Origin: Saccharolobus solfataricus P2
Lineage (GTDB): Archaea; Thermoproteota; Thermoprotei_A; Sulfolobales; Sulfolobaceae
Direction: 5' to 3' (one strand)
Length of the DNA: 64,000 nt
NCBI RefSeq assembly: GCF_000007005.1
Contig: NC_002754.1
Shown here: piece after piece, positions 1 through 64,000 of the stretch
Numbering within the stretch: position 1 is the stretch's first letter
Layout of the letters: each line of letters starts with the position of its first letter
Position numbers and translations under genes: made by a program
Notes under the pieces: model-generated
Seen by the model: the letters and a program-made list of their open reading frames with translations, nothing else
Told to the model about the DNA's origin: nothing
The model's database searches: none

Positions 1-4
1 TAAG

Positions 5-484
5 ATGAGGATTGACAAAAACGTGGATGAGTTCGCATTTGATATAAAGAGCATATGGAAGGATCCAAGTGGTAATTCTTTTGCGACTATTGAGTTTAGA
101 GGTAAGGTAAGAGGTAAATCATTTTCCCAAGAAGCTGTAATAAGCTTAGAAATGGAAAGGGAGCTGTGTGACTCATGTTTTAGGAAGAAGACACGATATT
201 ATGAGGCTATAGTTCAACTTAGGAGTAAAGGTAAGATTGGAGTCGATGATAAAAAGAGAGCGTTCTTCGAATCCTTTTTCTCTACAAGTATTGTAGATAA
301 TATTTCCGATGTTATTGAAGGTAGAGAGGGTGTTGATTATTATTTTATGAGTAAAAGTGTTGCAAGAAAGCTTGTATCGATGATATCTTCTATTGTGGAC
401 GTTGAAGTTAATGAGAGTTATCAGAATGAAAAGATGAAAAACGGTAAAAGGGAGGCAAAACTAGTTATTTCATTGAGGATATGA
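5..484 (+). CDS. NMD3-family protein, C-terminal part (frame is open to the window edge)
   Basis: CDSC...YYEAIVQLR and GVDYYF motifs typical of NMD3; no in-frame stop upstream of position 5. Confidence 0.8.
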   Translation: MRIDKNVDEFAFDIKSIWKDPSGNSFATIEFRGKVRGKSFSQEAVISLEMERELCDSCFRKKTRYYEAIVQLRSKGKIGVDDKKRAFFESFFSTSIVDNISDVIEGREGVDYYFMSKSVARKLVSMISSIVDVEVNESYQNEKMKNGKREAKLVISLRI

Positions 485-1119
485 GAGTAGGCATAGATGA
501 AGCAGGTCGTGGAGCGTTAATAGGTCCAATGATAGTTGCAGGTGTAGTTATAAGTGATACGAAACTAAAGTTCCTTAAAGGTATTGGAGTAAAGGATAGT
601 AAACAATTAACGAGAGAAAGAAGGGAGAAATTGTTCGATATCGTTGCGAATACCGTAGAGGCTTTCACAGTAGTTAAAGTCTTTCCTTACGAAATAGATA
701 ATTATAACTTGAACGATCTAACATATGACGCAGTATCTAAGATAATACTATCACTTTCATCTTTCAATCCTGAGATAGTAACAGTTGATAAAGTGGGAGA
801 TGAGAAGCCCGTTATAGAACTTATCAATAAGCTGGGTTATAAGTCAAATGTAGTTCACAAGGCGGATGTCCTATTTGTTGAAGCAAGTGCAGCAAGTATT
901 ATAGCTAAAGTAATAAGGGATAACTATATTGATGAGTTGAAACAAGTTTACGGTGATTTTGGGAGTGGATACCCTGCTGACCCTAGAACAATAAAGTGGC
1001 TTAAGTCCTTTTATGAGAAGAACCCAAATCCACCCCCTATTATCAGAAGATCATGGAAAATTTTACGTTCTACTGCTCCATTATATTATATAAGTAAAGA
1101 GGGTAGAAGGTTATGGTAA
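481..1119 (+). CDS. rnhB: Ribonuclease HII
   Basis: GIDEAGRG, GVKDSK, SAASIIAKV and GSGYPAD motifs. Confidence 0.97.
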   Translation: MRVGIDEAGRGALIGPMIVAGVVISDTKLKFLKGIGVKDSKQLTRERREKLFDIVANTVEAFTVVKVFPYEIDNYNLNDLTYDAVSKIILSLSSFNPEIVTVDKVGDEKPVIELINKLGYKSNVVHKADVLFVEASAASIIAKVIRDNYIDELKQVYGDFGSGYPADPRTIKWLKSFYEKNPNPPPIIRRSWKILRSTAPLYYISKEGRRLW

Positions 1120-2168
1120 CGAATTTACCTGCCGAAGCTAAGGCTAAGTGGCTAAAGGTAATGGACGCAAAGACTCCAGAGGAGAAGTTCCAAGCCCTAC
1201 AAGAATTTCTTAAGGAAGTTCCTAAGCACAAGGGGACTGAAAATTTAGTGTACTGGGCAAAAAGGCGAATGGCCGAGTTAAGAGAAGAAATGGAGGTAAG
1301 AAAGAGCAAGAAAAGTGGAGGTTTTTCGTTATTTGTTGAGAAAGAGGGTGCAGGCCAAGCGATTTTGATAGGAGATATGCTTCTTAGATCATTTATAATG
1401 AGAAAACTTACTAATGTAAAACAGGAATTTAATGAGTTACCAGTGCCTGGTATGGTTAAATATGAGGACGTACAGATTCAGTTAGTTAATCCACCTAAGA
1501 GCCTACCACTCTCTAAGACAATAGGTCTAATAAGAAATGCAGATGAGGTTATCATAGCTATAAATAATAAGGAGGATCTATCTCTTATAAAGAGTCTCCT
1601 AGAAGATAATAATATTCTATTAAGAAAACCTAAGGGAAGGGTTGTAATAGAGAGAACTAGATATGGAATTTCTGGTATTAGAGTAGTAAATTTAGGTAAA
1701 CTGATAGGTATTGATGAGAAAGTAGTTAGGGATTATATAGAGAGTTTCGGAATTAAATCAGCAATAGTAAAGATAATAGGCGAGGTCACCTTAGATGATA
1801 TAGAAAAATCAATGTTCGAAGCTGTTAGCTACAAGCCTACAGTAGTGATCTCTAAGGATAGGTTCGACACTGGCGAGTTACCAATGTTAACTATCGACCA
1901 GATAGATAAGTTGCCTAAGCATTTGTTCGATATGTTAGAAGTGATCAGAGTTTACACTAAAGAGCCTGGTGAAGAGCCAACTAAGGATCCTTTAATACTC
2001 AAAAAGGGGTCTACAGTTCTAGACGTGGCAAGGAAACTGCATTCGTCATTGGCTGAAAATTTTAGGTATGCTAGAGTCTGGGGAAAATCGGTAAAGTTTC
2101 AAGGACAGAAAGTGGGTCCGTCACATATTCTAGAAGATAGAGATATTGTTGAGATACATGTAAAATAG
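1113..2168 (+). CDS. DRG/OBG-like protein with C-terminal TGS domain and degenerate G motifs
   Basis: VPKHKGTE N-terminus; RVYTKEPG...ARVWGKSVKF.GQKVG..H.LED.DIVEI TGS domain; G1 reads GDMLLRSF. Confidence 0.85.
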   Translation: MVTNLPAEAKAKWLKVMDAKTPEEKFQALQEFLKEVPKHKGTENLVYWAKRRMAELREEMEVRKSKKSGGFSLFVEKEGAGQAILIGDMLLRSFIMRKLTNVKQEFNELPVPGMVKYEDVQIQLVNPPKSLPLSKTIGLIRNADEVIIAINNKEDLSLIKSLLEDNNILLRKPKGRVVIERTRYGISGIRVVNLGKLIGIDEKVVRDYIESFGIKSAIVKIIGEVTLDDIEKSMFEAVSYKPTVVISKDRFDTGELPMLTIDQIDKLPKHLFDMLEVIRVYTKEPGEEPTKDPLILKKGSTVLDVARKLHSSLAENFRYARVWGKSVKFQGQKVGPSHILEDRDIVEIHVK

Positions 2169-2217
2169 GATTTTCTATATAAATTTAAGTATAGGTTTAT
2201 GAGAAAGTAACACTAGA

Positions 2218-4068
2218 ATGAGTATATTTAATAGACGTAATAGCAGGCAATATGTTAACAAGCAAGGTCCATCAAAAATCGAATTACTATTTTACAATTC
2301 CAGTATAATCGATAGTTTAGCTAAAAGCATAGGCGTAAAAATGAAAAAAGCGGGCATAAATCAAGATCCACGTTTATTTGCATCTAGGCTATTTCTTACT
2401 CTTATACTTTCAATTGTAATTTCCGTAATGTTAGTAGTGTTTGCTGTAAGGTTCTTTGAGCTATATAGATTAACGTTGCTTACAAAATATTTGGCAGGGT
2501 TTTTAACTATGATGATATTTGGCATAATAATACCACCTATTGCTTATTTGATACAAATTCTCCAGTTATCACAATCAACTGAAAATAGAAGAATAGGTTT
2601 AGATAGTGAAGCTCCAGCATTCGCTGCAGTATTTAATGTTTTCTTAAGGTCTGGGTTAAGTGCAAGATATGTTTTCGATTACTTATCTAAATCTACAGCA
2701 ATGCAATACGCTAGCCAAATTGCCTCATATGTTAATAAGAGAGTTAAATACCTAGGAGAAAGTGTAGAAAGTGCAATAGTTGAATCACTAAACTACTCGC
2801 CTTCGAAGATATTCAATGAATTTTTAACGACTTATGTTACTGCAGTCAGAACAGGTGCACCAGTTCTAGAAACAATGGAAGCTAAGACTAAAGATATCCT
2901 CAAGAATATAGAAACTTTAGCGTCTACTGCTGCGGAGAACTTGTCCGGCATAGCTGAAGGTTTCGTAATTTGGCTATCATCAGGTTTCATCACATTCTTT
3001 CTCGTTTTACTATTACAAGCAATATTTCCATCTCTCTTCGGTTCAGTCCCATTCCCAGTAATGGCTATTTTCGCAATGATAATGATACCATTAATAAATC
3101 TATTGTTCATATGGGTTGTTGACCAAACTCAATTTAGATTCCCTGAGAGATCCTTAAAAGCATACAAAGTATTTTATGTTACATTTCCTATAGGGTTGAT
3201 TATCTCTTTTATCATACTGTATTTGATAAAGGAACCAATACCTCTTCTTTTATACCTCCTTTTCCTAAATGCTGGTGTACAGCAAATACCATTCTCTGTA
3301 TTAGCATTTACAATAGGTCTATTAATAGCTGCGATACCTCCAGCAGTAATTGCCATGAGAGAACTAAAGGAAGGAACGGGATATGATGTTTATGTTGTAT
3401 CTTTTCTTAGGGCGGTTGCTGAGGGATTAAGAGCTGGACTAAATCCAGCTACAGTAGTTAAAAACCTAAAGGATTCTCCAGAAATGGGGAAGTTTAGAGA
3501 CATACTAAATACTATATACGCTTATTCTCTATTAGGAGTGCCTATAAAGGATGCCTTTAAGATAGCTTCAGAGAGAATATTGGACTTTTCTAGCAAGGTT
3601 TCTTTAATTTCACTAGCAGATATGATAGAAATTGGTAGTTTAACTCCGGAAACAGTCGAATCATTAGCCGAGCAAGTTGACGCTCAAATAAGGATAAGGA
3701 GAAACTACAATGCGAAAATAAGAGTGTTATTATACGCTCCTTATATTGGTATTATTTTGGCATTGGTGGCATCTATTCTATTAGGTAACGCTATGTTTAC
3801 TCTAATATCTCATCAGTCCTATTCCTTTGCTTATGGACCATTATCTAGCGCTACTGTGGTCTTACCTAAGTCCCTTTACGTAATTTCCATTTCAGCGCTC
3901 TTTAATTCATTTTTAGCTGGATTATTAGTGGGAAAGATAGGATATGGTAAAACAGCAGCAGGATTTACTCATGCGGCAGTTTTAGTAGTTATTACCGCAG
4001 TGCTGGTAATCATTTCATTACATATATCACTAATACCTTCTATATCTCCTTCCTCGACATCTTTATAA
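2218..4068 (+). CDS. aapF: Type IV pilus platform membrane protein (TadC/ArlJ-like, AapF orthologue)
   Basis: Two T2SS-F-like repeats with multiple TM segments; directly upstream of a secretion ATPase. Confidence 0.8.
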   Translation: MSIFNRRNSRQYVNKQGPSKIELLFYNSSIIDSLAKSIGVKMKKAGINQDPRLFASRLFLTLILSIVISVMLVVFAVRFFELYRLTLLTKYLAGFLTMMIFGIIIPPIAYLIQILQLSQSTENRRIGLDSEAPAFAAVFNVFLRSGLSARYVFDYLSKSTAMQYASQIASYVNKRVKYLGESVESAIVESLNYSPSKIFNEFLTTYVTAVRTGAPVLETMEAKTKDILKNIETLASTAAENLSGIAEGFVIWLSSGFITFFLVLLLQAIFPSLFGSVPFPVMAIFAMIMIPLINLLFIWVVDQTQFRFPERSLKAYKVFYVTFPIGLIISFIILYLIKEPIPLLLYLLFLNAGVQQIPFSVLAFTIGLLIAAIPPAVIAMRELKEGTGYDVYVVSFLRAVAEGLRAGLNPATVVKNLKDSPEMGKFRDILNTIYAYSLLGVPIKDAFKIASERILDFSSKVSLISLADMIEIGSLTPETVESLAEQVDAQIRIRRNYNAKIRVLLYAPYIGIILALVASILLGNAMFTLISHQSYSFAYGPLSSATVVLPKSLYVISISALFNSFLAGLLVGKIGYGKTAAGFTHAAVLVVITAVLVIISLHISLIPSISPSSTSL

Positions 4069-4881
4069 CCTAGATGGGGGAGTGGTATATAATGAGTAAA
4101 ATTTTCAAGTTCCCCTTACAGATCGGTAGAGGTAGCGTTAAGCAATTACCTATCACAGATCTTCCTATAACGCTTTACCCAGTTACACCTTTGCCCGAAG
4201 AGGTTACAACGATTGTCGCGGATTATGAGGTTAATATCCTAAATTTAGTCCCGGAGGATATTAAGTCAAACCTAACTCGAAATAATATTGAACTGATATT
4301 ACCAAATCCTCATGTCTTCATTACTTTTGATGAGAGAAAAGGTATCTACAAATATGTTTTATTAGAACCACCGGTTAATGAAATGATCTATAATATCTAC
4401 AATATATTTATAGAGGAAGTGGAGAGAGAACTGCTTTCTAAGAATCCCTCTTTAGATCTTGCAAAAATTATATTCGAACTGGATAAGAAAAGGTCAGGTC
4501 TTAAAATTATCCAAGAGAAGAGAGGAGATATCTACGTTTTGAGTACAAATGCTAGAGTTACTTTGTACTATTTATTAAGAAACATGTTCGGATACAACGT
4601 ATTAACCCCACTTGTAGCTGATAAAAATATAGAAGATATTTCGGTTCCTGGTCTAAATAATCCAGTCTATGTATATCATAGAAGTTATGAATATATTCCA
4701 ACTAATATTATATTTACTAAGAACATGCAAGTATCTCCACAACTTAATATAATGATAGATGGTGAGGAACTGCTAGATCAATTGGTTCTAAGAATGCTTT
4801 CTACTACAGGTAAGTCAATTTCTGTTGCTGAACCAATACAAGACGGTATGTTACCAAATGGTGATAGGGTTGCCGCAACAT

Positions 4882-4885
4882 TTAG
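4882..4885 (+). repeat. Target-site duplication TTAG (second copy at 6111-6114)
   Basis: Identical 4-mer immediately outside both IRs. Confidence 0.9.
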
Positions 4886-4902
4886 CGGTAGACCCAAAAT
4901 CA
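4886..4902. repeat. IS terminal inverted repeat CGGTAGACCCAAAATCA
   Basis: Exact reverse complement of 6094-6110. Confidence 0.95.
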
Positions 4903-5958
4903 CCTCCATAAAAATAAATCTATAGTATTAATAAGTGTTTCCTCAAGATTAAATATAAAATCCTTTAGATCAGATAAATCGTCTAGAAAGCAGAGGATGA
5001 GCAGCAATCTAAACTCCTCTCTTGTCATGACGTTCTTAAACACGGTGTAAAGCGAGTAGAAGATCATGGCCAGCACGAAGATCAACTCGCGGAAGATGAA
5101 CTTGGTGGAGCTCGTGAAGGGAAGGAAGGCCTTGATGTTCCTGTAAGACGTCTCAATGGGACTCCTAACCTTGTTGTACAACTTCAGCACTTCCCTCTTG
5201 GGTAGGTCGAGGTTGGTCGCCCTCGCGAAGTACACCACGGTCTTCTTCCTCTTCTTAACGATTTCCTTACCATACACCAGGAGTCTGAACTTGACCTGCT
5301 CTTCCTTCTTATGCCTCTTACTGTTTGTCGTGTACTCTCCGTCGAACTCCTCGTAGATCTTCACGTCCCCCACAGGGACTCCTATCACGAACTTGAACTG
5401 CGATATGAACTTGAGGACTTCCACGGTGTAGAATCCCGCGTCCAAGGTTACGAGCCCCACCTTGAAGCCCATTCCCACAATTTGCTCCATGAGAAGCTTC
5501 ACGATCTCATCCTTGCTCATCCCGTTAACTTGGGGAACGAAAGCTAGGAGGAGCACCATATTCTGATACTTCGTGGTCGCGGTAGCGTAGTTCCACGAGT
5601 TCCCCTTGGCTGAACTACCCAGTCCCTCCACCGGCTTACCATACCACGTCTTGGTTGTCCAGTCTATGGAGATGTCGACTTCCTTCACTCCCTTGAGTAT
5701 CTCCATGGAAATCCTCCTCATGGACTCTAATAGCTTCTCGATCACCTCAGTTCCCTGCTCCTCCACGTAGTTCCTCACGGTCTGTGGTGACACGTTATAC
5801 CCTTTGGACTTGCTTTCCACGGAGTCGTTCCACAAGCACGCGGAGACCAGAACTCTCGATACCTCCTCAGCCTTTCTTCCCTTGAAGCTCAACATGGAAA
5901 GTAATTTATACCCTACTTGTTGTAGATTATTTTGGTGAGGAAGACCAGGTGTTATCAC
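4900..5958 (-). CDS. ISH3-family DDE transposase (likely GTG start at 5958; ORF open to 6030)
   Basis: ISIDWT, TLDAGF and Y..R..IETSYR motifs; TGA stop lies inside the terminal IR. Confidence 0.9.
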   Translation of the reverse strand: MITPGLPHQNNLQQVGYKLLSMLSFKGRKAEEVSRVLVSACLWNDSVESKSKGYNVSPQTVRNYVEEQGTEVIEKLLESMRRISMEILKGVKEVDISIDWTTKTWYGKPVEGLGSSAKGNSWNYATATTKYQNMVLLLAFVPQVNGMSKDEIVKLLMEQIVGMGFKVGLVTLDAGFYTVEVLKFISQFKFVIGVPVGDVKIYEEFDGEYTTNSKRHKKEEQVKFRLLVYGKEIVKKRKKTVVYFARATNLDLPKREVLKLYNKVRSPIETSYRNIKAFLPFTSSTKFIFRELIFVLAMIFYSLYTVFKNVMTREEFRLLLILCFLDDLSDLKDFIFNLEETLINTIDLFLWR

Positions 5959-6093
5959 CTTGTCTTCACCACGTGATAATACCGGCTTCCTCACCTTAAA
6001 TCTTTCTTCAATTAATTGCGTTCTTGTCAAAGCTATAAATTCTATTATTTTTCAGAATCTGATATTACCCAACCAAAATTATTTTTTGTAAAA

Positions 6094-6110
6094 TGATTTT
6101 GGGTCTACCG
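6094..6110. repeat. IS terminal inverted repeat TGATTTTGGGTCTACCG
   Basis: Exact reverse complement of 4886-4902. Confidence 0.95.
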
Positions 6111-7034
6111 TTAGGCGCGAGGTATCAGCCAGTGGTTCTTCAGTAGTAATAAGAAGATTTAGCGAAAGGCCTATCACAATACTAGATTTAATTAATTCTG
6201 GTACCCTATCTCCAGAACTAGCAGCATATCTATGGTATGGAATGGATCTGAGAATGAGTGTCATGTCAATAGGAGTTACCGGGGCCGGAAAGACCACTTT
6301 ACTTAATGCAGTTCTAAATCTAGTAAAAGAAAGCATGAAGATCGTCTCCATAGAAGATATTCCAGAAATTAGATTAGCCCATACTAATTGGGTTCAGCTA
6401 TACGCTAGGCCAGCATATGCAGGAGTAGGTAAAGAGATTTCATTAATGGATCTGCTAAAATTATCCCTCAGATACAGGCCAGATATAATAGTTGTAGGTG
6501 AGATAAGAGGGCAAGAGGCTTACGTATTATTCCAAGCGATATCAACTGGACATGGAGGTGCTACGACATTCCACGCGTATAATACCGACTCTGCAATAAA
6601 GAGGCTCATGAATGAGCCCCTAAATATTCCACAAGAATGGATACCTATGATGAACATAATAATGACAATTAGGAGGTTACCAGTATATATAGGAGAAAAG
6701 ATAGTCCTAAGAAGACGTGTTGTAGCAGTTGATGAAATAGTTAGTTGGAACGACTATAGAAGGGTCTCGAGCTGGGATCCAAAAAGTGATGCGTTTACAA
6801 TTAATCTAGATGCTGCCAGAGTGTTAAAAAATAGAATAGAGGAAGCTGGTCTTAATCTAGATGACGTGAAAAGAGAAATGGAGAGAAGAGCATTATTCCT
6901 AAAGTTGTTAGCGTCTTCCAGAGAGATAATACAAAATGAGGAGAGTTATAAGCTTGTGAAGAGCTATATAATAAAATACAGCTTAAAACCCGAAGAAGCT
7001 CTAAAAGAGGCTCAAGCAATGGCTAGGACAAAAA

Positions 7035-8315
7035 CTATAGAGTTAAAAGAATAAGTGAAAACAAAATTATTAATAAAGATGAAATTGTGTTATTGAAAAG
7101 ACTATTAATATATGCCATTATCGCAAGAATAATCCCTAATATTTTTATACTCAAGATTTCTTCTTCTTTCCCAACTAGGCTTTTGGGTGTAACTTTCCAT
7201 TTAAACCTGACTTTGAATATTCCTTGAATGTAGCCGATAAGAGAAGCAATTAGGGTTACAATGCCACTTTTATAATCTCCCTTAGGTTTTATCAGAGCTA
7301 TGTAAATTCCATTCGAGACTAGTATTGGGATTAGTGAGGTAAAGACATAAAAGTAGTTTATATTTAATATAAACTGTATTGAGATAATAATAAGAAATAG
7401 TAGTAGGTATAGGGGGTAAATTCCCCACTGTTGTGAGTATATAAATCCCTCAATTCCCCTTATTCCTAATTTAAACAATCTCATGCTGTAAGAGATCAAT
7501 TCTCCAGAACCATAAGCCCATCTTTTAATTTGGTTATATAAATCAGTATGGGTATAGGGAGCTAAGGTATAAACTGTGATGTCATCAACGTATTTTACTT
7601 TAATATTACTCAGAGCAAGTCTAATACCTAGCTCTAAGTCTTCTGCTACGCTATTTTCTTTCCATCCACCTATCTTCCTTAAAATATCTCTCTTTATTCC
7701 GAATGCTGAACCATTTGCAAATATTATTAGACCTAACTTGTCTCTAGCCTTGAATAATGCGTTCATTACAAATTCATTGGTATATGAGTATATCTTTTGA
7801 ACTTGTGTATTAACATCTCTAACTTTTAATCTAAACGCAACCGCATCGTAGTCAAGTTGAGAAATTTTACGTAAAAAGTCCTTTTCGACCCTGGCTTCTG
7901 CATCCAGATACACTAACATTTCAGCATCAGAAATATTAGTGGCGAAGTTTAGTGCTCCAGCTTTTCTTCCCTTGTTTTCTGGTCTCCTTATAATTACGAA
8001 ATTGTCCGGAAGTTTATCTAGTGATTCTATAATTTTTTTAAAAGTCTCCTCTGTATCATCAGATACTATAATAACTTTGTAAAATCTATAGTCCAATCCC
8101 GATAGGTTATTAATTAGTTCTTTAATCGTCTTTTCATCTTCGTCTTTTATTGCAACGATTATGTCTATTCTTTTGTTAGAATTTTTATCATTTTTAGTAG
8201 AAAATTGTATAATGTTTTGATTAGAAACTTTATAGTAGAATGCTTGAAGGAGTATCCATAAAGATGTAAAAAATGATGATATAAAAAGCAAAATTTCAAA
8301 AATTTCCCTTATCAT
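7035..8315 (-). CDS. Membrane GT2-family glycosyltransferase (cellulose/chitin synthase-like)
   Basis: DD, KAGALN, DAE (DxD), AED and QIKRW (QxxRW) motifs; N- and C-terminal TM segments. Confidence 0.9.
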
Positions 8316-8830
8316 CCTTGTTTCTTTCTCTCAATCGCTTTTTTAATTCTTTCCTTAGCCTCAGCTACGCTTCCCCATCCGCTAATCTTTACCCATTTAT
8401 TTGGCTCTAGTTCTTTATAGTGCTCAAAGAAATGTACGATCTTATTTCTAATAGCCTCCGGAAGATCTTTAACATCGTTAATATTAGAAAATGACGGATC
8501 CGTCTTATTTCTTGGCACTGCTATTACCTTGGCGTCTTCACCTTCCTCATCCCTCATGTAAATCATTCCTATAGGTCTTGCTTCTATCACTGTACCTGGC
8601 ATTAGTGAGTAATTTCCTAGGACTAATACGTCTAATGGATCCCCATCTTCTTCTAAAGTCTCTGGAATAAAACCATAATTAAATGGATATACCATTGATG
8701 TATATAAAACCCTATCTACTTTAATAATGTCCTCTTCTTCATCGTATTCGTATTTAATATTTGAACCCATAGGTATTTCTATGAATACATTTATTTCATC
8801 TGGGGCCTTTTTCCCAGGGCCTAATTTCAT
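8312..8830 (-). CDS. ppa: Inorganic pyrophosphatase (family I)
   Basis: [23 protein letters not shown] motif. Confidence 0.97.
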
Positions 8831-8846
8831 ATCTTTTCACCGCCTA

Positions 8847-9395
8847 TTATTTTGGATTCAGCTTATTTAAACTATTCATTATTCTAGTGACCAGTTCTCT
8901 TATCTGATTTAATGGCTCTATCGAAAGTAACTTATCTATTTCCTCGGCGTAGCTTGAGATTATCTCATCGACATTAAATCCAATTCTCTTGTATCTTAAT
9001 CCTTGCAAGTATGTTGATAATCTATCCGATAACTTAGCTACTTTAGCTTCATTAGTATTTAGGTCCTTAAGTTCGAGGAAGAGTTCCTTTCCAATTCCTA
9101 ATTCATCAAATGCCTCTACTTCTGCATCCCTTTTATTGATTCTACTGGTAGCCCACTTTGGTAAGTCTCCTAGTAAAGTCTCTCCTGCATCATGAAATAG
9201 GGCAATAAGTGCACTATGTTCAGGGTTTATCTCTATTCCTTTTCTTTTAAGCTCCGTCGCGAGTACGTAAGCCAAGATTGACGCTTCAAAACTATGAGAA
9301 GCTACTGTTTCTCCCATCGCTGAGGGAATTCCGTTTTGCATCCAACCGGTTCTAACTAAGTTTTTGGCGCCCTCTAACAATCTCTCTAGTTTCAT
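8847..9395 (-). CDS. HD-domain hydrolase (YfbR-like 5'-deoxynucleotidase)
   Basis: RTGW, ETVASHS, HDAGE..LGD and D-containing SDRL motifs. Confidence 0.85.
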   Translation of the reverse strand: MKLERLLEGAKNLVRTGWMQNGIPSAMGETVASHSFEASILAYVLATELKRKGIEINPEHSALIALFHDAGETLLGDLPKWATSRINKRDAEVEAFDELGIGKELFLELKDLNTNEAKVAKLSDRLSTYLQGLRYKRIGFNVDEIISSYAEEIDKLLSIEPLNQIRELVTRIMNSLNKLNPK

Positions 9396-9412
9396 TTCAA
9401 ATTAAAATGAAG

Positions 9413-10747
9413 TTACAGCATTTTTAATAAATTATCTAAAGCTTCTATCATCTCTTCCATGTTTTTTGTCCAAAACCTAATCATTGCCTCCTTTCCCTTA
9501 GTTCCCTTATCATAAATTACATTCGGTATGCCACCATATTCGCTACTTACATACTCAATAATCCATTGCATTGTCTTTCCTTCTCCATGGGCAGGTTCTA
9601 GTTCCCTATTAATCTCAATTGTTTCATACCCAATTCTCTTAAAACTCTCAACTATCTTATCGTCATATCTAATATTCATTAAGCAAGTACTATCCTTTCC
9701 CTTGAGAATGAGCGACAACAGCATTCGAGCTGTATGGGTAGGGTTTCCAAACACCACTGGATGTCCAACAATTACCTTTTTATCCCATCTCCTTATTATT
9801 CTACCCCTAAATGTAGCAATATCATTTAGATCCCTAACGTATTCTGGTTTTATACTATGTGCTAGATTTGATTGTACTTCAGGGATTAAAATCCAGAATC
9901 TATCGTTATTTTCGGCAAAATCCGCAAATCTCCTCATTTCCTCAACTGCTTCATATTTCATAGACTTCTTCATAATTTCAACACTTACGTTAACTGGTCC
10001 TATACCTTTTCCTATGTTAAGTCCATATTCTATTGAGGTTTGAACGAAATCTCTAGCCTTCCTAAAGGCCAATTTTAAATCCCTTATCTTTATGTATTCT
10101 GCAGTAAGTGCAGTTGCAAATACGCTTCCAGTACCATGCGTATCCTTTGCCTGCAACCTTTTATATCCTATCTTGTATAGTCCTTCATCATTACACATAT
10201 AATCGAAACTATAATCTCCTTTACTATGGCCTCCCTTGATTATCACGTAGGGAATATTATAACTATCCCTTAATTTCTTACATACAATTACTACATCGCT
10301 CTCCTTTTCTATTTTGACACCGCTAATTGCAGATGCTTCTATTATATTTGGCGTTATTACTTTAACTTTTGGCAAAATTATCTTCTTATATTCTTCAATG
10401 TCTCTAATCAGCGGAGTTCCATCTTTCGCATAAAGTACCGGATCTGCTACTAAAAAGTAATCATTTAATAATTCATTTACAACCTGAAACTGTTCTTTAG
10501 TATATATCATTCCTATCTTTACAGCTTCCACTTTGAAATCCTCGAGTAAAGTTTCTATCTGCTTTTTAAGAAACTCAGGATTAACAACAGTGATATCTTT
10601 TATGCCTTTTGTACTTTGAGCTGTTATCGCAGTGATAGCAAAAACTCCGTGGATTCCTAATACTTCAAAAACTCTTAAGTCAGTCTCTCCACCAGCCCCA
10701 TTTCCAGTATCCAATCCAGCTATGCTCATACCAACAGGTTTAATCAT
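9413..10747 (-). CDS. thiDN: Bifunctional HMP/HMP-P kinase and thiamine-phosphate synthase ThiDN
   Basis: ITPN..EA, IKGGH and HGTGS (ThiD) plus ThiN domain PEVQSN, MNIRY, D.G..GKE; ATG at 10747 overlaps the upstream TGA. Confidence 0.92.
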
Positions 10748-11439
10748 TGTTTTTTCACTCTCGTATTCCCTGCTACTACCCAATATTCTCCGTCATCTCT
10801 TATTTCCAACTTCCAAATTCCAGTGCTATGTTTAACTAATTCCAATGTTTCTTTTACCGCGTCGATAGCGTCCTTCCTTCCCTTACCTATAGCCATTATA
10901 AGTAAGACATTCTCTCCGGGTTTCATTGAATCTATTACATGTATTATCTCGATTTCGATCAGATCATTATATTTCTTCTTTATTTCATCTTTTATTTCTA
11001 GAAATCTTTTTCTAGTGTACTCTTCGTAGGCTTCGTATTTCAGTTCAAAGACTCTATGATTGTCTACTATACCTTTAACAAAACCTACATAAACTACTAA
11101 AGAACCCGCTTCCGGGGGTGCTTTTTCTCTAAATTTTCTAATTTCCTCAAGTAAGTCAAATTTTTTCCCTATTATTAAATCTCCGCCCGAAGGTGGTGGT
11201 AACAACGCTACCTCATCTCCATCTTTAATATTCTTGGTTGAAGCTGAACCGTTAACCAAAATTGAAACCTTTATCCCATTTATTCCACTCTTCAAGAAAT
11301 TTACTAATTCGCTTCCGTAAATTTTACCCAGTTGTTCAATAAAGCAGTCTACAGTTTCGCATTCTGTTTCTAATACTTCATTTGACTTATGGGTTATGTC
11401 TTTAATGAATGCAAAATAAAGAACTTTCACTTTTTTCAT
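10744..11439 (-). CDS. MoaD-MoaE fusion (molybdopterin synthase)
   Basis: Ubiquitin-like N-domain ending PPPSGG, followed by MoaE (F.G.VKG, L.YEAY, IWKLE). Confidence 0.9.
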
Positions 11440-11476
11440 GGACTCACCATTATTAATTTCTTAATCCTTAGATAGT

Positions 11477-11932
11477 ATGAGTGAAGACGAGATAATAGAT
11501 TTACTATTTAATACTCAGCGTGATATAAGGCAAGGTATCACAATAAAAAAGGAAAATAATGAGGTTTTAAACAAATTAAATGAGATAGAGAAGCTTCTTC
11601 AGTATTTAATTAAGAATAAAGAGAGAGCAAGTCAACAAAACGGGAGTTTATGTGAACAAGTTCTTTCATCAACTTATGTTATTCTTGATGAAAATATGGG
11701 AGATATACCTAGAAAGTACTTTATAATTGATCTGAATAGTTCTAGAAAATTAGTTACATTTAAGGATACAATAGACCTTCTTAACCTCTACTTCTCTCAA
11801 ACCATAAATGAGCAAGATTTAGACGATAAGCTTCCTAAACGGCTAGTCCCATTATTCAGATTCATGAGAAGAAATGGTTTAATATACTTCGATTACGACA
11901 AGAAAAGATATTTTATTGTAGACTATAAGTAA
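11477..11932 (+). CDS. Hypothetical protein (coiled coil, possible C-terminal winged helix)
   Basis: 151-aa ORF divergent from moaDE; composition typical of the genome. Confidence 0.6.
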   Translation: MSEDEIIDLLFNTQRDIRQGITIKKENNEVLNKLNEIEKLLQYLIKNKERASQQNGSLCEQVLSSTYVILDENMGDIPRKYFIIDLNSSRKLVTFKDTIDLLNLYFSQTINEQDLDDKLPKRLVPLFRFMRRNGLIYFDYDKKRYFIVDYK

Positions 11933-14178
11933 ATAATATTGTTTATGGCATTTCCTATTAAGTTTTCGTTTATAGACCTTCTTAAGGCCTCCTTCAGTAC
12001 GTTCAAGAATTCACTAGTCTTAACTAAGTCTCTTACAGAATAATCTAGTTTATTTGATTTTGCTATTTCATCCCGGAGAGTATTTATTTCATTGCTAAAG
12101 TTATAATACGAAAGATAATCCTTATATGTGGAAATTTTTTGGTTTAGTAGAGGCGTATCTTGCGATAGTTTAGATAAAAATTCCTTTACTCTGGAGTCAG
12201 AGGATAATTTTCGTATAAGCTCACTGCTTATATATTTAGAGAAAATCGGAATAGTCAGCAACAAGAAGTATTGGCTACCTCCTAAACTCCACATGACTAC
12301 TTTCTCAGCGATTTCATCCTTAGAAGCTATTAAACCATCTGCAACTGCCCTTACTAACAAATCGAATATTATATTCTCGTTTATCATGACTTTTTCTTCC
12401 TCAAGATACTTTACCTCTTTCTTTTCTAGGAATAAGCTATATGCCGATATTGTTCCAAACTTCCACGTAGAAAATGGACATACAGTTAAGAAACCTTTTT
12501 TGGTAGCTCTAATTGGGCTACCTTTATAAGATGTTAAGAATAAGCCTGCACATTCATTATATTGTGAAGAATATCCAAGCTTCTTAGCCCAGCATCCTAA
12601 ATGTACTTCTTTATCCTTTAGTTCATGTTTGATAACTTCGTACGCAAATATTCCCTTCTGTTCGCTAAATTTATTATAAATATACAATCCCTCAGGGCAT
12701 AGGAAATAGATGCCAGCAGCATTTTGTTCAATCCTTAAGCGATTTATCTTCTCAACACTATTTCTCGCACCTTCTAGATTCCCCGCTAGATAATCATTAA
12801 AACCACAACAAATTCCAGTGACTAATCTAACTCTGGGAGATAGCTCTTGAGGTAATTTATCTCCATTGATTAGGAGGTAATTTAGAAATCCCTCTAGTCC
12901 TAATGGATCGTACTTTGCTGCGCATCCTACGAATAGTAGGAAGACTGGTCTATTCCTGTACCTACTGCCTAAATTTTTTTCCAATTCGTAGATAGTCCTT
13001 GGTACATCGATTGTTTCTAATTCTATTGTTTCCTTTTTTTCATTAAATTGTGGTAATATTTCCATTAGATTTGAAATATTTATTCCTACTGGACAAGCTT
13101 CTTGACAAGAAGCGCATCCAAAACAGAATTCAAAATTTCCTTCACCCGTTAGTAATCTGTTAAATCTACCTAAAGGTGAATAAAGGATATTATTGGTAGT
13201 GTTGTAAGCAAGGCAGCTATCTAAACATAATGAACAATTTATACACTTTGACGCCTCGACTATCGTGTTTTTATTTATTCTCTTAGATCTTATTTTTATC
13301 TCATATTTTTTAAAGTTTCTTATGATATCCTTATGAAATTCTTCATACTCTTTCAAATAGGGAAACGGTAATATATCTGGATTCTTTCTCAGAAACTCAA
13401 AGAGTTCTGGTAATCTGGTTTCCTCTAAGCTTCCAATCATAACTTTATATTTTCTCGGCGAGTTGTAATTGATTATATATCCCATTTTAAAATCGAAATT
13501 AAATTCCACGTTTTTGTCATAATTGGTCATCAGTATTATTGGCACGTAATTTCTCTTGAATATACTAGATATCTCCATATTTATACTTTTTATCAAATTA
13601 TTTATAGATACTGATTTAAAATTTCCCTTAATTACTTTATTGTAGAACGAGGGTATATAATATCTTGTAGTATCCTTATATATTAGGGCTGACCAAGCAA
13701 ATCTATTTTCACCTTCAGTTTCTAACAGCTCTGGATATTTTACCGCAAGAACTCTTACTACCTTATAGTCAATTAGCTCATTTATAGTCTTTTTACCTTT
13801 TGCAAATCCGAACTTATAACTACCGAATCCTGAACCATTTGATGCAGTAAATCCTCCAATAGTGCCTTTTAAATATAGTGGGAAGATAGCAGGGTAGTAA
13901 TTAATCTTGGAGAGTTCATCTATCAATTTATCGAAAGTTACTCCGGCAGGTACTTCAAATATTTTATATATATTCTTTCCTTCAACTTCCCTAAATACAC
14001 TTCCGTCATCAAATCTATCCGGAGCACGAATTATTTTCAAATTAGTATATTTTAATACGTCGCCATATAAACCTGTTAACCTACCAACTACTAATTCGTT
14101 TTTATCATTACTTTCGATCTTTTTTACATCATAGCCCCCTATCACAGCTCTGCTGAAAATTGATGCGTCTAAAATCAC
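11923..14178 (-). CDS. FAD-binding / 4Fe-4S / CCG-domain oxidoreductase (GlcD/GlcF-like)
   Basis: GTIGG..ASNGSG FAD motif; CINCSLCLDSC and CFGCASCQEACP; ICCG. Confidence 0.8.
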   Translation of the reverse strand: MILDASIFSRAVIGGYDVKKIESNDKNELVVGRLTGLYGDVLKYTNLKIIRAPDRFDDGSVFREVEGKNIYKIFEVPAGVTFDKLIDELSKINYYPAIFPLYLKGTIGGFTASNGSGFGSYKFGFAKGKKTINELIDYKVVRVLAVKYPELLETEGENRFAWSALIYKDTTRYYIPSFYNKVIKGNFKSVSINNLIKSINMEISSIFKRNYVPIILMTNYDKNVEFNFDFKMGYIINYNSPRKYKVMIGSLEETRLPELFEFLRKNPDILPFPYLKEYEEFHKDIIRNFKKYEIKIRSKRINKNTIVEASKCINCSLCLDSCLAYNTTNNILYSPLGRFNRLLTGEGNFEFCFGCASCQEACPVGINISNLMEILPQFNEKKETIELETIDVPRTIYELEKNLGSRYRNRPVFLLFVGCAAKYDPLGLEGFLNYLLINGDKLPQELSPRVRLVTGICCGFNDYLAGNLEGARNSVEKINRLRIEQNAAGIYFLCPEGLYIYNKFSEQKGIFAYEVIKHELKDKEVHLGCWAKKLGYSSQYNECAGLFLTSYKGSPIRATKKGFLTVCPFSTWKFGTISAYSLFLEKKEVKYLEEEKVMINENIIFDLLVRAVADGLIASKDEIAEKVVMWSLGGSQYFLLLTIPIFSKYISSELIRKLSSDSRVKEFLSKLSQDTPLLNQKISTYKDYLSYYNFSNEINTLRDEIAKSNKLDYSVRDLVKTSEFLNVLKEALRRSINENLIGNAINNIIYL

Positions 14179-14225
14179 AACTACTCTTAGTAAAAATTAT
14201 TAATAACAGTTTTATAGTTTTAGGC

Positions 14226-14975
14226 GTGGAGATAAAAGTACCAATTTCTATTTCTGGTATATGGTATCCAGTAATAGAGAAAGAGAACTTGATAAAATCA
14301 GGATCTATAGGACTTACCTTAACGTTAGAACCATATATTACAGCTGAAATCAGAAACGGTAGTGGAATAGAATTTAATGGGATAGAAATACAACTTCCTA
14401 ATTACGAGATATTAAAGAAAAAATTAGGAGAATACAAGTTATCTGTATATTCTGAAGTACCATTAGGTTATGGTTACGGTCTAAGCGGAGCTATAAGCTT
14501 GGCTTACGCCCTTGGGGTTAAGGAACTAACCCCAATAAGTGAGGAAGACGCGGTGAATACAGCCCACTTAAGTGATGTGTTATCTGGAAATGGATTAGGG
14601 GATGTAATAGCGCAATATTATGGCGGAGGTTTAGTTTATAGGAAGAAGGCAGGAGGTTTAGGGTATGGTGAGGTTGAGGTGATAAATATGGATTGGTCAT
14701 ATTACCCAATTTTCTCTCAGCCCATTAGCCAACTTCCAACCAAGAGTATTATAAAGAGGTCGGAAATAGCACTTAAGCTTATAGACGATTTTCTCAAAAA
14801 TCCGTCTCCATTGAAATTTATTGAGGTTGCACAACAATTTACAAGTAGTTTGGGTTTTAGTTCTGAATATCCTTATTCCTACAGAAAGAAGGGGATAATT
14901 GTTAAAATCTTTGAACCAGAGTATGGAGTATGGATAAAGCACAAGATAGCAAGCCGTGGAGCATACGTGATTTAA
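14226..14975 (+). CDS. pok: Pantoate kinase (GHMP family)
   Basis: [11 protein letters not shown] and GLGDV motifs; adjacent to pps and panB; GTG start at 14226 is in frame. Confidence 0.85.
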
Positions 14976-15730
14976 TACCAGAAAATCACCCTAGAAGGGA
15001 ATCCCTATTAATCAGGGAAAAGTTGATTGAAGCAATGGAGAAAAGTATTCTAGTTCCTCAAGGGTTAATAGCACATGGAAGGGGGGAATGTTTCGACTAC
15101 TTAATAGGAGAGAAAACTCAAGATTTCGCTGAAAAAGCAATAGAAGCCGCAGCTGCTACCTTACTCTTAGCAAAAACGCCTACTATTTCTGTAAATGGAA
15201 ATATGGCCGCATTAGTTCCAGAAGGTCTAATAAGATTGGCAGAGGAGAGTAATGCTAAGCTAGAGATTAATTTATTCTATAGGGATGAAAGAAGAGAAAA
15301 AGCAATAGCTGAAGTACTATATAAGGGAGGTGCGAAGGAAGTTTTAGGAGTTGGTGAGGACGCATCAGAGGTAATACCAGAACTATTTAGTCAGAGGAGA
15401 AGAGTAAGTCCAAAAGGTATTTACAAAGCTGATGTGGTATTGTTGGGTTTAGAAGATGGAGATAGAACAGAGGCACTTGTGAAAATGGGTAAAAAAGTAA
15501 TAGCAATAGACATTAATCCACTATCGAGGACTTCAAGAACTGCTACAATAACTATTGTTGATAATATAATTAGGGCGGTTCCCAGACTGGTAGAGAAGGT
15601 GAAAGAGTTGAAGTCTAAGAGTAAAGAAGAGCTAGAACAAATAGTCTTTAACTATGATAACAAAACTATCTTAGCTGAATCACTAAAATTTATAGCTAAC
15701 AGATTAACTCAACTTTCTCTTTCCTTATAA
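14930..15730 (-). CDS. pps: Phosphopantothenate synthetase
   Basis: [20 protein letters not shown] and LEDGDR motifs. Confidence 0.93.
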
Positions 15731-16512
15731 TGTTGTTTTTCAGGAAACTTATTAGTTTTCACGTCAATTATATACTGATTAATAGCGCTGGAGATGATTT
15801 CTTTCAAATTAACGTATGACTTAGCGAAGTAAGGGGTAACCTCAGATAACCCTAGTAAATCGTGTATTACTAACACTTGTCCATCACAATATGGGCCTGC
15901 TCCTATACAGATTGTAGGCACGTTTAGTTTTTCCGTAATCCTTTTAGCTATATCCACGTATGTATTTTCTATAACTATTGAAAATACCCCTGCATCTTCT
16001 AGTTCTAAACTATCCTTTATTAATTGCTCCTCTTCCTGCTTAGTTTTTCCGATAGTTCTAAATCCCCCTAGCCTCAAGAACCTTTGAGGGGTTAAACCAA
16101 TATGCCCCATTACGGGTATTCCAGCCTTTACGATTGCTCTAATAATGTCTTTAATTTCCTCTCCACCCTCTAGTTTTACCGCGTCACTACCAGCCTTAAC
16201 TAAAAGACCTGCATTCTTCACTGCACTTTTCACGTCTATCTCATAACTTAGGAACGGCATATCTGAAACTATTAACTGAGGAGGATTAGCTCTTGCTACT
16301 GCTCTAGTATGGGAGATCATGTCTCTCATGGTTACGTTAAGCGTATTTGTATATCCTAGAACAACCATTCCTAAGGAATCTCCTACTAGTATGGAATCTA
16401 GCGTAGTATTAGATATTATTTTCGCTGTGGGGTAATCGTAAGCTGTTAACATCGTAATTTTCTCCTTCATTGATTTCTTCTTTATGAAATCCCTTATTGT
16501 CACCTTTTTCAT
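15709..16512 (-). CDS. panB: Ketopantoate hydroxymethyltransferase
   Basis: LTAYDY, LVGDSLG, VKLEGG and GHIGLTPQ motifs. Confidence 0.97.
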
Positions 16513-17092
16513 TGTTTATTCTTGAGCTTATTCTCTTAGCTAAATTTATAATTTTTTTCAATTTTTCAGCAATCTCAAAGGTTTCCTCATGCTGGGAAGC
16601 CTTATAATACAATTTTACTATTAAAGGTAAAATCTCAAATGAAAATTTCATAAAATTTTTCTTGTCCAAGTCAAGTAGTTTAGGTTTCTTCAACAAGAAT
16701 AATAATTTTTTTTCTACCTCCTTAGGGTTTAAGCTATTATATTGAATAATTATAAGCGAAATTTCAGCATCCTCCTCGCCATTCTCAATTTCTCCACTAA
16801 TTGCTAGCTTAGTCTGTTCAATATCTATTAATTTCCACCAATGTTGATTAGCTGACTTGTACGTGGTTTCTATTATACCGAAATCCTTCTCTAAGGCTCT
16901 TAATATCATTCTAGGGTCGTAGTTAATTCCCCATTCCTCTAGTTTTTCAACCAATCGCTTGTAGTTAAAGTCTCCTAGTTCTCTATTTTCATTCTCTTCT
17001 GTAATTTCTATTATTGCTTTCAAGATATATTTAGCCTTATCACCATATCTCAGAATAGCCTCTAGCGTTCTGTCCTTTACTGTGCCAATCAT
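16409..17092 (-). CDS. Hypothetical crenarchaeal protein with N-terminal winged-helix-like region
   Basis: [12 protein letters not shown]...[19 protein letters not shown]...HWW pattern; 3' end overlaps panB by 104 nt. Confidence 0.65.
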
Positions 17093-17139
17093 TTTATATT
17101 ATCTCGAAAGCATATAATAAGTTCCTTAGCCATAATAGC

Positions 17140-17886
17140 ATGAGTATGACAGAAAAACAATTTGCTGTCAGTGTTACCAATTTACGAAAGAGAATCGGAA
17201 ATAAGGAAATACTTAAGGGGTTATCATTTGATGTAGAGAGCGGTGAGGTTTTCGGAATAGTGGGACCTAACGGAGCTGGAAAGACGACAACTCTAAGAAT
17301 ATTAGCCGGTATTATCAAAAATTTTAACGGAGATGCAAAAGTCTTTGGTCTAAGACCAATTGAGGCAAAACAAAATGGATATATCTCTTATATGCCAGAA
17401 GACGCCTTTCCTTATGAAAAGCTAACTGGCTATGAAAATTTAGATTTTTATGCAGAATTATACGCTAAAGGTGACAAGGAGTTAAAGGAGAAATACCTGA
17501 AATTAGGCATTGAAATCGCTAATTTAGGTGAGAGGATTTACGATAAAACTGCTGAGTATAGTAGGGGCATGAAAAGAAGGCTTATTATAGCGAGGACCTT
17601 AATGGTAATGCCAAAACTTTCAGTTCTTGACGAACCCACTTCAGCCCTAGATGTAGAGTCCGCAGTAAGGATAAGGAATATAATTTTAGAAATGGCAAGA
17701 AGATACAATATGACAATAATACTCTCTTCACACAATATGCTAGAGGTAGAATATTTGTGTGATAGAATAACGCTAATTAACGACGGAAGAATAGTTGCGA
17801 ATGGAAAGCCTAAGGAGATCATTAAAAGTACTAACTCTAAGAATTTGGAAGAAGCGTTCATAAAACTAGTATTTGGTGATCAATGA
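17140..17886 (+). CDS. ABC transporter ATP-binding protein
   Basis: [14 protein letters not shown] signature, LDEPT and H-loop. Confidence 0.95.
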
Positions 17887-19076
17887 TGCTAAGGACAATG
17901 ATAAAGAAAGAGATATTGGATTTAAAAAGAGACAGAAAGTTATTACTCGGGACTATAGTACTTCCTTTCGTATTATTACCATTAATTGGTATAATACTTT
18001 ACGCTTCCATAGCTGTATCCCCACCCGTGATCGAAATAATTAACTATAATCAATCCAACTTACCTTATATTCAAATCATTTCGAACTATATTACTCGAAA
18101 TGGAGGCACAGTGATTTACAATAATACGAATACAAGCATAGTACCTGATGCTGTGATAATATTCCCTAATGACTTCAATATAAACGCCAGCAATATCTCA
18201 AGACAAACGTTTGTATATGAAAAGATTTTAATTTCCTCCAATCAAGAAGCTTCTAATTTGGTTAATAACGCAATAGGTTATCTGTCTTATACTCTAGTAT
18301 ATAATAGGATTGAACGGTTGATAAATTCTTCTAATTTACAGCATGTTGTTAATCCTGATGATGTCATAAATCCTTTATTAGTTAAAAACTTCGTTGTGAC
18401 CATAACCGGTCGTAACGCTTCACAGTCTCAAGCTAACCTAAGTGAAATGGCCAGGATAATCACATTAGTGCTTTTCCCCAGTGCTACTCCGGTAATATTT
18501 TACGTTACAGATGGGATAGTTGGCGAAAAGGAAAGAAAAACTTTGGAGTCCTTATTGGCTTCCCCTATATCAATAAACTCCTTTATATTCTCTAAGGTAA
18601 TTATAGCTGTGATCTTAGGAGTTCTCTCTTCATTAGGTGATATTCTAGGTATAGTAATATTTTCCTCATTAATGTCATTTACATTTGGTTTACCGCTATC
18701 TCTCAGTACACCATTTATCCTAATTGTTATTCTAACCTATCTGTTAGCTGTACTATTGACTGCAGCGCTAAGTGTGATTTTACTTCTAGCCTTAGGAGGA
18801 TCAATGCGTAATATGCAAGTGATAAACTTTCTCATTCTATCTTTTGGTTTGATAGCGTCCTTCTCTGCACTATTTATAAATGTTGCTAATTTGCAGTCTC
18901 CCCTAAATCTAGTACTCCTAATACCGTACGAACAATTAAGTCTATCATTACTTTACTTCGTTTCCGGCTCTACTTTTGTTTCGTTATCTCTCCTCTTAGG
19001 CGTATTTGCGGTCTGTGTAATAATTTTAATAGTATCATCAAGACTATTTAATTCGGAAAGACTACTGCTAAAGTAA
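17883..19076 (+). CDS. ABC-2 type permease (NatB-like)
   Basis: KEILDL.RD start, [15 protein letters not shown] motif, multiple TM segments. Confidence 0.9.
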
Positions 19077-19108
19077 ACCTTTAAATATTGAGTCGTAATT
19101 AATATTTT

Positions 19109-19342
19109 ATGGCAGAAGTTGTAAGAGCCTATATTCTCGTCTCTACTACTGTTGGTAAAGAAATGGAAGTAGCAGATATGGCTAAAAAGGTCTCAGGTGT
19201 AATAAGAGCAGATCCAGTTTATGGTGAATATGACGTAGTAGTAGAAGTAGAGGCCAAGTCTTCTGACGATTTGAAGAAAGTAATATATGAGATAAGAAGG
19301 AATCCGAACATAATAAGAACCGTAACTTTAATAGTAATGTAA
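19109..19342 (+). CDS. Stand-alone Lrp/AsnC ligand-binding (RAM) domain protein
   Basis: AYILV..VGKE...VYGEYDVVVEVE...I.RTVTLI pattern, no HTH. Confidence 0.88.
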   Translation: MAEVVRAYILVSTTVGKEMEVADMAKKVSGVIRADPVYGEYDVVVEVEAKSSDDLKKVIYEIRRNPNIIRTVTLIVM

Positions 19343-19402
19343 TTTTTTCTTACCTATTAATTCTCGGCGTGTATTTCCATTCTATTAGAAATATACGTTA
19401 GG

Positions 19403-19454
19403 TCAGTCTTTATACTCTTTCCACATTAGCTTCAGTACGTCCCTGCTACATCAC
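19403..19454 (-). ncRNA. Box C/D guide sRNA (D' guide complementary to 16S rRNA near E. coli-equivalent U1380)
   Basis: GUGAUGU (C) - AGCAGGGACGUA - CUGA (D') - AUGUGGA (C') - AAGAGUAUAAAGA - CUGA (D); the D' guide is the complement of archaeal 16S UACGUCCCUGCU (recalled). Confidence 0.8.
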
Positions 19455-19568
19455 TTGATAATCGTAAAATCCGGGGGTGACCCTCCTGCGATCATCTTAC
19501 CCCGGTACACGGGGATTAATGTAAAATCACGCAGGCCAATATGATTTAGCTTAACATAGGTTAAATTT

Positions 19569-19883
19569 TTACCTTTGATTACTATCAACGACCTCTACTT
19601 GTTCCTCTTCCTCATCTTTTTCTTCTAACATCTCCAACTTCTTTAATACCTCTACCAGTAATGCATCTAACTGTGCTACTTTTGCCTCTAAAAAGGCTAT
19701 ACTCTCATCATACTTAGCGTTCGTCCTTTTTTCTTCATTTTCCTCCTCTCTCTCAAAGTCTCCTTCTAGTCCCTTCTTTATAAACAGTTTGACTAAGTCA
19801 GTCATTTGAATACCTAACTCATCAGCTTTCTGCTTAAGTTCGTCATACATCCACTCTGGCAATGAAAGGTGTATAGTGGGCAT
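19569..19883 (-). CDS. Ribbon-helix-helix (CopG-type) DNA-binding protein with C-terminal coiled coil
   Basis: MPTIHLSLPEWMYDELKQKADELGIQMTDLVKLFI RHH pattern. Confidence 0.85.
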   Translation of the reverse strand: MPTIHLSLPEWMYDELKQKADELGIQMTDLVKLFIKKGLEGDFEREEENEEKRTNAKYDESIAFLEAKVAQLDALLVEVLKKLEMLEEKDEEEEQVEVVDSNQR

Positions 19884-20032
19884 CTCTGTCTGCTCCTCTA
19901 AATATTAATATTGAAGTAGAAGTATATTAATCTTTATTTTCTATTATGTATTCCTCTTCATGGAAGAATCCGGGAATACCGATCCAGAGAATACTTAAAC
20001 CTTACTGATGACAAGTATATATATGATAAAAG

Positions 20033-20209
20033 ATGAGAGTTGTAACATTTAAAGTGGAAGAGGATTTGTTAGAACTATTAGATAGATATGCTATAAAATA
20101 CGGTTTAAATAGATCTGAAGCCATACGTAAAGCCATAGAAAAAATGGTAAGAGATGAGTTATCAAAGGAGAGAGTCCCAGTGGCAAGAGTGGAAAAGATA
20201 AAGCTTTAA
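20033..20209 (+). CDS. aCcr1: 58-aa RHH transcription factor, probable cell-cycle regulator aCcr1 (not in ORF track)
   Basis: Manual translation [58 protein letters not shown]; size, sequence and position match aCcr1 as recalled. Confidence 0.75.
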
Positions 20210-20841
20210 TAAGATAAAGCGTAAACCACTTTCTTGCTCTCCTCTACGTTTTCATCTATGAGATTGTTTTTCAGATCTATTCTTCTTATCTCATATTTTA
20301 GGTTGGCTAAGAACTCTTCTGGGGGATCTAAAGGCATATAGTGCCCTTTTATCCAATAGTGAATCGGGATTATTATTTTGGGTGAAATCTTATTAATTAT
20401 CTCTAGGGCTTCTTTGAAATTTATGGTAATTACACCACCTATAGGTATCAATAGGACATCTGCCCCATATAACTCCTTATAAGTATTCTCTTCAAGGAGA
20501 TGGCCTAGATCCCCAAGGTGTACGATTTTTTTACCATCACTCCTTTGTAGGACGTATATGCTATTTTCCCCTCTTAGTTTACCGTTATACTTATCATGAT
20601 AACTCTTTATTCCCTTTATTGTATAGTTAGAATAGGTTAAGGATCCATAAAAATTAATTTTAACATCTTTGTATTCAAAGATTTGATACGCGTTATGGTC
20701 GTAATGATCATGAGTTACTAAAATTAGGTCTACCTTTTTTATATCCGGTTTAGGTAAACCAATACTTCCTCCATCGTGCGGATCAATTAATATTCTATCA
20801 TCAATTAAAACACAAGAATGTCCGAAATATTTTAGTACCAT
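20206..20841 (-). CDS. Metallo-beta-lactamase-fold Zn hydrolase
   Basis: GHSC, THDHYDH, HLGDLG and IPIHY motifs. Confidence 0.92.
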
Positions 20842-20849
20842 ACAATCGT

Positions 20850-22009
20850 TTAAGAATTCATTAATTTAAGTGCAATGTTTTTCGCATCCTCTACTGTTAC
20901 CTTATTACCTGATTCTGCCAGTTTCTTAATCTCAGCTAGGACTATCTTTAATTTATCGTCTGATAGATATATTCCTTGTTCTTCTAATAATTTTCTTAAC
21001 CCATGTATTCCGCTATGTTTACCTAGTGCTAGTCTTCTGAAATTACCTACTTCTTCTGGTGAAATTGGTTCGTATGTGAATGGGTTTTCTATTACTCCAT
21101 GAACGTGTATCCCAGATTCGTGTCCAAATGCATTATCACCGACAATTGCCTTGAAATAGGGAACTGGTACGCCGGTCATTTCAGCTACAAACCTACTTAC
21201 CTCATATAATTTCCACGTTTTCACATTTGTCTCATAATTTAGTAATTTCTTTATACCCATTACTACTTCCTCTAATGACGCGTTTCCTGCTCTCTCACCT
21301 ATACCATTTACAGTAACATGAGCTTGTCTGGCACCTGCATACACGCCAGCTAAAGAATTTGCTGTTGCTAGTCCGAAATCATTATGGCAATGAACACTTA
21401 CTATTATTCTCTCACCTACGAAGTTTACAATTTTCTTTATCATATCATAGTACTTAAAAGGATGCATTGTCCCTACAGTATCCGGTATATTGATCCTATC
21501 GGCTCCTGCTTCTATTGCAGTTCTAATTGCAGTAAATAGGAAGTCTTCTTCAGTTCTCGTTGCATCCTCTGGACTAAACTCTACTATCATACCGTGATCT
21601 TTTGCGTATTTTACACTTTCATAAATCTTATTTAATACCTCCTCCTTTGTCATCTTTAATTTATATTTCATATGCAATTCGGAAGTCGCTATGAACAAGT
21701 GTATACTCGAGATCCCAGTACTTATTGTCTTATCTATATCGTTCTTATTAGATCTAGATAATCCAATTACTTCTACTTGATCTCCTATCTCTTCAAAAAT
21801 CTTTCTGGTAGCTATGAATTCTCCTTCTGAAGAAGCAGGGAAACCTGCTTCTATTACATCAACACCTAAATCGGCTAACTTTCTCGCTATCATTATCTTT
21901 TGTTCTGTTGTTAAATCTATACCGGGAGCTTGTTCGCCGTCTCTTAACGTGGTATCGAATATTCTAATTTTCTTAGACGTAGAGAATACTCATACCTCGT
22001 ACGCACCAT
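20850..22009 (-). CDS. leuA: 2-isopropylmalate synthase-like enzyme (LeuA/CimA family, no C-terminal regulatory domain) with a frame discontinuity at the 5' end
   Basis: [15 protein letters not shown] (upstream of the tracked ORF), HCHNDFGLA and GIGERAGN; in-frame TGA at 21992-21990 and no ATG/GTG/TTG before the DTTLRDGEQ motif. Confidence 0.85.
21944..22009 (-). other. 21-codon uORF overlapping the leuA 5' end ([21 protein letters not shown])
   Basis: ATG at 22009, stop at 21946-21944; a -1 shift enters the leuA frame. Confidence 0.5.
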
Positions 22010-22028
22010 GATAACTACCGTATAATGC

Positions 22029-22036
22029 TATTTAAA
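22029..22036 (-). promoter_or_regulatory. TATA box (TTTAAATA) of the leuA-MBL unit, predicting a TSS near the ATG at 22009
   Basis: Consensus archaeal TATA whose first T is 27 nt upstream of the ATG. Confidence 0.55.
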
Positions 22037-22041
22037 ACTTA

Positions 22042-22656
22042 CTATTCATTATAATTTAAAACTTGTTCAATTATCATTCTGGCTATTTCTAACTTTTTTC
22101 TTTTTATCATTGATGCCGGTACGTTTCTCTGATAGTATGGTTTAGAGAATTTTCCAACAATTCCAGATTGAAAATCCATCGCGTATAATCTTATTTTACT
22201 AGCCTTCATATACTTCGCTAAAACTACAGCTCTATCTCCGTCAGTGAACCCACCATATAATCTTAAACGACCAAAAGGCATTACTTGTGAATTTGGAATT
22301 ACTTTATCCATTTCCTTGACCTTATGTAGTAGATTGATATTATCACCATGAGCCAATACTACGTATATTGGATTTTTAGGAAAAGTTTGAAGCCCATCTA
22401 AGTCAGTTACTATAATGTCAGGGACAATCCCTATATCTACTAGATAATTAGCTGCACCATCTGCTGCTATTATTACGTCTTCTTTAAGCTTATTTATTTT
22501 ATCTAGCTGAGGACCCGCTCCCACTATCGCAATTTCTCTCCCTTTAATTAACTCTTTCAATTCAGCCTCATCATATTCCTTAGTTATAAGATAGTTCAGT
22601 ATTGATGCAGAGATATAGTCGTCTCTTTCTTTGAATCCAAACCAACTCCTTATCAT
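22042..22656 (-). CDS. mptE: 6-hydroxymethyl-7,8-dihydropterin pyrophosphokinase (MptE/DUF115)
   Basis: IVGAGP, IAADGA, VTDLDG, HGDNI and GGFTDGDRA motifs. Confidence 0.88.
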
Positions 22657-22667
22657 TTTATAAAAAT

Positions 22668-22886
22668 TTATCCACCATAACGTATTATAAAGTAAATTGT
22701 ATCACCTTCTTGTTTAATTATGTTAATCGTATATCTATCTTTTATTATCTCGAAATATGGATTTGCTGATTTTATCTTGAAGATCACATTGTTGTTATTG
22801 AACAAATACTCTATAGCCTCTAATGGGTCACTTGAGCATGTATAAGAGTCTAGGTCAATCGTGAAATTCGTCATATATTTTCTCAA
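22668..22886 (-). CDS. Small hypothetical protein, weakly TusA/SirA-like
   Basis: IDLDSYTC N-terminal pattern; packed in an operon between HEPN and mptE. Confidence 0.5.
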
Positions 22887-23247
22887 CCTCCTCTAGAATT
22901 TTAGATATCTCATCAACTAACATTTCCGCCTCTTTATTCCTTATTACTACAGTTGGAGTTTTCAGAGAGGATTCGTTAATTAAAGTAATTGGAATCAACC
23001 TATATTCCAGATCTCTCAATTTCTTCTCCAACATACTTCCATCATTAAGGAATAGCGCGGTATTCCAAAATAAATCGTACTTAAATACGTCTCTCAGAGA
23101 TAGTAATACCTTAGCTAAATTTTCTACAGTGTCTAAGGTCCTTATTACAGTATAATAGAGGTCTCCGTCCTCAAAGGCTATTTGCGCCTCTTTTAATGTC
23201 CTCCTAGCCCTGAGTAAATATTCGGCGGCTACTAAACTTTTATCCAT
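22855..23247 (-). CDS. HEPN-domain protein (degenerate)
   Basis: AAEYLLRARRTLKEA..AFEDGDL...VENLAKVLL HEPN N-terminal helices; downstream of an MNT-like gene. Confidence 0.7.
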   Translation of the reverse strand: MDKSLVAAEYLLRARRTLKEAQIAFEDGDLYYTVIRTLDTVENLAKVLLSLRDVFKYDLFWNTALFLNDGSMLEKKLRDLEYRLIPITLINESSLKTPTVVIRNKEAEMLVDEISKILEEVEKIYDEFHD

Positions 23248-23617
23248 TTTTCTCTTCCTCTACCGAATATATTACTCTACCGTGAGTATTAAGATATTCT
23301 AATAATGGTATTTCGTATTCTAACTCTTTAGGGGATAGTAATAATCCGTAAATTTTAGGTAAAATTCCGTAATTTAAGATAAAATCTTTTGTTGTCTCCT
23401 TATTTCTAACTTTATTGTAAAAGAACGAAAATATCTCGCCTCTTGCATAAAGTGATATTTTAGAGACCTTATCCAAGGTTATTAGAAAAATTGTCTCCTC
23501 AGTCTCATCATTTTTCTCAAAAGATTTCCCACCAACTATGATCTTTTTAACGTAATCCCCATACCATTCTATAAAAAGAGAGGATAGGTCCTCAATTACA
23601 CGCAGAAGTAACTTCAT
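23240..23617 (-). CDS. Minimal nucleotidyltransferase (MNT)-like protein (degenerate)
   Basis: MNT-like fold pattern (YGDYVKKIIVGG..., LLSPKE...HGRVIYS); GS and DxD motifs absent. Confidence 0.6.
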   Translation of the reverse strand: MKLLLRVIEDLSSLFIEWYGDYVKKIIVGGKSFEKNDETEETIFLITLDKVSKISLYARGEIFSFFYNKVRNKETTKDFILNYGILPKIYGLLLSPKELEYEIPLLEYLNTHGRVIYSVEEEKNG

Positions 23618-23649
23618 GTTTAATAGTTAGTTACTCAATATAAAAAATT

Positions 23650-24153
23650 ATGAATGGAGATGCTCAAAGTTACTTGATGGAGCGAATTAGTATTGCATTA
23701 CCTATCCTGGAAATATCTGTACCTTGTAATACTACTTGTGTTATGATGACTAAGTATAAACACCTTCTATCAATAGAGAATTTCAAAGCTCAGTTAGAAA
23801 TATTAGACAGTTTAATTAATCTAATTGAAGATAAAATATACACGCTAAGACATGAGATTGAAGATAAGTTCTCTCAGTATAAGGCTAACGTTAATATAGA
23901 TAATTTAGTATATGCCATTTACAAGATGATTGAGGAGGGTGGAAATATGATTCTAGGCGAAAAGGTATATTTTGGGAATAAGGAAGTAGCTTACGGTGAG
24001 TATACAGTTTTAATCGGATTCCACAACCTTGTTGAAAAGATTGTGAAGAGTGATTCCAATATCAGATCATTATGTGATGAGATAAGATATTTAAGTGAAT
24101 CTACATGGGAACATTTTGACAAAAACATAAGGAGGTCTTTAAATGAAAGTTAG
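23650..24153 (+). CDS. Hypothetical protein
   Basis: 167-aa ORF overlapping the start of the PTPS gene. Confidence 0.6.
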
Positions 24154-24559
24154 AGTTGGTATCGAAGGAATCACGATGGATTCAGCCCACTACACCTTGT
24201 CGTCTTATGCTGATAGCCAAATCCATGGACATACGTATATTGTTAATGTGGAAGTAGAGGGTGAAGTCAATGAGAAATCTGGGTTTGTAGTGGATTTTAA
24301 CTTACTCAAAAAGATAATTAAAGAGACAATACAAGAATGGGATCACAAACTCATCATACCTAAAGTTGATTTAGATAAGTCGAGGTTTGAAGGCCCATTT
24401 AGGGTAGATTATAAGGTAATAGATGCTCCATTTCCTACTGCTGAGTATATAGGTATTGAAATAGCCAAGGATATATACCTAAAACTCAATAAAAAATATA
24501 GAATACTTTTGAAGATATATGAGGGAAAGGATTCATATGCAATTATAGAGTATCCATAA
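24143..24559 (+). CDS. 6-pyruvoyl-tetrahydropterin synthase/QueD-family protein lacking the catalytic Cys (PTPS-VI-like)
   Basis: DSAH, IHGHTY, GFVVDF, WDHK and PTAEYI motifs. Confidence 0.88.
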
Positions 24560-24602
24560 TATAAATAAATAAAAATGATAAATAGGATTTAGATCTTTCA
24601 CC

Positions 24603-25046
24603 TTATGTAGAGAGGATTAGGAAACGTAGACCTATATTGTCTATCCATTTACATTCTTTAGACTCTTTTGTCGTTTTATAACAAAGTATGGAATTATCGT
24701 TAAATTTAAAACACCAATCCTTACCCTCTTCAAGTCGTTTAAATAACTGATTTACATTTTTTACAGTTTCCTCTTTACCATTGCACAAATACCCTGTAAT
24801 CTCATATCTCTTTATAATCACGTCATGATTAAAAACAAATATCCCACCGAATATTGCAGGATAGCATAACTTCTTATCCCTATTTTCACACGCTATATCT
24901 ATCCTAAAAGATTTAGACAATTGTAAGAGAAATTCCTTTACGTCTTCATCTGCATTCTTTAGCGTAATTATCGGCGGAATTACACTGAAGACAAACGTAA
25001 AATCGTTAACCTCTTTTCTTATCGTGCTCGGTATGGAGATTATCAT
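24603..25046 (-). CDS. Hypothetical protein
   Basis: 147-aa Cys-containing ORF coupled to the DHPS-like gene. Confidence 0.55.
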   Translation of the reverse strand: MIISIPSTIRKEVNDFTFVFSVIPPIITLKNADEDVKEFLLQLSKSFRIDIACENRDKKLCYPAIFGGIFVFNHDVIIKRYEITGYLCNGKEETVKNVNQLFKRLEEGKDWCFKFNDNSILCYKTTKESKECKWIDNIGLRFLILST

Positions 25047-26502
25047 TAATTATCTTTTTGAACAATGGCTTGTCTTGAATATAATTTTTATCAAGTTGAT
25101 ACGCAATCTCAGCCTTGGCCAACTCATATCCTATATACACGGCATGCTCTTTGCTAATATCCTTAACTCTCCTAATCAGCTCTCTGCCAATGCTTAGCCC
25201 ATCTTTTCCTTTTATTGTTATCTTGTTTTTCCCAATCCATTCTACTCCAAATCCATCTTCACTCACGAAAATTTTTGCAAATCCGGTATTATCCATTTCA
25301 GGCTCTATACGCCTATTAACAATCACGTCAGCGTTAAAACTCTCCCTAAATCTTCTCTTATCCTTAAGTACTAACAAATCTATTCCTATATCTTTGGGAA
25401 GTCTATTTTCCTTCAAAGCTACACTTATCATTTTTGTAGCTTGTGATACTTCCCAACTACTCCACCTCGTTTTCCCCTTTTCCATAATTAATAAGTTAGA
25501 AATTCCCAACTCTCCAGCAATTGCGGTTAGTAGTGCATTCATTCCTATACTATCTGCATCAATGAGTTCAGTCACGTTAAGAATTCCCATTAGAATAGGT
25601 ATATCTTGCAACGTCTCTCTGACGTACTTATACCCAATTATACTGCTTACTAACCCTCTTAGGGGAGGCGATAATACGGGATCTGCTATTAATTTATCGA
25701 ATCCTTTTTGTTTGGCTTTTTTTACGAGATCAATAGTTATTTCTCCTCTATTTTCAGTGTTAAACGGGGCTACAACAAATGCTGCTTCTTTCCTAATTTC
25801 CTCAAGTTCCTCAAAGTTATTTTCATTTAGGTTAAATACGAATGAAGCTCCAGCTCTTACACCTTCTTTTAATTCTCTGGGCGATTCAGCATCTATTCCA
25901 ACAACGTAACCGTAGTCCACTAATTGTTTAACCTTATTTTTAACCTCGTCCAAATCGTAGTGACCCACTGGAAAACCTAATACTACTACGTCAACGTTTT
26001 TTCTTATTCTATCCAATTTCTCGAATTCTTGCTTATTGTCTATTTCCAAGAAAATTCTAAATGGCGGTGGATAAGTTGTAATCTTAATTCCATTTATTTC
26101 AAACGAAATCTTAGCTTCTTCCTCCATTTTTCTTAGCTTCTCTTCAATATTATCCATTTTACCTATGATCTTATCAGCAGATTCCGTTGTGGAGAGTTGT
26201 ATCCCATTTTTCAATGCCTCAATTACTCTAGGGAGATCCCATGCTTCCTCTGTCCCTTTAAAAGTTCTCACTCCCGTAACTTCCTCAACAATTTTGGCGT
26301 CGCCATAGACTAAACCTGGTAAAAGGATGTAATCTGCATCAAATTTGGTCTGCTTCAAGTTTTCTGCTATAAACTTTGTACTCATTAATGAGGCAACAGG
26401 GTAATTAAGTACCTTAATCTCAACTTTAGTATCTTTAATGTTTTTAGCAACTTCAGAAAGTATTGGTGCAGCTAAAGTTCCAGTTACTACTAATACTTTC
26501 AC
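25006..26502 (-). CDS. Dihydropteroate synthase-related pterin-binding protein (with DUF4346-like C-terminus)
   Basis: LVVTG.LA, IADPVL, NVTELIDADS.GMN and HAVYIGYELAKAE motifs. Confidence 0.85.
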   Translation of the reverse strand: MKVLVVTGTLAAPILSEVAKNIKDTKVEIKVLNYPVASLMSTKFIAENLKQTKFDADYILLPGLVYGDAKIVEEVTGVRTFKGTEEAWDLPRVIEALKNGIQLSTTESADKIIGKMDNIEEKLRKMEEEAKISFEINGIKITTYPPPFRIFLEIDNKQEFEKLDRIRKNVDVVVLGFPVGHYDLDEVKNKVKQLVDYGYVVGIDAESPRELKEGVRAGASFVFNLNENNFEELEEIRKEAAFVVAPFNTENRGEITIDLVKKAKQKGFDKLIADPVLSPPLRGLVSSIIGYKYVRETLQDIPILMGILNVTELIDADSIGMNALLTAIAGELGISNLLIMEKGKTRWSSWEVSQATKMISVALKENRLPKDIGIDLLVLKDKRRFRESFNADVIVNRRIEPEMDNTGFAKIFVSEDGFGVEWIGKNKITIKGKDGLSIGRELIRRVKDISKEHAVYIGYELAKAEIAYQLDKNYIQDKPLFKKIINDNLHTEHDKKRG

Positions 26503-26581
26503 ACATTTATTCTAGTTTTTACGGTATTTAATTTCACGTTTTTAGAATCGTTGAACAAAACTCTTAAAAATTATTTAGTAA

Positions 26582-28356
<1,775 letters not shown>

Positions 28357-30205
28357 CTGAGGGATGTATTTTATTAAGTGCATCTATTAAGTCTTCTCTA
28401 GTTAACGTTCTATTGCTTTCTCCCCTTAAAATACTCTTTAACACTTTCATCTTAGCCTCTCTTGCCAATGCTGCTAAGTCAGCCCCTGAATAGCCTTCCG
28501 TCTGGTCCGCTAAAATTCCACAATCTACTTTTTCACATTCCTCTTTTCCAATATATTTCATTAGTATATCTAACCTTTCTTCCCTATTTGGAAGTGGCAT
28601 ATGAATAATTTTATCAAATCTACCAGGTCTCAATAGGGCTGGATCTATGGCTTTTAACCTATTTGTAGTTCCTATTACAACTACTTCCTTTAGGCTTCTT
28701 ATTCCATCCATCTCTGTTAACAATTGATTAACAATTTTTGAGGAATCCCCATAGCTCTTATAGCTTCTTTTAGACGCAATGGCATCTAGTTCATCTAATA
28801 AAATTATTGCAGGCTTATTTTCTCTCGCTCTATTAAATACTTCCTTAATTGCAGCTATTGCACCCTCATACCCTTTGTACATAATCTCAGCCCCGCTTAA
28901 CGCGATTAACTTAACGTTAAGTGTTTTAGCCAATGCCTTAGCCATCATGGTCTTACCTACACCTGGTGGACCGTAGAGTAATATTCCTCTAATTGGCGGT
29001 ACTCTTAATTGTTCCAGTAGTTTATAATGATACAATTGTAACTCTAATAATTCTTTTAATTCAGTCTTTATTTCGTTGTATCCTCCTATATCATTTAAAG
29101 TTAATTTCTCTTCTAGTTCATTTTCCTCTTCTCCTTTACGTACTCTTCTTTCGAAATCTAGTCTGAATTTCTCATAATCTTCTATCATTTGTAGCGTTAT
29201 ACTAGGTTTATACTTTTTGATCAACTCGATGAAATCCGCCATAGTTATTTTCCTATCTGCGCCTTTTTCTATTGCTTCAGAAGCAACTTTTCTCGCGGCT
29301 TCTTGACATAAATTAGCTAAGTCCGCTCCACTATACCTCTCCGTAATTTCGGCTAGTTTATCAAAGTCTACATCCTCAGCCAACGGTTTCCCTCTACAAT
29401 GTATTTGTAAAATTTGTTTCCTAGCCTCTTTATTTGGTGGACCAATGTAAATTAATTTATCAAATCTACCAGCTCTGAGTAATGCCTTATCTAACATTTG
29501 AGGAACGTTCGTAGACCCTACTACTATTACGCCGTCCTCACTATGTAATCCATCAATTTCCGATAACATTAGAGACAACAATCTGGGTGTTACTGAGTCG
29601 CCAGTATGTGACTCTCTTTTAACGCCTATTGTGTCTATTTCATCAAAGAAAAGGATACAAGGGGCGTTCTTTCTAGCATTATTAAATAACTCTCTCAGTC
29701 TAGCCTCACTTTCTCCATACCATTTACTCATAATATCGCTTATGTTAACGTAGAGGAAATTCAACTTAGATTCATTAGCTAATGCTCTCATCATCATAGT
29801 TTTTCCGCAACCTGGAGGGCCAAATAACAACATACCTTTAGGCGGCTTTAAGCCATATTTCGTTGCTACATCCTTATTTTTCAAGGGTAATTCTATGTAC
29901 TCCCTTATTTCTTTTTTAGCATCCTCATATCCCCCTATATCGTCCCATGTTATCTTTTTGTCTTCTATCTCGACTTTTTTCTTCTGTGATTTATTCTGTA
30001 ATTGCAAAGCTTTATCGGAATAGGCAAACTTGGCAGTTGATTTTCCAAAAATCTTCATGAGTATGATTACTAGTACTGCTAAGCTAATAAATATGATTGC
30101 TAAGTTAAGTACGGGTTCTATCAACTTAAATCAAGAAAAATATCTGCCTTTATGATTATAAGCTTATTTCAAAACTTTTTATCTAGAAAAGCACCCAATT
30201 AGTAT

Positions 30206-31762
30206 CTATTTGTAAATGCCTTTTCTCAAATCTTCTAGAATTTTGACGTGAGCATTATATCCTGGAGCTCCGGTAACACCGCCACCTGGATGTGTTCCAG
30301 ATCCACACAAGTAAAGTCCCCTTATAGGTGTAGTATAATCACTATAACCTATTAATGGTCGGAAAAAGTATAGTTGATCTGGAGTCATATCTAAATGGAA
30401 AATATTTCCGCCGTTGATTCCAAATCTCCTCTCAATGTCCAATGGAGTTAAAACTTCATACTTAATGGGTTTGAAATTTGGTGCAAACTCCTTTATTTTC
30501 TCAAAAGTTATTTCAGCAATTTTTTCTTTCATTTCATCATTTCTCTTACTGTCGTAAACTAAGTACTGCCCAAATATGGAAAAGGAGAACTTCCCTGGTG
30601 GAGCTACTGTAGGATCGACGGAGGATTGAATGTTAATGGAAAGCCAAGGTTCCCTAGAGTACCCTAATGCTCTAGCATCATCGTACGCTTTCTCTATGTA
30701 TTCCATGTTAGGCATAATCAATTCAGATGCTATATGTTCTGGTGATAAACTCTTGCCATTCCCGAAATCTGGTAGCTCCTCCAGATATCCAACTATTTTA
30801 AAAGAGACGCCAACGTTCTTCAAAGCTCTCACTCTTCTAAGGAAGTCTTCTTCTAGCTCTGCATTTCTTAAAAGTTTAAAGAACGTAGTTTTAGGATCGG
30901 CATTTGAAACGATAATTTTAGCGTTTATTGTTTTACCATTTTTCAGTTTTATACCTTCTACCCTTCCATTCTTTACTAATACCTCATCAACTTCTGCATT
31001 AGTGTAAATCTCTACCCCAAGGTGCTCAGCTGATCTCTTAAGAGCTTGAGTAACCTCTCCCATTCCTCCCTCTACGTAACCCCAAGCTCCTTTCACGCCG
31101 TTCACTTCACCTATAACATGATGAGCTAACACATATGCTGTCCCTGGAGTCGAAGGTGAGGCAAATGTTCCTACTACGGAATCTTCAGCCAATGCTGATT
31201 TAACTTCATCTGTTTCGAAATACTCATCTAATAATGATTTTGCATCTTGCATGAAAGTTCTCAAGAAGCTTAATGCCAATTCTTCATTAACGTTTCCCCT
31301 AAATATATTGATTAGATTGCTAGCTTCATCTATATGTGGTGGGGGATTTAGCATGAAAAAATCAGCCATTTCGGCGAATAGGTCCCAAAACTTAACCCAT
31401 TTTTTGTAATTTTTAGCATCATTTTTTGAAAATTTCTCTATCTCTTTCTTAGTTTTCTCTAGACTTGACCAAATATATAATTTTTTGCCATTTTCAAATG
31501 GTAAAAATAATCCCGGATCTTTTAAATAAACCTTTAATCCAAACTCCCTTAGTTTTAATTCTTCTATTATTTTAGGTCTTAATAGACTGAGTACGTAAGC
31601 ACCAGTTGAGACTTTAATACTAGGCCATAACTCCTCAGTAACCGATGCTCCACCTACTATTTCCCTTCTCTCAAACACAGCTACTTTTAATCCAGCCTTA
31701 GCTAGGTATGCTGCTGTAACTAGCCCATTATGGCCTCCACCAATAATTGCTACATCTATCAT
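30206..31762 (-). CDS. Phytoene dehydrogenase-like FAD oxidoreductase
   Basis: GGGHNGL Rossmann motif, GGNIFH and GSGTHPGGGVTGAPG. Confidence 0.9.
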   Translation of the reverse strand: MIDVAIIGGGHNGLVTAAYLAKAGLKVAVFERREIVGGASVTEELWPSIKVSTGAYVLSLLRPKIIEELKLREFGLKVYLKDPGLFLPFENGKKLYIWSSLEKTKKEIEKFSKNDAKNYKKWVKFWDLFAEMADFFMLNPPPHIDEASNLINIFRGNVNEELALSFLRTFMQDAKSLLDEYFETDEVKSALAEDSVVGTFASPSTPGTAYVLAHHVIGEVNGVKGAWGYVEGGMGEVTQALKRSAEHLGVEIYTNAEVDEVLVKNGRVEGIKLKNGKTINAKIIVSNADPKTTFFKLLRNAELEEDFLRRVRALKNVGVSFKIVGYLEELPDFGNGKSLSPEHIASELIMPNMEYIEKAYDDARALGYSREPWLSINIQSSVDPTVAPPGKFSFSIFGQYLVYDSKRNDEMKEKIAEITFEKIKEFAPNFKPIKYEVLTPLDIERRFGINGGNIFHLDMTPDQLYFFRPLIGYSDYTTPIRGLYLCGSGTHPGGGVTGAPGYNAHVKILEDLRKGIYK

Positions 31763-31917
31763 TTAGCTCGCCTGTTAGTTAGCCATACTAAAAATCCTAT
31801 TAGAACTCCTAAAGCCCCGATTCCTATAGAGATGTATGTGAATGTCTCAATCGTTTGAACAAGTGGTGTTATAGTATTACTGGCCGTGGCCAACACTGTT
31901 ATAGATAACATTGACAT
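31759..31917 (-). CDS. 52-aa single-pass membrane peptide (not in ORF track)
   Basis: MSMLSITVLATASNTITPLVQTIETFTYISIGIGALGVLIGFLVWLTNRRAK*; ATGA overlap with the downstream gene. Confidence 0.6.
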   Translation of the reverse strand: MSMLSITVLATASNTITPLVQTIETFTYISIGIGALGVLIGFLVWLTNRRAK

Positions 31918-31954
31918 AAACTTAAAAATAAATACTTATAACCTTATTGCAAAT

Positions 31955-33055
31955 ATGGACCTTATATTACCAGACTATTCTGGGGAGAATATTTATACAC
32001 TATCTTGTTTTGTAGCTGAGTATCTTGGAGTCAAAAGACAATGTTTGAATAAGATGAATTTGAACGTGAATAATAGATTAGTTTTAGCCTTATTTGACGG
32101 ACTAGGTTGGAATGTATTTAGTCAAGCTGGTGTAAATTTGAAAGCGAAGAAGATAACAACTGTTTTCCCATCTACAACATCCACTGTATTAACAACACTA
32201 TTTACCGCATTAACGCCAGCTGAGCATAGTGTTTTAGGCTATAACACTTTCTCAAAGAGGTTAGGTGGAGTAGTAAATACTCTACGCTATACTTATCCTA
32301 CCGTGAGCGATAGGGACTCAATAAAGGATTCCGTACCTTTTTCCTCCTCATTTCCTCATGTTAAAAGCTATTTAAAAGAAGTCCAAGATAAGAAGACTAT
32401 ATCAATAGTGCCTAAAGGAATAGAAAATACTGAATTTAGTAATGCTACGCACGGAGCTTCCGGTGAATCGAAAACTTATGTTAACTTTTGGGACGCATTT
32501 TACCAACTCTCACAAGTTTTACAACAAGACACATATGACTTTATCTACTTTTACATTCCAGATGTGGATACTTTATCTCATAGGTATGGGCCTTATGCAG
32601 AACCTACTATTAAATCTGCAAGGGATATTCTAACTAGCATCTTAGAAATCTCACAAAAACATAAGAAATATAGTTTCCTAATAACCGCAGATCATGGCCA
32701 TGTTCCCGTTACTGAAACTATTATCTTCAACAATGACCAAGAGCTACTTAACATGCTGGATGTTCCCCCATATGGAGATTCTAGGGCAATATTTTTAAGA
32801 ACCAGATACGATGTGTCAACCTATCTTAATAGAAAGTATGTGAGTCTTAAAATATTTGGGAAAAGTGATTTTGAAAGGCTATTAGGTAAGATTAATGATA
32901 TAACTGCTTTACCAGACTATATTGCAGTTCCTACCGATTATCGAGCATTCATATTCAATTTTAAGGATAAGGACGAGTATGATAAACTTAAAGGGCATCA
33001 TGGGGGACTATTGCAAGAGGAATTTGAGATACCTTTGGTGATCTTGAATGGTTGA
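31955..33055 (+). CDS. Alkaline phosphatase-superfamily nucleotide pyrophosphatase/phosphodiesterase
   Basis: FDGLG, FPSTT, DTLSH.YGP, TADHG and GHHG motifs; ATG at 31955 preferred over GTG at 31886. Confidence 0.85.
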   Translation: MDLILPDYSGENIYTLSCFVAEYLGVKRQCLNKMNLNVNNRLVLALFDGLGWNVFSQAGVNLKAKKITTVFPSTTSTVLTTLFTALTPAEHSVLGYNTFSKRLGGVVNTLRYTYPTVSDRDSIKDSVPFSSSFPHVKSYLKEVQDKKTISIVPKGIENTEFSNATHGASGESKTYVNFWDAFYQLSQVLQQDTYDFIYFYIPDVDTLSHRYGPYAEPTIKSARDILTSILEISQKHKKYSFLITADHGHVPVTETIIFNNDQELLNMLDVPPYGDSRAIFLRTRYDVSTYLNRKYVSLKIFGKSDFERLLGKINDITALPDYIAVPTDYRAFIFNFKDKDEYDKLKGHHGGLLQEEFEIPLVILNG

Positions 33056-33587
33056 ATATCATATTCCTTCATGGGATGAAATAGAAGATGCGGTTTTTTC
33101 GATAGGCGAGGCTCTAGTTAAGAGTAATTATATTCCAGACGTTTTGATTGCAGTACTAACTGGTGGAATTATACCCGCTAAACTTCTTTCCGACTTGCTA
33201 GATTTGAAAGTAATTAGGTACATAGATATAAAATTTTATCGTAGCGTTGGAAAAACTGAAAGTAAACCAGTCATTAGATCTGTATATACTGATTCCTTAG
33301 AGGGGAAGAAAGTCCTAGTAGTTGATGATGTTGCAGATACTGGTGAAACCTTAGAGGCTGTTAGTAATGTTATAACCATGTTTAACCCAGCTAAAGTGAT
33401 GACTGCGGCTTTATACTTAAAACCGTGGTCTAAGAGGATCCCGGATTTTTATTATAAACAAATTGACAAGTGGATAATTTTCCCGTGGGATAAGTGGGAT
33501 GTTGTTAGGGAAAATAGTAATGTTCCAGTTGACAAAAAGGAGAGATTCTTAAACTTGTATAATCAATTATTAAAGATCAGAAAATAG
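33048..33587 (+). CDS. gpt: Purine (xanthine/guanine/hypoxanthine) phosphoribosyltransferase
   Basis: VLVVDDVADTGETL PRPP motif and WIIFPW. Confidence 0.9.
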   Translation: MVEYHIPSWDEIEDAVFSIGEALVKSNYIPDVLIAVLTGGIIPAKLLSDLLDLKVIRYIDIKFYRSVGKTESKPVIRSVYTDSLEGKKVLVVDDVADTGETLEAVSNVITMFNPAKVMTAALYLKPWSKRIPDFYYKQIDKWIIFPWDKWDVVRENSNVPVDKKERFLNLYNQLLKIRK

Positions 33588-35238
33588 AAGGTTCTTTATA
33601 CTCTCCCCAAATATCTCTTAAAACGCCACTGGTCTCCCCTACTGTTGCCCCTGCCCTTATGGCATCAATCATGTATGGGAATAAATTCTCATTCTCCTTC
33701 TCAGCAATTTTCCGGAGATTATTGAGACTCTCCCTAAGTTTCATCTCATCTCTCTCTTGTTTATACTTCTTTAACCTTGAAATTACCCTTTCCCTAACCT
33801 CCGGATTGACTCTAAATATTTCAGTTGTTCCAATCCATTCTGGTTCATAATACATATTAACGCCAACTTTTCCTAGGTCACCTTCCTCTATTCTTTTCTG
33901 TATCTTATAGGCGCTTTCAGCTATCTGCGCTTGGGGATACCCGTTTTCTATGGCTTTTATCATACCACCCATCTTTTCTACTTGGTCTATAATTTTCCAT
34001 GCCCTCTCCTCTATTTCATCTGTTAGCCACTCTATGTAATATGAACCTCCTAATGGATCTACTACATCAGCCGCTCCACTCTCGTTCGCTATTATCTGCT
34101 GGACCCTTATAGCTATTTTAGCAGCCTTTTCAGTAGGTAATGCTAACGCTTCATCATAAGAATTAACGTGTAAACTCTGGGTTCCGCCCAATACGGCCGC
34201 TAAAGCTTGTAATGTAGTTCTTATGATGTTTATCTCTGGCTGTTGCGCGGTCAATTCAGCGCCACCTGTTTGAGTATGGAACCTTAACATCATTGACTCT
34301 GGTTTCTTAGCGTTGAATACTTCTTTCATTATTTTCGCCCACATTCTCCTAGCAGCTCTAAATTTAGCAACTTCCTCGAATATATCTGAGTAAGCTGCAA
34401 AGAAGAAGGATAAGTGTGGTGCAAATTCATCTACGTTAATTCCTCTCTCCATTGTTTTTCTGACATACTCCATACCGTCAGCTAACGTAAATGCCACTTC
34501 TAATACTGCGTCCGCTCCAGCTTCCCTTATGTGATAGCCACTTATACTTATTGGGTGCCATTTCGGTAAATACTTTGCGGAGTATTCTATAATGTCGATA
34601 GCATATCTCATCGAGGGCGAAGGAGGATATATGAAGTTCTTCCTAGCTATATACTCCTTTAAGATATCGTTCTGAACTGTCCCATCCAAAACGCTCTTGT
34701 TAATATTTCTACTTTCGGAAGTGGCAATCAGCATTGAGAGTAATTCCATAGCGGTGGCATTTATAGTCATTGAAGTGGTAACTTTATCGAGCGGTATTCC
34801 GGACATTACAATATCCATTTCCTTCCAATGGAACATCGATACTCCAACAACTCCAATCTCTGTATAAGCTAATTCATGATCTGGATCTAATCCCAATTGA
34901 GTAGGCAAATCAAAGGCCATACTTAAGCCAGTTTGCCCAGCTTCCAATAATTTCCTAAATCTAGAATTCGTCTCTTCTGCAGATCCAAATCCTGCATATT
35001 GTCTAATTGTCCAAATTCTTCCTCTATACATATTAGGATAGATTCCCCTTGTAAATGGATACTCACCTGGTAATCCTAATTTTTCCATATAATTGCCCTT
35101 GACATCCAATGGTGTATAAACTGGTTTAATATGTATTCCAGAAAACGTTTTGAATTCTTTTTTCCTCTCTCCCCTCTTCTTTACCCAACTTGAATAGACC
35201 TTTTCTTCCCATTCCTTAATTCTATCTTCAACATCCAT
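33577..35238 (-). CDS. mcmA: Methylmalonyl-CoA mutase, large (catalytic) subunit
   Basis: PFTRG.YP.MY, RQYAGF, QNDILKE, SGYHIREAG and GGSYYIE motifs. Confidence 0.95.
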   Translation of the reverse strand: MDVEDRIKEWEEKVYSSWVKKRGERKKEFKTFSGIHIKPVYTPLDVKGNYMEKLGLPGEYPFTRGIYPNMYRGRIWTIRQYAGFGSAEETNSRFRKLLEAGQTGLSMAFDLPTQLGLDPDHELAYTEIGVVGVSMFHWKEMDIVMSGIPLDKVTTSMTINATAMELLSMLIATSESRNINKSVLDGTVQNDILKEYIARKNFIYPPSPSMRYAIDIIEYSAKYLPKWHPISISGYHIREAGADAVLEVAFTLADGMEYVRKTMERGINVDEFAPHLSFFFAAYSDIFEEVAKFRAARRMWAKIMKEVFNAKKPESMMLRFHTQTGGAELTAQQPEINIIRTTLQALAAVLGGTQSLHVNSYDEALALPTEKAAKIAIRVQQIIANESGAADVVDPLGGSYYIEWLTDEIEERAWKIIDQVEKMGGMIKAIENGYPQAQIAESAYKIQKRIEEGDLGKVGVNMYYEPEWIGTTEIFRVNPEVRERVISRLKKYKQERDEMKLRESLNNLRKIAEKENENLFPYMIDAIRAGATVGETSGVLRDIWGEYKEPSIF

Positions 35239-35317
35239 AATATGTTTAAATCTTATAAACACTATAAAACTTTTTCTTCAGGGCAAAACTTTTAAGATTA
35301 AACAATACGATCATTTA

Positions 35318-35746
35318 ATGCAGATAGAAAATCTAGATCATATTGGGATAGTAGTTGGGAATCTAGACGAGGCAATTAAATTTTATCAAAATACTTTTGG
35401 AATGAAATTAGTACATTACGAGTTAATTCCAGAGAGAGGTATAAAGGTAGCGTTTTTAGTTAGTAATGAAAAAAATGAAACCTCAATAGAATTGTTAGAA
35501 CCAATCGATCATAACGACATGAGTAACACTGTGGCCAAGTTTCTGAAAAATAGAGGCCAAGGTTTACATCATTTGGCTATAAAAGTTAGTGATATTAATA
35601 GGGCGTTAGAAGAATTAACAGCTAAAGGCCTTCAATTAGTAGATACTTCCCCAAGAAAGGGCGCAAGAGGACACCTAGTAGCTTTCTTACATCCCAAAAG
35701 CGTTATGGGAGTACTACTTGAATTGGTACAAGCAAAGGAATTATAA
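35318..35746 (+). CDS. mce: Methylmalonyl-CoA epimerase (VOC family)
   Basis: DHIGIVV, IELLEP, GLHHLA, FLHPKS..GVLLELV; divergent from mcmA. Confidence 0.93.
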   Translation: MQIENLDHIGIVVGNLDEAIKFYQNTFGMKLVHYELIPERGIKVAFLVSNEKNETSIELLEPIDHNDMSNTVAKFLKNRGQGLHHLAIKVSDINRALEELTAKGLQLVDTSPRKGARGHLVAFLHPKSVMGVLLELVQAKEL

Positions 35747-35819
35747 ATATCAAGATGCATTGGATAATGGATGTAAGAAACTTTAAAATTATATTTTCAT
35801 TAATATATAACGATAGTCT

Positions 35820-36350
35820 ATGCCCAAGAGGGAAGAAAAGGATATTTTTGATTTAATGGATGAATGGATAAGGGAGATGGAAGAAGAATTCGAGAGAATT
35901 GAAAGGGAGTTTATGAGAGGTTTTAGAGGTAAAGGAGAAGGGATTAGGCAATTTGGGCCATATGTTTATGGATTTAGAATAACTGTAGGGCCAGACGGTG
36001 TGCCGAAAATAGAGGAATTCGGTAACGTTAGGAAAATCAGAGGCAAGCCAATGATATCTGAAGAACGCGAACCATTAGCTGATGTTATTGAGAAAGGTGA
36101 CGAAATTAAGGTTGTGGCTGAAGTGCCCGGAGTTAACAAAGAGGATATTAAAGTTAAAGTGACGAATGGAGGGAAGAAATTGGTAATTACAGCCAAATCA
36201 GAGGATAGGCAATATTATAAGGAGATTGATTTACCAGCAGAAGTAGACGAGAAGGCGGCTAAGGCTAACTTTAAGAATGGTGTTTTAGAGATAACCTTAA
36301 AGAAGAAAGCTTCTTCGTCAGATTCTGGTGTTGACATAAAAGTTGAGTAA
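35820..36350 (+). CDS. hsp20: Small heat-shock protein Hsp20
   Basis: GPYVYGF, EREPLADV, A.FKNGVLEI and C-terminal IxV motif. Confidence 0.93.
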   Translation: MPKREEKDIFDLMDEWIREMEEEFERIEREFMRGFRGKGEGIRQFGPYVYGFRITVGPDGVPKIEEFGNVRKIRGKPMISEEREPLADVIEKGDEIKVVAEVPGVNKEDIKVKVTNGGKKLVITAKSEDRQYYKEIDLPAEVDEKAAKANFKNGVLEITLKKKASSSDSGVDIKVE

Positions 36351-36358
36351 TTTTTTCC
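36351..36358 (+). terminator. Oligo-T terminator after hsp20
   Basis: TTTTTTCC immediately after the stop codon, between convergent genes. Confidence 0.5.
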
Positions 36359-36362
36359 TAAT

Positions 36363-36887
36363 TTAATCAGAATTAGTCAAAATAAGTGGTCTTGTTGATG
36401 CTTTTTCAGATTTTATAAAGCTTAATCCGGATTCATCTTCGATTATTAACGTAAATTTAATTTTACCTTCCATTGCAGATCTTATCCTATCTTCACATTC
36501 CTTATCACAGAAGTTTCCCACTTGATCTAATAATATTTCTAGAATTCCCTCAATTGTAGAGATATAACCTTGAGACATACCAGCAGGTTCTATTTCTATC
36601 CCTAATTCTGGGATTACTATTTTAGCAAAAGCAGACCTATATACTAATGCACTTAAATCGTCCTCATTTTCTATCTTCATCTCAACTAACTTAGGTTCTC
36701 TAGTTTCGTATGGTTTAACATCTCTAAATTTATACCCACAATTCTCACAATACCAATTGGATAAAACTAACTTTCCAGTATGTGGCGTATTATATAGGTA
36801 ATCCACCGCCTTTAACGTCTTAGATTTACATACTGGACATATAAGTGTCTCTTCAAATATTACTTTAGGTTCTTCAGACACTGTCAT
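36363..36887 (-). CDS. ZPR1 zinc-finger protein
   Basis: CPVC...CENC, LGIEIEPG...ISTIEG and FTLIIEDESG motifs. Confidence 0.9.
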   Translation of the reverse strand: MTVSEEPKVIFEETLICPVCKSKTLKAVDYLYNTPHTGKLVLSNWYCENCGYKFRDVKPYETREPKLVEMKIENEDDLSALVYRSAFAKIVIPELGIEIEPAGMSQGYISTIEGILEILLDQVGNFCDKECEDRIRSAMEGKIKFTLIIEDESGLSFIKSEKASTRPLILTNSD

Positions 36888-36948
36888 CCCCTATTAAAAT
36901 TTATTTAGTTGTTCACAAATTTAATACTTGTTAAAGTGATTTGATGTA

Positions 36949-38520
36949 ATGAAATTACCCCGAGAGAATGATGAAGGAAAAGTAGAATATAAGCTTATTC
37001 TTTCAAGTGTAACCCCGGATCGTCTTCAAGAATTAGCTACTCAAATGAAGTATAGGTTAGAGGAAGGTGATGGTGAAGCATTTTACGTTATAGGTGTAAG
37101 TGATGAAGGCGAAATAATAGGGTTATCTAAGGGTCAGCTAGAAGAGAGCATAGCTACGCTGAATATGATCACAAGGTTAGTAAATGCTAAAATTGTATAT
37201 AGAAGGGATGTCGAAGTAAGGAGGGATAAATACGTAGCTGAACTTCTAGTTAGGAGATATAAGGAGAACCTCCCAGTGGAAGTTAATGTTGCGGTAATGG
37301 GTCATGTAAATGCGGGGAAAAGTACTGTTACAGGTGCGTTGGTTCTAGGAAGACTAGATGATGGAAATGGAGGATTAAGAACAGCTATTGCAAGGCATCT
37401 TCATGAAGTCCTATCAGGGAGGACATCTTCCATTACTTTGAGAGTAATTGGATTTGATGATAGTGGTAAGATAGTAAATTGGCAATTAAAGGATCCACTT
37501 GACGAGGCAGAGACAACGATTAAGAGTACTAAGATAGTGAGGCTTATTGACCTAGGGGGTCACGAAAGATATCTCAGAACCACTCTAAAAGGGCTATTAG
37601 GTTATGAGGTGAATTACGTTATGTTAGTTGTTGGGGCTGATGATGGGTTAAGTATAATGGGCAAAGAGCATTTAGCCTTAGCTTCAGTATTAAAATTTCC
37701 TATATTTGTAGTTATTACTAAAGTAGATAAATATCCGGAAGATAGAATAAAAGGCATAGTTAATGATATTAAAAGTGTTCTAAAGATTCCCGGAATTAAT
37801 AGATTGGCTCTAGAAGTTGAGGATGAGGACGATGTAGTAAATTCAATTTTGGCTATAAAGACTAGGCGTGTAGTTCCTATTTTTAAAATATCAAATGTAA
37901 GTGGAAAAGGTTTAGATTTACTTATAAAATTCCTAAACCTATTACCTCCGGAGGCTAAGAATTTAGACGATAGAGGCGCGCCCCTAGTGTATATCGATGA
38001 GATATATAATGTCACAGGGGTTGGCACGGTTGTACTAGGTTCGGTTGTAAGAGGTAAGCTTAACAACAATGAGTCCGTTTTAATTGGGCCTAATAAGTTA
38101 GGAGAGTTTAAGGAGGTTAAAATAAAAAGCATACAAGTAAATAAGGTATTTGTAGATTCCGTTTTAGCTGGGAATATAGCCACGTTTGCTATTCAAGGTA
38201 TTGAAAAGGAAAGTCTCAGAAAAGGAATGGTCATGGTAAAGGGGATACCTAAGGTGGTCAGAAGATTTAAGGCAAGAGTGTTCATACTGCATCATCCAAC
38301 TACTATTAGGGAAGGTTATGTTGCGACCCTCCATTCTTATACAATAAGGCAAGCGGTGAAGTTTGAGAAGATCCAGACAGGGTTTTTAAGAACTGGAGAC
38401 ACCAGTGAAATAGTATTGTATTTCCTATACAGACCAGAATATTTGGAGAAGGGGCAGATTTTCGTATTTAGAGAAGGTAGAACTAGAGGTGTGGGTATCG
38501 TATTGGAACCTATTGGTTAA
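36949..38520 (+). CDS. GTPBP1-like translational GTPase
   Basis: N-terminal E.EYK domain, GHVNAGKST, GRTSS, DLGGH, TKVD and EF-Tu-like domains II/III. Confidence 0.9.
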   Translation: MKLPRENDEGKVEYKLILSSVTPDRLQELATQMKYRLEEGDGEAFYVIGVSDEGEIIGLSKGQLEESIATLNMITRLVNAKIVYRRDVEVRRDKYVAELLVRRYKENLPVEVNVAVMGHVNAGKSTVTGALVLGRLDDGNGGLRTAIARHLHEVLSGRTSSITLRVIGFDDSGKIVNWQLKDPLDEAETTIKSTKIVRLIDLGGHERYLRTTLKGLLGYEVNYVMLVVGADDGLSIMGKEHLALASVLKFPIFVVITKVDKYPEDRIKGIVNDIKSVLKIPGINRLALEVEDEDDVVNSILAIKTRRVVPIFKISNVSGKGLDLLIKFLNLLPPEAKNLDDRGAPLVYIDEIYNVTGVGTVVLGSVVRGKLNNNESVLIGPNKLGEFKEVKIKSIQVNKVFVDSVLAGNIATFAIQGIEKESLRKGMVMVKGIPKVVRRFKARVFILHHPTTIREGYVATLHSYTIRQAVKFEKIQTGFLRTGDTSEIVLYFLYRPEYLEKGQIFVFREGRTRGVGIVLEPIG

Positions 38521-38918
38521 TTTTCCCTACGCTACACTCTATAATCTGCTTTGAGATTTCCTCAGCTTGTGAGCCTATATGCTTCTTTAAACTATTAGCT
38601 AATGGTCCCCCTACTTCATAATCACTGCTCCACTTGATTTTATTTCCAATAATTGTGAGTAATGTGCTTATATTTGCTATTATACCTGGTCCCTCAATAG
38701 TAATTAACGTATCTATATTATCTCCATTAATTTCGTGTTTTTTGACAGTTCCATTAATTTCAATGGTCAAAAAGGAGAATTTTACATAAGCTTTAAAATT
38801 ATTTCCATTAATTTCTTTAACGCCTGGGATACAACCTAATAAATTCTTGTAATCTGAAAAAAAACTGTTTAGCCTTATTTAAATCCTTTATGGTAATTTC
38901 TCCTTCGGTTTTTGTCAT
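38510..38918 (-). pseudogene. CoxG/SRPBCC paralogue split by an extra T in a T8 tract
   Basis: ATG at 38918 stops after 33 aa; deleting one T of 38857-38864 gives a 135-aa ORF (...QFFSDYKNLLGCIPGV...) continuous with 38510-38770. Confidence 0.8.
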
Positions 38919-39334
38919 TTTATCACCCTTTCCTTTATACAATTAAATAAGTCATTGATTATCTTCTCCACCGCACTTCCCATTAACCTTGCGCCTACTG
39001 AGGCTAAAACTCCAGCTACTTTCACATCTGCTGAATAGTTTATCTTACCATCTAGGGCCTCGGCTATTGCATCTATATCTACATTACTATTCATTCCTGT
39101 ACCCTTAGCGATGATTTTTCTTTTATTATCATCTATCTTCTCAAATCTCACATTCGCCCTATATTCTCCTTTTATGAATCCAATCCCAGTTACTCCTACT
39201 ACCTTATACTCTTCACCTTCCTTACTGAAACTCTTTATCCCCGGAAAACATTGTGCAACTTGATCTGGATTATCCAATAGTTTCAGAATTTGATCCTTAG
39301 TTGCGTTTATGCTAATTGAACCCTCATATTTCAT
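38915..39334 (-). CDS. coxG: CoxG-family (SRPBCC) protein
   Basis: L.NPDQVAQCFPG, GVLASVGARL motifs; next to mocA and coxSM. Confidence 0.9.
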   Translation of the reverse strand: MKYEGSISINATKDQILKLLDNPDQVAQCFPGIKSFSKEGEEYKVVGVTGIGFIKGEYRANVRFEKIDDNKRKIIAKGTGMNSNVDIDAIAEALDGKINYSADVKVAGVLASVGARLMGSAVEKIINDLFNCIKERVIK

Positions 39335-39360
39335 AAGTAACAGTTAGAATAGTAGTATAT

Positions 39361-39930
39361 ATGAATATAGGAGTCATTATTTTGGCGGCAGGGGAGGGAA
39401 AGAGGTTTGGAGGAGATAAATTACTAGCAAAAATCGATAATACGCCTATAATTATGAGAACTATTAGAATTTATGGAGATTTAGAAAAGATCATTATTGT
39501 AGGTAAATATGTTAATGAAATGCTTCCCTTACTTATGGATCAAATAGTCATATATAATCCATTTTGGAATGAAGGGATAAGCACGTCACTAAAGCTTGGG
39601 TTGAGATTTTTCAAGGACTATGACGCTGTACTGGTAGCACTGGGTGATATGCCATTTGTAACTAAAGAGGATGTTAATAAGATAATTAACACGTTTAAGC
39701 CAAATTGTAAGGCAGTAATTCCAACACATAAAGGAGAAAGGGGAAACCCAGTATTAATTTCCAAAAGTTTATTTAACGAGATTGAAAAACTAAGAGGAGA
39801 TGTTGGGGCTAGGGTTATATTAAATAAAATAAAGATAGAAGAATTGTGTTTCATAGAATGCAGTGAAGGTGTTTTAATAGATATAGATAAAAAAGAGGAC
39901 TTAATGCGCCTTAGGGATTTCCATCCTTAA
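39361..39930 (+). CDS. mocA: Molybdenum cofactor cytidylyltransferase
   Basis: [32 protein letters not shown] and DID motifs. Confidence 0.9.
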
Positions 39931-40407
39931 TTTTTCGGATGCTAATTTCACTGCTTCAATGATGTTTTGGTATCCCGTGCATCTACACAAATTACCAGAG
40001 ATTCCTTCTCTAATCTCTTCCTCTGTGGGATTCGGATTCTCTTTGAGTAGCCAATAGGCTTCCATTATCATACCCGGGGTGCAATATCCACACTGTAAAC
40101 CATGTTTCTCCCAAAATGCCTCTTGAATTGGGTGTAGTTTACCATCTTTCGCTAATCCCTCTATAGTTGTTATTTCTGCTCCATCTGCCTCTACAGCCAA
40201 TATTGTACACGATTTAACACTTCTTCCGTCCATAATTACAGTGCATGCCCCACAATTGCTTGTATCACAACCAATGTGAACACCAGTAAATCCTAATTCT
40301 CTAAGCACATGAACTAGTAGCCTTCTAGGCTCTGTTTCAACTTCATAATCTTGTCCATTTACCTTTAGGTGAACTTTTACTTTTTGATCTTTCTCAAACA
40401 CTTTCAT
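39901..40407 (-). CDS. coxS: Molybdenum hydroxylase small [2Fe-2S] subunit (CoxS/CutC-like)
   Basis: [19 protein letters not shown] and GNLCRCTGY motifs. Confidence 0.95.
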
Positions 40408-40412
40408 GTATA

Positions 40413-41249
40413 TCACCTATTTAGAGCAGCCAAAATTGCTCTCTTAGTCATAACTTTTACCATTTTCTTTTTATATTCTGCTGATCCCCTTATATCGGAA
40501 GTAGGATTGGCGTAGTCCATCGCCTTTGTAGCAGCTTCTTCTATTAATTTTTCTGATATCTTGCCAGATAATAGTATTTTCTCAGCTTCACTTGCTCTTA
40601 CTGCAGTTTTGTTTACAGCCGTTAAACCTATTCTTGCATCTTCTATTACGTCACCATTTACCTTCAGTGCAACAGCAACTCCTACAATTGCAAAGTCTCC
40701 AGCTCTCCTCTCTAATTTCTGATAGGAGAACTTATAATCCTTAAGTAGGGGAACTTCTATCTCTGTAACTAATTCACCTGGATTCAAATCTGGTGTAAAC
40801 ATATCCTTGGCGAATGAGGAAAAGTTCTCCACTCTTTCTCCTTTGGTACTTCTAATCCTTACCTTTGCATTCATGGCAATCAATGCAGCTGGATAATCCG
40901 CTGAAGGATCTAAATGCGATATACTACCACCTATGGTTCCCATGTTTCTGACTTGTGGATCTGCTATTTTAGATGCAGTTTCACTTAGTAATGGGATGTT
41001 AGCCTTTATTATATCGTAATGAGTAACTATAGGTCCTATTTTTACTACATTTCCTTCCATTTTAATATATTTCAACTCTGGCAATCTCCTTATCTCAACT
41101 AAATATGATGGTCTGAATATTCTCAACTTCAACATTGGTATCAAACTATGACCTCCAGCTAATGGTTTAGCGTCATCGTGAGTCTCTAGAAACTCTAGAG
41201 CCTCTTTTACATTATCTGGAATTACGTAACTAAACTTTGGTGGATACAC
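40413..41249 (-). CDS. coxM: Molybdenum hydroxylase medium FAD subunit (CoxM/CutB-like)
   Basis: [21 protein letters not shown] and RRAGDFA motifs. Confidence 0.95.
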
Positions 41250-41338
41250 ATCCTAAATATTTGTTAGACCTTTATATACTTAGCTCTTATACTTTTAATA
41301 CCTAAACAAAAACATATACCAGACTTATTAGATTTATA

Positions 41339-41476
41339 CTATTTTTTAACATATTTTTCTGGTCTTTTTTTGAATTCTGCCATACACATGGGGCTACAGA
41401 AATAGTATACATTTCCTTTATAATTGAATGAGTAAGGCTTCCGTCTTATCTCATCTCCACACACAGTGCATTTCAT
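41339..41476 (-). CDS. 45-aa YHS/TRASH metal-binding protein (not in ORF track)
   Basis: [45 protein letters not shown]. Confidence 0.85.
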
Positions 41477-41481
41477 CTTTA

Positions 41482-42210
41482 TCACTTAAATTTCCATAAG
41501 TATTCCCTAAATTTAACTACTTCGCCAATTACAATAACCGCTGGAGACGTTACATTATTACTTCTGACAATGTTAACTAGGTCCTTTAACTCCCCAGTAA
41601 AAACTCTCTGGTTTTCTGTAGTTCCATTTTCAATTACAGCGACTGGTTCTCTTTCATTTCTTAATTTTATTAGAATATTAACCATATTTTCTATCTTCCT
41701 AAGACCCATAAGTATTACCAGCGTACCTTTTCTTGGTATGTAATCTTCATCTATCAATTTATCTTCTGCTTTTGTTCCAGATATTATAGTAAATCCACTT
41801 GCTGAGTAAATTCTACTGGTCACAGGGATTCCTGCATAAGCGGGAACAGCAATTGCACTAGTTATCCCGGGAATTACCTCACACTCTATACCTTTGGATA
41901 TAACGTATAAACATTCCTCTTCTCCCCTACCTAAAACATATGGGTCTCCTCCTTTTAATCTAACAACTACTTTATTTTCCATCGCCTTCTTTACTAGTAA
42001 CTCATTTATCTCATCTTGTATTACGTAATCCCCTATATTCTTCCCAACGTATATTTTTTCAGCCTCAATCTTACAAAAATTTAGAAGCTCTTTAGAGATT
42101 AGCCTATCGTAAACCACAACATCAGCCCTCTGTAGGATCTTTAAGCCTTTAACAGTAATTAATTCAGGGTCTCCCGGACCAGCTCCTACTAAATAAACTT
42201 TGCCACTCAT
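41482..42210 (-). CDS. cobA: Uroporphyrinogen-III C-methyltransferase
   Basis: [25 protein letters not shown] and PGITSA motifs. Confidence 0.95.
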
Positions 42211-42797
42211 TAAATCCCCCCTATCTTTCTCATAATATAAATAGCGAATACTATACCTTCTGGAAATTTTATACCATACACAAGTATTATTACTGAGTTT
42301 AGTAGCAATTGGTACGGGATGTTAAATATATCAGAGGCTAAGTATAATAATAACAAGTATATTGTATCTCCAGCGAATCCTAGACTAAATAGGAGAAGTT
42401 TTTCAGTGAATTTTAGAGATGGTATTATATAGCCTATAACAAAACCCCCTAGAAATTCGCAGAGGAAAGATATGACAAATAGCCATTGTATCTTTAATAC
42501 TACTGGATATATCTGAGGCATTAACCATGGAATTATTAATACTAAGCCTAGTGTTACGAATATTATCGCTCTTTTTCTCATTAATAAGGAAACAACAGGT
42601 ATTTTTTCCCCATCATTTTCTATAAATTTTTCTCTCGGTGTATTAGAGATTAATGTATACCATCCTAATAGTCCGCCAGAGAGTATTGGCCCTTGATACG
42701 AGAGTAATCTATCTACTGGGTCGACAAAAACGTAAACTATGATAGAAATTATAAGCAGTGAAAAACCTATATACTTGGCAATTTGAACTACGTCCAT
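42210..42797 (-). CDS. DUF1404-like (CtaG-related) membrane protein
   Basis: Multi-TM pattern; SGGLLG, IPW..P and GFAGDT segments resemble Sulfolobales DUF1404. Confidence 0.55.
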
Positions 42798-43036
42798 TAT
42801 GGTAAAAATATTGTATATACTATTTTATCTTTTTCATCCTTTTTCTGTATTAGCTTAACTCCTTTCTCACTCATTACGTCTATCCACATATTTACCTGCT
42901 CTTCTTGAGTCCCCTTTAGTGCAATAACCTTTATCTCTTTATTACCTCCTACTTCTAACCAGAACCTTAATAGTCTTATACTCGCCGAGTTTGCGCCACA
43001 TCCACTTTCAGCTTTTGTTAAATCTAATTCCTCCAT
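42797..43036 (-). CDS. Small TusA/SirA-like protein
   Basis: EELDLT...GC N-terminus, KVIA and size of 79 aa. Confidence 0.5.
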   Translation of the reverse strand: MEELDLTKAESGCGANSASIRLLRFWLEVGGNKEIKVIALKGTQEEQVNMWIDVMSEKGVKLIQKKDEKDKIVYTIFLP

Positions 43037-43037
43037 C

Positions 43038-43865
43038 TCAATATATCATCTTAGAGCTTATGTTTAATATTTTTTTGTTCTCTAGAAAGTAAATCTTATC
43101 CCATTTTTCCTTCCTCATTTTATTGACTATTGATTTTATTAGTATGATAGAGTTACAGAAAGCTCCACTACAGTCGGTAGCTTGAGTATCAGTATAATCT
43201 ATACTATTAATCAGTTCTTTTTCTCTCTCGTTATCACTTCTAAACAATACTATCTGTCTATTCGCTGTCATGAAAATTGGGGAGTGGCAAAATTGTTCAA
43301 ATCTCTCACTATTTGTGGCATAACCAAAGATTTCAGCAAACTTCAGCATGGCGTAATACGCAATACCGTAATTTTCCTTATGTCCTACGAAAAACGGATT
43401 ATTTGCCAAATTAAGTAACCTACCGGATTCTTTAATTTCATCTGCTTGCTCTCCTGCAAGTGAATATACTGCACTTAAACTCATTAAGAAAGATAAAGTA
43501 CCAGGTAAGGGAATAATTGGCTTATAGGGAATAAGTATAAGATAGTCAGCTAATCTTGCCAATTGTGAATCCTCATTAGCTGTTATCACATATAGTCTAG
43601 TCTTCCCTTTAAATTTTGTTGCAAGCAATATATTCGACTTTGGCCTTCCGGAAACCGACACTATAACCAAAGGTCTATCTAAATTTTCATAGTGTAATCC
43701 TTCAAATGGATCTAAAGCCTTAAATCTACCGTTAGTTTTACCCTCTATTGTAAGGGCAACTGCATAAGAGTCTCCAGCTCCTGCAATATATGCATTATCT
43801 AACTTTAAGTCTAAATTTACTTTGTAATCTTGTGTTATCTCACGCTCAATCAGATCTGCATACAT
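43038..43865 (-). CDS. SIS-domain sugar isomerase-like protein
   Basis: GAGDSY, SVSGRP, ITAN..S.LA..AD and EQFCHSP motifs. Confidence 0.85.
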   Translation of the reverse strand: MYADLIEREITQDYKVNLDLKLDNAYIAGAGDSYAVALTIEGKTNGRFKALDPFEGLHYENLDRPLVIVSVSGRPKSNILLATKFKGKTRLYVITANEDSQLARLADYLILIPYKPIIPLPGTLSFLMSLSAVYSLAGEQADEIKESGRLLNLANNPFFVGHKENYGIAYYAMLKFAEIFGYATNSERFEQFCHSPIFMTANRQIVLFRSDNEREKELINSIDYTDTQATDCSGAFCNSIILIKSIVNKMRKEKWDKIYFLENKKILNISSKMIY

Positions 43866-43910
43866 TAAATAACTTTAATTAACATTCTGCTTAATAGTGT
43901 TTTAAGAAAA

Positions 43911-45062
43911 ATGAAGGTTTTAATAAAAACTGATTTAGTTTTAGGAGCACCTAAGACGCTCAGAGACGTATATATAGGAATTGATGAGGGTCAAATAAAG
44001 GTTATATCGAAAGAAAAGCCGGAAGATTATGATTATGCAGAATACGTGATCGGCGGGAAGAATAGGGTAGTAGCACCAGGTTTTGTAACTACGCATTCCT
44101 TTCTTTATTTATATCCGTTTAGGTATAGGGTATTTTCAGGTAAAGCGAATGCCTTTCAACTGATGTCAACACTCACACCTAATGATATTTATTACTTTTC
44201 CTTAATGGGTGCGTACCATTTATTGAAAACTGGAGTTACAACAGTAGTCACTTCAGGCCCTAATTTGGATATGATAGCTAGAGCGATTTCGGAAGTTGGA
44301 TTAAGACCAGTACTAGCTGTGGGTGTAGATTGTCCAGATTCTAAAGAGGATTGGGAGAGAGAGTTTACAACGCTATATAATAGATGGTCTAGTAAGAATG
44401 AGAATAGGGTGATTTTACGCCTTTGTAGTAATGAGTACTCTAAAGAGGTCTTTGAGCTCTCGCAACAATATGACTTTCCTGTTCTCTTAGAGAGATTCGT
44501 GAGCTTGGAAAATATTAGTGGTAACCCAATTAACGTAATAGGATTAGGCGGAGGGGCTAGGAAAGATCTAGATATTATAAAACAGAAGGGATTTCATTTA
44601 GCGTCAACTCCATCATATGAGGTTTCACAATTTCCATTAAGCCAATATAAGCCATCAATATCCTTAGATCTATCTCCTACTTTTGATATTAGACATGAAG
44701 TCTCCACATCAATAACCAGGTTAATTTTAACGCCAGAAGAAGCTCTTAACGCCATGACAATTTGGGGGCTATTACAACTAAAATATAATGATAGGGGTGT
44801 TCTGGAGAACGGAAAAGTGGCAGATTTAGTTATCTTTGAAGTTAAGGAGCCACCTACTTTCCCCTTGGATTATGAAAGCCCCTATGAGTCAATAGTGTTT
44901 AATCTCTCTACTCCCGAGACAGTGCTAGTAAGTGGTGAGGCAATATTAGATGGTGGAGTTCCTTTAAATATTGGAATAAAACATATTGAGAAAGCCATAG
45001 AGAGGCTTGAAGACATTGATAAAAAGGTTACAAGACCAGCAAGATATATGGAAAAGGATTGA
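43911..45062 (+). CDS. SsnA/MTA-SAH deaminase-like amidohydrolase (degenerate metal site)
   Basis: PGFVTTH, LKTGVTT, G.LE.GK.ADLVI and V.VSGE motifs; HxH reads HSF. Confidence 0.8.
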
Positions 45063-45795
45063 GATTGTAGGAGATATAGTAATAATTGGAGTCCCGTTTA
45101 ATAAAAAACCAGAAGACCTTGTAGAAATAGCAAATGAGATACTTTCCACTTTCCCCTATGTTAAATCGGTATGGGGAAGACACAGAGACGTCAATGGTAC
45201 ATATAGGCTATCAACCTATGTACATTTAGCCGGAGAGAAAAGAAGCGAGACCGTATATAAAGAGCATAAATGTAAATATTTTCTAGATTTTACCAAGGTA
45301 TTCTTTTCTGAAAAACTATCCTACGAACATCTAAGGGTAGCAACGCAGGTTAAGAGAGACGAGATTATTATAAACATGTTTTCAGGTTTTGGGCCATTTT
45401 CAATTCTTTCCGCAGTTCTTGGCAGACCAAAAATAGTATACTCAATAGATTTGAATCCTTATGCGTATTATTATATGATGGTAAACGTAGAACTGAACAA
45501 GGCTTACGAAGTTCTTCCAATATATGGGGACGCTTTCAAAAGAATATACGAATTAGAAGATGCGGATAGAATAATTGCGCCTTTGCCAGAACTTGCTGAT
45601 AAGGCATATGAAGTGGCGTTACAGAAGGTAAAAAAAGGTGGTATAATTCATCTTTATACTGAGGTGGAGACGAACAAGGGTGAGGATCCCGTGAGAATTG
45701 CTATGAACAAATATAGGGGATCTTATTTTGGTAGGATCGTGAGAAGCGTTAATCCGCATAAATATCATGTGGTAGTTGATATCAAGGCTAATTAG
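45007..45795 (+). CDS. Trm5/Taw2-family SAM-dependent tRNA methyltransferase (wyosine pathway, Taw21-like)
   Basis: [24 protein letters not shown] and DLNP motifs; start codon uncertain. Confidence 0.85.
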
Positions 45796-45992
45796 TGGAA
45801 TACTTTACCAACGATTCCTAAATCTGTTAACGAGTGTTGTTTTAGCTATCCATTGGATGGAGAAAGATCATTATGGATTTGGTGAAGCCAAAGGGCTGAG
45901 GGTTAATATTAAATACGTGAAATCCTATGATGCCCAGAACTATTTGTGTTAACATTTATTAAATTATTCTACAAATAGTTGATGAGATAAAA

Positions 45993-47270
45993 GTGTCTAA
46001 AGAGAATATATTTGATGCTTTAAAATCTGGAAAAATAGATTATGTGAGAGTAGAATTTGTAGATATATTAGGGAATACTAAGGGTAGGTCTCTTAGAAGG
46101 GCAGAATTCGAAAATGTAATAAATGACAATAAGGGAGTTGATTATCCAGAATCCTTAGCATTAATGGATTACAAAGATAGACCGATAAAATCAAGGTATG
46201 AGGATATTATTGCTATACCCGATCTGAACACCTTTGTTGCAATACCGTATTTAGAAAGAACTGCTAGGGTACTCTCATTTTTGGCTCAACCTGATGGTTT
46301 ACCGTATCCATATTGTAGTAGATCTATACTAAATAAGGCAATAGAGAAGTTAAAAGAAGCTGGTTATACGCTACAAGTTTCATTTGAACCGACATTTTAT
46401 CTCTTGAATTCTGCTCTTAATCCAGCAGACTATTCTAAAGCTTTCTCGTTAGAAGGATTATTGGAACAGCAGAACTTCCTTAAATTGCTTATAAAATATT
46501 TAGAAGAAATCGATATAAAAGTTGAAACTATTAATAAACACTATGGTCCGGGTCAATACGAGGTTAAGCTTTCGCAAAAACCCGTTTTAGAGGCTGCAGA
46601 TTCCCTAATTTCCAGTAGGGAAGTGATTAGGGATACTGCCAAAATGAATAATGTGATTGCTACTTTTATGCCTAAACCATTTAAAGATTACCCAAGTAGC
46701 AGTATGGATATCACATTAAGTCTGCAAACAGTAGACGGAAAGGACATCATGTACGATCCTAATGACTCTAAGGGAATTGGGCTTAGTAAGATTGCATATA
46801 ATTTCATTTCTGGAATATTAGAGCACCTTCCTTCAATATTATCTATCGCTGCACCAACTGTTAATTCATATAAGAGATTTAAGGAAGTAGTAACTCCAAA
46901 CATGCCGGGAATAGGCTCTGAAAGGCACTACATAGTGAGATTACCAAGTTATTATAAGGATACTCATCAAGTAGAGTTCAGATTAGCAGATCCACTGGCG
47001 AATCCGTACATTCTGTTAGCCAGTATGATATATGCAGGTTTAGATGGTATAGAAAGAAATCTTATGGCTAATGTAAATGAGTATTATGGCACATTGCCAC
47101 AAACCCTTAAGGAATCTTTAAGTAGATTGGAAAATGATACATATATGAAGTATAATTTAGGTCAAGATTTGATTTCCATCTACATTAATATTAAAAATAT
47201 AGAGATAGAAGAATACGAATCACAAATAACTGAATGGGAAAGAGACTACTATCTAAAGGCAGGATGGTAA
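45993..47270 (+). CDS. Glutamine synthetase-like protein (several metal ligands changed)
   Basis: FVDILG, GPGQYE, ATFMPKP, NSYKR and EFRLADP.ANPY motifs. Confidence 0.88.
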   Translation: MSKENIFDALKSGKIDYVRVEFVDILGNTKGRSLRRAEFENVINDNKGVDYPESLALMDYKDRPIKSRYEDIIAIPDLNTFVAIPYLERTARVLSFLAQPDGLPYPYCSRSILNKAIEKLKEAGYTLQVSFEPTFYLLNSALNPADYSKAFSLEGLLEQQNFLKLLIKYLEEIDIKVETINKHYGPGQYEVKLSQKPVLEAADSLISSREVIRDTAKMNNVIATFMPKPFKDYPSSSMDITLSLQTVDGKDIMYDPNDSKGIGLSKIAYNFISGILEHLPSILSIAAPTVNSYKRFKEVVTPNMPGIGSERHYIVRLPSYYKDTHQVEFRLADPLANPYILLASMIYAGLDGIERNLMANVNEYYGTLPQTLKESLSRLENDTYMKYNLGQDLISIYINIKNIEIEEYESQITEWERDYYLKAGW

Positions 47271-48257
47271 ATGCTAGGTGCTATTCTGAAAAATTTCGGT
47301 GAGGAGCTAAGTCTTGAAGACGTAAGAGAACCTTCTAACGGAATTGTTCTAAAAGTTCTAGCCACTGGACTTTGTCATGGAGACTTACATGTCATAAATG
47401 GCGATTGGAGATACGAAATTAAGGTGGAATTGCCGAAGATATTAGGGCATGAGATAGTTGGTGAAGTCGTCAAAGGTAATGGTACATTTAAAGAGGGAGA
47501 TAAGGTATTAGTTTATAATAGTATTGGTTGCGGAAAATGTAAGTATTGTGCATCAAAAAAGTATCAATACTGCGAAAAAGTGAAAATTATTGGGCTTAAT
47601 ATTAACGGTGGTTTCGCGGAATATGTAAGTGTTCCTTCTGATAATATCCTCTTAAGAGTAGATGGTGAGCCCGTTAAACTGGCACCTCTAGCAGACGCTG
47701 GAATCACAGCTTATAGTTCAGCCAAGGGTATAACCAATGAAGATAGTGTATTGATTATAGGAACTGGGGCTGTCGCATTATTAGCACTACAAATTTTGAA
47801 ACTAAAAGGAGCTAGAGTTACTGTTATTGGGCATAATAAAAATAAGCTTGAAAAAGCTAAAGAACTAGGAGCTGATGAGGTGATTAATATAAAGTATGAT
47901 AGTACGATAGCGAGTGAGGTTAAAGAATCCAAGTTTGATTACATTATAGATTATGTGGGCAGCGATTATACACTGTCTGATTCCATGTGGTTGCTAAATA
48001 GGGAAGGGGAGTTAAGAATTATTGGGGAATTTGGTGGTACTATAACTGTACCGGAACAATTACTAGTGTTAAAGGGGTTAAAAGTAAGGGGTATATTATA
48101 CGGTAGCTTTGATGATTTGATAAGTGTTTACAAACTATATAATGAGGGAAAAATTAGACCTATAGTAAATACGTATAAATTAAGGGATATTAACAAGGCG
48201 ATTAGGGATTTAAGAGATGGTAGAGTGATAGGTCGTGCAGTAATAGTACCTCCTTAA
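47271..48257 (+). CDS. adh: Zinc-dependent alcohol dehydrogenase
   Basis: GLCHGD, LGHE, CGKCKYC...C and LADAG motifs. Confidence 0.93.
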
Positions 48258-48493
48258 GGTTTTTGGTTTGAAAGCTGTTCTGAAAACTTCTTAAGCGTTT
48301 CCACATTTTCTTCATGAACTGACTTCCTTCTTATATCCACGAATATTCCTAGCTTCCTTGCCTTATTTATATTTAATCCAGCTTTTTCTAGTTCTCCTAC
48401 ACTAAATCCCCTTCCTATTCTCTTGTATTTTCTCTTGTGCGGGTATTCGAAATGATAATTAGGTCTTTTTATTACAGCTTTAGGGAACTCCAT
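48254..48493 (-). CDS. rpl13e: 50S ribosomal protein L13e
   Basis: [16 protein letters not shown]...GIFVD.RRKS..EENVETL; likely ATG at 48493. Confidence 0.92.
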
Positions 48494-48527
48494 AGGAGTC
48501 CCCCCATAATCAAGTAACGTAGTTCCT

Positions 48528-49541
48528 TTAAAAGATTTTAGCTTTAAATCTAAATGGTCTCTTACCGCTAATCTCAATTTTAACATCTAAAAACTTTCTT
48601 ATTATTTCCATATTCGTATATGCGTGGGACGTTAGTTCAGCACCGATGTACTCCCCACCAAAGAGCGATGTGAATATCATGAGCATATCGCTCATATGCA
48701 CATCCACAGCAGCTTTGGTATTGAGATTGTCGATAAGTTTCCTTGCAGCCTCTTCTCCAACTATCTCAGCTCTTTTACCTCTTTCACCCAGCGAATCAGC
48801 GCCTATAATACTCTTCTCCCCTATGGCTGCCAATGCAATACCGCTACCTTTACTTACTTCACCTTGTCTTACGTCAGTTTCTATTTCTATCTGCACCCCA
48901 AGTTTAGAAAGGATCGCTTTTGCTGAGTCCTTTTGTCTTTCGGCAATATGTGAAGGTAAGGATGAGACATGTGAAATTCCCTTGATCATTATCAATTTAC
49001 CTAGCTCTAGTAAACTAAAGTCGGATGGGTTTCCATTTACATTTTCAATTATCACCTCTCCTCCACCTTCTGGATAGTGACCTCTTTTTATCAAATTTAC
49101 CTTCGACTCAATCCCTATTTTCCTTAAGATTTCCAGATACACTAGTCTAATGTAATCTATGGTGGGGGATTTTGGAACGTCAGTACCACCTTTTATTTTA
49201 ATTCTCATATTCTTGTTAATTATGGCTGGTATCATAGTTTGCATTATTAGAGTTACACTGCCCGCTGTTCCAATGTCTATGTCTATAATAGAATTTCCCT
49301 TGATTTCATGGGGGATAAATGTTAGTTCTTTAGATCCTACTTCATCTCCTTTAGTTTCCGCATTCGATATCATTTTCATCGCCCTTACTGCCCACAGATG
49401 TTGCCTCTGTAATCCAGGATTAGGTCTATTAGCCCTTATATTAAATATTCTAAAGGGTTTACCGGTTATGACAGAGAGCGTTAGAGACGTTCTCAGAATT
49501 TGTCCTCCACCTTCGCCAAATGAACCATCTATTTCAATCAT
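48528..49541 (-). CDS. rtcA: RNA 3'-terminal phosphate cyclase
   Basis: [27 protein letters not shown] and D.H.SD motifs. Confidence 0.96.
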
Positions 49542-49554
49542 TAGGTGAATTATC

Positions 49555-49998
49555 TTGAAGATCAAATTAAAGTCTCTTGTAAGAGTTATTGGAGAAGAGG
49601 AGCTAGCGGTAATTCCTCTAGCAGAGAACGAGTATTATGTGGAGTGCCTAAATTTTTATGAAGACGTAGAAGGAGGAAGACAAGCTAGGTTGGTTGTGGT
49701 AGTGGATAAGTATGGAATAATAAGACAAGATCAAGTAAATTTTATAAAAGGTAAAAAGACATTTGTGGATGCTATAGGTGTAGAGGATGATTTCAGAAAA
49801 ATAAATAGTGTATTGAAGCTAGATAGAGTAGCTAGAATGTTTAAGGTTCCATTATATTTTGATATCGAAATAGTTGAAAAACCCGACGTTTCTAAAAGGG
49901 GAATAAGGGGACTTTACAACTATTTATCAGTTCATAAGGAAATAGATATAGGAAAGTTGAGGGGTTTAGTAAATTTAAGTATCGAAGAACTTGTCTAA
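49555..49998 (+). CDS. Hypothetical conserved protein
   Basis: 147-aa ORF filling the gap between rtcA and dpo4. Confidence 0.65.
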
Positions 49999-51033
49999 TC
50001 CTATTGCTTCAATAAATTTACTGAACCTTACTCCGATTCTTCTTATCTTTCTCTCATCCTCTTCCAATATCTTCTGTAATAATTTTACTGATTCACTATA
50101 TGCAGTTTCCTTACTTATTCCATGAGGGAACGTTCTTCCTCTACTTACGATATCTAAATCCTCCGTTACTGCGACTACGTGAATAGCTTTAGGAATCCTC
50201 TTATCTAACTTATAATATGATTCTTCTATTGCTCTAAATAAATACGGTTTTATTTCCTCCAGATTCCTGCTATTTCTCTTCATCGTTACAATTCTCCCAA
50301 TACTCTTTCGTACTCTAGTTCTTATAGGCTCGTTATACTCGTCTCTAGCTAGAGAGATCAAATATTTAGCCTTAGCTTCGCCTATCATTCCCTTTAGTTT
50401 ATCAAATTCAATGCTTAACGTATCAACTAGCTTGTTAATACCTAACTTCTTTAGTTTCTCCGCAGTTATATTACCTATTCCGGGTACATCCGCTATATCT
50501 AGCTCTCTTATTAATCTTTTAACTTCTTCATCATCAATAACTTTTATTCCATTTGGCTTTGCCATATCAGCAGCAATTTTCGCAAATACCTTATTCTTGG
50601 AAATCCCTACAGTAACTGTAATTTTCTCTTTTTCAAGTATTTTGTTCTTAATCTCCAAACCTAGATTATATGCCTCTCTATAATCTCTGACTTTGTCTGA
50701 GATATCAAGATAAGCCTCATCTATACTTGCAATCTCGATCTTCTCGGAGTATTCTCTTAGTAAGTTCATTATTCTACTGGAAACTTGCTGATATACTTCC
50801 TTTCTCATGGGTAAGTAAACTGCATTAGGTAATATTTTCTTAGCCTCAACGATTGGTATTCCAGCTTTTACTCCAAATTTTCTAGCTTCATAGTTTGCAG
50901 TAGCCACAGCACCGCTATCCTCAAATCTCCCTGAAAATACACAAACAACAACTGGTTTTCCTTTCAAAGACGGATTTAAAACTTCTTCAACTTGAGCGTA
51001 AAAGTAGTCAAAATCAACGAAAAGAACAATCAT
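49975..51033 (-). CDS. dpo4: Y-family DNA polymerase IV (Dpo4)
   Basis: [25 protein letters not shown] and little-finger domain; 352 aa. Confidence 0.98.
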
Positions 51034-51881
51034 TTACATATAACATTTGGTTTCTTCTTCCTTAAATACTCTCTTACCTCTTCTAATGTTGGTGAAGAAA
51101 TTCCTCCTATTCTTGAGACCTTAAGACCTGATGCAACACTAGCAACTTGTAGACTTTTCACAATATCCTTATCTTCAGAGTATGTCACATTAAATGCAGC
51201 ATCAAAGGTATCTCCAGCTCCGGTAGTATCAACTATCTTCTCTACTTGTATTGGTTCAACCGAACATTCTTCAGTCTCGGTAATTATCTTTGCCCCTTTC
51301 TTGCCCATTTTAATCACTATAAATCTGGCTCTTATGTTCTTATCTTCGATCATTTCATATTCTTTTTCATTAACATATAGGATATCTACGTCAACTGACT
51401 CTATATTTTTAGCCTGCGGACCAGGATCGTAACTTACTAGTTTTGCATAAGGGTCTCTCACAACGACGTTTGGCGATACTGAGGCGAAGTGAATAACGTC
51501 AAACAGTCCAAAACGCCTTTTAACATCCTCTCTTGTTAGTAATATTGATGCACCAAGTCTTCTTACCATAGATAGCGTTCCATCATTTCTTAAGAAGATT
51601 AATGTGGCGCTAGGTTTCTCATTTAGTTCTTCTACGTACTCTAATCCTACTCCTAATTCTACTACCTTCTCCATTAAACTTCTAACTACTTCACTTTTCC
51701 CAACCTTTGCTAATAGTTTGGCCGAGTGACCTAATTTGGTCACTGCTACTGCGTAGTTTGTTGCAGCTCCTCCAGGCATGATTTCAAGAACATCGGTCAT
51801 ATGGCTAGAGTCTATGGGTGGAATAGAATCCAATTTTACTATGATATCAATGTTAAATCTTCCCACTGCCAGATGTATCAA
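51030..51881 (-). CDS. PfkB/ribokinase-family carbohydrate kinase
   Basis: [14 protein letters not shown] and DTTGAGDTF motifs. Confidence 0.93.
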
Positions 51882-51896
51882 TTAAAATCACCCATG

Positions 51897-51946
51897 TCAG
51901 ACAGCCGCCACTCAATCACTTTATCAGTCCCAAAGGTCTTCATCAC
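51897..51946 (-). ncRNA. Box C/D guide sRNA (D guide complementary to the 16S 530-loop region)
   Basis: GUGAUGA (C) - AGACCUUUGGGA - CUGA (D') - GUGAUUG (C') - AGUGGCGGCUGU - CUGA (D). Confidence 0.85.
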
Positions 51947-52109
51947 ATGTTATCTTTACATAATGTTATATTAATAAAGCTTACATTATTCTGGTGATTT
52001 AACGTGCAATCAAAACTCTTGTTCTCTCACAGACAAGTTGTGTCATAATATAAAACCTCACAGATTTAGAGTTAATCTCAAAAACTTTATTATATATTAT
52101 TACTGTGAG

Positions 52110-53468
52110 ATGTCGGAGATACGTGAGTTAAAGAAACCTATACGTGAAAAAGCGAGTATTCATAGCCATATTAAAGGTTTAGGCTTGGATAGTAATGGGA
52201 AAGCGAAATTTATTGCAGATGGGCTGGTTGGCCAAGCTGAGGCCAGAGAGGCAGCAGGGGTTGTTGTACAACTAATAAAACAAGGAAAGATGTCCGGAAA
52301 AGGGATACTATTTGTTGGCCCTCCGGGAACCGGAAAAACCGCATTAGCTGTAGCAATTGCCAGGGAATTAGGTGAGGATACTCCATTTACTGCAATTAAT
52401 GCTTCTGAAATATACTCTACAGAACTTAAGAAAACTGAAATATTAACTCAATTAATAAGGAAATCAATCGGTGTGAGAATTAGAGAAAAAAGGCTAGTGT
52501 ACGAAGGTGTCGTGAAAGATAGGAAGATTAAGGTTGCCAGAAGTAGACTAAATCCCTATTCTCAGGCTCCAGTTGAGGCTCAAATAACTTTGACTACTAA
52601 AGATGATGAAAGGACATTATCAGTAGGTGAGGAAATAGCTCAACAACTAGTATCCTTAGGCGTTAAGAAGGGCGATGTTATCATGATTGATGCTCAAACT
52701 GGACAGGTCATAGTTGAAGGAAAGGCTAAAGGTTTTGAGGGTGCCAAAACCTATGATATAGAGACCACGAAAGTGCTAGAGATGCCTACTGGACCTGTGC
52801 GAAAAGAAAAGGAAATAACCACTACGCTAACCTTAAACGATTTAGATTTGAATTTAGCAGCTAGAAATCTAGCTGTTACGGCTATTTTCTCGTTCTTTAC
52901 TGAAAGAGAAATAAACGAGGACGTCAGAAAAGAAGTTGATAGACTAGTTAAGGATTGGATTAATCAAGGTAGGGCGGAATTGGTAGTTGGAGTCCTATTT
53001 ATTGACGACGCTCATACGCTCGATTTAGAAGCGTTCTCATTCCTAACTAGGGCTCTAGAGTCTGAATTAGCACCAATACTGATCTTAGCAACCAACAGGG
53101 GGCTAACTAAAATTAGAGGAACTGATATAGAATCGCCTCATGGGATTCCTCTTGACCTATTGGATAGACTGCTGATAATACCAACTAGACCTTACAATGC
53201 TGATGAAATTAAAGAAATAATCAAGATTAGAGCTGATGAATTAGAAATTGAATTAGATCCTCAAGCTTTAGAGGAATTAACTAAAATAGGTGTTGAAAAT
53301 AGTTTGAGATACTCTGTTCAACTGTTAGAACCATCTCTTATAATTGCTCAAAGAAATAATAGGAGTATTATAAAGGTTGAAGATGTAGTGATAGCTTCAA
53401 AGCTATTCTCAGATGTTAAGAGAAGTGTAAAGTTTGTAAAGGAGTATGAGAATCTATTATTGAAATGA
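52110..53468 (+). CDS. tip49: TIP49/RuvB-like AAA+ ATPase
   Basis: [35 protein letters not shown]; ATG at 52110; Walker B reads IDDAH. Confidence 0.95.
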
Positions 53469-53513
53469 TGTCTGGTGACGGCTCTGAGCCAGTGATGTCG
53501 CCAAAAAGTCTGA
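53465..53513 (+). ncRNA. Box C/D guide sRNA overlapping the tip49 stop codon (D' guide complementary to 16S near 1057-1068)
   Basis: AUGAUGU (C) - CUGGUGACGGCU - CUGA (D') - GUGAUGU (C') - CGCCAAAAAGU - CUGA (D). Confidence 0.85.
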
Positions 53514-53551
53514 TCAATATTTTTTAAATATCCAAAAACTTAGATTCTAGT

Positions 53552-54118
53552 GTGAAAGTAGGTTTAGTATATTATGGCGGACAATATAATCACCTAATAC
53601 TTAAGAACGTAAAGTATTTGGGAGCGGACATTGAGGTAATTCCCCCACATAAGCCAGTGGAGGAACTTAAGAAATTCGATTGCGTTATATTTAGTGGTGG
53701 CCCCTACTCAGTGTCAGAGGAAATTCAAAAAATGGGAAATTCTCCCCTTTATATAAAAGAACTGAAAGTCCCAATGTTAGGCATATGCCTAGGTCATCAG
53801 CTAATTGCCTATGTATTGGGTGGGGTTGTAAGAAGAGCCCTAAATCCAGAATACGGACTCACTAGGATAAATATATTTGACGAAGATACTATTCTGAAAG
53901 GTTTCTCACAGCAACTTAACGTTTGGGAAAGTCACAATGATGAGGTAGTTGAACCGCCTAGCGGATTCAGAGTGTTAGCTAGTAGCGCAAATGCAAGAGT
54001 CCAAGCAATGGCGAACTCAAGTAATTCAATATTTGGTGTGCAGTTTCATCCTGAAGTTAAACATACAGAAAGAGGAATAGAGATATTTAAGAACTTCTTA
54101 GGAGTATGTAGAAAATAG
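53552..54118 (+). CDS. guaAA: GMP synthase, glutamine amidotransferase subunit
   Basis: [23 protein letters not shown] and QFHPEV motifs. Confidence 0.95.
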
Positions 54119-54120
54119 AT

Positions 54121-54909
54121 TCACTTCAATTCCTCCTCAGTCTTTTTGCCACTCTCAATGATCTTTCTCTTTACCTTTTCTGGCAATGTATAATCTTCCC
54201 TTCTTTCCTCTAATCTTCCCTTCAAGACTATTCCTTTACCATTAACTATATCTATTTCCCATACATGCTTATCGTGATCGGTTTGTCTCATTTTCTCAAT
54301 TAATATGTACCTATGTAGTTCTCCATTCCTTATCATCCTTCTGAATCTGATTATCCCATCTGCCACATGCTCTACTCCAAATCCAAATGCTTGTGATGTG
54401 GTTATTGCGTATTGTGAAGTAGCATATATTGTGAAATTCCATTTATTTAGGACTCTCTTAAGATAGTAGCTTATTTTTCTTGCCATTGCGGGTTTATCCA
54501 AAAATAATGCACTTACTGAATCAATTACCAATCTAGCTTTACCATAACCTAATTTTTGTTTAGCCTCAATTACCTTATTCACTAATTCCTCAGGGGTTAA
54601 GTTCACTAAAGACCATTGGTCCTCTTTTTCCTTCATTAGTGCATCTATTATTATCAACTTCTTCTCTATATATTCCTCAAAATCCCAATTAAACTGCTTA
54701 GCTTGTCTTATTATTGAATCCCTACTTTCCTCAGTTGTAACGTATATACAAGGATCTCCGTCCCTTAATCCCTTAGCAATGAAGTGAAGTGAAAATATCG
54801 TCTTTCCAGTTCCAGGCTCTCCAGTCAACGCTATGAAAAATCCTTGAGGAATCCCACCTTGTATTAGTTTATCAAAATCCAATATTCCAGTAGATAATCT
54901 ACTTACCAT
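54121..54909 (-). CDS. KaiC-like RadA paralogue (aRadC)
   Basis: STGI..FD..I.GGIP, GEPGTGKT, VIDSVS, VEHVADGII and IEKMRQT motifs. Confidence 0.93.
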   Translation of the reverse strand: MVSRLSTGILDFDKLIQGGIPQGFFIALTGEPGTGKTIFSLHFIAKGLRDGDPCIYVTTEESRDSIIRQAKQFNWDFEEYIEKKLIIIDALMKEKEDQWSLVNLTPEELVNKVIEAKQKLGYGKARLVIDSVSALFLDKPAMARKISYYLKRVLNKWNFTIYATSQYAITTSQAFGFGVEHVADGIIRFRRMIRNGELHRYILIEKMRQTDHDKHVWEIDIVNGKGIVLKGRLEERREDYTLPEKVKRKIIESGKKTEEELK

Positions 54910-54987
54910 AATCTTAAATATCGATTTTGAGAATTTTAAAATGATCTGTGACGCTCAGCGGATCTTCTGATATGGAAGTGATGAATA

Positions 54988-55473
54988 ATGTATTGGGTTA
55001 GAAGGAAAACCATAGGAGGTTCTGGATTACCATATACCGAAAACGAGATTTTAGAATGGAGGAAAGAAGGAGTGAAAAGAGTATTAGTTTTACCAGAGGA
55101 TTGGGAAATCGAAGAGAGTTGGGGAGATAAGGATTATTATCTGTCTATTCTCAAGAAAAATGGACTTCAGCCCTTACATATTCCAATTCCAGATGGGGGA
55201 GTTCCATCGGATTCTCAATTTCTTACAATTATGAAATGGCTATTAAGTGAAAAAGAAGGTAATCTAGTTCATTGTGTAGGTGGAATAGGAAGGACTGGTA
55301 CAATTTTAGCTAGTTATCTAATTTTAACTGAAGGATTGGAAGTAGAATCTGCTATTGACGAAGTTAGATTGGTAAGACCTGGTGCAGTACAAACATATGA
55401 GCAAGAGATGTTCTTATTACGCGTGGAAGGGATGAGAAAGAGTTGGTTGAAAAACATCTACTCGAATTCTTAG
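54988..55473 (+). CDS. ptp: Dual-specificity protein-tyrosine phosphatase
   Basis: IPDG and [10 protein letters not shown] (CX5R) motif; AVQT. Confidence 0.95.
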
Positions 55474-56039
55474 AGAAATTACAATTCCTTATCTCAAAAA
55501 ACGTTAAAATAAGTCATTACGGAATTGAGAACGTTAAGAAAATCTGTGGGGTTGATATTGCATATAAGGGTAATCTAGGATTCTCAGTAGGTGTAAGTAT
55601 GGATATTAATAGTGGAGATTATAATTACAAATCTTATGTTGGTGAAGTGAATTTCCCATATATTCCAGGTTTCCTTTTCATGAGGGAAGCTCCATTAATG
55701 ATAAAAGCAATAGAGGGTTTGGATTGTCACCTTCTTTTGGTTGATGGTCATGGGATAGCTCATCCTAGGAAAAGCGGAATTGCTGCAGTTATAGGCGTTC
55801 TCCTAGACTTCCCAACAATTGGGGTAGCGAAATCTAGGCTTACGGGTGATTTGGTTAATGAAAGTGAAATTACCTATGTATATCTAAATGGAGAGAAAGT
55901 AGGGGTTAAATTCGGTAGATATTTTTATAGTCCAGGAAATAAAGTCGACTTACAAGATTGCATTGAACTAGGTAAGAGGGGTTATCCTAAAGTTCTAAAA
56001 ATAGCTGATATGCTCACTAAGAAGATAAAAAAGGAATAA
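55443..56039 (+). CDS. nfi: Endonuclease V
   Basis: [28 protein letters not shown] and PTIGVAKS motifs. Confidence 0.95.
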
Positions 56040-56043
56040 AACT

Positions 56044-56661
56044 GTGCGTGCAGTAAATTTAATTATGAAAATTGAAGTACCATCTATTCCCGAGCATAAA
56101 GAGGTAATATTAGATCCTACTAATACAGCATTAATAATTGTAGACATGCAAAACGACTTTGTGAGGAAAAACGGTAAATTATCAGTTCCTACTGCAGAGG
56201 CTACTATACCATTTATAAAGAGATTAGTCGATAAGGCAAGAAGTTCCAATGCGTTGGTAATATATACACAAGATTGGCACATGAAAGATGACCCAGAATT
56301 TAAAATATGGGGAGAGCACGCATTGGCTGGAACTTGGGGTGCAGAAATAATTGACGAATTAACTCCAGAAAAGAGCGATTTCATAGTTAAGAAGTATAGA
56401 TATGATGCCTTCTTTGAATCCTCATTAGACTATATTCTTAGAGTTAAGAATATCAAAAATACCATAATTACTGGGACTGTTGCAAATATTTGCGTATTAC
56501 ACACTGCTGGTAGTGCTGCTTTAAGATGGTATAATGTAATTATGCCAAAGGATTCAATATCTGCAATAACGGAGTTTGATTATTATGCTACTTTAAGGCA
56601 AGTAGACTTTTTATACAAGGGTATAATAACTACTGCAGATGGCATTAAATTTGAGAGGTAG
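56044..56661 (+). CDS. Isochorismatase/nicotinamidase-family cysteine hydrolase
   Basis: VDMQNDF, KYRYDAF and GTVANIC catalytic triad motifs. Confidence 0.92.
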   Translation: MRAVNLIMKIEVPSIPEHKEVILDPTNTALIIVDMQNDFVRKNGKLSVPTAEATIPFIKRLVDKARSSNALVIYTQDWHMKDDPEFKIWGEHALAGTWGAEIIDELTPEKSDFIVKKYRYDAFFESSLDYILRVKNIKNTIITGTVANICVLHTAGSAALRWYNVIMPKDSISAITEFDYYATLRQVDFLYKGIITTADGIKFER

Positions 56662-56669
56662 GTAAAAAG

Positions 56670-57659
56670 TTGGAATATTATGCAATAGTACATAACGATT
56701 TTGATGGAACAGCATCTGCAGCCGTTTACGCTAGGGCAATTAAATCATTACCTAAAAATGTATTTTTTACAGAGCCAAACAAATTGCATTCACTTCTAGC
56801 TTCATTAGAGTTAAGAGGAGTATATAACGTTATGATAGCAGATTTGGGAATAAATGCCAGTACTTTTAATGAAATTATAAGGAATTTGAAAAAACTCATT
56901 GACCAAGGTGCTAACGTGGAGTGGTTTGATCATCACGTTTGGAAGGATGAATGGAAAGAGGAATTGAAAAAAATCGGCGTTTCAGTATATCACGATACTT
57001 CGACATGTGGTGCAGGAGTTATATATAAATATAAGAATCCTAATGATGAGTTTTCTAGGAGATTGTCTTCAGCAGACTGTTCAGTTGATATATGGCTTCA
57101 TGATGATCCAATGGGAGAAAAATTAAGAAGAATAGTTGAGAATAACAAGGATTACTCATGGAAAAATGAGCTAATAAAAATGTTTTATAACGGAATATTG
57201 TGGGATGATACATTTGATAAGATGTTAGAGGAAGTAGTTTCCAGAGAGTTAGAGGGTTATAAAAAAGTAATGAAGAGTTATAAGTTAATACAAATTAACG
57301 GTCATAAAGTTGTTGTAGCAGTAAGGTGGAAAGGTCCTCCAGATATAAGCTATGCTTCACAGTTTTTGATGACTAGAACTGATGCTTCAGTTTTTGTATC
57401 AGCAAATGGAAAAAGTATTTCTTTTAGAAGTAAGGAGATTGATGTTAGACAGTTTGCTGTTAAGTTAGGAGGTGGAGGGCATCCCTTAGCAGCTGGTGCA
57501 CAACTAAAAGTTCCCATAATATATAGGTTTTTAAATAGGATTGGAATTAAGGGTCCCATGCTAAATTGGGTTACTAAAATCGTTCAGAATACCATAGCAG
57601 ACGTTGGTTTCATAACATATCAAGAGAGTAAAAAGAGTAGCGCTTCTTCGCCGTATTAA
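56670..57659 (+). CDS. DHH/DHHA1-family phosphoesterase
   Basis: HNDFDG, ADLG, FDHH and GGGGHPLAAG motifs. Confidence 0.92.
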   Translation: MEYYAIVHNDFDGTASAAVYARAIKSLPKNVFFTEPNKLHSLLASLELRGVYNVMIADLGINASTFNEIIRNLKKLIDQGANVEWFDHHVWKDEWKEELKKIGVSVYHDTSTCGAGVIYKYKNPNDEFSRRLSSADCSVDIWLHDDPMGEKLRRIVENNKDYSWKNELIKMFYNGILWDDTFDKMLEEVVSRELEGYKKVMKSYKLIQINGHKVVVAVRWKGPPDISYASQFLMTRTDASVFVSANGKSISFRSKEIDVRQFAVKLGGGGHPLAAGAQLKVPIIYRFLNRIGIKGPMLNWVTKIVQNTIADVGFITYQESKKSSASSPY

Positions 57660-58342
57660 AGAGTGTGGATAGTTATAATTCTCTTATTAGCAGGTAACGC
57701 TACATTGTATACTCTAACGCTTTTCACTACTGAGAGTGTTCTTTTTGCGTAATGTGCGTGGCCATGGATTGCTATATTTGGTAAACAATCTTTTCCCTTA
57801 GTTGATAACTCCTCTAAAACTCTATATCCCAAGTGTGGATATACACTTTTTCTTTCACCGAATACTGTTTCAAAGGTACTGGCGTAATGAGTTAAAAGAA
57901 TTTTGATATCTGCCTTAGAGTTGCAACTCATTTCAGTGATTTTTTCTAACCTTTTCATATAAAGGTCTTCAGTTATCCCGTTGCTTGTTTGCCATAATGT
58001 TGGCTTTTCCAGAACTCCTTCACTACCAATTATTATAAGTTTTCTATTCTCTATCTTGATTTCTACTTTTTCATCCTCCAGCCAAATTATATCGCTATAA
58101 TTTTCTCTATAAAATTTTCTATTTTCTATAAAATCTTCATTACCAAAAATTGAAACTATTTGCTTTACTCTATTTTTTAGAGCGTTATATACGGGAGTAA
58201 AATGTAGATACTCACCTCTCTCAACTAGATCTCCAGCTAATAATGCTAAATCAGCCTTGATATTCCCGAGTTCTCGTAAGGCTAAGAAGAATTCGGTTAA
58301 ATACCTAGGTGAGTGTATGTCAGAGGTTGATATGATAAGCAT
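57656..58342 (-). CDS. Calcineurin-like metallophosphoesterase
   Basis: SDIH, AGDL, GNED, THY and HGHAH motifs. Confidence 0.9.
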   Translation of the reverse strand: MLIISTSDIHSPRYLTEFFLALRELGNIKADLALLAGDLVERGEYLHFTPVYNALKNRVKQIVSIFGNEDFIENRKFYRENYSDIIWLEDEKVEIKIENRKLIIIGSEGVLEKPTLWQTSNGITEDLYMKRLEKITEMSCNSKADIKILLTHYASTFETVFGERKSVYPHLGYRVLEELSTKGKDCLPNIAIHGHAHYAKRTLSVVKSVRVYNVALPANKRIITIHTL

Positions 58343-58373
58343 ATATATACCTTATCTTCAGAACTTATAAAGT

Positions 58374-59513
58374 ATGGAAGTAGAGGGAATAGCTGACTTA
58401 CCGCTTCATACTGGTCATGTTCCCCCGTGGTTAGTTCCCATTATGAAAAGGTTAGCTAAGGCCATAGTTGAAATAATGATTCTTGAATTAGGTCCTCAAA
58501 AGGTTGTAGAGAGGTTTTCGAATCCCTTGTGGTTTCAAGGTTTCAATAACATTATTGGAATGGACTGGGATTCCTCTGGCTCTACAACCGTAACATTAGG
58601 TATTTTGAAGGACATTACAAACCCTAAAGTTCATGGTTTTGCTGTGCTGGGAGGTAAAGGCAAAAATGCTCTAAAGGTTCCAGATGAGGTAGATATGTTA
58701 ATTTTTGATGTAGATAAGAATAAAATTAAAAATATAAGTAAAATAGTAGCAAAAGTTGATTCAACCTTGGTTCAAGATGGACATCAACTCTATCATCACA
58801 CCATGCTTGTAACCGAGGACGGAAAATGGAGCATAATCCAGCAAGGCATGAATTTAGAAATAAAGTTCGCTAGGAGATATCATTGGAAAGAGACTGATAA
58901 TTTTGTGGTAGAACCTCATTCTGCAATATCTGGTATTAAGACTAATGTTGTAGTTAACGTAATAGATAGAGATAAGGATAGGACAAGGAAGTTAATATTA
59001 GATTTGCTGAGGGAGAATCCCAATAAGATAGTCTCCTTATATACTCAAGCGATGGCTATGCTTAAAGGTCAATCAACTTTAGACATGTGGATAAAAGGAG
59101 GATCAATAGCGTTCGTATCCAAAGAGGCTAGATTAATTTACATGAAGCCCGTGGATGTTAATAGAATCAAACAAGTACTAAGAGAAATGTATGAATCTAA
59201 CCCACTTACATTTGAGGAAGCACTAATTAATGGTTTAGGTCCCTCCACAGCTAGGGCGTTGTACTTAATAGCAGATCTAATATATAACGAGCCGCCATCT
59301 TACAAAGACCCGATGAATTATCCTTATGACCCATTTAAGTACGCATTTGCTATTGGAGGTAAAGATGGTATTCCATATCCAGTTAATAGGAAAGCTGCTT
59401 GGGAGGTGATATATACCTTAGAAGATTTTATAACTAGAGCTAAGCTTGAAGAAGGCGATAAACGATTAGCCTTAAGGAAGTTAAAAGAACTTTCTAAAGG
59501 TATTGAGAAATAA
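58374..59513 (+). CDS. DUF763-family protein
   Basis: ADLPLH.GHVP.WL, GMDWDSSG.TT, QQGM, RRYHW and GGKDG.PYP motifs. Confidence 0.85.
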   Translation: MEVEGIADLPLHTGHVPPWLVPIMKRLAKAIVEIMILELGPQKVVERFSNPLWFQGFNNIIGMDWDSSGSTTVTLGILKDITNPKVHGFAVLGGKGKNALKVPDEVDMLIFDVDKNKIKNISKIVAKVDSTLVQDGHQLYHHTMLVTEDGKWSIIQQGMNLEIKFARRYHWKETDNFVVEPHSAISGIKTNVVVNVIDRDKDRTRKLILDLLRENPNKIVSLYTQAMAMLKGQSTLDMWIKGGSIAFVSKEARLIYMKPVDVNRIKQVLREMYESNPLTFEEALINGLGPSTARALYLIADLIYNEPPSYKDPMNYPYDPFKYAFAIGGKDGIPYPVNRKAAWEVIYTLEDFITRAKLEEGDKRLALRKLKELSKGIEK

Positions 59514-59622
59514 CCAACGAAAGGAAATATAAATCCAGAACGAGAATAGTCGTTAAGTCAAGTGATCTGAGCTACAAGTAGAGAAGTACTTAAATATAAT
59601 TGCCTACAATAATGTTTTTAGA

Positions 59623-60285
59623 ATGTTCAAATTAAGGCTAAATAATAAGGAAGAAGAGGTATTTGAGAGAATTAGCTTTACTGCAGAACTAATAGGTGAA
59701 GCAGTTAAGATTTTGCAAAACGAAGTAAATCACGTAAGAAAGGGTGAAAATGATCAAATTCCGGCAGATTTAATTAAAATTAAATCTATTCACGAAAGGG
59801 CTGGAATGCTACGTGAGGAAATACTTTCAACTCTTTATGGAGAAGCATTTTTACCAGACTTTAAGGAATCAATGGTAATGTTGACTCAGGCTCTTTTTAA
59901 TACTTTGAGTTCTGTAAAAGATGCGGCTAGAGCTTTGGGGTCTAGGAAAGTTGATCTGAAATGCGTGACAATTCTATCAGACATGTTAATTACGTATCTA
60001 GCATTGGTCAATGAGGCATCACTTAAGATTCACGAACTAACGAGGCACCTGGGATCAGATGTTGAAGTTTCATTAAAACTAAGTAGGGAAATACAAGCAA
60101 TGGAAAGAGAAGGGGATGATATCAAGGACACTCTTTTGCAGAGGCTTTATGAGATAGAGAAGGAAATTGATATTATAAGTATACTACAAATGAAAGATGT
60201 GATTATATTTATAGACGATATATTGGACTCGTTAGAAGATGCGACACTAAGTGTGGAAGTATTTTATGCTACACTAAAGTCCTAA
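59623..60285 (+). CDS. DUF47/PhoU-like phosphate transport regulator
   Basis: EREGDDIK...LY and I.D..EDA repeat pattern; adjacent to a PiT transporter. Confidence 0.85.
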   Translation: MFKLRLNNKEEEVFERISFTAELIGEAVKILQNEVNHVRKGENDQIPADLIKIKSIHERAGMLREEILSTLYGEAFLPDFKESMVMLTQALFNTLSSVKDAARALGSRKVDLKCVTILSDMLITYLALVNEASLKIHELTRHLGSDVEVSLKLSREIQAMEREGDDIKDTLLQRLYEIEKEIDIISILQMKDVIIFIDDILDSLEDATLSVEVFYATLKS

Positions 60286-61260
60286 TATACTCTTTATTAC
60301 TCCAAAGATTGCCAATGAGAGTATTATAGCGAAAATTGGGGATGTAGCCCAACTCCTAAATATTTGTATTACTTGTTTTCTAACATCTGATGTAAAGCTT
60401 CTAAAACTAAGCCCTACTATGCCACCAATTATTGTTTGGGTTATCGATAGCGGTATTCCTAGAATTGTGAAAATTTCATTTATAACATTACTTCCTATTA
60501 ATGCTGATGATGCACCTAAATATCCTAATTTAGTTATACGAAATCCCACCCTTATTGCTATTCTTTGACTAGTCAAAACTCCTAATGCAGCAGATATACC
60601 GTAAAGAGGTATCACAAGGTATGCTGGAGCAGAGAGTAATGCAGAAGATACTATTATGCCTATCGCATTAGCCCCAACTATAAATGAGGTAAAGGCTGAC
60701 GAGAATAGTATAAGGTTTTTATATATTGTAATCTGTTTAATAATACGAGTCTCTGCACTTACAACCTTATTCAACGTTAAATATAATAGAAGGGAAAATC
60801 CAATTGCGACTATTGGCGAGATAACCCACGAGCTTACTATTACCCAGAATTTTACCCAGTCTAACTCTATAAATCCATGCGATATTAAGGTTAATATCGC
60901 AATTGACGGATAAAACGTTTGACTTAAAGAGGAAGGGATACCTGATTTGTTTAAATAATAAAAGGTGATTATTGATGAGGATAATGAGGTAAAAATACCT
61001 ATAGCCACGTATAAACTATTTCCATACACTACCCCATAAACACTGTGTAACATAGTCAAACTACCTAATACTACACCAACTAAAATAGAGACCATATTTA
61101 ATATGTAAGCATATCTTCTTTTTATGGCATTAGTTGCGAACAATATACCTAATGATGTTGCATTATTATTAGCTCCTATCACGTAACTGGATATTAGCCC
61201 TACAATAAATAATAGGTATTCAATAATGTTCTGCATTGAGATTATTATTGTGATTGCCAT
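60274..61260 (-). CDS. PiT-family inorganic phosphate transporter
   Basis: GANNNAT and VGANAIG signature repeats, G.PLSITQ; multiple TM segments. Confidence 0.88.
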   Translation of the reverse strand: MAITIIISMQNIIEYLLFIVGLISSYVIGANNNATSLGILFATNAIKRRYAYILNMVSILVGVVLGSLTMLHSVYGVVYGNSLYVAIGIFTSLSSSIITFYYLNKSGIPSSLSQTFYPSIAILTLISHGFIELDWVKFWVIVSSWVISPIVAIGFSLLLYLTLNKVVSAETRIIKQITIYKNLILFSSAFTSFIVGANAIGIIVSSALLSAPAYLVIPLYGISAALGVLTSQRIAIRVGFRITKLGYLGASSALIGSNVINEIFTILGIPLSITQTIIGGIVGLSFRSFTSDVRKQVIQIFRSWATSPIFAIILSLAIFGVIKSILGL

Positions 61261-61450
61261 TTCTTTTCAGATACCCTAAATAGTAGATTATAGCATCTCT
61301 TATAAAATCGCTTCTGTTAGTATATCCTAAATTCCTTGCAACATTATCAATTTCTTTTATAAATTCGTTCTCCAATTTAAAAGATATCGTCACAGTCCCA
61401 GTAATTTCTAACTCAAATGTTTGATCATCCACCTTTTTCAAAGTCGTCAT
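61220..61450 (-). CDS. CopG/NikR-like RHH protein
   Basis: TISFKLENEFIKEIDNVARNLGYTNRSDFIRDAI; ATG at 61450. Confidence 0.85.
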   Translation of the reverse strand: MTTLKKVDDQTFELEITGTVTISFKLENEFIKEIDNVARNLGYTNRSDFIRDAIIYYLGYLKRNGNHNNNLNAEHY

Positions 61451-61617
61451 GTGAATCATAAATAGTATATGATATAAGTACATAAACATTTTGTCTTGTT
61501 TTCCAACACTATACTTATATAACTCTATCTACTACAATGAAAAATTTTCAACGTATTTCTTTACGGAAAATAGGGTGATAGTGCTTAAAAACCTTCTGCG
61601 AGAAGTAAAATAAGTTT

Positions 61618-63765
61618 ATGAGTTTAGAATTAGAGTGGATGTCAATAGACGACCTAAAATTACCTAGTAACGTTATTGATATAATAAAAAATAGGGGTAT
61701 AAAAAAACTTAACCCACCTCAAACTGAAGCGGTAAAAAAAGGTCTATTAGATGGAAATAGACTACTATTGACTTCGCCTACTGGTTCTGGGAAGACATTA
61801 ATAGCAGAGATGGGAATAATTTCATTTCTTCTAAAAAACGGAGGAAAAGCAATATATGTGACCCCACTTAGGGCTCTTACGAATGAAAAGTATTTAACTT
61901 TTAAGGATTGGGAATCAATAGGTTTTAAAGTGGCTATGACTTCAGGTGATTATGATACAGATGATGCTTGGTTGAAGAATTATGATATTATAATCACCAC
62001 TTATGAAAAGTTAGATTCCCTATGGCGTCATAGACCAGATTGGCTTAATGAGGCTAATTATTTCGTACTGGATGAACTACATTACCTTAACGATCCTGAA
62101 AGAGGGCCAGTAGTTGAGAGCGTCACAATAAGGGCTAAAAGGAGAAATCTATTAGCATTGAGTGCTACAATAAGTAACTATAAGCAAATAGCTAAATGGT
62201 TAGGAGCAGAACCAGTGGCAACGAATTGGAGACCAGTTCCCCTCATGGAGGGTGTTATGTATCCAGAGAGGAAAAAGAAGGAATATACTATACTTTTCAG
62301 AGATAATACTGCCAGGAAGGTTCATGGAGATGACGCCATAATAGCTTATACTCTAGATAGTCTAAGCAAAAATGGACAAGTTTTAGTTTTTAGGAATTCC
62401 AGGAAAATGGCAGAAAGCACAGCATTAAAGATTGCAAATTACATGAATTTTGTAAGTTTAGATGAGAAAGCCATATCTGAGATTTTAAAACAATTGGATG
62501 ATATCGAGGAAGGTGGAAGTGATGAAAAAGAGTTACTAAAATCTCTTATAAGTAAGGGAGTCGCATATCATCACGCTGGACTATCAAAGGCGTTAAGGGA
62601 TATAATAGAGGAGAGTTTCCGGAAAAGAAAAATAAAGGTGATCGTAGCAACTCCAACCTTGGCAGCTGGCGTAAATTTACCTGCTAGAACAGTAATAATA
62701 GGAGATATTTATCGATTCAATAGGAAGATAGTTGGATATTACGATGAAATTCCAGTTATGGAATATAAGCAAATGAGCGGAAGAGCTGGTAGACCTGGTT
62801 TTGATCAGATTGGCGAGTCAATAATTGTGGTAAGGGATAAGGAAGACGTAGATCGAGTATTTAAGAAATATATACTATCTGATGTTGAACCCATTGAATC
62901 TAAACTGGGTAGTGAAAGGGCATTTTACACGTTCTTACTTGGCATACTTTCTGCTGAAGGTAGTCTGAGTGAAAAACAGCTGGAAGCCTTTGCATATGAA
63001 TCTCTGCTTGCAAAGTCAGTAGTTGACGTTTATTTTGATAGGGCCATAAGGTGGCTATCAGAGCATTCTTTTATCAGAGAGGAAAATAATACGTTTACTT
63101 TAACTAATTTTGGAAAGAGGGTTGCTGATCTATATATAAATCCATTTACTGCTGACATCATAAGAAAGGGGCTTGAGGGATATAAGGCTTCGTGTGAAAT
63201 AGCTTACCTCCATTTACTAGCGTTTACTCCAGATGGACCATTAGTATCAGTTGGAAGGAATGAGGAAGAAGAGCTAATTGAATTGCTGGAAGACCTAGAG
63301 TGTGAGCTGTTAGTAGAGGAACCTTATGAGGAAGACGAATATTCTCTTTACTTAAATGCGTTAAAAGTGGCGTTGATAATGAAGGATTGGATAGATGAAG
63401 TTGATGAAGATACCATATTGGGTAAATATAACATAGGTTCTGGAGATTTGAGAAATATCGTTGAAACTATGGACTGGTTAACCTATAGTGCTTACCATTT
63501 ATCTAAAGAGTTAAGGTTAGATGATCACAGCGATAAACTTAGGATCTTGAACTTAAGAGTGACTGATGGTGTAAAGGAAGAGCTATTAGAATTAGTTCAA
63601 ATAGGTGGTGTAGGTAGGAAGAGAGCTAGATTATTGTACAATAACGGAATTAAAGGACTAGGTGATGTTGTAATGAATCCAGATAGAGTTAGGAACTTGT
63701 TAGGCCAAAAGCTAGGTGAGAGAGTTGTCCAAGAGGCTGCAAGATTACTTAATAGATTTCATTAA
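61618..63765 (+). CDS. hel308: Hel308/Hjm superfamily-2 helicase
   Basis: [32 protein letters not shown] and [10 protein letters not shown] motifs; C-terminal HhH. Confidence 0.97.
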
Positions 63766-63766
63766 T

Positions 63767-63901
63767 TTGCCAAACGGAGAAATATTCATTGTAAGGGATG
63801 AGTGTAATACATTAAAAAGGCTTAGGCTAATCCTTTTAGCCTTGGGTCAAGAGGTACAACTTAACAATTGTGAAGAGTTGATTTGTAGAAAAAAGATTTG
63901 A
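63767..63901 (+). CDS. Possible 44-aa Cys-containing small protein
   Basis: TTG start right after the hel308 stop; fills the gap to the convergent gene. Confidence 0.3.
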   Translation: MPNGEIFIVRDECNTLKRLRLILLALGQEVQLNNCEELICRKKI

Positions 63902-64000
63902 TCAGAGAGGTATGTTGCCATGTTTCTTGGGGTATCTGAATTCCCTCTTATTTCTTAACATTTCTAATCCTCTAGCTATTACATTTCTGGTGTCCTTAGG
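63902..64000 (-). CDS. pccB: Acetyl/propionyl-CoA carboxylase carboxyltransferase subunit, C-terminal end (partial)
   Basis: PKDTRNVIARGLEMLRNKREFRYPKKHGNIPL* is the classic PccB C-terminus. Confidence 0.88.
   Translation of the reverse strand, partial: PKDTRNVIARGLEMLRNKREFRYPKKHGNIPL

Follow-up and report, generated by a model that had tools for sequence, protein, structure and literature searches.

Synthesis of the isopropylmalate synthase LeuA in Saccharolobus solfataricus P2 may depend on a programmed +1 ribosomal frameshift. In a 64,000-nucleotide stretch of this genome (contig NC_002754.1; hereafter, the window), the leuA frame has no usable in-frame start while a conserved mini-ORF always overlaps it, and for this reason the enzyme is probably made by a +1 slip out of the mini-ORF. 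More specifically, we propose, with a probability of about 0.5, that LeuA synthesis starts at ATG 21993 and then shifts by +1 at a site of the form N-UU-CU-N, where the availability of leucine could be sensed. The slip itself, its direction (+1, not -2) and its response to leucine are all inferred from sequence comparison. A wider proposal would extend this to the whole order: IPMS synthesis would depend on a programmed +1 shift at N_UUC_UN, three to six codons after AUG/GUG, with a conserved start in that place, and the empty A site at a rare Leu codon would directly sense charged tRNA-Leu. We put this forward tentatively and lean somewhat against it.

The protein is classed by its sequence as a Sulfolobales-type isopropylmalate synthase (IPMS) of the LeuA/HCS/CimA DRE-TIM superfamily, with a presumed specificity for 2-oxoisovalerate that follows from the equivalog assignment. 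Its match to the NCBIfam equivalog NF041069 (IPMS_Sufob) reaches 732 bits, above the cut-off of 600, and covers positions 1-370 of the 371 of this profile; its best PDB relatives are also IPMS. The Pfam search returned only PF00682 (HMGL-like, 1.3e-91), the barrel with the DTTLRDGEQ motif, and PF22617 (HCS_D2, 9.8e-27). The LeuA_dimer regulatory domain (PF08502) was absent from the protein in this search and was seen only in distant homologues of about 500 aa, which confirms the statement of an earlier note on this DNA that the enzyme lacks the C-terminal leucine-binding regulatory domain.

Table 1. Elements around the 5' end of leuA (positions in the window; codons of the leuA frame lie at 22010-3k on the minus strand)
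Element	Position	Strand	Remarks
leuA-frame ORF after TGA	20850..21989	-	IPMS catalytic and HCS_D2 domains, no regulatory domain; stop at 20852-20850
TGA in leuA frame	21992-21990	-	overlaps the mini-ORF ATG (A|TGA); read from sequence
Mini-ORF ATG AGT ATT CTC TAC GTC TAA (MSILYV*)	21973..21993	-	one base upstream of leuA frame
Proposed +1 site A_UUC_UCU	21981..21987	-	P site AUU 21987-21985, A site CUC 21984-21982; putative mechanism
Proposed re-pairing on UUC	21986-21984	-	putative; next codon UCU 21983-21981
ATT codon	21966..21968	-	non-canonical start of RefSeq 372-aa models
TATA-box-like TTTTAAATA	22029..22037	-	read from sequence; presumed leuA promoter
Conserved GGTG (GGTGC block)	22004..22007	-	predicted mRNA 5' end and/or Shine-Dalgarno-like element, 10 nt upstream of ATG 21993
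21-codon uORF of the earlier note	21944..22009	-	not conserved outside Saccharolobus
-1 site AGA-AAA-TTA of the earlier note	21965..21973	-	not conserved

After the TGA, the leuA frame reads GTA TTC TCT ACG TCT AAG AAA ATT AGA ATA TTC GAT, and its first canonical start is ATG 21893, located downstream of the catalytic motif. No ATG, GTG or TTG occurs between the TGA and 21893, as had already been reported and is confirmed here, nor does any occur in the window from the preceding in-frame TAA to this TGA. Seven start-less codons are unremarkable by themselves, the chance of zero starts being about 0.66, and the lack of a start is significant because of the comparison with other archaea rather than from a single sequence. 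We compared 22 Sulfolobales loci representing 16 lineages, seven of the loci collected by pattern-based scans of genomes and metagenomes and the rest by exact-protein look-ups, with 148 non-Sulfolobales archaeal homologues as the control. An in-frame canonical start is found in 144 of the 148 controls, against 8 of the 16 Sulfolobales lineages, for which 7.5 would be expected by chance. The starts that do exist (TTG, GTG or ATG, in S. tokodaii, S. acidocaldarius and Metallosphaera, among others) occupy non-homologous positions. Sulfolobales leuA is under no selection for an in-frame start. The earlier view that ordinary in-frame initiation cannot yield the enzyme is supported.

The annotated length of LeuA is inconsistent across the Sulfolobales (336-394 aa), with truncated starts or ATT/ATA starts. 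Hundreds of Saccharolobus contigs share the arrangement seen in the window, and annotators either shorten the gene to 347 aa or assign an ATT or ATA start. In the eight start-less lineages, the 26 codons that precede the first in-frame ATG differ by 298 synonymous versus 131 non-synonymous changes when read in the leuA frame, compared with 33:370 and 18:389 in the other two frames. Such purifying selection on start-less N-terminal codons, extending over a stretch with an invariant 14-residue block, indicates that the region upstream of ATG 21893 is translated. ATG 21893 itself is not conserved, the codon being CTT in Saccharolobus MAGs with 88% protein identity.

The mini-ORF is present in 16/16 Sulfolobales lineages, always one base upstream of the leuA frame. 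An ATG-initiated mini-ORF with.TTCT. in the -1 frame was found at 21 of the 22 Sulfolobales loci, the last one having GTG; among the 148 controls there was a single case in that frame and none in the other. Its products elsewhere are MSILG*, MSVLH*, MRILE*, MGNYIL* and similar, with a length of 5-11 codons and an invariant N-UU-CU-N core, and TTCT is the sole block upstream of the catalytic motif that is invariant across the 16 lineages. The pattern of substitutions argues for the mini-frame. Its Ser codon switches between AGT and TCA/TCT with Ser retained, and its Leu codon is CTC, CTT or CTA throughout, whereas in the leuA frame the overlapping residue can be S, L, F or Y. The last base of TTC is never T, though TTT makes up 67% of Phe codons, and the NUU codon is found with all four first bases. 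One point against the +1 model is that the constraint on NUU and the reading of TTC as Phe in the leuA frame are partly confounded. When the window was scanned for the mini-ORF motif, two other matches appeared, both inside or antisense to ordinary genes, and leuA is the only gene 5' end in the window with such a motif.

According to the proposed mechanism, initiation would take place at ATG 21993-21991, the presumed true start of LeuA, and would bring a peptidyl-tRNA onto NUU in the P site with the rare Leu codon CUY still to be decoded in the A site. The P-site tRNA could then slip one base forward onto UUC, and the ribosome would continue with UCU ACG UCU AAG AAA AUU in the leuA frame to produce a predicted enzyme of about 380 aa. 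Ribosomes decoding CUY normally would terminate a few codons later without making the enzyme. The slip would compete with incoming Leu-tRNA(GAG), and a shortage of charged tRNA-Leu should therefore let a larger share of ribosomes go on to make IPMS. A leucine-dependent slip would, in turn, give feedback control to an enzyme devoid of the usual leucine-binding domain.

The locus combines a short 0-frame ORF, an overlapping start-less ORF, a conserved re-pairing site and a rare A-site codon, the elements looked for in +1 frameshifting, and an ORF able to reach leuA by a +1 shift exists in all 16 lineages. The A-site codon is always a Leu codon, CUY or CUA; by codon usage in 60 ORFs of the window, CTC accounts for 5.3% and CTT for 13% of Leu codons. 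It is the single Leu codon of the mini-ORF in 15 of the 16 lineages, the lineage L175 having two. By pairing rules, the move from NUU to UUC would keep two of three pairs for Ile and Val and all three, one of them a G·U wobble, for Phe and Leu. Several observations speak against the +1 model: half of the lineages have an in-frame start usable without any shift, first-position pairing after the slip from AUU to UUC would be a U-U mismatch, no stimulatory RNA structure is conserved, and near-cognate ATT, ATA or AAG codons lie downstream in every start-less lineage. Against sensing, only one Leu codon would act as the sensor, where classical leaders have several.

Upstream of the mini-ORF, a TTTAWAWA block is aligned in most Sulfolobales orthologues, 31-44 nt from the mini-ORF start. 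The GGTGC block is kept in Saccharolobus, Metallosphaera yellowstonensis, Sulfuracidifex and two of three Acidianus species, and is absent in A. manzaensis and M. javensis. A rough TATA+30 estimate lands on GGTG, which is not a conserved start, because its frame relative to the mini-ORF varies. The alignment of the leuA leader revealed no conserved RNA structure (RNAalifold -1.1 kcal/mol, no covariation), and an Rfam search of the leader gave no match. A riboswitch, T-box or attenuator was rejected for want of a conserved structure, and the features of leader-peptide attenuation are missing: there are no covarying hairpins, no Rfam match and, outside L175, no second Leu codon. A C/D-box or K-turn-like reading of GGGATGAG, made by eye, was abandoned, with no D box downstream and no Rfam match. 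Likewise, GAGNATNCTC was considered as a palindromic transcription-factor site, but its GAG is not conserved in S. tokodaii and Sulfuracidifex. Transcriptional slippage was discarded too, as the A-runs (7 A in S. tokodaii, L165 and L001) are absent in Metallosphaera and A. copahuensis.

Other ways to obtain the enzyme have to be weighed against the +1 shift. The mini-ORF could be a regulatory leader only, with LeuA initiated separately at a near-cognate codon (ATT 21968, or ATA/AAG elsewhere), maybe by reinitiation, and at the canonical TTG or GTG where present. ATT 21968 and ACG 21980 are located where the earlier note had placed them as alternative starts, and the NCBI models do begin at ATT or ATA (372, 370 and 379 aa), with position 1 of the NF041069 profile aligned with the ATT codon. 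In every start-less lineage, the stretch from the mini-ORF stop to the catalytic motif contains a near-cognate codon, and half of the lineages have canonical in-frame starts; however, by our calculation near-cognate codons are expected by chance in about 70% of such stretches, and no SD-like element precedes those of the start-less lineages. The ATT position, moreover, reads GTA, GTT or GTC in five lineages (A. copahuensis, A. infernus, A. manzaensis, Sulfuracidifex and L082) without any conserved alternative start, and the invariance of the NUU third base and of the C of TTC is left unexplained, so we consider separate initiation unlikely, albeit a reading to be taken seriously. A -2 shift from the same ATG, in which peptidyl-tRNA-Leu(GAG) on CUC would re-pair on UUC to give MSIL-STSKK, fits the same UUCUY conservation, and by pairing rules the GAG anticodon pairs well with UUC (G-C, A-U, G·U). 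Leucine would then be incorporated and its supply need not matter. Such an event is nevertheless improbable: -2 shifts are uncommon and in most cases depend on trans-acting stimulators, the CUA codon of L175 belongs to a different tRNA, whose re-pairing on UUC would be poor, and a -2 shift gives no reason for the choice of the rarest Leu codon.

The earlier note had proposed that translation starts leaderless at ATG 22009 and that tRNA-Lys then slips by -1 at AGA-AAA-UUA when leucine is short. The ATG does open a 21-codon ORF with CTA, CTA and TTA, both this ORF and the A-rich site are present in the window and in Saccharolobus MAGs, and, judging by the distance from the TATA box, the mRNA could begin near 22009-22004. 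Yet this ATG is conserved only in Saccharolobus, the equivalent codon in relatives being TTG, GTG or TCG in a frame that varies relative to leuA, and A_AAA_UUA is absent in Metallosphaera, Acidianus and Sulfuracidifex. In addition, A. manzaensis, A. infernus and L082, start-less as well, have no ORF in that frame, the -1 fusion peptide has no counterpart in any homologue, and no downstream structure is conserved, and the heptamer and the uORF are restricted to Saccharolobus. The 5' alignment did disclose a conserved out-of-frame ATG, but it is ATG 21993, in the other frame. Recoding at a leucine codon stands as the best available explanation, while its specific -1 form is not supported and appears very improbable. 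A pseudogene, a 1-bp indel, a sequencing error or a truncated enzyme from ATG 21893 deserves hardly any credence: many annotations give 347 aa from this ATG, but the same arrangement recurs in hundreds of contigs (S. islandicus, S. shibatae and S. solfataricus, all Saccharolobus strains being alike) and in other genera, no orthologue has a continuous frame from ATG 22009, and truncation conflicts with the strong purifying selection upstream of the unconserved ATG 21893. Just as implausible is translation that begins at an in-frame start further upstream and passes TGA 21992 by readthrough or by recoding as Cys, Trp or Sec. The aligned codon is TGA, TGT, TGC or TGG depending on the lineage, a Cys/Trp versus TGA pattern that resembles selenoprotein alignments, but what varies is just the base that opens codon 2 of the mini-ORF. 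ENA gene callers placed 'W' there (P0002), giving 390-aa proteins that look like a continuous ORF in relatives; the DNA has TGA, translated under another genetic code, and the P0002 locus does not translate to the query. No in-frame start lies upstream in the window, and A. copahuensis has two stops, TAG then TGA. Sulfolobales are not known to have Sec machinery.

The proposed +1 shift resembles several known systems. With bacterial prfB (RF2, CUU_UGA_C) it shares a short 0-frame ORF, an NUU P-site tRNA slipping +1 and a slow A-site codon that sets the efficiency, and it would form a prfB-like autoregulatory loop because the sensed signal is tied to the gene's own product. In prfB, however, the A site holds a stop and senses RF2, whereas that of leuA holds a sense Leu codon and would sense charged tRNA-Leu; prfB, a bacterial gene, also has a closely spaced internal SD stimulator, for which the leuA locus offers no evident equivalent at that spacing. 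In influenza A PA-X (UCC_UUU_CGU) and yeast Ty1 (CUU_AGG_C), UUU or CUU similarly re-pairs on UUC or UUA at a rare A-site sense codon without downstream structure, but there the rare codon encodes Arg and not the amino acid that the encoded pathway produces, sets a product ratio rather than serving as a proposed metabolic sensor, and belongs to viral or retrotransposon genes. Bacterial leuL attenuation also places a short ORF with rare Leu codons upstream of leuA to report tRNA-Leu charging, yet it uses tandem Leu codons and terminator/antiterminator hairpins, in contrast to the one Leu codon, the lack of conserved structure and the leader overlapping the enzyme frame seen here.

The hungry-codon frameshifting of E. 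coli (Gallant and Lindsley; cited in PMC8211752 and PMC5009743) follows the same principle, limitation of one aminoacyl-tRNA emptying the A site so that the P-site tRNA slips. It is an error or laboratory phenomenon there, whereas in leuA it would be a conserved, programmed part of expression; its natural use is described as unclear in PMC5009743. A case from the same organism is the -1 frameshift in fucA1 of S. solfataricus, a split gene expressed by ribosomal frameshifting (PMC1616953). It differs from leuA in its direction, its A_AAA_AAU site, its putative stem-loop and its rare codons, the leuA arrangement being order-wide and +1. Furthermore, the interruption of fucA1 is limited to two S. 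solfataricus strains, other Sulfolobales having the gene in full length, and a 2021 review gives its -1 shift as the single cellular case of archaeal recoding (PMC8211752). Our literature search turned up no such case of frameshift control at a leucine codon.

If true, the +1 shift in leuA would be the first for a cellular gene of an archaeon and, within Crenarchaeota, the first recoding event conserved across a whole order. Leucine synthesis would also be the first natural example of an amino-acid pathway that is regulated by hungry-codon frameshifting at a codon for its own amino acid. Since the site comprises six nucleotides and tractable hosts are available (S. acidocaldarius and S. islandicus), the sensing of starvation through frame maintenance is directly testable. 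Confirmation would settle the expression of a conserved, essential biosynthetic gene and mend its annotation, and would bring a programmed +1 frameshift to the archaea, where very few recoding events are known. It would also mean that hungry-codon slippage, seen since the 1990s chiefly as an error of translation, has been put to regulatory use. In the Sulfolobales it would replace the allosteric leucine-binding domain absent from the enzyme.

The reading frame of isopropylmalate synthase (IPMS, LeuA) in the window, hereafter the leuA frame, follows codon positions 22010-3k and runs as …HGAYEV-TGA and then through a further 20-residue stretch (minus strand, sequence read-out). As an earlier note had stated, it lacks a canonical start before ATG 21893, and the catalytic motif lies upstream of this ATG. 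The start-less leuA frame is confirmed, and the other elements described in that note occupy the positions assigned to them. Against the NCBIfam equivalog 'IPMS_Sufob' (curated cut-off 600), the encoded protein reaches 732 bits; its closest solved structures are isopropylmalate synthases, and its closest named protein is the S. shibatae IPMS (98% identity). Its only domains are HMGL-like and HCS_D2; the domain search gave no LeuA_dimer, in agreement with the proposed lack of a C-terminal Leu-binding regulatory domain.

Positions of leuA-related elements and neighbouring genes in the window
Feature	Position	Strand	Remarks
RAM gene	19109-19342	+	77-aa stand-alone Lrp/AsnC ligand-binding (RAM) domain protein, without DNA-binding domain (PF01037, 3.3e-11)
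MBL gene	20206-20841	-	metallo-beta-lactamase fold (PF13483), 8 nt after leuA
ATG	21893	-	first ATG/GTG/TTG in leuA frame, 21 codons past the D of DTTLRDGEQ
ATT	21968	-	non-canonical start in RefSeq models
AGA-AAA-TTA	21973-21965	-	-1 slip site of the earlier note
ACG	21980	-	non-canonical start considered in the earlier note
AUU_CUC	21987-21982	-	candidate +1 shift site
TGA	21992-21990	-	in leuA frame
ATG	21993	-	mini-ORF MSILYV*
ATG	22009	-	21-codon uORF
MptE-like gene	22042-22656	-	pterin diphosphokinase, precedes leuA
Two small genes	22855-23247; 23240-23617	-	overlapping, upstream of MptE-like gene

Sixteen separate Sulfolobales lineages contributed leuA 5' regions: the window, two Saccharolobus MAGs (metagenome-assembled genomes), Acidianus manzaensis, A. 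copahuensis, A. infernus, Sulfuracidifex metallicus, Metallosphaera yellowstonensis, M. javensis, Sulfurisphaera tokodaii, Sulfolobus acidocaldarius and five uncultured lineages; 148 loci from other archaea were taken as controls. DTTLRDGEQ is preceded by a canonical start in frame in 8/16 lineages versus 144/148 controls. Since the former value is close to the chance expectation of 7.5/16 (from local base composition and open-stretch length) and the existing starts are at non-homologous positions, nothing in these sequences indicates that an in-frame start is under selection in Sulfolobales. Indeed, the start stands two codons ahead of a TGY codon in S. tokodaii, S. acidocaldarius and lineage L001, immediately 3' of the TGA in Metallosphaera and lineage L175, and farther downstream in lineages L084 and L174. 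The four controls missing such a start are L104 and L105 (around 1420-1515), from a hot-spring metagenome with 53% identity to the query, and L059 and L158 (around the match start). L104/L105 read GTG GGG GTG GTG GGC TAG GCT TCT ACC…, with CTT CTA in another frame, and L059 resembles a 1-bp indel beside an ATG.

Codon differences indicate that the start-less region is translated. Over 26 codons, from [IV]R[IV][FL]DTT through the position of ATG 21893, the eight start-less lineages show 298 synonymous versus 131 non-synonymous differences in the leuA frame, compared with 33:370 and 18:389 in the other two frames. A stretch of 14 residues within this region is invariant in these lineages. ATG 21893 itself is not conserved: Saccharolobus MAGs with 88% protein identity have CTT there.

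All 16 lineages carry a mini-ORF one base upstream of the leuA frame: MSILYV* in the window, MSILYD* or MSILYDQKN* in the Saccharolobus MAGs, MSILG* in S. tokodaii and S. acidocaldarius, MSVLH* in Metallosphaera, MSILSW* in A. copahuensis, MSILCTE* in A. manzaensis, MRILE* in A. infernus, MRILHG* in Sulfuracidifex, MRFLR* in L001, MGNYIL* or MGNYILHV* in L082 and L174, VDSILE* (GTG start) in L084 and MSGRLLSK* in L175. An ORF competent for a +1 shift into leuA is likewise present in 16/16 lineages. A scan for ATG, 1-4 codons and NTTCTN, at a total of at most 12 aa, matched 21/22 Sulfolobales loci; among the controls, it matched 1/148 in that frame and 0/148 in the alternative one. Over both strands of the whole window, the leuA motif is the only one at the 5' end of a long +1-frame ORF. 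The Desulfurococcales IPMS (proteins P0088-P0092; Ignicoccus islandicus L176:1501-1570), also without the regulatory domain, have no mini-ORF; their in-frame start, M-L-I-V-E (GTG CTT ATT GTT GAG), is followed by three NUU branched-chain amino-acid codons in a row.

In the 16-lineage alignment, TTCT is the sole invariant block upstream of the catalytic motif, and it is read as N-UU CU-N in the mini-ORF frame. The codon 5' of the mini-ORF Leu codon is AUU, GUU, UUU or CUU, with a free first base and the last two fixed; ATA, the preferred Ile codon (52%), is absent there. The Leu codon is CTC, CTT or CTA, CTC (5.3% of Leu codons) being one of the two rarest, and the overlapping leuA-frame residue varies between Ser, Leu, Phe and Tyr. 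The C of TTC is never T, though TTT makes up 67% of Phe codons. Ser at codon 2 of the mini-ORF is specified by AGT in ten lineages and in two others by TCA or TCT, a switch of codon family; at this position, the leuA frame reads stop-Val, Cys-Gln or Cys-Leu. This pattern points to a nucleotide-level slip site with a selected Leu codon, and not to a conserved residue in the enzyme frame. Neither a conserved RNA structure at the candidate shift site nor a match to the Rfam families compared with it was found; +1 sites are usually without conserved RNA structure.

Annotation of the gene is inconsistent, IPMS lengths ranging from 336 to 394 aa across Sulfolobales. The 90% cluster of the window LeuA draws on hundreds of contigs, with proteins of S. 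islandicus, S. shibatae and S. solfataricus that are annotated either with 347 aa, beginning at the internal ATG, or with 370/372 aa and an initial 'MRIFDTT'. The 372-aa form begins at an ATT codon, a non-canonical start picked by NCBI. Such initiation at ATT 21968 is conceivable for Saccharolobus alone, but five other start-less lineages have GTA, GTT or GTC at the aligned position, which leaves no uniform alternative start. ENA/Logan proteins of 390 aa (P0002, P0004, P0006 and P0007, Saccharolobus-like IPMS; metagenome contigs L163 and L164) carry Trp at the TGA. We rejected them as evidence for a continuous ORF: the DNA has TGA at this point, and under table 11 the locus 'does not translate to the query'. 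The gene caller evidently read TGA as Trp under another genetic code, and the resulting entries falsely suggest continuity. Conservation across Sulfolobales contradicts the 1-bp deletion or sequencing error entertained earlier, and a pseudogene as well; TGA readthrough is contradicted both by this conservation and by the lack of a start upstream of the TGA.

The earlier note had proposed a start at ATG 22009 and, upon leucine starvation, a -1 slip at A_AAA_UUA. However, the uORF occurs in Saccharolobus only, the equivalent triplet being TTG, GTG or TCG elsewhere, and the slip site is not conserved in the Sulfolobales alignment. Moreover, the start-less A. manzaensis, A. infernus and L082 are without any ORF allowing a -1 shift into leuA, and no N-terminus like the predicted 14-residue fusion was found among homologues. 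The conserved GGTG also changes its frame relative to leuA from genus to genus: in Saccharolobus it is in the frame one base downstream of that of leuA, in Metallosphaera it shares the leuA frame, and in A. copahuensis, A. infernus and Sulfuracidifex it is in the mini-ORF frame. The proposal is partly supported: the general idea of recoding coupled to a leucine codon stands, and its start, site and direction do not. A shift of -2, with tRNA-Leu moving from CUC onto UUC, fits the same motif but not L175, where the codon is CUA. Collectively, the comparative sequence data show a conserved start and site and no other uniform route to the LeuA protein. They are best explained by a conserved programmed +1 frameshift at AUU_CUC after initiation at ATG 21993 (probability roughly 0.5); a frameshift of either direction from this ATG is somewhat more probable.

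The MptE-like/leuA/MBL/RHH order is kept in most fetched Sulfolobales loci (L161-L173), except that MptE-like is not called in L172 and that L174 and L175 have other neighbours; this suggests a leuA-MBL operon. In S. tokodaii, S. acidocaldarius, A. infernus, A. manzaensis, M. javensis and L174, the same RAM gene is found some 1.4 kb downstream of leuA; its product might serve in trans as an amino-acid-binding partner of an IPMS without its own regulatory domain. One of the two small genes has a weak HEPN-domain match (E 0.0028), as does its S. tokodaii counterpart; they may form a HEPN/nucleotidyltransferase-type pair in conserved synteny with leuA.

For the +1 frameshift, we infer the slip, its direction and a leucine response as follows. 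The ribosome would initiate at the conserved ATG, 31-44 nt from a TATA-like box; by this rough spacing estimate, the ATG would be leaderless in S. tokodaii, S. acidocaldarius, L001 and L175, and preceded in the other lineages by a 9-14-nt leader beginning, in most of them, on the conserved GGTG. With peptidyl-tRNA on NUU and a rare CUY in the A site, the tRNA would re-pair on UUC, its G34 trading a G·U wobble for a G-C pair, while the first-position pair would be retained for Phe, become a G·U wobble for Leu and be lost for Ile/Val. The next codon (UCU in the window) would fall in the leuA frame, giving a product of about 380 aa with a predicted 15-residue N-terminus; ribosomes that do not slip would terminate 0-5 codons further on.

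This arrangement resembles prfB, an autoregulatory loop with a +1 slip at an NUU codon in the P site close to the end of a short 0-frame ORF, as well as the rare-codon shift sites of influenza PA-X (UUU_CGU) and Ty1 (CUU_AGG). The bacterial leu leader peptide follows a parallel logic, though leuA shows no attenuator structure. Unlike in all these systems, the signal in the A site would be a sense codon specifying the very amino acid that the pathway makes, and the host is archaeal. Full-text literature searches returned no paper joining IPMS, Sulfolobus and frameshifting. According to a 2021 review, the fucA1 -1 shift is the sole established frameshift in archaeal cellular genes, +1 shifts being mentioned for a haloarchaeal virus only (PMC8211752), and a 2016 compendium called the natural use of hungry-codon shifting unclear (PMC5009743). 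The slip would compete with Leu-tRNA(GAG) binding, and IPMS output should therefore rise when tRNA-Leu(GAG) is uncharged. Leucine sensing by the candidate shift site is a tentative function, judged less likely than not; a Leu-responsive slip would compensate for the absent allosteric domain of IPMS.
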